DNA from: a virus
Taxonomy: Duplodnaviria; Heunggongvirae; Uroviricota; Caudoviricetes
Virus record (IMG/VR): IMGVR_UViG_3300029214_000137
Length of the DNA stretch: 5,421 nt
Strand: one strand, 5' to 3'
Shown here: positions 1-5,421 of the stretch, one piece after another
Numbering within the stretch: the stretch's first letter is position 1
Layout of the letters: the number at the start of each line of letters is the position of its first letter
The notes under the pieces: model-generated
Told to the model about the DNA's origin: nothing
Database searches by the model: none
What the model saw: the letters and a program-made list of their open reading frames with translations, nothing else
Position numbers and translations under genes: made by a program

Positions 1-316
1 CGTATTTCTCACGGATTACGGCGTCTATTTTTTCTTCCATCCGTTTATAGTCAGGAAGAAGGCGTTTCAGTGGAGCGGGAATATCCTGGCAATACGCTTC
101 TGTTGCATCATGCATTAACGCTTCAAAAGCAAATTCCTGCGGCACCAGCTGGCTGCAAAGCACCGCATGTTGGGCGACACTGTAGAAGTGAGAAAGATGA
201 CCGGCAAAGCGGCAGATATTTGAAAGGGAAACCGCGATATCGTTAATAACGATGTCGTCTTTATTTATCCTGTCATAATAAAAATGCTTCCCAGAAAAAG
301 TTGTAATAAATGACAT
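1..316 (-). CDS. HD-domain metal-dependent phosphohydrolase, YfdR-like (N-terminal ~105 codons; gene continues beyond window start)
   Basis: Minus-strand ATG at 316-314 with GGAGA (complement of 322-326) 5 nt upstream. Translation MSFITTFSGKHFYYDRINKDDIVINDIAVSLSNICRFAGHLSHFYSVAQHAVLCSQLVPQEFAFEALMHDATEAYCQDIPAPLKRLLPDYKRMEEKIDAVIREKY carries the H...HD metal-binding signature (SVAQHAV ... LMHDATE) of HD-superfamily nucleotidases. Absent from the ORF track because it is cut by the window edge. Similarity to E. coli CPS-53 YfdR is recalled from memory, not searched. Confidence 0.7.
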   Translation of the reverse strand, partial: MSFITTFSGKHFYYDRINKDDIVINDIAVSLSNICRFAGHLSHFYSVAQHAVLCSQLVPQEFAFEALMHDATEAYCQDIPAPLKRLLPDYKRMEEKIDAVIREKY

Positions 317-440
317 TTTGTTCTCCACGTATATGCGCTGCACCGCGCTGAATTCGGGTAAAAGAAAGCCCTCACCGTCCGGCGATTATTGAGTCAATTA
401 CATTTCCATGAATGCCCCCGTAGGGGCGGTTAGTTTCTCC

Positions 441-529
441 ACAAAACAGAGAAGAACACCTGCGGTGGCAGCCGCCCGGATGGATTGGGTTATGAGCTCG
501 TCGTCCGGTGATGCTCTTCTCTGTTTTGT
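441..529. repeat. 15-bp perfect inverted repeat (ACAAAACAGAGAAGA at 441-455 / TCTTCTCTGTTTTGT at 515-529) flanking a 59-bp GC-rich spacer
   Basis: Arms are exact reverse complements and cannot be extended at either end. The spacer itself has internal complementarity (CCGGA 476-480 / TCCGG 504-508; palindromic GAGCTC at 495-500). Function unknown. Confidence 0.6.
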
Positions 530-573
530 AAAAAGGACGGTACCAGCCGGAAGCAAGGGTACAAGCTGGTACC
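530..573 (-). terminator. Candidate intrinsic terminator for leftward transcription (9-bp stem, 17-nt loop, U-tract)
   Basis: GGTACCAGC (539-547) and GCTGGTACC (565-573) are exact reverse complements. On the minus strand the hairpin is followed by GUCC then UUUUUA (complement of 529-534). The U-tract is offset 4 nt from the stem, so this is a weak call. Confidence 0.3.
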
Positions 574-610
574 TCCAAGACTACACACAGCAATGAAACT
601 ATTGCCTGTC

Positions 611-640
611 TTTTCACCACTTCAGGCTCGGTGGTATGCT
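611..640 (+). promoter_or_regulatory. Candidate sigma70 promoter for the 672-1013 ORF (extended -10 TGgTATGCT; weak -35 TTTTCA)
   Basis: TG at 632-633, -10 hexamer TATGCT at 635-640 (4/6 to TATAAT), -35-like TTTTCA at 611-616 with 18-bp spacer; about 30 nt upstream of the ATG at 672. Pattern match only. Confidence 0.3.
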
Positions 641-671
641 GGAGTTCTCACACAGCCAGCAAGGAAACCTA

Positions 672-1013
672 ATGAACCAGTTTTATGTTCACGTTCGTCT
701 GTTTGAAGCAACAGCCGAACAGACCAAAAAATTTGAAGAATTAATGCTTAACTTTCTGTACCAGAAAACAATCAAAGAGTCTGACGATAGCTGCTGCAGA
801 CTGATTCCAGAGGGATATATCCTCAAAAGCACAATGAACTGCCAACAAATCCTTGATCAAACTTTTTCCATTGCTAACAGTGCTGGTGTTGACGCAAATA
901 TATTTGTCTGCAAATTTGAACAAAGCGCATGCTTACTTCCGTCTGCTTCCTTAGTTGGCAACGATTTTGTTCATCACGATCTTACGCCTAAGCCCATCAA
1001 GCTCGATTCTTAA
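672..1013 (+). CDS. Hypothetical protein (113 aa), rightward-oriented orphan gene embedded in the leftward early region
   Basis: ATG at 672 preceded by AAGGAA (661-666). In frame with the longer track ORF 636-1013, but the 636 ATG lies inside the putative -10. Enteric-typical codon usage, AT-rich (~40% GC by eye). Product MNQFYVHVRLFEATAEQTKKFEELMLNFLYQ... not recognised. Its last 63 bp overlap the convergent 951-1259 gene, which lowers confidence. Confidence 0.5.
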   Translation: MNQFYVHVRLFEATAEQTKKFEELMLNFLYQKTIKESDDSCCRLIPEGYILKSTMNCQQILDQTFSIANSAGVDANIFVCKFEQSACLLPSASLVGNDFVHHDLTPKPIKLDS

Positions 1014-1259
1014 TGCCTTAACCATTGTGTCGTGATAAACACGGCTCACCCTCTCTCCATTGCATGGCAGGGGGGTGATCGTGTTAGCCATGAAATTCAT
1101 GAACTTGGTTCGATCAGGGTCTTGCGCCCCGCAAGTCTTTAATGCCTGTTTTGCTAACAAAATACGGGCCTCAGTGCCTGCATTTGGCTCTATCTGCTGC
1201 AAACGTTTAGCGTCTTCCAGCAACAATGCGATCACATGCTTCAAATTCTGCTCATTCAT
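951..1259 (-). CDS. Hypothetical protein (102 aa), first gene of the PL-driven early-left operon (positional analogue of lambda N, not recognisable as N)
   Basis: Minus-strand ATG at 1259-1257 with a strong GGAGAG Shine-Dalgarno 5 nt upstream (complement of 1265-1270). Lies ~100 nt downstream of the PL-like promoter. Product MNEQNLKHVIALLLEDAKRLQQ... lacks the arginine-rich N-terminal motif of lambda N. Confidence 0.6.
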   Translation of the reverse strand: MNEQNLKHVIALLLEDAKRLQQIEPNAGTEARILLAKQALKTCGAQDPDRTKFMNFMANTITPLPCNGERVSRVYHDTMVKALRIELDGLRRKIVMNKIVAN

Positions 1260-1356
1260 CTATTCTCTCCACTGAAATCATCCGCTAACGAATCATCCCG
1301 GTCTTCGTACGTACCAGGCGGGCTACTTCGTGGGCGTCCTGCCTGTTCGTTGTTTT

Positions 1357-1412
1357 AACACCTTTAAGTTGTAATTTAGTTGTGGTTTTGAATGTTGTCA
1401 ACAACTTTATGT
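1357..1412 (-). promoter_or_regulatory. OL/PL-like region: leftward promoter with consensus -35 embedded in repressor operator repeats
   Basis: On the minus strand: -35 TTGACA (plus coords 1396-1401), 17-bp spacer, -10 TAAATT (plus coords 1373-1378). Operator-like heptamer ACAACTT/AAGTTGT at 1366-1372 and 1401-1407, plus variant ATGTTGT at 1392-1398, forming the inverted repeat ATGTTGT-ca-ACAACTT over the -35. The 12-mer ACAACTTTATGT (1401-1412) is identical to 3054-3065 in OR; the 16-mer AACACCTTTAAGTTGT (1357-1372) matches OR 3077-3092 at 14/16. Confidence 0.6.
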
Positions 1413-1464
1413 GGTTTGAACGAGTGGCCAAGGAGTGCAAGGATTATCAAAAAAAGGAGGTTGT

Positions 1465-2355
1465 ATGGAAGACGCGCTTTACGCTTTTAATTACACACAG
1501 AACCGGGACAAGTTATTTGCTAACTTGATTAGCATCATTGATGGAATCATTGCAGATGGAGTTGTCCGTGAAGAGGAGGTTCTTTACTTAGATACATGGT
1601 TACTTGAAGCAAAGCAGATTATCAATAATGGAGTTATAAAAAGTCTATCTGCACGGGTGTCGGATATTCTTGCGGATGGAATAATCACATCAGAAGAACG
1701 TGATGACCTTAAAAATAGCCTTCTCCAAATACAGAGGGAAATTCTTGATATCCCTGAAATTGATTTTTACTCCAAGGATGTAGATGTCCATTTACTTAAT
1801 GGACTATGTAAAGGATTAATTGCTGATCGGAACTTAACTCAAGAAGAAATAAGATATCTTAATTGGTGGCTTGAGCAAAATGGAGCTTTGAAGAACAACT
1901 ACCCAGGAAAAAAACTTTATGCACTTGTAAAGGAAATTCTTAAAGATGGTGTTATTACTGAAGATGAGAGTTTAACTCTACATAAGGCATTAGTAGACTT
2001 CACAGGATGTGACTTGGAAAGTGGGGTGGTGGATGGTTTGGCGACCAGGCTGCCTATTGATGTAGAGGCTTCGATAGAGTTAGAGGGTAAAACCTATTGT
2101 CTTACAGGCACTTTTGTTGCAGGAAAGAGAGCCGTAGTTGAAAATTTGATTAAAAATGCTGGTGGGAACATCAGTAGTGGAATTACTCAACAGTTGGATT
2201 TTTTAGTAATTGGGACGCTTTCCTCCCGTGATTGGAAATTCTCTAGTCACGGAAGGAAGATCGAAAAGGCTATATCTTATAGAGATGATAATGGTGCAAA
2301 ACTTAAAATTATTTCTGAAGAAATGCTTTTCGATGCATTACCAAGTTCGCGATGA
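1465..2355 (+). CDS. TerB-like repeat / BRCT-domain protein (296 aa); candidate prophage cargo (exclusion/defence) gene at the rex-equivalent site
   Basis: ATG at 1465 with AAGGAGG (1454-1460) 4 nt upstream; the track's longer ORF starts at a GTG at 1435 with no RBS. N-terminal two-thirds hold four ~22-aa repeats with the motif [IL]-A-D-G-x-[IV]-x-x-E-E (IADGVVREEEVLYL, LADGIITSEERDDL, IADRNLTQEEIRYL, LKDGVITEDESLTL), as in TerB/DjlA-N helical hairpins. The C-terminal ~85 aa (GKTYCLTGTF...QLDFLVIGT...KLKIISEEMLFDAL) follow the BRCT pattern of the LigA C-terminus (GKT-x-V-LTG ... D-x-L-V-x-G ... K-A). ~38% GC in a sampled 60-nt stretch versus ~58% in the Dam gene. Confidence 0.8.
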   Translation: MEDALYAFNYTQNRDKLFANLISIIDGIIADGVVREEEVLYLDTWLLEAKQIINNGVIKSLSARVSDILADGIITSEERDDLKNSLLQIQREILDIPEIDFYSKDVDVHLLNGLCKGLIADRNLTQEEIRYLNWWLEQNGALKNNYPGKKLYALVKEILKDGVITEDESLTLHKALVDFTGCDLESGVVDGLATRLPIDVEASIELEGKTYCLTGTFVAGKRAVVENLIKNAGGNISSGITQQLDFLVIGTLSSRDWKFSSHGRKIEKAISYRDDNGAKLKIISEEMLFDALPSSR

Positions 2356-3024
2356 CCAGAATACCCTACCTATAACATGAATTCTGGCTCGTCTATCTTC
2401 AAAGGTAAGTATTTCATCTGGGTACTCATCTTTGTTGAAGCTTCTAAGAATCAAGCCACCGTCAGGTAAGTTGATAAGTATTTTAACCCTTAGCAATACA
2501 CCATCTCGTACGGCATAAAGATCGCCATCACGAATAGGAACGGTTTGAGAAATATCAACGGCAACAAGATCTCCATTATTGAGAACCGGTAATAAACTGT
2601 TCCCCCATATTTTTACGATCTTGGCATTAGATGCACATACGCCAGATTTTCTCAAATCTGCTCTTCTTAACGGAAACCAGTCAATAGCTGATTCAACTAT
2701 TTCAGCCAGACATCCGTTACCTGCCGATAACTCGACATCTAAAACAGGAATGTTTACGAAAATATCGGGGTCTAATGCGGTGCTTTCTGCTTCTTTTACA
2801 ACAAGATCAGGTATGGATGCGTTGTCTTCAATACCAAGTTGTAACCACTTTTGTGATACACCTAAAACTTTTGCAATTTCTTTAATTTTGCGCGGTTGTA
2901 GAGTTTCGCCATTCTCTATTTTGGCTACAGATTGTTGTGAAAGTCCAATTTTTTCAGCTAGTTGAGCTTGGCTCATGCCAGCTTTCTCTCTACCTATCTT
3001 TAATCGTTCTGCCAGTGTTTTCAC
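2338..3024 (-). CDS. cI: Phage immunity repressor, cI-like (N-terminal XRE-type HTH + C-terminal S24 LexA-like autopeptidase domain), 228 aa
   Basis: GTG start at 3024-3022 with AGAGGGA 6 nt upstream on the minus strand. N-terminus MKTLAERLKIGREKAGMSQAQLAEKIGLSQQSVAKIENGET is a classic HTH_XRE. C-terminal half has an Ala-Gly cleavage site (ELSAGNG), a Ser in G-N-S-L and a Lys in LLRVKIL, consistent with the S24 Ser/Lys dyad, and ends ...IGRVFWSSRTW as in P22 C2/lambda cI-type repressors. Flanked by operator clusters on both sides. Confidence 0.9.
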   Translation of the reverse strand: MKTLAERLKIGREKAGMSQAQLAEKIGLSQQSVAKIENGETLQPRKIKEIAKVLGVSQKWLQLGIEDNASIPDLVVKEAESTALDPDIFVNIPVLDVELSAGNGCLAEIVESAIDWFPLRRADLRKSGVCASNAKIVKIWGNSLLPVLNNGDLVAVDISQTVPIRDGDLYAVRDGVLLRVKILINLPDGGLILRSFNKDEYPDEILTFEDRRARIHVIGRVFWSSRTW

Positions 3025-3049
3025 AACATATCCCTCTCTTTTTTGATGA

Positions 3050-3140
3050 GGTTACAACTTTATGTTTTAGCTTTCCAACACCTAAAAGTTGTGATAAAAG
3101 TTGTTAATGTTGTATTCTTGCAACTCGTAACAACTTAACT
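3050..3140. promoter_or_regulatory. OR-like operator cluster with divergent PR (to cro) and PRM (to cI) promoters; exact promoter hexamers not resolved
   Basis: Heptamer ACAACTT/AAGTTGT occurs four times in ~85 bp (3054-3060, 3086-3092, 3098-3104, 3130-3136), plus variant ATGTTGT at 3107-3113. Shares the 12-mer ACAACTTTATGT and the 16-mer AACACCTAAAAGTTGT with OL. Lies between divergent repressor and cro starts (3024 and 3160). No strong -10/-35 pair could be picked by eye. Confidence 0.65.
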
Positions 3141-3159
3141 ACCAAAAAAGGAGAAAGCT

Positions 3160-3408
3160 ATGACACCTGAGCAATTAGCCTTATCGGAGGCAATCGCTCT
3201 GGCTGGTGGTCAATCAGAATTGGCTCGGAAGCTCACAGCCAGCAGCGGTCATTTAGTAAAGCAACAACATGTCTGGAACTGGTTGAACAGAGAAAAGCGT
3301 CCCCCTGCAAAGCTCTCGATATTCATTGAAAAGACCACTGGCATATCAAAAGAAAAATTACGTCCAGATATTTTTCAAAAGATTAAAGATTCATCAGATG
3401 AAAAGTAA
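3160..3408 (+). CDS. cro: Cro-like small HTH regulator (YdaS/Cro family), 82 aa
   Basis: ATG at 3160 with AAAGGAG (3147-3153). Divergent from the repressor across the operator cluster. Product MTPEQLALSEAIALAGGQSELARKL...WNWLNREKRPPAKLSIFIEKTTGISKEKLRPDIF has the YdaS/Cro-type HTH pattern (TG-x-S-x-E-x-LRPD). Confidence 0.85.
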   Translation: MTPEQLALSEAIALAGGQSELARKLTASSGHLVKQQHVWNWLNREKRPPAKLSIFIEKTTGISKEKLRPDIFQKIKDSSDEK

Positions 3409-3430
3409 CCACAGTTTTAAGGAGATAGCC

Positions 3431-3988
3431 GTGGGTAAGCATCACTGGAAAGTAGAAAAACAGCCTAAGTGGTACGTGAAAGCTGTCAGAAAAACTATCG
3501 CAGCGTTGCCGGGGGGTTACGCTGAAGCAGCTGACTGGCTGGATGTAACAGAGAACGCATTATTTAACCGCCTTCGTGCCGATGGCGATCAAATTTTCCC
3601 GCTGGGATGGGCGATGATTTTACAACGTGCTGGTGGCACTCACTTCATTGCTGACGCTGTGGCGCAGTCTGCAAATGGCGTCTTTGTGTCTCTTCCTGAC
3701 GTCGAGGATGTGGATAACGCCGATATTAACCAGCGCCTGCTGGAAGTCATTGAACAGATTGGCAGTTATTCCAAACAGATTCGTTCGGCAATCGAAGACG
3801 GTGTGGTGGAACCGCATGAGAAGACAGCAATTAACGACGAGCTGTATCTCTCAATTTCGAAGCTGCAGGAGCATGCAGCACTTGTCTACAAAATTTTTTG
3901 CATTTCAGAAAGTAATGACGCCCGCGAGTGTGCAGCTCCGGGCGTCGTGGCGTCGATTGCTTCTGGTTGTGGAGAAACTAACGCATGA
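3431..3988 (+). CDS. CII-like / YdaT-family regulatory protein (186 aa)
   Basis: GTG at 3431 with AAGGAG (3419-3424) 6 nt upstream, 22 bp after the cro stop; the track's longer ORF (from 3326) would overlap cro. Position immediately after cro and size fit the CII(CP76)/YdaT family of lambdoid prophages. Family assignment is by position and recalled pattern, not searched. Confidence 0.7.
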   Translation: MGKHHWKVEKQPKWYVKAVRKTIAALPGGYAEAADWLDVTENALFNRLRADGDQIFPLGWAMILQRAGGTHFIADAVAQSANGVFVSLPDVEDVDNADINQRLLEVIEQIGSYSKQIRSAIEDGVVEPHEKTAINDELYLSISKLQEHAALVYKIFCISESNDARECAAPGVVASIASGCGETNA

Positions 3989-4116
3989 ACAGTTTAACAA
4001 CACACTACCGTCGCTCGCAACTGATTGCGCTTCCTGGAGCGGTGCTTACGGAAAAGCAGCAAGTGCGCTGTATCGGGTGATGAGTGGTATCTGTCAGGGA
4101 ATTACGTGGGGGCTTA

Positions 4117-4770
4117 ATGAGTAATAAATATTGGCAGGCGCTGGTGGAACTGCGGAACAAACCAGCCCATGAACTGAAGGAAGTGGGCGATCAGTGGCGC
4201 ACGCCGGACAACATTTTCTGGGGAATTAACACCCTGTTTGGCCCGTTTGTTCTGGATCTGTTCACTGACGGTGATAACGCCAAATGTGCCGCGTATTACA
4301 CGGCGGAAGACAACGCGCTGGCGCATGACTGGTCAGAACGTCTTGCGGAGCTTAAAGGTGCTGCCTTTGGTAATCCCCCATACAGCCGCGCCAGTCAGCA
4401 TGAGGGGCAATACATCACCGGCATGCGTTACATCATGAAGCATGCCAGTGCCATGCGTGATAAAGGCGGGCGCTATGTTTTCCTGATCAAAGCGGCCACC
4501 AGCGAAGTGTGGTGGCCGGAAGATGCAGATCATATTGCTTTTATTCGCGGGCGTATTGGTTTTGAACTACCTGCCTGGTTTATACCGAAGGACGAGAAGC
4601 AGGTGCCGACAGGTGCTTTCTTCGCTGGTGCCATTGCTGTTTTCGACAAGACCTGGAAGGGATCGGCAATCAGCTACATCGGGCGCGATGAACTTGAGGC
4701 ATGTGGTGAGGCCTTTCTGGCGCAGGTTCGCCAGCAGGCGGAAAAACTGGTCAGGGAGATGGCGGCATGA
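4117..4770 (+). CDS. Phage Dam-type DNA N6-adenine methyltransferase (217 aa)
   Basis: ATG at 4117 preceded by GGGGG (4108-4112); the track ORF begins at an in-frame GTG at 4084. Product has the catalytic NPPY motif (AAFGNPPYSRA) and an N-terminal W-R-T-P-D-x-x-F ... Y-Y-T-A-E-D-N-A-L layout typical of phage Dam (Pfam Dam-like) enzymes of lambdoid nin regions. ~58% GC in a sampled stretch. Confidence 0.85.
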   Translation: MSNKYWQALVELRNKPAHELKEVGDQWRTPDNIFWGINTLFGPFVLDLFTDGDNAKCAAYYTAEDNALAHDWSERLAELKGAAFGNPPYSRASQHEGQYITGMRYIMKHASAMRDKGGRYVFLIKAATSEVWWPEDADHIAFIRGRIGFELPAWFIPKDEKQVPTGAFFAGAIAVFDKTWKGSAISYIGRDELEACGEAFLAQVRQQAEKLVREMAA

Positions 4771-5093
4771 CGACATTAACTCAATGCCAGCAGCAGGTGC
4801 TGGATATGCTGATTTCTTACCAGCAAGAACGTGGCTTTCCGCCAACCAATCAGGAGGTGGCAACCATGCTGGGATACCGTTCGGTGAATGCAGCGGTGGA
4901 GCATCTTCGCGCACTGGAGAAAAAAGGCGTCATCACGATAAAGCGTGGCGTGGCCCGGGGGATAACTCTTCATACCGCGGTGAAGGACGACGACAGCGAG
5001 GCGGTCGGGATTATCCGCGCACTGCTTGCCGGTGAGGAAAACGGCAGGCTGCGTGCAGCCCACTGGTTACATGAGAGGGGCCTGAAAGTATGA
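4767..5093 (+). CDS. LexA N-terminal DNA-binding-domain protein without peptidase domain (108 aa)
   Basis: ATG at 4767 overlaps the Dam stop (ATGA at 4767-4770). Product MTTLTQCQQQVLDMLISYQQERGFPPTNQEVATMLGYRSVNAAVEHLRALEKKGVITIKRGVARGITL parallels the LexA winged-helix domain (LexA: ...LTARQQEVFDLI...[46 protein letters not shown]). No Ala-Gly site or S24 domain follows. Confidence 0.7.
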   Translation: MTTLTQCQQQVLDMLISYQQERGFPPTNQEVATMLGYRSVNAAVEHLRALEKKGVITIKRGVARGITLHTAVKDDDSEAVGIIRALLAGEENGRLRAAHWLHERGLKV

Positions 5094-5421
5094 AGCTGAT
5101 CCTGCCGTTTCCCCCCAGCGTGAACACGTACTGGCGACACCCCAACAAAGGGGCTTTTGCAGGTAAGAGCCTGATAAGCGCGGCGGGGCGTAAATTCCAG
5201 GGCGCGGCGTGTGCCGCCATCATTGAGCAGTTACGCCGTCTGCCGAAACCAACGTCGGCACCAGCTTCAGTGGAGATCGTGTTGTTTCCTCCGGATAACC
5301 GGATCCGCGATCTGGACAACTATAACAAGGCGCTGTTTGACGCCCTGACCCACGCGGGTGTGTGGGAAGACGACAGTCAGGTGAAAAGAATGCTGGTGGA
5401 GTGGGGACCGGTTATCCCGGA
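5090..5421 (+). CDS. rusA: RusA-family Holliday junction resolvase (5' part; continues beyond window end)
   Basis: ATG at 5090 overlaps the stop of the preceding gene (ATGA). Translation MKLILPFPPSVNTYWRHPNKGAFAG...IVLFPPDNRIRDLDNYNKALFDALTHAGVWEDDSQV matches RusA hallmarks (PPS-x-N-x-Y, RRRDLDN-like acidic catalytic cluster, FDAL, DD). Not in the ORF track because it has no stop inside the window. Confidence 0.85.
   Translation, partial: MKLILPFPPSVNTYWRHPNKGAFAGKSLISAAGRKFQGAACAAIIEQLRRLPKPTSAPASVEIVLFPPDNRIRDLDNYNKALFDALTHAGVWEDDSQVKRMLVEWGPVIP

What the first reader, a model, noticed from the sequence alone, without database searches (positions are those of the whole stretch)
441..573. 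Long perfect inverted repeat and adjacent hairpin in a non-coding gap of the early-left region
A 15-bp exact inverted repeat (441-455 / 515-529) encloses a 59-bp GC-rich segment with its own internal complementarity. It is followed by a second exact 9-bp stem (539-547 / 565-573) that on the minus strand precedes a U-tract. The structures sit in a ~350-bp stretch (317-671) with no convincing ORF on either strand, between the divergent HD-domain gene and the 672-1013 ORF. Possibilities include a tL-type terminator complex for PL transcription, a structured small RNA, or a recombination/protein-binding site. A retron msr/msd-like element was considered but no reverse transcriptase gene is nearby.
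Basis: seen in the sequence. Interest (0 to 1): 0.5.

Follow-up and report, generated by a model that had tools for sequence, protein, structure and literature searches.

The report
Phage leader RNA mimicking initiator-tRNA anticodon arm
The two inverted repeats are real RNA structures in the untranslated leader of a prophage's "early-left" operon: a transcription terminator, then a conserved, apparently undescribed three-armed RNA, one arm of which copies the anticodon stem-loop of the initiator tRNA.

Summary
Both repeats are exact and lie at the stated coordinates. The 15-bp repeat exceeds chance: the longest repeat in 60 shuffles was 12 bp.

Both structures belong to RNA read on the minus strand, the direction of the yfdR/xis/int "early-left" operon of an e14/SfV/ST64B-type prophage.

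- **Hairpin 539-573 plus U5.** This is the intrinsic terminator that ends an STnc100-like (Rfam RF02076) leader RNA. About 159 nt of that RNA are missing in this window.
- **The long repeat.** It is helix P1 of a ~105-nt three-way junction, P1-A-P2-P3-A-P1'. The junction is conserved across many Enterobacterales prophages and shows strong covariation.
- **The P2 arm.** Its tip, GGGCUCAUAACCC, is identical to the E. coli tRNA-fMet anticodon stem-loop. This window's copy carries a G-to-A defect in that stem.
- **Wider distribution.** The same core sits in leaders upstream of holin genes in other phages, and in an Acidobacteria prophage.

Rfam 15 has no family for the junction, and no paper in the searched library holds its sequence. 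In E. coli K-12 the locus is annotated as the CDS ymfH, which is probably spurious.

The function is not demonstrated. I infer a cis-acting post-transcriptional control element that works by initiator-tRNA mimicry. The rivals are a processing site, the binding site of an antitermination factor, and a decoy RNA.

The parts
603..667 (-). Remnant of the region upstream of the STnc100-like RNA (the -35 side of its putative promoter). The -10 region and about 159 nt of the RNA are missing relative to SfII and K-12 e14.
   Evidence: Alignment with SfII, E. coli L009, ST64B and K-12 e14. The same short junction occurs in 18 of 5426 complete E. coli genomes. The promoter assignment was made by eye only; the scan found no consensus sigma-70 site.
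574..592 (-). Conserved 3' segment of the STnc100-like RNA (UUGCUGUGUGUAGUCUUGG) just 5' of the terminator hairpin.
   Evidence: Conserved in SfII, ST64B, phiNP, Kp4866-6 and others. It aligns to about positions 150-175 of the RF02076 model in relatives.
535..576 (-). Hairpin H2. The exact 9-bp core is 539-547/565-573, extended to about 13 bp, with a 15-17-nt loop. It is the terminator stem of the STnc100-like RNA.
   Evidence: -21 kcal/mol, z -3.6. The stem sequence is fully swapped in relatives (GGUACCAG / GGCGUC / GGUUAUCCA / GGCGCC) while pairing is kept. It aligns to the terminal hairpin of RF02076.
530..534 (-). U-tract (UUUUU) of the terminator. It can also pair with GGAGA at 436-440 to lengthen P1.
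   Evidence: Invariant CUUUUUAC in 24 of 24 aligned sequences; fold.
510..529 (-). P1, 5' strand (RNA ACAAAACAGAGAAGAGCAUC).
   Evidence: 20 pairs, 94.5% of cells paired, 6 pairs with changes on both sides.
476..508 (-). P2 arm: CCGGA-CGAC-GAG-CUCAUAA-CCC-AAUCCA-UCCGG. The tip (487-499) is the look-alike of the initiator-tRNA anticodon stem-loop. Base 498 (T on the plus strand, A in the RNA) breaks the middle G-C pair that other copies have.
   Evidence: Near-invariant core in all relatives. P2 lower stem: G-C to A-U double changes at two positions. The window-specific change is seen.
462..475 (-). P3, a short variable hairpin (GCGG-CUGCCA-CCGC). In relatives it is 14-45 nt, often with a ..UCCUAA.. 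loop.
   Evidence: 2 of the 4 base pairs at the foot of P3 change on both sides. Length classes are not multiples of three.
441..460 (-). P1, 3' strand (RNA GGUGUUCUUCUCUGUUUUGU). This is the left arm of the long inverted repeat.
   Evidence: Covariance model R1 matches window 432-534 on the minus strand at 112 bits, against 42 bits on the plus strand.
429..440 (-). Conserved single-stranded 3' flank GGAGAAACUAAC, which resembles a Shine-Dalgarno sequence. Its 16-mer (429-444) is identical to 3967-3982 on the plus strand.
   Evidence: GGAGA is conserved in nearly all enterobacterial copies.
414..427 (-). Hairpin H0 (GCCCCUACGGGGGC) between the junction RNA and the first ribosome-binding site. 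It is also the deletion or recombination joint that removed yfdP-yfdQ here.
   Evidence: The stem sequence is swapped in relatives with pairing kept. Fold -12 kcal/mol. It is duplicated at both joints in mEp460.

Best explanation
The finding is the 3' two-thirds of a composite RNA leader transcribed on the minus strand. It lies ahead of the early-left operon (here yfdR...xis-int) of an e14/SfV/ST64B-type lambdoid prophage.

Step 1, shown by homology and structure. A short STnc100-family RNA starts upstream and ends at hairpin 535-576 plus U5, an intrinsic terminator. In this window most of that RNA and its likely -10 region are deleted.

Step 2, shown by covariation. Transcripts that read through the terminator fold into a ~105-nt three-way junction. 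Its long basal helix P1 is the 15-bp repeat, extended to 20-25 bp. Its P2 arm displays GGG-CUCAUAA-CCC, the three G-C pairs and CAU loop of initiator tRNA-fMet. Its P3 arm is variable.

Step 3, inferred. A host component that reads the initiator anticodon arm recognises the junction. I favour the 30S P site with IF3; MetRS or a tRNA-fMet-specific nuclease are alternatives. This sets translation or stability of the first cistron once the operon is switched on. The leader would then gate expression twice, first by termination and then post-transcriptionally.

The copy in this window is probably impaired. Its anticodon-like stem is broken at base 498, its promoter is truncated, and yfdP-yfdQ are lost.
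For: Strand and RNA nature.
- 1040 of 1089 pair cells are standard on the minus-strand RNA, against 989 on the plus strand.
- There are 58 G.U cells on the minus strand and 7 on the plus strand.
- Model R1 scores 112 bits on the minus strand and 42 bits on the plus strand.

Covariation.
- 95.5% of cells are paired.
- 10 pairs and 57 cells change on both sides.
- 0 of 500 shuffles reach the observed covariation score.
- Slid controls give 38-55% paired.

The H2, H0 and P3 stems are rewritten in relatives with pairing kept.

Terminator. H2 plus the U-tract aligns to the terminal hairpin of RF02076. Full-length sub-threshold matches occur in E. coli L009 (45.1 bits), SfII (39.5) and ST64B (35.1).

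Position. The element always lies directly 5' of the first early-left gene, yfdP/sb37.

Mimicry.
- The 13-nt tip equals the E. coli tRNA-fMet anticodon stem-loop. The tRNA sequence is from my own knowledge.
- The 20-nt core ACGGGCUCAUAACCCAAUCC is identical in at least four structurally unrelated contexts. These are the enterobacterial early-left leaders, a family lying between a terminator and a holin gene, a gut-metagenome family upstream of exo/recT, and an Acidobacteria prophage.
- Identity across phyla argues that the ligand is universally conserved.
- In an unbiased sample drawn through the neighbouring Sb37/YfdP protein, 72 of 80 loci carry the GGGCUCAU[A/U]ACCC-type tip; 68 match it exactly and 4 have a single base change.

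Not coding. Element lengths are 103, 104, 105, 106, 107, 112, 123...134 nt, and annotations of the locus are inconsistent between records.
Against: - No expression, binding or processing data were available, so step 3 is inference only.
- 6 of 80 Sb37-linked loci keep P1 but carry a different interior (GGG-AACUAAC-CCU plus another P3). Mimicry of tRNA-fMet is therefore not obligatory in this slot. That favours a cassette-specific ligand.
- The flanks of the tip (AC / AAUC) are as invariant as the tip itself and are not tRNA-like.
- C28 faces A42 rather than G42.
- No AUG lies at a suitable distance from the GGAG flank.
- I found no covariation between loop position 37 and the base before the start codon.
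- MFE energies alone do not discriminate between the strands.
- No consensus promoter was found upstream in intact relatives.
Confidence: 0.5

Rival explanations
1. RNA processing or stability element that occupies the 'tRNA slot' of antiterminated phage leaders. The long P1 duplex would be cut by RNase III, or the tRNA-like junction would be cut by tRNA-processing enzymes. Cleavage would separate the upstream short RNA from the mRNA and set the mRNA's 5' end and half-life. On this view the anticodon-arm resemblance is a relic of a tRNA gene.
For: P1 is 20-25 bp of nearly perfect duplex in the enterobacterial family. In Gifsy-1 a real tRNA-Arg lies downstream of isrJ, where L155 has isrJ followed by the element. 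L063 has a tRNA-Gln about 250 nt downstream of the element.
Against: A long duplex is not conserved. In the late-leader family P1 is only 5-7 bp, and the Acidobacteria form lacks P3. There is no CCA-like 3' flank and no T-loop or D-arm signature. ARAGORN and the Rfam tRNA model find nothing. Strict invariance of the 20-nt core is more than a processing site would need.
Confidence: 0.2
2. Recruitment site for a processive antitermination factor, phage- or host-encoded, in the manner of nut/boxB, LoaP or put. It would load onto RNA polymerase after the first terminator and carry it through internal terminators of the operon.
For: The element sits at the start of long operons that contain further terminator-like hairpins, for example minus-strand 385-372 ahead of yfdR. 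No N homologue was found among the window's proteins or in the mEp460 annotation, although mEp460 belongs to a collection of Nus-dependent phages (PMC11893012). Two side-by-side hairpins recall the V-shaped put RNA (PMC9378689). Interior cassettes are exchangeable, as expected of specificity modules. Many P3 loops share CCUAAC.
Against: There is only one copy per phage (the whole mEp460 genome), whereas nut and put sites come as left and right pairs. The element lies downstream, not upstream, of the first terminator. There is no boxA, and no arginine-rich N-like protein in the window. In late leaders a Q protein already supplies antitermination (L044). Identity of the core across phyla is hard to reconcile with a phage-specific protein.
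Confidence: 0.17
3. Trans-acting RNA released from the leader. It would act as a decoy or sponge for enzymes that target tRNA-fMet, such as VapC/MvpT-type PIN toxins that cut the initiator anticodon loop, or for another defence system.
For: The three consecutive G-C pairs plus the CAU loop are read by few factors. VapC of Shigella and Salmonella cleaves tRNA-fMet at A38/C39 (own knowledge; reviews PMC7180214 and PMC5408214 were retrieved but not read). The hosts include Shigella and Salmonella. The long P1 would stabilise an excised RNA. Overexpressing K-12 ymfH, which is this locus, triggers the retron-Sen2 toxin RcaT (bioRxiv 10.1101/2020.06.22.160242).
Against: The element has no terminator of its own. 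I have no evidence that a discrete stable species exists. A decoy would have to compete with abundant tRNA-fMet. The alternative cassette lacks the CAU loop. The position is fixed immediately 5' of a cistron, which suggests action in cis.
Confidence: 0.08
4. The region encodes a small protein (YmfH / SfII_35 on the minus strand, or mEp460 gp36 on the plus strand), and the inverted repeats are incidental.
For: CDSs are annotated here in K-12 (ymfH, b1142), SfII (SfII_35), mEp460 (gp36) and sal3 (gp049). The window has ORFs of 82 aa (372-620, minus) and 62 aa (408-596, plus).
Against: The annotations disagree in strand, frame and extent. Insertions and deletions inside the element come in lengths of 1, 3, 4, 9, 20-31 nt. 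Substitutions are compensatory for RNA pairing, and in the plus-strand frame read they mostly change the amino acid. The ORF is broken by the 159-nt deletion in this window.
Confidence: 0.03
5. A DNA-level element: a cruciform, a recombination site, or an operator bound by a dimeric protein.
For: The repeat is perfect in DNA. Mosaic joints between phages fall at H0 and at the P1 arms.
Against: 58 pair cells are G.U on the minus strand but mismatches on the plus strand, against 7 the other way. The element is conserved in phages whose repressors differ in annotated length and family (distinct CI-like C-terminal domains in L254 and L194). Three-helix covariation is not expected of an operator.
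Confidence: 0.02

Closest known systems
STnc100 (Rfam RF02076), a prophage-encoded ~200-nt RNA of Gammaproteobacteria, related to PasD
   Same: The upstream part of the leader, ending in hairpin 535-576 plus the U-tract, aligns along the whole model in intact relatives. It is prophage-borne and terminator-ended.
   Different: All the scores are below the gathering threshold of 47 bits: 45.1, 39.5 and 35.1. The window itself gives no hit, because about 159 nt are missing. Published STnc100 copies lie in late regions, near Q or downstream of stx2 (PMC12370729; bioRxiv 10.64898/2026.05.13.724894). This one heads the early-left operon. The model stops where the long hairpin begins, so the junction RNA is not part of STnc100.
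thrS operator of E. coli, an mRNA leader that mimics the tRNA-Thr anticodon arm (own knowledge)
   Same: It is a 5' leader hairpin copying a tRNA anticodon stem-loop, placed just upstream of a ribosome-binding site.
   Different: The thrS operator mimics tRNA-Thr and is bound by ThrRS encoded by the same mRNA. Here the model is tRNA-fMet, no synthetase gene follows, the ligand is unknown, and the hairpin is one arm of a three-way junction.
HK022 put RNAs (putL, putR)
   Same: They are phage leader RNAs of about 70 nt built from two adjacent stem-loops that act without a dedicated phage protein. They occur in lambdoid phages lacking N-type antitermination (PMC9378689).
   Different: put sites come in two copies per phage and lie upstream of the terminators they suppress. 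This element is single-copy, lies after the first terminator, is closed by a long P1, and shows no detectable sequence similarity (no HK022 hit).
Lambda-type nut sites (boxA plus the boxB hairpin)
   Same: A small conserved hairpin loop in an early leader, with cassette-like variation between phages.
   Different: There is no boxA, no N-like arginine-rich protein and no right-hand copy. The conserved loop is a 7-nt anticodon-type loop on three G-C pairs.
tRNA genes in lambdoid late leaders, such as Gifsy-1 tRNA-Arg after isrJ
   Same: They occupy the same slot: downstream of a short terminated RNA, upstream of lysis or late genes (compared with L155).
   Different: This element is not a tRNA. 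It has no D or T arms and no acceptor end, and ARAGORN and the Rfam tRNA model are negative.
ymfH (b1142), the annotated CDS of E. coli K-12 prophage e14
   Same: It is the same locus. K-12 ymfH (L275 5070-5381, minus strand) covers the junction RNA, H2 and part of the STnc100-like RNA. It is the first 'gene' of the ymfH-xisE-intE operon (PMC12133099).
   Different: My evidence says the conserved object is an RNA structure, not a protein. The K-12 copy is itself degenerate: its loop reads UUAAUAA, and it scores 87.7 bits against 110-120 for intact copies.

Membership tests
Rfam STnc100 (RF02076) | Covariance-model score at or above the gathering threshold (47 bits) | tested here: not met
   The window gives no hit at E<=1. 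Intact relatives score 45.1, 39.5 and 35.1 bits. They are relatives of the family, not members by Rfam's criterion.
Rfam STnc100 (RF02076) | 3' terminal hairpin plus U-tract aligned to the end of the model | tested here: met
   In L009 and SfII the H2 hairpin and CUUUUUAC align to about model positions 175-206. The window's H2 is orthologous to these.
Rho-independent terminator | G+C-rich stem directly followed by a U-tract on the transcribed strand | tested here: met
   About 13-bp stem, -21 kcal/mol, then UUUUU. The U-tract is invariant and the stem covaries.
Rho-independent terminator | Actual release of transcripts at the U-tract | not testable with these tools
   Needs Term-seq, 3' RACE or in vitro transcription.
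Genuine tRNA gene | Cloverleaf with acceptor, D, anticodon and T arms | tested here: not met
   ARAGORN finds 0 genes. There is no Rfam tRNA hit in the window.
Initiator-tRNA anticodon-arm mimic | Three consecutive G-C pairs closing a CUCAUAA loop | tested here: met
   GGGCUCAUAACCC is found in all intact relatives. In ST64B-type copies the loop is CUCAUUA. The window copy has GAG/CCC, so the middle pair is broken.
Initiator-tRNA anticodon-arm mimic | Recognition by a factor that reads tRNA-fMet (30S P site with IF3, MetRS, VapC) | not testable with these tools
   Needs binding, toeprint or cleavage assays.
HK022 put RNA | Two copies per phage (putL, putR), each upstream of the terminators it suppresses | tested here: not met
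   There is a single R1 match in the complete mEp460 genome and one per locus elsewhere. The element lies 3' of H2.
Lambda-type nut site | boxA plus boxB, a cognate N protein, and left and right copies | tested here: not met
   Single copy. No boxA was seen and no N-like protein is present among the window's ORFs.
Retron msr/msd | Adjacent reverse-transcriptase gene | tested here: not met
   No reverse-transcriptase domain is present in any window protein. Neighbouring genes in relatives are yfdP, yfdQ, yfdR, ymfI and cI.
Protein-coding gene (ymfH / SfII_35) | Reading frame conserved among homologues | tested here: not met
   There are 14 length classes that differ by non-multiples of three. 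Annotations are inconsistent in strand and frame.
RNase III processing site | About 20 bp or more of near-perfect dsRNA, conserved across the family | tested here: inconclusive
   Met in the enterobacterial copies, which have 20-25 bp. Not met in the late-leader family, where P1 is 5-7 bp.
Known self-cleaving ribozymes or riboswitches with three-way junctions | Match to any Rfam 15 model | tested here: not met
   No family overlaps the junction RNA in the window or in the 18 relative loci scanned, 15 of which carry the element. Seventeen were scanned at E-value limits of 0.05-5 and Gifsy-1 at gathering thresholds.

The most novel reading that the evidence does not exclude
The junction RNA is a true molecular mimic of the initiator-tRNA anticodon arm built into phage operon leaders from Enterobacterales to Acidobacteria. 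It would either dock in the 30S P site, giving a cis-acting control of translation initiation by P-site mimicry, or bait tRNA-fMet-specific nucleases such as VapC. Either would be a new class of phage regulatory or counter-defence RNA.
Probability: 0.2. Interest if true: 0.85.

Novelty: new variant of a known kind. Interest (0 to 1): 0.62.

Why it matters
- **Scale.** Sequence similar to window 300-680, which includes this leader, matches 3015 of 5426 complete E. coli genomes, often several places per genome. Homologues of the element were found in Salmonella, Shigella, Klebsiella, Citrobacter, Enterobacter and other prophages. It heads the operon that ends in xis and int, so it may influence excision and early lytic functions.
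- **Annotation.** The motif has no Rfam family. In the reference genome of E. coli K-12 it is filed as a hypothetical protein, ymfH. Recognising it as RNA would correct that annotation. It would also recast the published finding that the ymfH clone triggers a retron toxin.
- **Mechanism.** If the mimicry of tRNA-fMet is functional, it would be a rare case of an mRNA leader copying the initiator anticodon arm. It would give a direct experimental handle on how phages tune initiation, or evade tRNA-targeting defences.
- **Evolution.** Its recurrence after terminators in both early-left and late leaders points to a portable 'terminator plus structured RNA' cassette in phage operon design.

Tried and rejected
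- **Second copy (nutL/nutR or putL/putR).** The 'two places per record' in the BLAST output looked like a second copy. It was only the yfdR-upstream segment, separated from the element by yfdP-yfdQ in other phages. The covariance model later confirmed one copy per phage.
- **Antisense sRNA against an antirepressor RBS.** The 16-nt identity between 429-444 and 3967-3982 suggested a trans antisense RNA (c4/ant-like) or a shared box. On the two early transcripts it is the same sense, not antisense. It is absent from ST64B, phiNP, Klebsiella and other copies, and it does not covary. I now read it as a shared RBS-type sequence.
- **Pas sRNAs of pathogenic E. coli.** These lie in late regions and are unrelated.
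- **Strand assignment from folding energy.** This was indecisive: 60 of 89 sequences favoured the minus strand, with near-equal means. I replaced it with pair-level G.U counts.
- **Anti-SD plus anticodon clamp on the downstream start site.** The P3 loop UCCUAA resembles the 16S 3' end. However, the actual ribosome-binding sites offer only 3-6 bp of complementarity, with no consistency between families.
- **Loop position 37 pairing with the base before the start codon.** I found no covariation.
- **Presence in K-12 CPS-53.** The element is absent upstream of yfdP there.
- **Presence in Gifsy-1.** Gifsy-1 has no STnc100 and no element.
- **Literature search by sequence.** It found nothing.
- **Promoter scans.** They found no consensus sigma-70 promoter upstream in intact relatives.
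Full report
**1. The observation**

Both inverted repeats are in the sequence exactly as described. Arms 441-455 and 515-529 are perfect 15-mers, extending to 25 nt at 84% complementarity. Arms 539-547 and 565-573 are perfect 9-mers. A 15-bp perfect repeat with a loop of 100 nt or less is the longest in the window. Sixty dinucleotide-preserving shuffles never exceeded 12 bp. On the minus strand, 429-538 folds at -46.2 kcal/mol (z = -6.3). The second hairpin folds at -21 kcal/mol (z = -3.6) and is followed by UUUUU.

**2. Genomic setting**

The window is the immunity and early region of an e14/SfV/ST64B-type lambdoid prophage:

| Coordinates | Strand | Feature |
|---|---|---|
| to 316 | minus | yfdR, HD-domain 5'-deoxynucleotidase |
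| 672-1013 | plus | ymfI |
| 951-1259 | minus | ymfJ |
| 1435-2355 | plus | BRCT-domain protein |
| 2338-3024 | minus | CI-like repressor |
| 3160-3408 | plus | Cro/YdaS-like protein |
| 3431-3988 | plus | CII/YmfL-like protein |
| 4084-4770 | plus | Dam methylase |
| 4767-5093 | plus | protein with a LexA DNA-binding domain |

The finding lies in the gap between the divergent yfdR and ymfI genes. That gap is the leader of the leftward operon that ends in xis and int.

**3. Conservation**

- The whole query, window 300-680, matches 3015 of 5426 complete E. coli genomes.
- The core 416-592 is 92-97% identical in most of the 61 matching phage records, including SfII, SfIV, SfV, mEp460, cdtI and the Stx2c and Stx2a phages. 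It is about 83% identical in ST64B, phiNP and Klebsiella phages.
- Pattern scans added copies from Kosakonia, Enterobacter, Citrobacter, Buttiauxella, Mixta, Phytobacter, Pseudescherichia, Erwinia and Klebsiella, plus more than 120 IMG/VR contigs.
- In every intact case the element lies directly 5', on the minus strand, of the first early-left gene yfdP/sb37.
- In this window yfdP and yfdQ are missing. The joint is at a hairpin (414-427) that is duplicated at both ends of the missing segment in mEp460.

**4. The second hairpin is a terminator of an STnc100-like RNA**

- In intact relatives, Rfam's STnc100 model (RF02076, 206 positions) aligns end to end on the minus strand. Scores are 45.1 bits in E. 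coli L009, 39.5 in SfII and 35.1 (partial) in ST64B. The gathering score is 47.
- The stem is rewritten in different lineages (GGUACCAG, GGCGUC, GGUUAUCCA, GGCGCC) with pairing kept, and the U-tract is invariant.
- Relative to SfII, L009 and K-12 e14, the window lacks about 159 nt. The gap runs from just after a candidate -35 region to about position 150 of the RNA. The same short form occurs in 18 of 5426 E. coli genomes.
- No consensus sigma-70 promoter is predicted in intact relatives. The promoter assignment (AAGACA-17-TATTTT in SfII) was made by eye only.

**5. The long repeat is helix P1 of a three-way junction RNA**

The alignment of 33 distinct sequences (A3) supports the architecture P1-A-P2-P3-A-P1'.

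- P1 has 20 pairs and can be lengthened by U-tract:GGAGA pairing.
- P2 is CCGGG-CGAC-GGG-CUCAUAA-CCC-AAUCCA-CCCGG.
- P3 is a hairpin of 14 to about 45 nt.

| Measure | Result |
|---|---|
| Cells forming standard pairs | 95.5% |
| Pairs with changes on both sides | 10 |
| Cells with changes on both sides | 57 |
| Shuffles reaching the observed covariation score | 0 of 500 |
| Cells paired when partners are slid 1-3 columns | 38-55% |

The strand is settled at the level of individual pairs. There are 58 G.U cells on the minus-strand RNA and 7 on the plus strand. Standard pairs number 1040 and 989 of 1089 respectively. For example, pair 26:104 is U.G in 28 sequences, C-G in 3 and U-A in 2.

A covariance model built from A3 scores the window at 112 bits on the minus strand and 42 on the plus. 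It finds a single copy in the complete mEp460 genome.

**6. The P2 tip copies the initiator-tRNA anticodon stem-loop**

- GGGCUCAUAACCC is identical to positions 29-41 of E. coli tRNA-fMet: three consecutive G-C pairs and the loop C32-U33-CAU-A37-A38. The tRNA sequence is from my own knowledge. ARAGORN finds no tRNA here.
- The window copy has A in place of the middle G (base 498 is T on the plus strand). This breaks one of the three pairs, and other copies do not share it.
- The 20-nt core ACGGGCUCAUAACCCAAUCC recurs, with different P1 and P3, in other families:
  - a family placed between a terminator and a holin/lysis cassette (L032, L154-L158, L163-L169);
  - L044 and L181, after a Q-like gene and a terminator;
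  - L155, after the sRNA isrJ;
  - a human-gut family upstream of an exo/recT operon (L063, L173);
  - an Acidobacteriaceae prophage (L019).
- A local alifold of the late-leader family returns the same P1-A-P2-P3-A-P1' topology. R1 detects these families at 25-40 bits.
- In a sample chosen through the neighbouring protein Sb37/YfdP, and so not through the RNA, 72 of 80 loci carry the GGGCUCAU[A/U]ACCC-type tip; 68 match it exactly and 4 have a single base change.
- Six of the other eight keep P1 but carry a different interior, GGG-AACUAAC-CCU plus another P3. The interior therefore behaves as an exchangeable cassette.

**7. Not coding, not a DNA site, not in Rfam**

- Element lengths fall in 14 classes (103, 104, 105, 106, 107, 112, 123...134 nt). 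These are incompatible with a conserved reading frame.
- The annotated CDSs over the locus disagree in strand and frame: K-12 ymfH, SfII_35, mEp460 gp36 and sal3 gp049.
- No Rfam 15 family overlaps the junction RNA in the window or in the relatives scanned, at E-value limits of 0.05-5 depending on the scan.
- No paper in the searchable library contains the core sequence.

**8. What is known about the locus**

- In E. coli K-12 the whole cassette lies in prophage e14 and is annotated as ymfH, the first member of the ymfH-xisE-intE operon.
- ymfH is listed among the YmfT iModulon genes together with other e14 genes (PMC12133099).
- The K-12 copy is degenerate, with the loop UUAAUAA.
- Overexpressing the ymfH clone was reported as a trigger of the retron-Sen2 toxin RcaT (bioRxiv 10.1101/2020.06.22.160242). 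Whether RNA or peptide is responsible was not tested.
- STnc100 itself has been found in late regions, downstream of stx2 and near Q (PMC12370729; bioRxiv 10.64898/2026.05.13.724894). Its function is unknown.

**9. How it most likely works**

Shown:
- The leader is transcribed leftward in relatives, according to operon annotation and expression data for K-12.
- It contains a terminator-type hairpin, followed by a covarying three-way junction whose core is invariant across phyla.

Inferred:
- The terminator limits basal entry into the operon.
- Read-through transcripts carry the junction RNA, which acts in cis after transcription.
- The only part conserved from Enterobacterales to Acidobacteria is a copy of a universally conserved tRNA element. 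I therefore favour recognition by a host factor that reads the initiator anticodon arm. The 30S P site with IF3 is my first choice, with MetRS or a tRNA-fMet-specific nuclease as alternatives.
- The conserved GGAG directly 3' of P1 fits a ribosome-related role.

I put about 0.85 on 'functional minus-strand RNA structure' and about 0.8 on 'H2 is the terminator of an STnc100-like RNA'. I put only about 0.3 on the mimicry mechanism itself.

Evidence against the favoured mechanism:
- The alternative interior cassette exists.
- The non-tRNA flanks AC/AAUC are as invariant as the tip.
- No suitably placed AUG follows the GGAG flank.

**10. Rivals**

- **Processing or stability element in the 'tRNA slot'.** Gifsy-1 has a real tRNA-Arg after isrJ, where L155 has the element.
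- **Loading site for an antitermination factor.** The single copy and the position after the first terminator argue against it.
- **Released decoy RNA.**
- **Protein-coding gene.**
- **DNA-level site.**

The last two are close to excluded.

**11. State of this particular copy**

Three features suggest a decaying copy in a defective prophage:
- the broken G-C pair in the anticodon-like stem;
- the 159-nt loss, which removes the probable -10 region and most of the STnc100-like RNA;
- the loss of yfdP-yfdQ.

Transcripts from the minus-strand promoter-like site at 1401-1373 could still reach H2.

**12. Verdict**

The terminator half belongs to a known kind of element. The junction RNA with the initiator-tRNA look-alike appears undescribed. 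It is widespread and structurally well supported, but its function is unknown.

Noticed in passing
window 429-444 (plus strand) versus 3967-3982 (plus strand): A 16-nt exact reverse-complement match. Both early transcripts therefore carry UUGUGGAGAAACUAAC. The right-hand copy is the RBS region at the end of the CII/YmfL-like gene. It is also present (14-15 of 16 nt) in SfII, mEp460, Stx2a_1447 and Pseudescherichia L026, but not in ST64B, phiNP or Klebsiella. A similar GUGGAGAAC precedes the yfdR start (321-328).
   Followed up: yes
window 1435-2355 (plus strand): A 306-aa protein with a C-terminal BRCT domain (Pfam 1.4e-06) and a weak PADLOC hit to the candidate defence family PDC-S48 (2.4e-07). 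It sits in the variable cargo slot next to the repressor gene.
   Followed up: partly
window 672-1013 (plus strand) and 951-1259 (minus strand): ymfI and ymfJ homologues are convergent and overlap by 63 nt. Neither has a Pfam or PADLOC match. A promoter-like site (TTGACA-17-TAAATT) lies at 1401-1373 on the minus strand, ahead of ymfJ.
   Followed up: partly
window 3985-4083, compared with mEp460 L004 33097-34248 and ST64B L005 8378-9535: Relatives carry an isrK / c4-a1b1 / C4 antisense RNA module with an antirepressor-like gene after the CII-like gene. The window has only a 31-codon ORF there, and then Dam. The P1-type immI-like module has been lost.
   Followed up: partly
window 316-427, compared with mEp460 L004 29385-29513 and 30806-: yfdP and yfdQ (DUF2303) are absent from the window. 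The joint coincides with a GC-rich hairpin that is present at both ends of the missing segment in mEp460. This suggests deletion or recombination at repeated hairpins.
   Followed up: yes
L275 (E. coli K-12 e14) 5070-5381, minus strand: The annotated CDS ymfH (b1142) coincides with the junction RNA, the terminator and part of the STnc100-like RNA. The K-12 copy has a mutated loop (GGGUUAAUAACCC). A published screen found the ymfH clone to trigger the retron-Sen2 toxin.
   Followed up: partly
L254 and L270, 1035-1161: An alternative interior cassette sits inside the same P1 helix: GGG-AACUAAC-CCU plus a CU-rich long hairpin. The 7-mer AACUAAC is the same as the single-stranded 3' flank of standard elements, which these variants lack.
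   Followed up: partly
L170 (Gifsy-1) 33093-33480, and L155 956-1240: The short RNA isrJ is followed by a tRNA-Arg in Gifsy-1, but by the anticodon-arm-mimic element in L155. Real tRNAs and the mimic occupy the same slot in late leaders.
   Followed up: partly
window 372-385, minus strand: A weak terminator-like hairpin (UCGCCGGACGGUGA followed by GGGCUUUCUUUU) lies between the leader and yfdR. The same segment precedes yfdR in mEp460 and Stx2a_1447.
   Followed up: no
window 4767-5093 (plus strand): A 108-aa protein consists only of a LexA-type DNA-binding domain, without the peptidase domain. It lies downstream of Dam.
   Followed up: no

What the first reader, a model, noticed from the sequence alone, without database searches (positions are those of the whole stretch)
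672..1013. Rightward AT-rich orphan gene inside the leftward early region, overlapping the first PL gene by 63 bp
The ORF has a plausible RBS, an upstream extended -10-like element (TGgTATGCT, 632-640), typical codon usage and lower GC than the flanking genes. It runs antiparallel to the early-left operon and its last 21 codons overlap the last 21 codons of the 951-1259 gene on the opposite strand. This looks like an independently transcribed moron whose expression would be antisense to early-left transcripts. The product (starts MNQFYVHVRLFEATAEQTKKFEEL) is not recognisable to me.
Basis: partly seen in the sequence, partly recalled or inferred. Interest (0 to 1): 0.5.

Follow-up and report, generated by a model that had tools for sequence, protein, structure and literature searches.

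The report
Prophage gene ymfI, a GhoS-like protein
The ORF is a real gene that is already annotated, ymfI of e14-type lambdoid prophages; it encodes a small protein with the fold of the GhoS/Cas2 RNA-cutting proteins, runs against the phage's early-left operon, and still has no known function.

Summary
ORF 672-1013 (+) encodes 113 aa, has a Shine-Dalgarno sequence and a TGgTATGCT element at 632-640, and overlaps the 951-1259 (-) gene by 63 nt. It is not an orphan. It is ymfI (NCBIfam NF051477, 162 bits against a cutoff of 140) and is 97% identical to E. coli K-12 e14 YmfI. The overlapped gene is ymfJ.

It is a true protein gene. The frame is kept in 43 loci from several enterobacterial genera, and dN/dS is 0.15.

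The -35, extended -10 and SD blocks are conserved even upstream of about 50%-identical relatives, which supports an own promoter.

All relatives examined sit in the same rightward slot of lambdoid early-left operons, where lambda and Rac carry sieB.

Literature on K-12: ymfI-ymfJ is a convergent excludon, and YmfI protein co-purified with RNA polymerase.

The most likely role is a lysogen-expressed factor acting on RNA or transcription, but the mechanism is unproven. The gene is already known and of moderate interest.

The parts
603..671 (+). Conserved promoter and leader of ymfI. The -35-like TTCACC is at 613-618, followed by a 16-nt spacer and the extended -10 TGgTATGCT at 632-640. The inferred TSS is near 647. 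The SD AAGGAAA is at 661-667.
   Evidence: Homology among 21 distinct upstream sequences starts abruptly at about 603. Mean pairwise identity is 0.95 here, against 0.70 at third codon positions of the CDS. The -35, -10 and SD blocks recur upstream of about 50%-identical relatives (L047, L057, L050), while the spacer and UTR differ. No TSS was measured.
672..1013 (+). ymfI coding sequence: 113 aa plus the stop codon.
   Evidence: NCBIfam NF051477 YmfI_phage scores 162 bits against a cutoff of 140. phrog_8894 matches at 1.7e-41. RefSeq annotates ymfI at this place in near-identical genomes and in K-12 e14. The frame is kept in 43 loci (20 unique sequences), with one in-frame codon indel. dN/dS is 0.15, and variable sites by codon position are 36/23/72.
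672..950 (+). Core domain, aa 1-93. It is a GhoS/Cas2-like ferredoxin fold in the order beta-alpha-beta-alpha-beta.
930..1013 (+). C-terminal tail, aa 87-113, predicted disordered. Its last 20 codons are encoded antisense to the end of ymfJ.
   Evidence: pLDDT is below 50 for residues 87-113. The tail is absent from the about 92-96-aa distant relatives and is 8 aa shorter in Scandinavium. In the 57-nt overlap, dN/dS is 0.30 in the ymfI frame and 1.16 in the ymfJ frame.
951..1259 (-). ymfJ-type gene (102 aa). It is the first ORF downstream of the PL-like promoter and the convergent partner that overlaps ymfI by 63 nt.
   Evidence: phrog_12693 matches at 4.6e-69. It is 93% identical to K-12 YmfJ, with the same 63-nt overlap in K-12. 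dN/dS is 0.28 outside the overlap. It has no Pfam, PDB or PADLOC match. The single-sequence AF2 model is all-helical and of low confidence.
1121..1145 (+). Terminator-like hairpin CTTGCGCCCCGCAAG followed by TCTTTAATGC. It is a possible 3' end of the ymfI transcript inside ymfJ.
   Evidence: Reported by the consensus scan. It is conserved wherever this ymfJ type is present and is lost in L028. It lies in conserved coding sequence, so the conservation does not prove function.
1373..1401 (-). PL-like early-left promoter, whose transcripts would run antisense through ymfI.
   Evidence: TTGACA-17-TAAATT matches 10 of 12 positions. The 12-mer ACAACTTTATGT at 1401-1412 is repeated at 3054-3065 next to the cI/cro divergent region.

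Best explanation
The ORF is ymfI, a conserved protein-coding gene of e14-type lambdoid prophages.

Transcription. It has its own sigma-70-type promoter (weak -35 TTCACC, extended -10 TGgTATGCT). It is transcribed rightward, against the repressor-controlled early-left (PL) operon. It therefore forms a convergent, 3'-overlapping pair (an excludon) with ymfJ. In the prophage state ymfI is on and PL is off. After induction, PL transcription runs antisense through the whole of ymfI and should silence it.

Product. The protein has a roughly 90-residue GhoS/Cas2-like ferredoxin-fold domain and a conserved, disordered 20-25-residue tail.

Function (inferred). I infer that it is a lysogen-expressed factor that acts on RNA or on transcribing RNA polymerase. 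It could either control leaky early-left transcripts or act against superinfecting phage. It sits in the slot where lambda, P22 and Rac carry sieB.

What is shown and what is inferred:
- Shown: gene identity, purifying selection, fold-level homology, the conserved genomic slot, and the conserved promoter blocks.
- From literature on the K-12 orthologue: overlapping transcription with ymfJ, and presence of the protein in uninduced cells in an RNA polymerase pull-down.
- Inferred: reciprocal regulation with PL, and any RNA- or RNAP-directed activity.
For: Identity:
- NF051477 scores above its cutoff.
- RefSeq annotates ymfI and ymfJ with the same overlap.

Coding:
- The frame is kept in 43 loci, dN/dS is 0.15, and variation shows third-position periodicity.
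- In K-12 a 4-nt insertion puts the upstream ATG out of frame, so ATG672 is the start.

Promoter:
- The leader is 95% identical across loci, against 70% at synonymous positions.
- The -35, -10 and SD blocks are conserved in distant relatives.

Fold and family:
- The YmfI profile finds about 92-96-aa relatives, two of which pass the Pfam GhoS cutoff.
- hhalign gives 98-99% probability.

Genomic slot:
- All six distant relatives looked up are rightward genes inside leftward early operons. They lie between N or the first PL genes and kil, dicB, kilR or cIII.

Expression and association (K-12 literature):
- ymfI-ymfJ is in the convergent excludome in at least 50% of transcriptomes (PMC12288877).
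- SOS induces ymfJ by log2 4.8 but ymfI by only about 2, and late (PMC11002266).
- YmfI was detected at 'relatively high intensity' in an RpoC-TAP eluate (PMC3942186).
- The other unknown protein in that eluate, YgfB, has since been tied to RNA polymerase beta' (PMC13627669).

Tail:
- dN/dS is 0.30 in the ymfI frame and 1.16 in the ymfJ frame within the overlap.
Against: - No transcript, TSS or terminator was measured for this window, and the simple promoter scan missed the site.
- YmfI itself gets no Pfam GhoS hit.
- The link from the about 94-aa family to canonical E. coli GhoS is weak by hhalign alone (E 0.007).
- GhoS Arg28, reported as the residue most important for RNase activity (PMC4010927), aligns with Glu22 of YmfI. 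GhoS Asp15 aligns with Arg9.
- No GhoT-like ORF is nearby.
- The convergent partners are mosaic, not one conserved family.
- The RNA polymerase co-purification is a single unvalidated mass-spectrometry observation from cold-shocked cells.
- There is no PADLOC hit.
- Many E. coli prophages carry only deleted remnants of the gene, so it is dispensable.
Confidence: 0.5

Rival explanations
1. Type V antitoxin-like RNase. YmfI would be a sequence-specific endoribonuclease like GhoS. In the lysogen it would cleave early-left mRNA for a harmful product (ymfJ, or kil/dicB/kilR-type genes in related prophages). That would neutralise leaky PL expression.
For: - The fold and family link to GhoS.
- Relatives lie between PL and DicB, KilR or Kil genes.
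- GhoS is documented as an RNase specific for ghoT mRNA (PMC4010927).
Against: - The GhoS Arg28 equivalent is Glu22.
- No polar residue is invariant across the whole family.
- No GhoT-like gene is present.
- No kil-type gene lies left of ymfI in this window, in the closest genome or in K-12 e14.
- The convergent partners are mosaic.
Confidence: 0.15
2. RNA polymerase-binding modulator. YmfI would bind host RNA polymerase in the lysogen, perhaps through its conserved disordered tail. It would alter termination or elongation, functionally like HK022 Nun. The result would be exclusion of superinfecting phages or tighter silencing of the prophage.
For: - YmfI was found in an RpoC-TAP eluate (PMC3942186).
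- The co-detected YgfB was later linked to RNA polymerase beta' (PMC13627669).
- The tail is under purifying selection.
- Relatives lie next to N genes.
Against: - It rests on a single pull-down without reciprocal validation or RNase control for that sample.
- There is no sequence or fold similarity to Nun, N or any known RNAP-binding protein.
- The distant relatives lack the tail.
Confidence: 0.25
3. Superinfection-exclusion or anti-phage effector with a target other than RNA or RNA polymerase. It would be carried as a moron in the sieB slot.
For: - It has the same position and orientation as sieB. This rests on established knowledge of lambda, P22 and Rac maps; sieB-ydaF is also listed as a convergent excludon.
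- It has lower G+C than its flanks.
- Other defence-like cargo sits nearby: a BRCT protein with a weak PADLOC PDC-S48 match, and Lit in K-12 e14.
Against: - No match to any PADLOC model.
- No similarity to SieB.
- No phenotype is reported in the literature searched.
Confidence: 0.15
4. Only the act of rightward transcription matters, through interference with or antisense pairing to PL transcripts. The protein itself would be irrelevant.
For: - The convergent overlap is conserved in nearly all relatives.
- The K-12 pair is listed as an excludon.
Against: - Purifying selection on the protein is strong: dN/dS 0.15, with an in-frame indel only.
- The fold is conserved over relatives with about 25-30% identity.
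Confidence: 0.05
5. Chance ORF on the antisense strand of the early-left operon; not a gene.
For: None beyond its small size and antisense position.
Against: plus the protein detection in K-12.
Confidence: 0.01

Closest known systems
YmfI of E. coli K-12 cryptic prophage e14 (b1143; NCBIfam NF051477 'YmfI family phage protein'; phrog_8894)
   Same: The protein is 97% identical and the same length (113 aa). It has the same 63-nt convergent overlap with ymfJ and the same place between the CI-like repressor/PL and the xis-int side.
   Different: The window's prophage carries a different immunity region, plus an extra BRCT-domain gene between PL and cI. A yfdR-type HD hydrolase lies to the left instead of ymfH-xisE. 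The K-12 allele has a 4-nt insertion in the leader.
GhoS (YjdK), type V antitoxin endoribonuclease of E. coli; Pfam PF11080 (formerly DUF2622); PDB 2LLZ
   Different: YmfI scores below the Pfam threshold. Arg28 and Asp15 of GhoS are Glu22 and Arg9 in YmfI. There is no downstream ghoT-like toxin gene. YmfI has an extra disordered tail, lies in a prophage rather than the chromosome, and is convergent with its neighbour rather than in an operon with it.
Cas2 (CRISPR adaptation protein / RNase fold)
   Different: There is no sequence similarity, no CRISPR context, and no conserved acidic residue at the end of strand 1 (Arg9 in YmfI).
sieB of lambda, P22 and Rac (superinfection exclusion gene)
   Same: It occupies an analogous slot: a gene expressed from the prophage, embedded in and opposed to the early-left operon near N. 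In Rac, sieB-ydaF is likewise a convergent excludon (map positions come from established knowledge).
   Different: There is no sequence or fold relationship. SieB is a larger membrane protein, whereas YmfI is a small soluble alpha/beta protein.
Bacterial excludons (convergent overlapping transcription units)
   Same: The pair is convergent and its 3' ends overlap. The K-12 orthologous pair is listed in the MG1655 excludome (PMC12288877).
   Different: Here the overlap includes 20 sense codons of both proteins, not only UTRs. One partner is a repressor-controlled phage early operon that continues through the whole antisense gene.

Membership tests
YmfI family phage protein (NCBIfam NF051477) | The whole-protein HMM score is above the curated cutoff. 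| tested here: met
   162 bits against a cutoff of 140, covering residues 1-90. phrog_8894 also matches at 1.7e-41.
YmfI family phage protein (NCBIfam NF051477) | Synteny as in e14: rightward gene, convergent with and overlapping ymfJ, in the early-left region next to the CI-like repressor. | tested here: met
   The overlap is 63 nt, as in K-12. A ymfJ-like C-terminus is found convergent to ymfI in all 43 loci.
GhoS / DUF2622 (Pfam PF11080) | A Pfam HMM match at or above the gathering score (21 bits). | tested here: not met
   YmfI has no Pfam hit at E up to 1. Distant relatives P0037 (24.2 bits) and P0040 (28.8 bits) do pass. 17 of the 54 sequences in alignment A5 (six canonical GhoS plus about 94-aa relatives) match at E up to 1e-3.
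GhoS / DUF2622 (Pfam PF11080) | Profile-level homology to family members over the whole domain. | tested here: met
   hhalign of the YmfI alignment against the family gives Prob 98.9%, E 1.8e-17 over 92 columns. Without the bridging sequences it is still 98.2-98.5%. Against canonical GhoS alone the result is not significant.
GhoS / DUF2622 (Pfam PF11080) | A ferredoxin-like fold like GhoS structure 2LLZ. | tested here: met
Type V toxin-antitoxin system (GhoT/GhoS) | An adjacent co-transcribed small membrane toxin gene (GhoT, PF10753). | tested here: not met
   No co-directional gene follows ymfI. ymfJ and the small flanking ORFs have no PF10753 or other relevant Pfam hit.
Type V toxin-antitoxin system (GhoT/GhoS) | The Arg28 residue reported as most important for GhoS RNase activity. 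| tested here: not met
   Arg28 aligns with Glu22 of YmfI, which is nearly invariant in the family. Asp15 aligns with Arg9. The residue's role is taken from PMC4010927.
Type V toxin-antitoxin system (GhoT/GhoS) | Endoribonuclease activity on the toxin mRNA. | not testable with these tools
   This needs purified protein and RNA substrates.
Moron (independently transcribed prophage cargo gene) | An own promoter. | tested here: inconclusive
   The -35, extended -10 and SD blocks are conserved across divergent relatives. The consensus scan is negative, and no TSS data exist for this sequence.
Moron (independently transcribed prophage cargo gene) | An own terminator. | tested here: inconclusive
   There is a hairpin with a T-rich tail at 1121-1145 (+). 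It is conserved only together with the ymfJ coding sequence.
Moron (independently transcribed prophage cargo gene) | Base composition differs from the flanks, and the gene is expressed from the repressed prophage. | tested here: met
   G+C is 39.8% against 46.6-51% in the flanks. Expression in uninduced K-12 comes from the literature: the excludome listing and MS detection.
Excludon | Convergent neighbours whose transcripts overlap. | tested here: inconclusive
   The CDS overlap of 63 nt is shown. Transcript overlap is shown only for the K-12 orthologues, in the literature (PMC12288877). Reciprocal expression was not tested.
Known anti-phage defence systems (PADLOC-DB v2) | A match to a defence-protein HMM. 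| tested here: not met
   No hit for YmfI or YmfJ at E up to 1.

The most novel reading that the evidence does not exclude
The YmfI/DUF2622 proteins may be a widespread family, until now unrecognised, of lysogen-expressed factors directed at RNA or RNA polymerase. They occupy a fixed 'anti-sense slot' of lambdoid early-left operons. There they would either police leaky PL transcripts or exclude superinfecting phages. The chromosomal type V antitoxin GhoS would be a domesticated offshoot of this prophage family. The conserved disordered tail, encoded antisense to ymfJ, would be the interaction motif, for example for RNA polymerase.
Probability: 0.25. Interest if true: 0.6.

Novelty: already known. 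Interest (0 to 1): 0.33.

Why it matters
The gene and its overlap with ymfJ are already annotated, so the finding is not a discovery in itself.

Three things add value. First, ymfI is placed in the GhoS/Cas2-fold family. Second, this family always sits in one rightward slot of lambdoid early-left operons. Third, the gene is connected to a neglected report that YmfI co-purifies with RNA polymerase.

Together these give a long-uncharacterised K-12 y-gene a testable hypothesis: a prophage factor acting on RNA or transcription in the lysogen. They also suggest a prophage origin for the only known type V antitoxin.

Tried and rejected
- **Upstream ATG636 as start (125 aa).** Rejected. It lies inside the -10 element, and a 4-nt insertion in the K-12-type leader puts it out of frame.
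- **LexA control.** Rejected. A perfect CTGT-N8-ACAG lies at 699-714 inside the CDS, but the CTG half-site is lost in most homologues, including K-12. The match count is also at chance level. Reviews list ymfI only under 'potential SOS box'.
- **Conserved promoter as a portable module driving other cargo.** Rejected. The roughly 545 E. coli genomes with only the first 33-65 nt carry deletion remnants. These include 63-aa internal-deletion alleles such as SfII_36 and P0028.
- **Rfam scan of the window at E up to 1.** Nothing relevant.
- **tblastn of YmfI against 50,697 phage records.** No match. The relative P0041 hits only Pseudomonas and Burkholderia phage hypothetical proteins.
- **PDB sequence searches with the YmfI profile and with YmfJ.** No hits.
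- **BFVD fold search.** Only generic ferredoxin-like hits.
- **hhalign of the YmfI profile against the single GhoS sequence.** In register but not significant.
- **YmfJ structure.** The single-sequence model is of low confidence and all-helical, so it was not searched further.
- **Strict two-gene (toxin-antitoxin-like) module with the convergent partner.** Rejected, because the partners are mosaic.
- **gSELEX minor-sigma peak near xisE-ymfI in K-12.** It lies inside xisE, at least 465 nt upstream of ymfI (xisE and ymfI positions), so it is not evidence for this promoter.
Full report
**1. What is in the sequence.** The window is the immunity and early region of a lambdoid prophage of E. coli.

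| Coordinates | Strand | Feature |
|---|---|---|
| 2338-3024 | - | CI/LexA-type repressor |
| 3160-3408 | + | Cro/YdaS-type gene |
| 3431-3988 | + | CII/YmfL-type gene |
| further right | + | Dam, a LexA-like gene and RusA |
| 1465-2355 | + | BRCT-domain gene |
| 2-316 | - | HD-phosphohydrolase gene at the left end |

- A PL-like promoter, TTGACA-17-TAAATT, lies at 1401-1373 on the minus strand.
- It shares the 12-mer ACAACTTTATGT with the cI/cro intergenic region.
- The first ORF it would transcribe is 951-1259 (-).
- The reported ORF 672-1013 (+) is present exactly as described. It has AAGGAAA 4 nt before the ATG and TGgTATGCT at 632-640, and it overlaps the minus-strand gene by 63 nt in the same codon register.
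- Its G+C is 39.8%, against 46.6% for the overlapped gene and 51% for the upstream stretch.
- An ATG ORF this long arose in 4 of 2000 shuffles.

**2. Identity.** The ORF is not an orphan.
- It scores 162 bits against NCBIfam NF051477 'YmfI family phage protein' (cutoff 140) and 1.7e-41 against phrog_8894.
- Megablast against complete E. coli genomes finds near-identical prophages in which RefSeq annotates ymfI and, overlapping it, a ymfJ-type gene.
- In E. coli K-12 the e14 element has ymfI and ymfJ with the same 63-nt overlap.
- The window's protein is 97% identical to K-12 YmfI, and its partner is 93% identical to K-12 YmfJ.
- At least 80% of the 603-1013 module is present in 303 of 5426 complete E. 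coli genomes.
- About 545 more genomes hold only remnants, including 63-aa internal-deletion alleles such as the one annotated in phage SfII.

**3. It is a real protein gene.**
- In 43 loci (20 distinct nucleotide sequences) from E. coli, Klebsiella, Raoultella, Enterobacter, Salmonella and Scandinavium, the frame is open throughout.
- The only length change inside the core is one in-frame codon indel.
- In the 93 codons that do not overlap ymfJ, pooled Nei-Gojobori dN/dS is 0.15 (dS 0.64).
- Variable sites fall 36/23/72 on codon positions 1/2/3.
- The in-frame upstream ATG636 is not the start. It lies within the -10 element, and in the K-12-type leader a 4-nt insertion puts it out of frame.

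**4. Promoter and leader.**
- Homology among the loci begins abruptly at about position 603.
- From there to the ATG, mean pairwise identity is 0.95, and 0.99 for 633-662.
- That is higher than at second codon positions of the gene (0.93) and far above third positions (0.70).
- Upstream of relatives only about 50% identical in protein (L047, L057, L050), three blocks recur: TTTC(A/G)CCAC, GTGGTAT(G/C)CT and the (C)AAGG-type SD (AAGGAAA in L047 and L057, AAGGCAT in L050). The spacer between the first two blocks differs in L047 and L057, and the UTR differs in all three.
- The -35 is weak, so the consensus scan did not report it. No transcript was measured here.
- The two conserved blocks also form an inverted repeat (ACCAC/GTGGT), so an operator function cannot be excluded.

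**5. The overlap and the tail.**
- The last 20 sense codons of ymfI are the reverse complement of the last 20 of ymfJ.
- The AlphaFold model predicts residues 87-113 to be disordered.
- More distant relatives are 92-96 aa and lack this tail.
- In Scandinavium the tail is 8 residues shorter.
- Even so, in 14 distinct overlap sequences dN/dS is 0.30 in the ymfI frame and 1.16 in the ymfJ frame.
- Outside the overlap ymfJ has dN/dS 0.28.
- With the caveat that such estimates are interdependent in overlapping genes and rest on 57 nt, the tail looks constrained as protein rather than a by-product of read-through.

**6. Fold and family.**
- Pfam gives no hit for YmfI itself.
- A profile of 15 YmfI sequences searched against 1.84 billion representatives finds only 16 proteins. 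These include about 92-96-aa proteins aligned over the full core.
- Two of these pass the Pfam gathering score for PF11080 'Endoribonuclease GhoS', formerly DUF2622.
- A search seeded with GhoS plus these bridging proteins collected about 100 proteins. Some are named GhoS or DUF2622 by their sources.
- hhalign of the YmfI alignment against this family gives Prob 98.9%, E 1.8e-17 over 92 columns.
- It still gives 98.2-98.5% when the bridging sequences are removed.
- The link from the about 94-aa group to the six canonical E. coli GhoS sequences is weak by hhalign alone (E 0.007). It rests on Pfam's grouping, where 17 of the 54 aligned sequences (the six canonical GhoS included) match PF11080.
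- Structure gives independent support. The AF2 model has a confident core with strands 2-11, 48-53 and 74-82 and helices 15-27 and 57-70.
- Foldseek likewise gives 2LLZ the best TM-score.

**7. Limits of the GhoS analogy.**
- GhoS is described as an endoribonuclease specific for ghoT mRNA, with Arg28 the most important residue (PMC4010927).
- In the alignments Arg28 corresponds to Glu22 of YmfI, and to His or Tyr in the about 94-aa group.
- GhoS Asp15 corresponds to Arg9 of YmfI. This is a reciprocal charge swap whose meaning is unknown.
- No polar residue is invariant over the whole family.
- There is no GhoT-like gene. Nothing co-directional follows ymfI, and ymfJ and the small neighbouring ORFs have no relevant Pfam match.
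- YmfI is therefore filed as GhoS-fold and GhoS-family-related, not as a type V antitoxin.

**8. A fixed genomic slot.**
- All six distant relatives whose contigs were retrieved are rightward genes embedded in the leftward early operon of lambdoid or Rac-like prophages.
- They lie between the repressor, N or the first PL genes on one side and DicB, KilR, Kil, cIII or recombination genes on the other.
- All but one overlap the 3' end of a small leftward gene, by 4, 14, 24 or 90 nt.
- These partners are mosaic. Some share an N-terminal MKFxDLP domain and some share the C-terminal VSRVYHDTMVKAL motif with YmfJ. They are therefore not one conserved partner family.
- By established knowledge of the lambda, P22 and Rac maps, this is the slot where the prophage-expressed exclusion gene sieB sits.
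- sieB-ydaF of Rac is listed as a convergent excludon alongside ymfI-ymfJ.

**9. What the literature says about the K-12 orthologue.**
- ymfI-ymfJ belongs to the MG1655 convergent 'excludome', defined by RNA-seq in at least half of the transcriptomes analysed (PMC12288877).
- During SOS induction ymfJ rises by log2 4.8 and ymfI by only about 2, and late (PMC11002266).
- ymfJ, xisE and ymfL, but not ymfI, cluster with SOS genes in hupAB mutants (PMC2634741).
- ymfI is reported as down-regulated under several stresses (PMC9501238).
- YmfI protein was detected 'with relatively high intensity' in an RpoC-TAP (RNA polymerase) eluate from uninduced, cold-shocked K-12, together with YgfB (PMC3942186).
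- The YgfB family has since been linked to RNA polymerase beta' (PMC13627669).
- No paper searched assigns a function to YmfI.

**10. Most likely mechanism.**
- Shown: a conserved, selected protein gene with a GhoS/Cas2-like core, a conserved tail, conserved promoter blocks and a conserved antisense position in the early-left operon.
- From the literature: overlapping transcription with ymfJ, and protein present in the repressed prophage state in an RNA polymerase pull-down.
- Inferred: ymfI is expressed while PL is repressed and is shut down by PL transcription after induction. Its product would act on RNA or on transcribing polymerase.
- Rivals: a type V-like RNase that cleaves early-left mRNA (0.15); an RNA polymerase-binding modulator in the manner of Nun (0.25); an exclusion effector with another target (0.15); a purely cis antisense role (0.05, disfavoured by dN/dS); a chance ORF (refuted).

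**11. Novelty and interest.**
- The gene, its name and its overlap are already in RefSeq and EcoCyc-type annotation, and the pair is already listed as an excludon. The finding is therefore 'already known'.
- The assignment to the GhoS/DUF2622 fold family, the fixed slot of that family in lambdoid prophages, and the selected tail are modest new inferences.
- Together they make an old y-gene testable.

**12. Leads that went nowhere.**
- The Rfam scan, PADLOC and the BFVD fold search were uninformative.
- The PDB sequence searches gave nothing.
- tblastn against phage genomes found no YmfI match.
- The YmfJ model is of low confidence.
- The LexA-like box at 699-714 is not conserved.

**13. Seen in passing.** The 170-nt stretch just upstream (about 416-592) is a separately conserved, strongly folding element found in thousands of E. 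coli prophages. It is described under 'noticed in passing'.

Noticed in passing
window 405-600 (both strands), immediately upstream of the ymfI promoter: A stretch of about 170 nt is 93-96% identical in many lambdoid phages (Stx2c phages, SfV, SfII, SfIV, mEp460). The 1.2-kb query containing it matched 3047 of 5426 complete E. coli genomes, with most matches confined to this stretch. It occurs independently of ymfI. It folds strongly on both strands (z -4.2 on plus, -5.6 on minus), with a roughly 24-bp hairpin flanked by two shorter hairpins. Seven pairs show compensatory changes, and the third hairpin is kept with an entirely different sequence in Salmonella-type copies. There is no Rfam match. 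It may be a processing, termination or sRNA element of the early-left transcript.
   Followed up: partly
window 372-620 (-); K-12 ymfH (L002 3981-4292): The ORF annotated as ymfH or 'hypothetical protein' over this structured element does not keep its frame between copies (1-nt and 4/5-nt indels). RefSeq often marks it 'frameshifted'. It has no Pfam or NCBIfam match. It is probably not a protein gene.
   Followed up: partly
window 1465-2355 (+): A 296-aa protein with a C-terminal BRCT domain (PF00533, 1.3e-6) belongs to phrog_3989 (2.9e-128). It lies between the PL-like promoter and cI, is transcribed divergently from PL, and converges on cI with an 18-nt overlap (2338-2355). It has a weak PADLOC match to candidate system PDC-S48 (2.2e-7). 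It is low in G+C (37.9%) and absent from K-12 e14. It is a possible defence or lysogenic-conversion moron in the rexAB-like position.
   Followed up: no
loci L044-L057 (relatives of YmfI): The about 92-102-aa YmfI/DUF2622/GhoS-like proteins are consistently prophage genes in one slot of the early-left operon. Several lie next to cell-division inhibitors (DicB, KilR, Kil) or N. This suggests that the chromosomal antitoxin GhoS derives from a prophage family.
   Followed up: partly
window 4767-5093 (+): A 108-aa ORF in the replication/nin region is annotated in RefSeq relatives as a 'LexA family transcriptional regulator'. Its length suggests it has only the N-terminal DNA-binding part.
   Followed up: no
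window 1401-1412 and 3054-3065: The identical 12-mer ACAACTTTATGT lies at the PL-like promoter and in the cI/cro intergenic region. Related AAGTTGT/ACAACTT motifs surround it. These are candidate operators of this immunity type.
   Followed up: partly
window 400-427 and about 1.3 kb to the left in related loci (e.g. L010 821-848): A short GC-rich hairpin with its flank (ACATTTCCATGAATGCCCCCGTAGGGGC) recurs at 89% identity at a second intergenic position in related prophages. On the plus strand it scores as terminator-like.
   Followed up: no

What the first reader, a model, noticed from the sequence alone, without database searches (positions are those of the whole stretch)
1357..3136. Shared operator vocabulary in OL and OR: exact 12-mer, 14/16 16-mer and heptamer half-sites; PL -35 buried in an operator
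ACAACTTTATGT occurs identically at 1401-1412 and 3054-3065. AACACCTTTAAGTTGT (1357-1372) and AACACCTAAAAGTTGT (3077-3092) differ at 2 of 16 positions. The heptamer ACAACTT/AAGTTGT appears twice near PL and four times between the repressor and cro. The PL -35 (TTGACA on the minus strand, 1396-1401) sits inside the inverted repeat ATGTTGT-ca-ACAACTT. This is the expected layout for a lambda-like bistable switch and gives a testable operator definition for an otherwise uncharacterised repressor.
Basis: seen in the sequence. Interest (0 to 1): 0.5.

Follow-up and report, generated by a model that had tools for sequence, protein, structure and literature searches.

The report
Operator sites of an e14-like prophage switch
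The repeated words are real and are almost certainly the binding sites (a 15-bp two-fold symmetric sequence, ACAAC-N5-GTTGT) of a phage-434-like repressor that controls the lysis/lysogeny switch of an uncharacterised E. coli prophage: an ordinary kind of switch with a few unusual details.

Summary
The 12-mer and the 16-mer are two versions of one 15-bp dyad, ACAAC-N5(A/T)-GTTGT. At one mismatch or fewer it occurs four times in the window (expected 0.17): 1358-1372 and 1401-1415 at OL, 3054-3068 and 3078-3092 at OR. It occurs nowhere else in 26 kb of a near-identical prophage.

The window is an e14-family prophage integrated next to icd. Its immunity cassette (1356-3429) replaces that of K-12 e14, and the left junction lies 2 bp from the first operator. 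About 100 related loci (58-100% repressor identity) keep the pentamer arms invariant while the N5 centres and flanks drift.

The repressor's DNA-binding domain is homologous to the 434 repressor, with the Gln-Gln-Ser recognition helix retained. 434 operators are ACAA-N6-TTGT.

PL, PRM and PR can be placed with lambda-like geometry.

- The PL -35 abuts an operator by 1 bp and is not buried in it.
- The inverted repeat around the -35 is not conserved.
- Each control region has only two full dyads, plus conserved lone half-sites that remain unexplained.

This is a new member of a known kind, of modest interest.

The parts
1356..3429 (.). Exchangeable immunity cassette (OL, BRCT-domain gene, repressor, OR, cro).
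   Evidence: The window is 96% identical to K-12 e14 at 603-1355 and at 3430-4042, with no homology between those blocks. K-12 e14 carries a different repressor (YmfK) and GGTACA-type repeats at the same place.
1358..1372 (.). Operator OL-a, ACACC-TTTAA-GTTGT. It covers about -6 to +9 of PL.
   Evidence: It matches the dyad with 1 mismatch. The arms are conserved in relatives, and the mismatch sits on the left arm in some lineages and on the right arm in others.
1373..1378 (-). PL -10 hexamer, TAAATT.
   Evidence: Promoter scan scores 10 of 12. Relatives keep TA[A/G]ATT or TAATAT at this position.
1379..1383 (.). Lone half-site GTTGT inside the PL spacer, 11 bp from the consensus arm of OL-a.
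   Evidence: It is kept in almost all of the 64 distinct OL sequences and has no partner arm.
1396..1401 (-). PL -35 hexamer, TTGACA.
   Evidence: Found by the promoter scan. GTCAA at 1397-1401 is invariant in 19 representatives.
1401..1415 (.). Operator OL-b, ACAAC-TTTAT-GTGGT. It lies between the -35 of PL and the -35 of a putative promoter for the BRCT-domain gene.
   Evidence: It matches the dyad with 1 mismatch. Positions 1397-1412 and 1414-1419 are invariant. The Proteus and Providencia relatives have the perfect palindrome ACAACATAAAGTTGT here.
1416..1444 (+). Putative promoter of the BRCT-domain gene: TTGAAC (1416-1421), 17-bp spacer, TGcAAGGAT (1436-1444).
   Evidence: Both blocks are conserved in relatives while the spacer between them varies. 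This is an inference; no transcription start data exist.
1465..2355 (+). BRCT-domain gene, convergent with the repressor gene.
   Evidence: Pfam BRCT match at residues 206-290. Full-length match to phrog_3989, function unknown. It sits next to the repressor in nearly all related loci.
2338..3024 (-). CI-like repressor: 434-type helix-turn-helix domain plus an S24 self-cleaving domain.
   Evidence: Pfam HTH_3 and Peptidase_S24 matches. Match to the 434 repressor DNA-binding domain with E 4e-13 and no gaps.
3049..3054 (-). PRM -10 hexamer, TAACCT.
   Evidence: The position is always TAnnnT in relatives: TAATCT, TAGTCT, TAAAAT. This is an inference.
3054..3068 (.). Operator OR-a, ACAAC-TTTAT-GTTTT. 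It lies in the PRM spacer, in the position lambda OR3 occupies.
   Evidence: It matches the dyad with 1 mismatch. Positions 3053-3062 and 3064-3068 are invariant.
3073..3078 (-). PRM -35 hexamer, TTGGAA.
   Evidence: It lies within the invariant run 3071-3080. It is 18 bp from the -10. This is an inference.
3078..3092 (.). Operator OR-b, ACACC-TAAAA-GTTGT. It lies between the -35 of PRM and the -35 of PR, in the position lambda OR2 occupies.
   Evidence: It matches the dyad with 1 mismatch. The arms are fixed while the N5 centre varies among relatives: TAAAA, AAAAA, TATAA, TTAAA, TAAAG, TTTAT.
3089..3094 (+). PR -35 hexamer, TTGTGA. It overlaps OR-b by 4 bp.
   Evidence: It is placed 18 bp upstream of the -10. 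This is an inference.
3098..3104 (.). Lone half-site AAGTTGT, 12 bp from the consensus arm of OR-b.
   Evidence: Positions 3096-3104 are invariant in 18 representatives and have no partner arm.
3109..3113 (.). Lone half-site GTTGT, abutting the PR -10.
   Evidence: Positions 3109-3114 are invariant, while the 4 bp that separate it from the previous half-site vary.
3113..3118 (+). PR -10 hexamer, TATTCT.
   Evidence: Most relatives have the consensus TATAAT at this column.
3130..3136 (.). Lone half-site ACAACTT at about +5 to +12 of PR, a fixed 16 bp from the half-site at 3109-3113.
   Evidence: It is an invariant island in a leader that is only 32-62% identical in relatives with 58-93% repressor identity. 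Its distance to the PR -10 is constant, while its distance to the cro ribosome-binding site varies.
3160..3408 (+). Cro-like gene.
   Evidence: Pfam YdaS_toxin match. Match to phrog_35. Weak match to the Xylella prophage Cro structure 3bd1.

Best explanation
The repeats are the operators of the immunity switch of an e14-family lambdoid prophage. This prophage carries a repressor/cro cassette different from the one in K-12 e14.

Proposed mechanism:
- A dimer of the repressor binds 15-bp dyads, ACAAC-N5-GTTGT. The repressor has a 434-type helix-turn-helix domain with a Gln-Gln-Ser-x-x-Lys recognition helix, plus an S24 autocleavage domain.
- The two 5-bp arms are read directly. The A/T-rich centre is not read base by base.
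- At OL, the site at 1358-1372 covers the -10/+1 edge of PL and blocks it. The site at 1401-1415 abuts the -35.
- At OR, the site at 3078-3092 overlaps the PR -35 by 4 bp. It is centred about 43 bp upstream of the inferred PRM start, the position from which lambda and 434 repressors activate PRM.
- The site at 3054-3068 lies in the PRM spacer. That is the position for negative autoregulation by the repressor, or for shut-off of PRM by Cro.
- Every natural site keeps one consensus arm and one imperfect arm, which suggests tuned affinities.

Shown here: the existence, enrichment, conservation and positions of the sites; the homology of the DNA-binding domain.
Inferred: the transcription start points, which protein occupies which site, and activation of PRM.
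For: Statistics:
- The dyad at 1 mismatch or fewer has 4 hits, all at OL or OR, against 0.17 expected; 0 of 200 shuffles reach 4.
- The same four sites are the only hits in 26 kb of a near-identical prophage.

Context:
- The repressor and cro genes are divergent, and the early-left operon leads to xis and int.
- The cassette boundary at 1355/1356 lies 2 bp from OL-a.

Phylogenetic footprint:
- The OR core 3049-3118 is 82-94% identical at the nucleotide level in relatives whose cI genes are 61-87% identical and whose leaders are 32-80% identical.
- The invariant runs coincide with the pentamer arms.
- The N5 centres vary while the arms stay fixed. At OL-a the single mismatch sits on either arm in different lineages. 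The outgroup carries a perfect palindrome.

Protein:
- The match to the 434 repressor DNA-binding domain has E 4e-13, is gapless, and keeps the residues equivalent to Q28, Q29, S30 and R43.
- 434 operators have 5+5 contacted outer bases around a non-contacted centre (PMC1636474).
- The next-closest repressors (41-45% identity) have the helix S-Q-P-A-I-Q-K and use ATAAC-N4-GTTAT dyads, three of them 24-25 bp apart. Half-site position 2 thus changes together with the second Gln.
Against: - There are no binding or transcription data of any kind.
- Only two full dyads occur per region, so PR has no dyad over its -10.
- Three invariant lone half-sites at OR and one at OL are not explained by a dimer-on-dyad model.
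- Cro also carries a K-Q-Q recognition helix (sequence). Sequence alone therefore cannot assign any site to the repressor rather than to Cro.
- The 15-bp spacing differs from the 14 bp of 434 and of the closest relatives, so the 434 complex is only an approximate template.
- The ACAAC/GTTGT pentamer alone is fairly common: 28 copies in the window.
Confidence: 0.8

Rival explanations
1. The functional unit is the single half-site ACAACTT(T), not the 15-bp dyad. Repressor or Cro subunits would then bind arrays of half-sites in direct, inverted and everted arrangements and be held together by protein-protein contacts. Under this reading the four dyads are just the subset of half-sites that happen to face each other.
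For: - Four conserved half-sites have no partner arm: 1379-1383, 3098-3104, 3109-3113 and 3130-3136.
- They lie at roughly helical-repeat distances from neighbouring half-sites: 11, 12 and 9 bp. The everted pair at 3109/3130 is 21 bp centre to centre, and 9-10 bp in the Proteus and Providencia relatives.
- The half-site at 3130-3136 is an isolated invariant island.
Against: - The imperfect arms of all four dyads stay within one mismatch of the consensus in almost all of 53-64 distinct sequences.
- The mismatch at OL-a flips between the two arms.
- The outgroup has a perfect palindrome.
These three points are hard to explain unless both arms are read. In addition, 434-type domains are known to bind as symmetric dimers (PMC1636474).
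Confidence: 0.15
2. The repeats, or at least the lone half-sites and the exact 12-mer, are mainly sites for Cro or for another phage regulator rather than for the repressor.
For: - The Cro recognition helix (V-K-Q-Q-H-V-W-N-W) begins with the same Lys-Gln-Gln as 434 Cro. The Cro sequence is; the 434 Cro sequence is from my own knowledge.
- Cro is conserved together with the repressor in all relatives, so the conservation pattern cannot separate the two proteins.
- The 12-mer-type sites (OR-a, OL-b) form a distinct class with the centre TTTAT.
Against: In all characterised lambdoid switches Cro and the repressor share the same operators, so this reading complements the main explanation rather than replacing it. 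The repressor's homology to 434 predicts ACA-initiated half-sites independently.
Confidence: 0.1
3. The similarity between OL and OR is chance, shared AT-rich promoter composition, or a recent duplication with no binding function.
For: Both regions are AT-rich, and the pentamer occurs 28 times in the window.
Against: - The dyad count is 4 against 0.17 expected.
- The shared 12-mer has P of about 0.006.
- The arms are invariant across relatives down to 58% repressor identity while flanks and centres diverge.
Confidence: 0.02

Closest known systems
Phage 434 immunity region (434 repressor and Cro with the 14-bp operators ACAA-N6-TTGT at OR1-3 and OL1-3)
   Same: - The repressor's DNA-binding domain is homologous (E 4e-13, gapless) and keeps the Gln-Gln-Ser start of the recognition helix and the Arg equivalent to R43.
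- Half-sites begin with ACAA.
- Five contacted outer bases lie on each side of a centre that is not conserved (PMC1636474).
- Cro also begins its recognition helix with Lys-Gln-Gln.
   Different: - The centre is 5 bp rather than 4, giving 15 bp in total rather than 14.
- The fifth base (C) is invariant here.
- Gln33 of 434 is replaced by Lys.
- There are two full sites per region instead of three, plus conserved lone half-sites.
- Overall repressor identity to any sequenced phage is 45% or less.
Phage lambda OR/OL (PRM, PR and PL with OR1-3 and OL1-3)
   Same: - cI and cro are divergent.
- The repressor has an S24 self-cleaving domain.
- One operator sits between the two back-to-back -35 hexamers, about 43 bp upstream of the inferred PRM start.
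- A second operator lies 24 bp away in the PRM spacer.
- The same operator word is used at PL.
   Different: - There is no dyad over the PR -10, the position of lambda OR1.
- PL is covered at its +1 edge rather than over its spacer.
- The repressor mRNA has a leader and a Shine-Dalgarno sequence.
- A convergent BRCT-domain gene sits between cI and OL, with its own putative promoter abutting an operator.
K-12 cryptic prophage e14 (YmfK/CohE repressor and YmfT/CroE)
   Same: Same prophage family and, in the near-identical prophage L001, insertion next to icd. The flanks are 96% identical (ymfI, ymfJ, the PL leader, ymfL). A TTGACA PL -35 flanked by repeats occupies the same place.
   Different: The whole cassette 1356-3429 is replaced. 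K-12 has a different repressor, no BRCT-domain gene, and GGTACA/TGTACC-type repeats instead of ACAAC/GTTGT.
CI-like repressors of Stx1-converting phages (for example SH2026Stx1) and Salmonella phage S.Kent 1-2-1
   Same: These are the closest repressors in sequenced phages (41-45% identity). Their half-site ATAAC differs from ACAAC only at position 2.
   Different: Their recognition helix is S-Q-P-A-I-Q-K rather than S-Q-Q-S-V-A-K. Their dyads are 14 bp (ATAAC-N4-GTTAT), with three regularly spaced sites at OR.

Membership tests
Lambdoid immunity region (CI/Cro bistable switch) | Divergently transcribed repressor (helix-turn-helix plus S24 domain) and cro genes separated by a short control region. 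| tested here: met
   The repressor is at 2338-3024 (-) and cro at 3160-3408 (+), 135 bp apart. Pfam HTH_3 plus Peptidase_S24 for the repressor, YdaS-type helix-turn-helix for cro.
Lambdoid immunity region (CI/Cro bistable switch) | The same operator sequence recurs at OR and at a distant OL that controls an early-left promoter. | tested here: met
   Four dyads at 1 mismatch or fewer, two at each region and none elsewhere. PL scores 10 of 12.
Lambdoid immunity region (CI/Cro bistable switch) | Three adjacent full operators in each control region. | tested here: not met
   Only two full dyads occur per region, even at 2 mismatches. The third position at OR holds lone half-sites.
Lambdoid immunity region (CI/Cro bistable switch) | Repressor with an SOS-cleavable S24 domain: an Ala-Gly cleavage site and a Ser/Lys catalytic dyad. 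| tested here: met
   By sequence only. Residues 101-102 are Ala-Gly. Ser143 (in G-N-S-L) and Lys181 are invariant in 5 relatives. Cleavage itself was not tested.
Lambdoid immunity region (CI/Cro bistable switch) | Repressor and Cro physically bind the operators, and the switch is bistable. | not testable with these tools
   This needs EMSA or footprinting, reporter fusions and induction assays.
434-type repressor/operator system | DNA-binding domain homologous to 434 repressor residues 1-69, with Gln-Gln at the start of the recognition helix. | tested here: met
   phmmer E 4e-13 with query residues 4-68 aligned to 434 residues 2-66 without gaps. Q30, Q31 and S32 align with Q28, Q29 and S30.
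434-type repressor/operator system | 14-bp operator ACAA-N6-TTGT, that is 5 contacted bases, 4 central bases, 5 contacted bases. | tested here: not met
   All sites in the window and in the relatives are 15 bp (5+5+5), ACAA-N7-TTGT. The 434 description is from PMC1636474.
e14 prophage family | Integration next to icd, with intE/xisE and the ymfI, ymfJ and ymfL genes. | tested here: met
   The near-identical locus L001 lies next to icd and carries intE, xisE, ymfI and ymfL. Flanks are 96% identical to K-12 e14.
e14 prophage family | e14 immunity specificity (YmfK repressor and its operators). | tested here: not met
   There is no homology across 1356-3429. K-12 has GGTACA-type repeats.

The most novel reading that the evidence does not exclude
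This 434-type repressor may work through a layout unlike that of lambda or 434.
- PR would be controlled not by a third dyad but by conserved single half-sites. These include an everted pair that brackets the -10 and +1 and keeps its helical phase across relatives: 21 bp centre to centre in most, 9-10 bp in the outgroup.
- The OL-b dyad would sit symmetrically between two divergent -35 hexamers. From there it could act as a PRM-like activator site for a conserved BRCT-domain gene expressed in the lysogen.
- The 1-bp longer operator centre would imply a dimer geometry different from that of 434.
Probability: 0.25. Interest if true: 0.5.

Novelty: new member of a known kind. Interest (0 to 1): 0.3.

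Why it matters
The result gives a precise, testable operator definition for an immunity type found in about 1% of complete E. coli genomes (48 of 5,426). Relatives occur in Serratia, Proteus and Providencia, and in an assembly labelled Pseudomonas lundensis.

It also adds a natural comparison for the classic 434 recognition problem. The recognition-helix start and the ACAA half-site are the same, but the non-contacted centre is one base pair longer and the site layout differs.

Practically, it defines the heteroimmunity boundary within the e14 family. It also points to a conserved BRCT-domain gene whose promoter abuts an operator.

None of this changes how lambdoid switches are understood.

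Tried and rejected
- Near-identity search of the immunity region against sequenced phages found only a 60-77-bp leader match and no characterised phage with this cassette.
- A protein search found no phage repressor above 45% identity.
- Literature searches for e14 operators, for BRCT plus CI repressor, and for 434 contact residues found nothing on this system.
- I first tried reading the 16-mer as AACAC-N6-GTTGT and the sites as a 7-1-7 heptamer palindrome. I dropped both for the 5-5-5 frame because only that frame fits all four sites and the perfect palindrome in the outgroup.
- Relaxing the dyad to 2 mismatches adds 5 hits, all at or inside coding sequence (one overlaps the ribosome-binding site of the BRCT-domain gene). 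That is close to the chance expectation, so no further operators were called.
- I looked for a third full dyad at the lambda OR1 position (centre near 3108) and found none.
- The strict promoter scan found PL only. PR and PRM were placed from conservation in relatives.
- An Rfam scan of the window found nothing relevant.
- The single-sequence fold of the PL leader is not significant.
- A covariance-model search for a second, PR-side copy of the leader RNA found none.
Full report
**Observation.**
- The heptamer ACAACTT/AAGTTGT occurs 8 times in 5.4 kb against 0.92 expected; none of 200 shuffles reaches 8. Six of the eight hits lie in the two control regions.
- An exact 12-mer shared by the two intergenic regions has P of about 0.006 under a first-order Markov null.
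- TTGACA at 1401..1396, a 17-bp spacer and TAAATT at 1378..1373 on the minus strand is the best promoter-like match in 1200-3250 (10 of 12).

**Context.** The gene order is as follows:

| Coordinates | Strand | Gene or feature |
|---|---|---|
| 672-1013 | + | ymfI |
| 951-1259 | - | ymfJ |
| about 1357-1464 | . | OL region (dyads and promoter elements at 1358-1444) |
| 1465-2355 | + | BRCT-domain gene |
| 2338-3024 | - | CI-like repressor (HTH_3 plus Peptidase_S24) |
| 3025-3159 | . | OR region, 135 bp |
| 3160-3408 | + | cro (YdaS-type) |
| 3431-3988 | + | ymfL (CII/CP76-like) |
| 4117-4770 | + | Dam methylase |
| 4767-5093 | + | protein with only a LexA DNA-binding domain |
| from 5090 | + | RusA |

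- The window is 99.4% identical to prophages in E. coli chromosomes. Among complete genomes, 48 of 5,426 carry most of the 1260-3420 block.
- In strain FHI_NMBU_10 the prophage lies next to icd and carries intE and xisE, so it belongs to the e14 family.
- Against K-12 e14 the window is 96% identical at 603-1355 and 3430-4042 and unrelated in between.
- The block 1356-3429 is therefore a swapped immunity cassette. Its left junction is 2 bp from the first repeat. K-12 has its own vocabulary (GGTACA/TGTACC repeats) at the equivalent places.
- This is the classic mosaic logic of heteroimmune lambdoid phages. It supports, independently of the statistics, the view that the repeats belong functionally with this repressor.

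**One operator, not three words.** The 12-mer, the 16-mer and the heptamer collapse into a 15-bp dyad, ACAAC-N5-GTTGT. With at most one mismatch the pattern has exactly four hits in the window, against 0.17 expected; 0 of 200 shuffles reach 4.

| Site | Coordinates | Sequence |
|---|---|---|
| OL-a | 1358-1372 | ACACC TTTAA GTTGT |
| OL-b | 1401-1415 | ACAAC TTTAT GTGGT |
| OR-a | 3054-3068 | ACAAC TTTAT GTTTT |
| OR-b | 3078-3092 | ACACC TAAAA GTTGT |

The same four are the only hits in 26 kb of the near-identical prophage. Allowing two mismatches adds five hits, all at or inside coding sequence (one overlaps the ribosome-binding site of the BRCT-domain gene), which is about the chance number.

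**Phylogenetic footprint.** Searches with the repressor recovered about 100 loci with 58-100% identity. The genome-derived ones come from Serratia, Proteus and Providencia, and from an assembly labelled Pseudomonas lundensis; the rest are viral and metagenomic contigs. Nearly all keep the cro, repressor and BRCT-gene trio.
- In 18 representatives the OR core 3049-3118 is 82-94% identical at the nucleotide level. The cI genes are 61-87% identical and the two leaders 32-80%.
- The invariant runs are TACAACTTTA (3053-3062), GTTTT (3064-3068), CTTTCCAACA (3071-3080), GTTGT (3088-3092), AAAAGTTGT (3096-3104), GTTGTA (3109-3114) and ACAACTT (3130-3136).
- At OL, positions 1397-1412 and 1414-1419 are invariant, and the arms of OL-a are conserved.
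- Across 53-64 distinct sequences the arms stay fixed while the N5 centre of OR-b varies: TAAAA, AAAAA, TATAA, TTAAA, TAAAG, TTTAT.
- OL-a always keeps a mismatch, on the left arm in some lineages (ACACC..GTTGT, 30 distinct sequences) and on the right arm in others (ACAAC..GGTGT, 23 distinct sequences).
- OL-b is the perfect palindrome ACAACATAAAGTTGT in the Proteus and Providencia outgroup.
- Conserved arms around a drifting centre, with a mismatch that can sit on either arm, is the signature of a two-fold symmetric protein site.

**The protein fits.**
- Residues 4-68 of the repressor align without gaps to the 434 repressor DNA-binding domain (E 4e-13).
- The recognition helix S-Q-Q-S-V-A-K aligns with T-Q-Q-S-I-E-Q of 434, and the Arg equivalent to R43 is kept. 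Q30, Q31 and K35 are invariant in five relatives.
- 434 operators are 14 bp. The outer 5+5 bases are contacted, the outer 4+4 (ACAA..TTGT) are conserved, and the four central bases are not contacted but tune affinity (PMC1636474).
- From the 434 co-crystal structures (my knowledge; not retrieved here), Gln28 reads A1 and Gln29 reads base pairs 2-3.
- In agreement with that, the next-closest repressors, from an Stx1 phage and Salmonella phage S.Kent 1-2-1 (41-45% identity), have S-Q-P-A-I-Q-K. They use ATAAC-N4-GTTAT dyads, three at OR spaced 24-25 bp. Half-site position 2 thus changes together with the second Gln.
- Cro here also starts its recognition helix with K-Q-Q, as 434 Cro does. It therefore probably reads the same half-sites. 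Sequence alone cannot say which protein prefers which site.

**Promoters and geometry (inferred).**
- PL: -35 at 1401..1396 and -10 at 1378..1373, giving a start near 1366.
- OL-a then spans about -6 to +9 and would block RNA polymerase directly.
- OL-b shares only base 1401 with the -35 and is centred near -42.
- PR: TTGTGA (3089-3094), 18-bp spacer, TATTCT (3113-3118). Most relatives have TATAAT at that column. OR-b overlaps this -35 by 4 bp.
- PRM: TTGGAA (3078..3073), 18-bp spacer, TAACCT (3054..3049). The -10 is always TAnnnT in relatives, and TAAAAT in the outgroup.
- With a PRM start near 3042, OR-b is centred near -43 and OR-a near -19. These are the positions of lambda OR2 (activation) and lambda OR3 (autorepression or Cro shut-off). 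OR-a and OR-b are 24 bp apart.

**What the model does not explain.**
- OR has no third dyad. Instead it has three invariant lone half-sites: 3098-3104, 3109-3113 and 3130-3136. OL has one at 1379-1383.
- The half-site at 3130-3136 is an invariant island in a variable leader. It stays a fixed 16 bp from the half-site at 3109-3113 (that is, 11 bp downstream of the PR -10), while its distance to the cro ribosome-binding site varies. Its position therefore appears tied to the promoter.
- In the outgroup the corresponding everted pair is 4-5 bp apart instead of 16. That is about one helical turn less, so the helical phase is kept.
- These half-sites may anchor extra dimers by cooperativity, or they may be preferred by Cro. 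I could not decide between these.
- ACAAC also overlaps the GTG start codon of the repressor (3022-3027) and is invariant there.

**A conserved putative promoter for the BRCT-domain gene.**
- It reads TTGAAC (1416-1421), 17-bp spacer, TGcAAGGAT (1436-1444), and it starts immediately after OL-b.
- OL-b therefore lies symmetrically between two divergent -35 hexamers, just as OR-b does.
- Repressor bound at OL-b could activate this gene in lysogens in the way PRM is activated. This is a hypothesis only.

**Verdict.** The claim that the -35 is buried in an operator is not supported: the -35 only abuts OL-b, and the flanking inverted repeat is not conserved. The system is a new member of a well-known kind. 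Its distinguishing details are a centre one base pair longer than in 434 and in its nearest relatives, two rather than three full sites per region, and conserved lone half-sites. Interest is modest (0.3).

**Side observation: a structured RNA in the PL leader.**
- It lies at 1282-1350 on the minus strand.
- Covariation supports a closing stem and a hairpin.
- It has no Rfam match.
- It is present once per prophage in e14, SfIV and ST64B, always just outside the immunity cassette.
- It may deserve its own follow-up.

Noticed in passing
window 1282-1350 (minus strand); also L002 6108-6176, L119 2499-2566, L120 2494-2561: A conserved structured RNA of about 65 nt starts about 16 nt into the PL transcript.
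- It is shared by heteroimmune phages, including K-12 e14, SfII, SfIV, ST64B and phiNP, and phages of Yersinia, Pantoea and Klebsiella. Where context was checked (e14, SfIV, ST64B) it lies just left of the repressor/OL module.
- On 26 distinct sequences, covariation supports a closing stem (AU/GC swap at pair 1:63) and a 5-bp hairpin with three covarying pairs.
- It has no Rfam match.
- A covariance model finds one copy per prophage and none on the PR side.
- Its function is unknown. Candidates are a cis-acting antitermination RNA or a leader element of the early-left operon.
   Followed up: partly
window 1465-2355 (+): A 296-aa protein has TerB-like helical repeats in its N-terminal part (judged by eye only; not tested) and a C-terminal BRCT domain. 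It matches phrog_3989 (function unknown) over its full length and weakly matches the PADLOC candidate PDC-S48. The gene is convergent with the repressor gene, and their 3' ends overlap by 18 bp. It is kept next to this repressor in nearly all relatives; one lineage with 93% repressor identity has an internal deletion. It may be a lysogen-expressed exclusion or defence gene.
   Followed up: partly
window 3022-3027: CACAAC, an ACAAC half-site overlapping the GTG start codon of the repressor, is invariant in 18 representatives. It could be a further half-site downstream of PRM, or simply the context of the start codon.
   Followed up: no
window 2836-2846 and 298-304: There are two extra exact heptamers. 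The one inside the repressor gene extends to AAGTTGTAACC, which is the reverse complement of 3050-3060 at OR-a/PRM. The other lies a few bases inside the start of the HD-domain gene. Both may be chance.
   Followed up: no
window 441-465 and 505-529: A 25-nt inverted repeat (84% complementary, 39 nt between the arms) lies in the non-coding stretch between the HD-domain gene and ymfI. This stretch is 81% identical to K-12 e14. It could be a structured RNA or a terminator.
   Followed up: no
window 672-1013 (+) and 951-1259 (-): ymfI and ymfJ are convergent, and their 3' ends overlap by 63 bp, as in K-12 e14. Neither has a Pfam family.
   Followed up: no
window 4767-5093 (+): A 108-aa protein consists of a LexA DNA-binding domain with no peptidase domain. 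It lies between the Dam methylase gene and rusA. It might compete for LexA boxes or act as a phage regulator.
   Followed up: no
L117 and L118, about 1700-1790: Stx1-converting phage SH2026Stx1 and Salmonella phage S.Kent 1-2-1 have three ATAAC-N4-GTTAT dyads, 24-25 bp apart, upstream of their CI-like repressor genes. This is a clean three-part OR for a related repressor whose recognition helix differs.
   Followed up: partly

What the first reader, a model, noticed from the sequence alone, without database searches (positions are those of the whole stretch)
2338..2355. Convergent 18-bp overlap between the repressor gene and the cargo gene 3' ends
The repressor stop (complement of 2338-2340) and the cargo stop (2353-2355) put the two coding regions tail-to-tail with an 18-bp overlap. 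A weak hairpin (CCAGAAT 2356-2362 / ATTCTGG 2381-2387, followed by a C/T-rich run) lies just beyond the cargo stop, inside the repressor 3' coding region. Cargo transcription would therefore read antisense into the repressor mRNA and vice versa, a set-up that could couple cargo expression to lysogenic state by transcriptional interference.
Basis: partly seen in the sequence, partly recalled or inferred. Interest (0 to 1): 0.45.

Follow-up and report, generated by a model that had tools for sequence, protein, structure and literature searches.

The report
Tail-to-tail overlap of prophage repressor and BRCT gene
In an E. coli prophage the repressor gene and a neighbouring BRCT-domain gene end inside each other by 18 bases; the overlap is real and always present in relatives, but its length drifts with silent codon changes and the nearby hairpin is not conserved, so it looks like an ordinary compact gene junction, not a regulatory device.

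Summary
The BRCT-domain gene (1465-2355, +) and the CI-like HTH/S24 repressor gene (3024-2338, -) overlap by 18 bp, and RefSeq annotates a 99.3% identical E. coli prophage the same way.

In all 96 related loci examined, from E. coli to Serratia, Hafnia, Providencia and Proteus, the two genes lie tail-to-tail and overlap by 9, 15 or 18 bp. The two frames are in exact codon register. The BRCT stop (TGA) is the complement of whichever serine codon in the repressor's last residues (W-S-S-R-S/T-W) happens to be TCA. Near-silent changes in the repressor therefore set the overlap length.

The hairpin (2356-2387) keeps all 7 pairs in only 6 of 34 distinct sequences. It shows no covariation, has no U-tract, and is not a terminator.

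A simpler coupling to lysogeny is visible, though. An OL operator abuts a weak promoter for the BRCT gene in the same geometry as the OR operator abuts the repressor's own promoter. Both genes are therefore probably made in the lysogen.

Verdict: a real, conserved, ordinary junction of modest interest.

The parts
1465..2355 (+). BRCT-domain 'cargo' gene, 296 aa: two helical acidic repeat units followed by a C-terminal BRCT domain
   Evidence: ORF; Pfam BRCT E 1.3e-6; phrog_3989 E 2.9e-128; 344 homologues; model with BRCT fold resembling RFC1 and LigA BRCT
2338..3024 (-). CI-like repressor gene, 228 aa, HTH plus S24 self-cleaving peptidase domain
   Evidence: ORF; HTH_3 and Peptidase_S24; phrog_4 transcriptional repressor E 1.1e-53
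2338..2355 (.). 18-bp tail-to-tail overlap TTACCAAGTTCGCGATGA. Plus strand reads L P S S R stop; minus strand reads S S R T W stop. Codons are in exact register.
   Evidence: relatives have 9, 15 or 18 bp; the codon table explains the lengths
2356..2387 (+). Weak hairpin (7-bp stem, 18-nt loop) inside the repressor's 3' coding region; not conserved and not a terminator
1359..1373 (.). OL operator-like site ACACCTTTAAGTTGT, lying over the -10 of the leftward PL promoter
   Evidence: repeat shared with OR (family D2); conserved in all lineages
1373..1401 (-). Predicted PL promoter: TTGACA, 17 nt, TAAATT (10 of 12 matches), driving the early-left operon away from the cassette
   Evidence: both hexamers conserved in relatives
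1401..1415 (.). OL operator-like site ACAACTTTATGTGGT, between the PL -35 and the putative -35 of the BRCT gene promoter
   Evidence: exact 12-mer shared with OR (family D11); invariant across lineages
1416..1444 (+). Putative BRCT gene promoter: -35 TTGAAC (1416-1421), 17-nt spacer, extended -10 TGcAAGGAT (1436-1444). Inferred, not mapped.
   Evidence: the hexamers and the 17-nt spacing are conserved while the spacer sequence varies; too weak for the consensus scan
3049..3078 (-). Putative repressor maintenance promoter (PRM-like): -35 TTGGAA (3078..3073), 18-nt spacer, -10 TAACCT (3054..3049). Inferred.
   Evidence: conserved block downstream of the operator in all lineages
3078..3092 (.). 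OR operator-like site ACACCTAAAAGTTGT. It abuts the PRM-like -35 and overlaps the -35 of the rightward promoter.
3054..3068 (.). OR operator-like site ACAACTTTATGTTTT inside the PRM-like spacer and -10, in an OR3-like position
3089..3118 (+). Putative PR promoter for the cro-like gene: TTGTGA, 18 nt, TATTCT (TATAAT in most relatives)
   Evidence: reading; not found by the scan
3160..3408 (+). Cro-like gene (YdaS family), third member of the conserved cassette
   Evidence: Pfam YdaS_toxin E 7.8e-15; present in all related loci

Best explanation
The 18-bp overlap is the compact 3' junction of two genes in a conserved three-gene immunity cassette: BRCT gene, CI-like repressor and Cro-like gene. 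The cassette lies between the OL and OR operator regions of e14-type lambdoid prophages. The two reading frames meet in exact codon register. The repressor's stop (TAA or TAG) is the complement of the BRCT protein's penultimate Leu codon. The BRCT stop (TGA) is the complement of a TCA serine codon in the repressor's invariant C-terminus W-S-S-R-S/T-W. Which serine is spelled TCA decides whether the overlap is 9, 15 or 18 bp. In the E. coli lineage the last Ser became Thr (ACT) and the next Ser is TCG, so the BRCT frame runs on to the third. The overlap persists because both protein ends are constrained and nothing favours a spacer. Its length drifts neutrally, and the hairpin is a by-product of repressor codons. 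These steps are shown. The following are inferred. Both genes are expressed in the lysogen from weak promoters that face each other about 1.6 kb apart. Each promoter has an operator centred near -43, as OR2 is at lambda PRM, so repressor occupancy permits or activates both. After induction both lose activity, while PL and PR fire outwards. With no intrinsic terminator, polymerases that pass a stop codon lose their ribosomes. They are probably stopped within a few hundred nucleotides by Rho on the C-rich, G-poor antisense RNA, and occasionally by head-on collisions. Some mutual damping is likely, but it is a side effect and not the way the cargo is tied to lysogeny.
For: A tail-to-tail overlap occurs in 96 of 96 loci: 51 with 9 bp, 8 with 15 bp, 29 with 18 bp and 2 with BRCT pseudogenes; Hafnia and Providencia have 15 bp and Proteus 18 bp. 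Overlap length follows the position of the last TCA Ser codon without exception. The hairpin shows 70% paired cells, zero covariation, and full pairing in 6 of 34 sequences. Synonymous diversity is flat along both genes (mean 0.55-0.56); the repressor's last 12 codons score 0.29-0.83. No terminator-like site lies at or near the junction on either strand. Operator-like sites at OL (1359-1373, 1401-1415) and OR (3054-3068, 3078-3092) bracket the gene pair. The block operator, TTGAWY, 17 nt, TGYAAGGAT upstream of the BRCT gene is conserved down to 55-60% protein identity while the spacer sequence varies. It mirrors operator, T(T)GGAA, spacer, TAAYCT upstream of the repressor. The antisense RNAs are C-rich: C/G is 1.7 in the first 78 nt after the BRCT stop, and 1.6-2.0 rising to 3.4 after the repressor stop. 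Distant BRCT homologues lie downstream of cI on the same strand, in the annotated lysogenic operon of phage K139 (cI-orf2-glo-int) and in locus L097. A review cites K139 Orf2 for superinfection immunity (PMC7997343).
Against: No transcript data were available, so promoters, start sites and 3' ends are all predicted. The putative BRCT promoter is weak (7 of 12 hexamer matches plus a TG) and the consensus scan missed it. An operator touching a -35 could repress and need not activate; the argument rests on the parallel with the repressor's own promoter. Universal retention of an overlap without any spacer or terminator is also what selection for convergent read-through would produce. Many of the 96 loci are near-identical; only 34 junction sequences are distinct.
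Confidence: 0.6

Rival explanations
1. Convergent transcription without a terminator is the selected feature. Polymerases from the repressor promoter and the cargo promoter collide, or their RNAs pair. Expression of one gene is then set by the activity of the other, and cargo level tracks the lysogenic state. This would resemble staphylococcal phage 80alpha, where the cI promoter damps the antisense Pith promoter.
For: There is no intrinsic terminator on either strand, and the overlap is kept in 96 of 96 loci with never a spacer. A tested precedent exists in another phage lysogeny module (PMC11087260). Convergent-promoter interference is established for phage 186 (PMC5001618, abstract only).
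Against: Overlap length and hairpin are not conserved. No synonymous constraint suggests an RNA element. The two promoters appear to respond to the repressor in the same direction, so interference could not make the two states mutually exclusive. The predicted promoters are about 1.6 kb apart and weak, which limits collisions. BRCT homologues work co-directionally with cI elsewhere.
Confidence: 0.2
2. The BRCT gene is repressed in the lysogen because the operator at 1401-1415 blocks its promoter, and it fires on induction or infection. Its read-through transcript then runs antisense through the repressor gene into OR and helps shut off repressor synthesis, committing the phage to lytic growth. 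This would be analogous in logic to lambda PRE running antisense through cro.
For: The operator directly abuts the putative -35. No terminator protects the repressor gene from read-through.
Against: The same operator-to-promoter geometry occurs at the repressor's own promoter, which must work with the operator occupied. The -35 and -10 are weak, as expected of an activator-dependent promoter. The K139 homologue belongs to the annotated lysogenic operon. RNA after the BRCT stop is C-rich and untranslated, so Rho should limit it.
Confidence: 0.1
3. The complementary 3' ends form an RNA duplex that RNase III or another nuclease cuts. This would couple decay of the two mRNAs and fix their ratio.
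For: The transcripts must share at least 9-18 complementary nucleotides, and far more if they read through.
Against: A 9-bp minimum overlap is too short for RNase III. Any longer duplex depends on read-through that Rho probably curtails. No conserved element marks the site. In the 80alpha precedent, RNase III was not the main factor (PMC11087260).
Confidence: 0.05

Closest known systems
Convergent overlapping gene pairs formed by stop-codon loss (general property of prokaryotic genomes; e.g. PMC2478687, PMC4161906, listed but not read)
   Same: Short 3'-3' overlap. The different lengths arise because a stop codon is lost and the frame runs to the next in-frame stop. Here a TGA is lost when the complementary Ser codon TCA changes.
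   Different: This junction is unusually stable, with 96 of 96 loci across several families of Enterobacterales. It lies inside a phage immunity region, so both partners sit between matching operator sets.
Phage 80alpha 'noncontiguous operon' cI-tha with antisense ith (Rostol et al. 2024, PMC11087260)
   Same: A lysogeny module in which a repressor-promoter transcript and an oppositely oriented gene overlap. Head-on transcription is proposed there to link expression to lysogenic versus lytic state.
   Different: In 80alpha the antisense gene is nested within the cI operon, has a constitutive promoter and is wholly covered by the cI transcript. Here the genes are end to end, each with its own operator-linked promoter, and no expression data exist.
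Face-to-face lytic and lysogenic promoters of coliphage 186 (pR/pL) and P2 (PMC5001618; details from my own knowledge of Callen et al. 2004)
   Same: Convergent transcription units in a temperate phage switch, with no terminator between them.
   Different: In 186 the promoters are tens of base pairs apart, one is strong and one weak, and interference acts at the promoter. Here the predicted promoters are about 1.6 kb apart, both weak, and both probably lysogenic.
Lambda cI-rexA-rexB and Vibrio phage K139 cI-orf2-glo-int lysogenic operons
   Same: An accessory gene sits in the immunity region next to the repressor gene and is expressed in the lysogen. K139 orf2 is a true homologue of the BRCT gene (33% identity over 95% of the length).
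   Different: Those genes are co-transcribed with cI on the same strand. Here the gene is inverted, overlaps the end of cI and appears to have its own promoter at OL. The K139 CI belongs to a different repressor family.

Membership tests
Intrinsic (Rho-independent) terminator, possibly bidirectional | G+C-rich stem with a short loop of 3-8 nt | tested here: not met
   7-bp stem with 3 G-C pairs and an 18-nt loop; not reported by the terminator scan
Intrinsic (Rho-independent) terminator, possibly bidirectional | Run of U immediately after the stem | tested here: not met
   The tail is CUCGUCUAUCUUC, mixed C and U with no U-run
Intrinsic (Rho-independent) terminator, possibly bidirectional | Structure conserved, with compensatory changes, in relatives | tested here: not met
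   No pair has a change on both sides; 6 of 7 pairs vary only by breaking; 70% of cells paired
Convergent-promoter transcriptional interference switch (186 pR/pL type) | Two promoters face each other with overlapping transcription units and no terminator between | tested here: inconclusive
   Genes converge and no terminator was found. Promoters are predicted from conserved motifs only.
Convergent-promoter transcriptional interference switch (186 pR/pL type) | Activity of one promoter measurably lowers the other | not testable with these tools
Convergent-promoter transcriptional interference switch (186 pR/pL type) | The two promoters belong to opposite developmental states (lytic versus lysogenic) | tested here: not met
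   Both predicted promoters have the same operator geometry and so probably belong to the same lysogenic state. This rests on inference.
Noncontiguous operon of a lysogeny module (80alpha cI-tha/ith) | Antisense gene nested inside an operon driven by the cI promoter | tested here: not met
   The BRCT gene follows the end of cI. The next leftward genes have their own PL promoter at 1373-1401.
Noncontiguous operon of a lysogeny module (80alpha cI-tha/ith) | Reciprocal change of sense and antisense transcripts on induction | not testable with these tools
   No RNA data available
Convergent overlapping genes arising by stop-codon loss | Both ORFs are genuine conserved genes | tested here: met
   Domain hits; 344 and 120 homologues; PGAP annotation
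Convergent overlapping genes arising by stop-codon loss | Longer overlaps derive from shorter ones by loss of a stop and extension to the next in-frame stop | tested here: met
   The 9-, 15- and 18-bp states follow the position of the last TCA codon in the repressor tail in every locus
Lysogen-expressed accessory gene of an immunity region (rexAB or K139 orf2 type) | Located between OL and OR beside the repressor gene | tested here: met
   Operator-like repeats at 1359-1415 and 3054-3092 bracket both genes; the linkage is conserved
Lysogen-expressed accessory gene of an immunity region (rexAB or K139 orf2 type) | Transcribed in the lysogen | not testable with these tools
   Only inferred from promoter geometry and from the K139 record's annotated lysogenic operon

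The most novel reading that the evidence does not exclude
The absence of any terminator between two repressor-dependent promoters that face each other is itself selected. Head-on transcription would then act as a collision-based governor. It would cap repressor synthesis, keep the BRCT protein in a fixed ratio to the repressor, and stop repressor-promoter transcripts from running through OL into the early-left (excision and recombination) operon. This would be an insulator made of opposing transcription in place of a terminator such as lambda's t-imm.
Probability: 0.12. Interest if true: 0.55.

Novelty: new member of a known kind. Interest (0 to 1): 0.25.

Why it matters
As a gene junction it matters little. 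Short convergent overlaps are common, and this one is already annotated in RefSeq genomes. Its value is as a clean worked example: a silent codon choice in one gene (which serine is TCA) sets the stop, and hence the C-terminal tail, of the gene on the other strand. It also shows that the BRCT gene is an integral, inseparable part of one immunity cassette spread through Enterobacterales. If the opposing promoters were shown to regulate each other, the cassette would join phage 186 and 80alpha as a third natural design using head-on transcription in a lysis-lysogeny module. It would be the first in which both promoters belong to the lysogenic state.

Tried and rejected
Transcript ends and strand-specific depth could not be examined.

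2. Hairpin as terminator or conserved RNA. Rejected by the terminator scan, pair counts in 34 relatives and Rfam (no family near the junction).

3. Hidden RNA element near the junction. Synonymous-site diversity along both genes shows no dip at the 3' ends beyond the doubly coding bases. A dip at repressor codons 201-210 lies in a run of two-fold-degenerate D/E/Y codons.

4. A repressor without the BRCT neighbour. Repressor homologues down to about 60% identity all keep it. A 50% homologue in a prophage remnant beside recQ lacks it, which is uninformative. An 80% identical repressor on a 37.7-kb E. coli plasmid record full of frameshifts was not usable.

5. Phage genome collection by DNA. Only 40-60-bp matches left of OL. 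By protein, only distant homologues turned up: K139-type Vibrio phages, and Pseudomonas phages with a shorter form.

6. Function of the BRCT protein. The AlphaFold model is mediocre (pLDDT 64.6). Only the BRCT domain finds structural relatives, RFC1 and LigA type. A weak PADLOC hit to candidate PDC-S48 (E 2.2e-7, partial) does not establish membership. No paper on this gene family in prophages was found. The primary K139 paper (PMC93736) is not held.

7. Genome-wide frequency of convergent overlaps could not be computed without an annotated genome. General statements on this rest on the literature and my own knowledge.

Full report
WHAT THE WINDOW IS

The window is the early control region of an e14-type lambdoid prophage of E. 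coli. A 99.3% identical copy lies beside icd in strain FHI_NMBU_10. There it runs int, xis..., ymfI, a 102-aa gene, a 'BRCT domain-containing protein', an 'XRE family transcriptional regulator', a cro-like regulator, ymfL and onwards. Of 5,426 complete E. coli genomes, 48 carry the BRCT-plus-repressor stretch. K-12's own e14 matches only up to window position about 1355, so it holds a different immunity cassette. The cassette (about 1351-3300) is 36-41% G+C against 45-60% in the flanks.

THE OBSERVATION

- The cargo ORF runs 1465-2355 on the plus strand (296 aa). It has a Pfam BRCT hit (E 1.3e-6) and matches phrog_3989 end to end.
- The repressor ORF runs 3024-2338 on the minus strand (228 aa, HTH_3 plus Peptidase_S24).
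- They share 2338-2355, TTACCAAGTTCGCGATGA, which is 18 bp. PGAP annotates the same overlap.
- The hairpin arms are at the stated coordinates.

IS THE HAIRPIN MEANINGFUL?

- It has a 7-bp stem with three G-C pairs, an 18-nt loop and a mixed C/U tail.
- The terminator scan reports nothing at the junction on either strand.
- The 91-nt stretch folds somewhat better than shuffles (z -2.49). The RNA after the repressor stop does not (z +0.64).
- In 34 distinct junction sequences only 6 keep all seven pairs.
- On the alignment, 70% of cells pair. No pair shows a change on both sides, and six of seven pairs vary only by breaking.

The arms are the repressor's codons for V-F-W and A-R-I, and they drift at third positions. 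The hairpin is a by-product.

IS THE OVERLAP MEANINGFUL?

I gathered loci encoding BRCT homologues from four sources:
- a species-representative genome collection;
- public assemblies;
- 80 viral contigs;
- via more distant repressor homologues, Hafnia, Providencia and Proteus.

Every one of 96 loci has the 227-229-aa repressor convergent with the BRCT gene, and the two always overlap. The counts are 9 bp in 51, 15 bp in 8 and 18 bp in 29. Two further loci have a BRCT gene broken by a premature stop. Hafnia and Providencia have 15 bp and Proteus 18 bp. Flanking genes differ widely, while BRCT, repressor and cro stay together. Many loci are near-identical, so the effective sample is about 30 lineages. 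These span 55-100% protein identity.

The two frames are in exact codon register:
- The repressor stop TAA or TAG is the complement of the BRCT Leu codon TTA or CTA.
- The repressor's Trp TGG is the complement of Pro CCA.
- The BRCT stop TGA is the complement of a Ser TCA.

The repressor ends W-S-S-R-S/T-W in all lineages. If the last Ser is TCA the overlap is 9 bp. If it is TCT, AGC or ACG and the Ser two codons upstream is TCA, it is 15 bp. If that one is TCG and the next is TCA, it is 18 bp. The rule holds in every locus. The window's 18 bp therefore comes from a Ser-to-Thr change (TCA to ACT) in the repressor plus a TCG serine. The BRCT protein gains the tail S-S-R as a passenger effect. 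This is the textbook way overlaps lengthen, by stop loss.

Synonymous diversity is flat along both genes (mean 0.55-0.56). It shows no dip near the 3' ends other than the doubly coding bases. I see no sign of a selected RNA element.

WHERE DOES TRANSCRIPTION COME FROM?

Operator-like repeats (ACAAC/GTTGT motifs; an exact 12-mer at 1401-1412 and 3054-3065; a related 19-mer at 1357-1375 and 3077-3095, 84% identical) lie left of the BRCT gene and right of the repressor gene. Both genes therefore sit inside the immunity region.

A good leftward promoter, TTGACA-17-TAAATT, occupies 1401..1373. It is PL, pointing away from the cassette.

Between the operator at 1401-1415 and the BRCT start codon, all lineages conserve TTGAWY, then 17 nt of variable sequence, then TGYAAGGAT, then the ribosome-binding site. 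I read this as a weak extended -10 promoter: -35 at 1416-1421 and -10 at 1439-1444.

Upstream of the repressor gene the same design recurs on the other strand. The operator at 3078-3092 is followed by TTGGAA, a spacer that contains a further operator, and TAAYCT.

In both cases the operator centre lies about 43 nt upstream of the expected start, as OR2 does at lambda PRM (my own knowledge). That OR operator also covers the -35 of the rightward promoter, so the repressor's own promoter must work with it occupied. The BRCT promoter should then behave likewise. This makes the BRCT gene a lysogen-expressed gene controlled directly by the repressor. The inference is internally consistent but unmapped. 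Earlier notes of this scan reached the same reading; they are not independent evidence.

The premise stands. With no terminator, each polymerase that passes its stop codon transcribes the other gene's antisense strand.

The proposed purpose, tying cargo expression to lysogeny, is already met by the operator-promoter design. If both promoters belong to the same state, interference cannot create reciprocal expression.

The untranslated antisense RNAs are C-rich and G-poor. C/G is 1.7 just after the BRCT stop. It is 1.6-2.0 rising to 3.4 after the repressor stop. That composition favours Rho, so read-through is probably short. This is inference from general knowledge of Rho.

Distant homologues show that the convergent layout is not required. 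In Vibrio phage K139 the homologue orf2 (33% identity, 95% coverage) lies directly downstream of cI. It is in the annotated lysogenic operon cI-orf2-glo-int, which has a mapped lysogenic start site. In a gammaproteobacterial genome (L097) a homologue follows an HTH/S24 repressor on the same strand, with a divergent cro-like gene. K139's CI belongs to another repressor family. The BRCT family thus goes with lysogeny modules in general and not with this particular repressor. A review cites K139 Orf2 for superinfection immunity (PMC7997343). I could not read the primary paper.

COMPARISON WITH KNOWN SYSTEMS

There the cI promoter transcribes tha and damps an antisense promoter, Pith, through head-on collisions, giving mutually exclusive states (PMC11087260). 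The face-to-face promoters of coliphage 186 are the classic case (PMC5001618).

The present locus differs from both:
- The genes are end to end and not nested.
- The predicted promoters are about 1.6 kb apart.
- Both promoters are weak and both probably lysogenic.

The locus fails the tested features of an intrinsic terminator. It meets those of an ordinary convergent overlap produced by stop-codon loss.

VERDICT

The overlap is real and strikingly stable, but ordinary in kind, and the 18-bp length is a lineage-specific accident of codon choice. The hairpin is not a feature. Transcriptional interference remains possible as a side effect (about 20% as a selected function) and needs RNA and reporter experiments. 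Interest is low to moderate. The more interesting object is the BRCT gene and its repressor-linked promoter, which other findings of this scan already address.

Noticed in passing
window 951-1013 (ymfI-like ORF 672-1013 + and ORF 951-1259 -): A second convergent overlap, 63 bp, between the rightward ymfI-like gene and the first gene of the leftward PL operon. PGAP annotates it the same way (11373-11714 + and 11652-11960 -).
   Followed up: partly
L039:2237-2962 and L040 (viral contigs, about 91% identical cassette): The BRCT gene carries a premature stop about 50 codons before its normal end, while the repressor is intact. The cargo can decay without loss of the repressor.
   Followed up: no
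L120:3167-3706 and L121 (Proteus mirabilis): Shorter BRCT homologue (179 or 134 aa called), matching only residues 124-296 of the window protein. One helical repeat unit is lost, yet the gene still overlaps the repressor gene by 18 bp.
   Followed up: partly
L003 (contig labelled Pseudomonas lundensis strain I31): A complete BRCT-repressor-cro cassette, 71-77% identical at protein level to the E. coli one and most like the Serratia versions, lies in a genome labelled Pseudomonas. Either horizontal transfer across orders or a mislabelled or contaminated assembly.
   Followed up: no
window 400-560: Long, nearly perfect inverted repeat that folds into a large stem structure (-63.6 kcal/mol, z -2.86) in the non-coding gap left of ymfI. 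No Rfam family matches.
   Followed up: partly
window 4767-5093: 108-aa protein consisting only of a LexA DNA-binding domain (E 2.5e-19) with no S24 cleavage domain, between a Dam methylase gene and a RusA-like gene (RusA named).
   Followed up: no
window 1465-2352 (protein residues 119-251): Weak partial match (E 2.2e-7) to PADLOC candidate defence protein PDC-S48, covering profile positions 239-377 of 411. This is shared domain architecture, not membership.
   Followed up: no
L093:1691-2344 (Pseudomonas phage Lodos and relatives): Shorter (217 aa) BRCT homologues with one helical unit lie beside the integrase gene, not beside a repressor, in several Pseudomonas phages.
   Followed up: no
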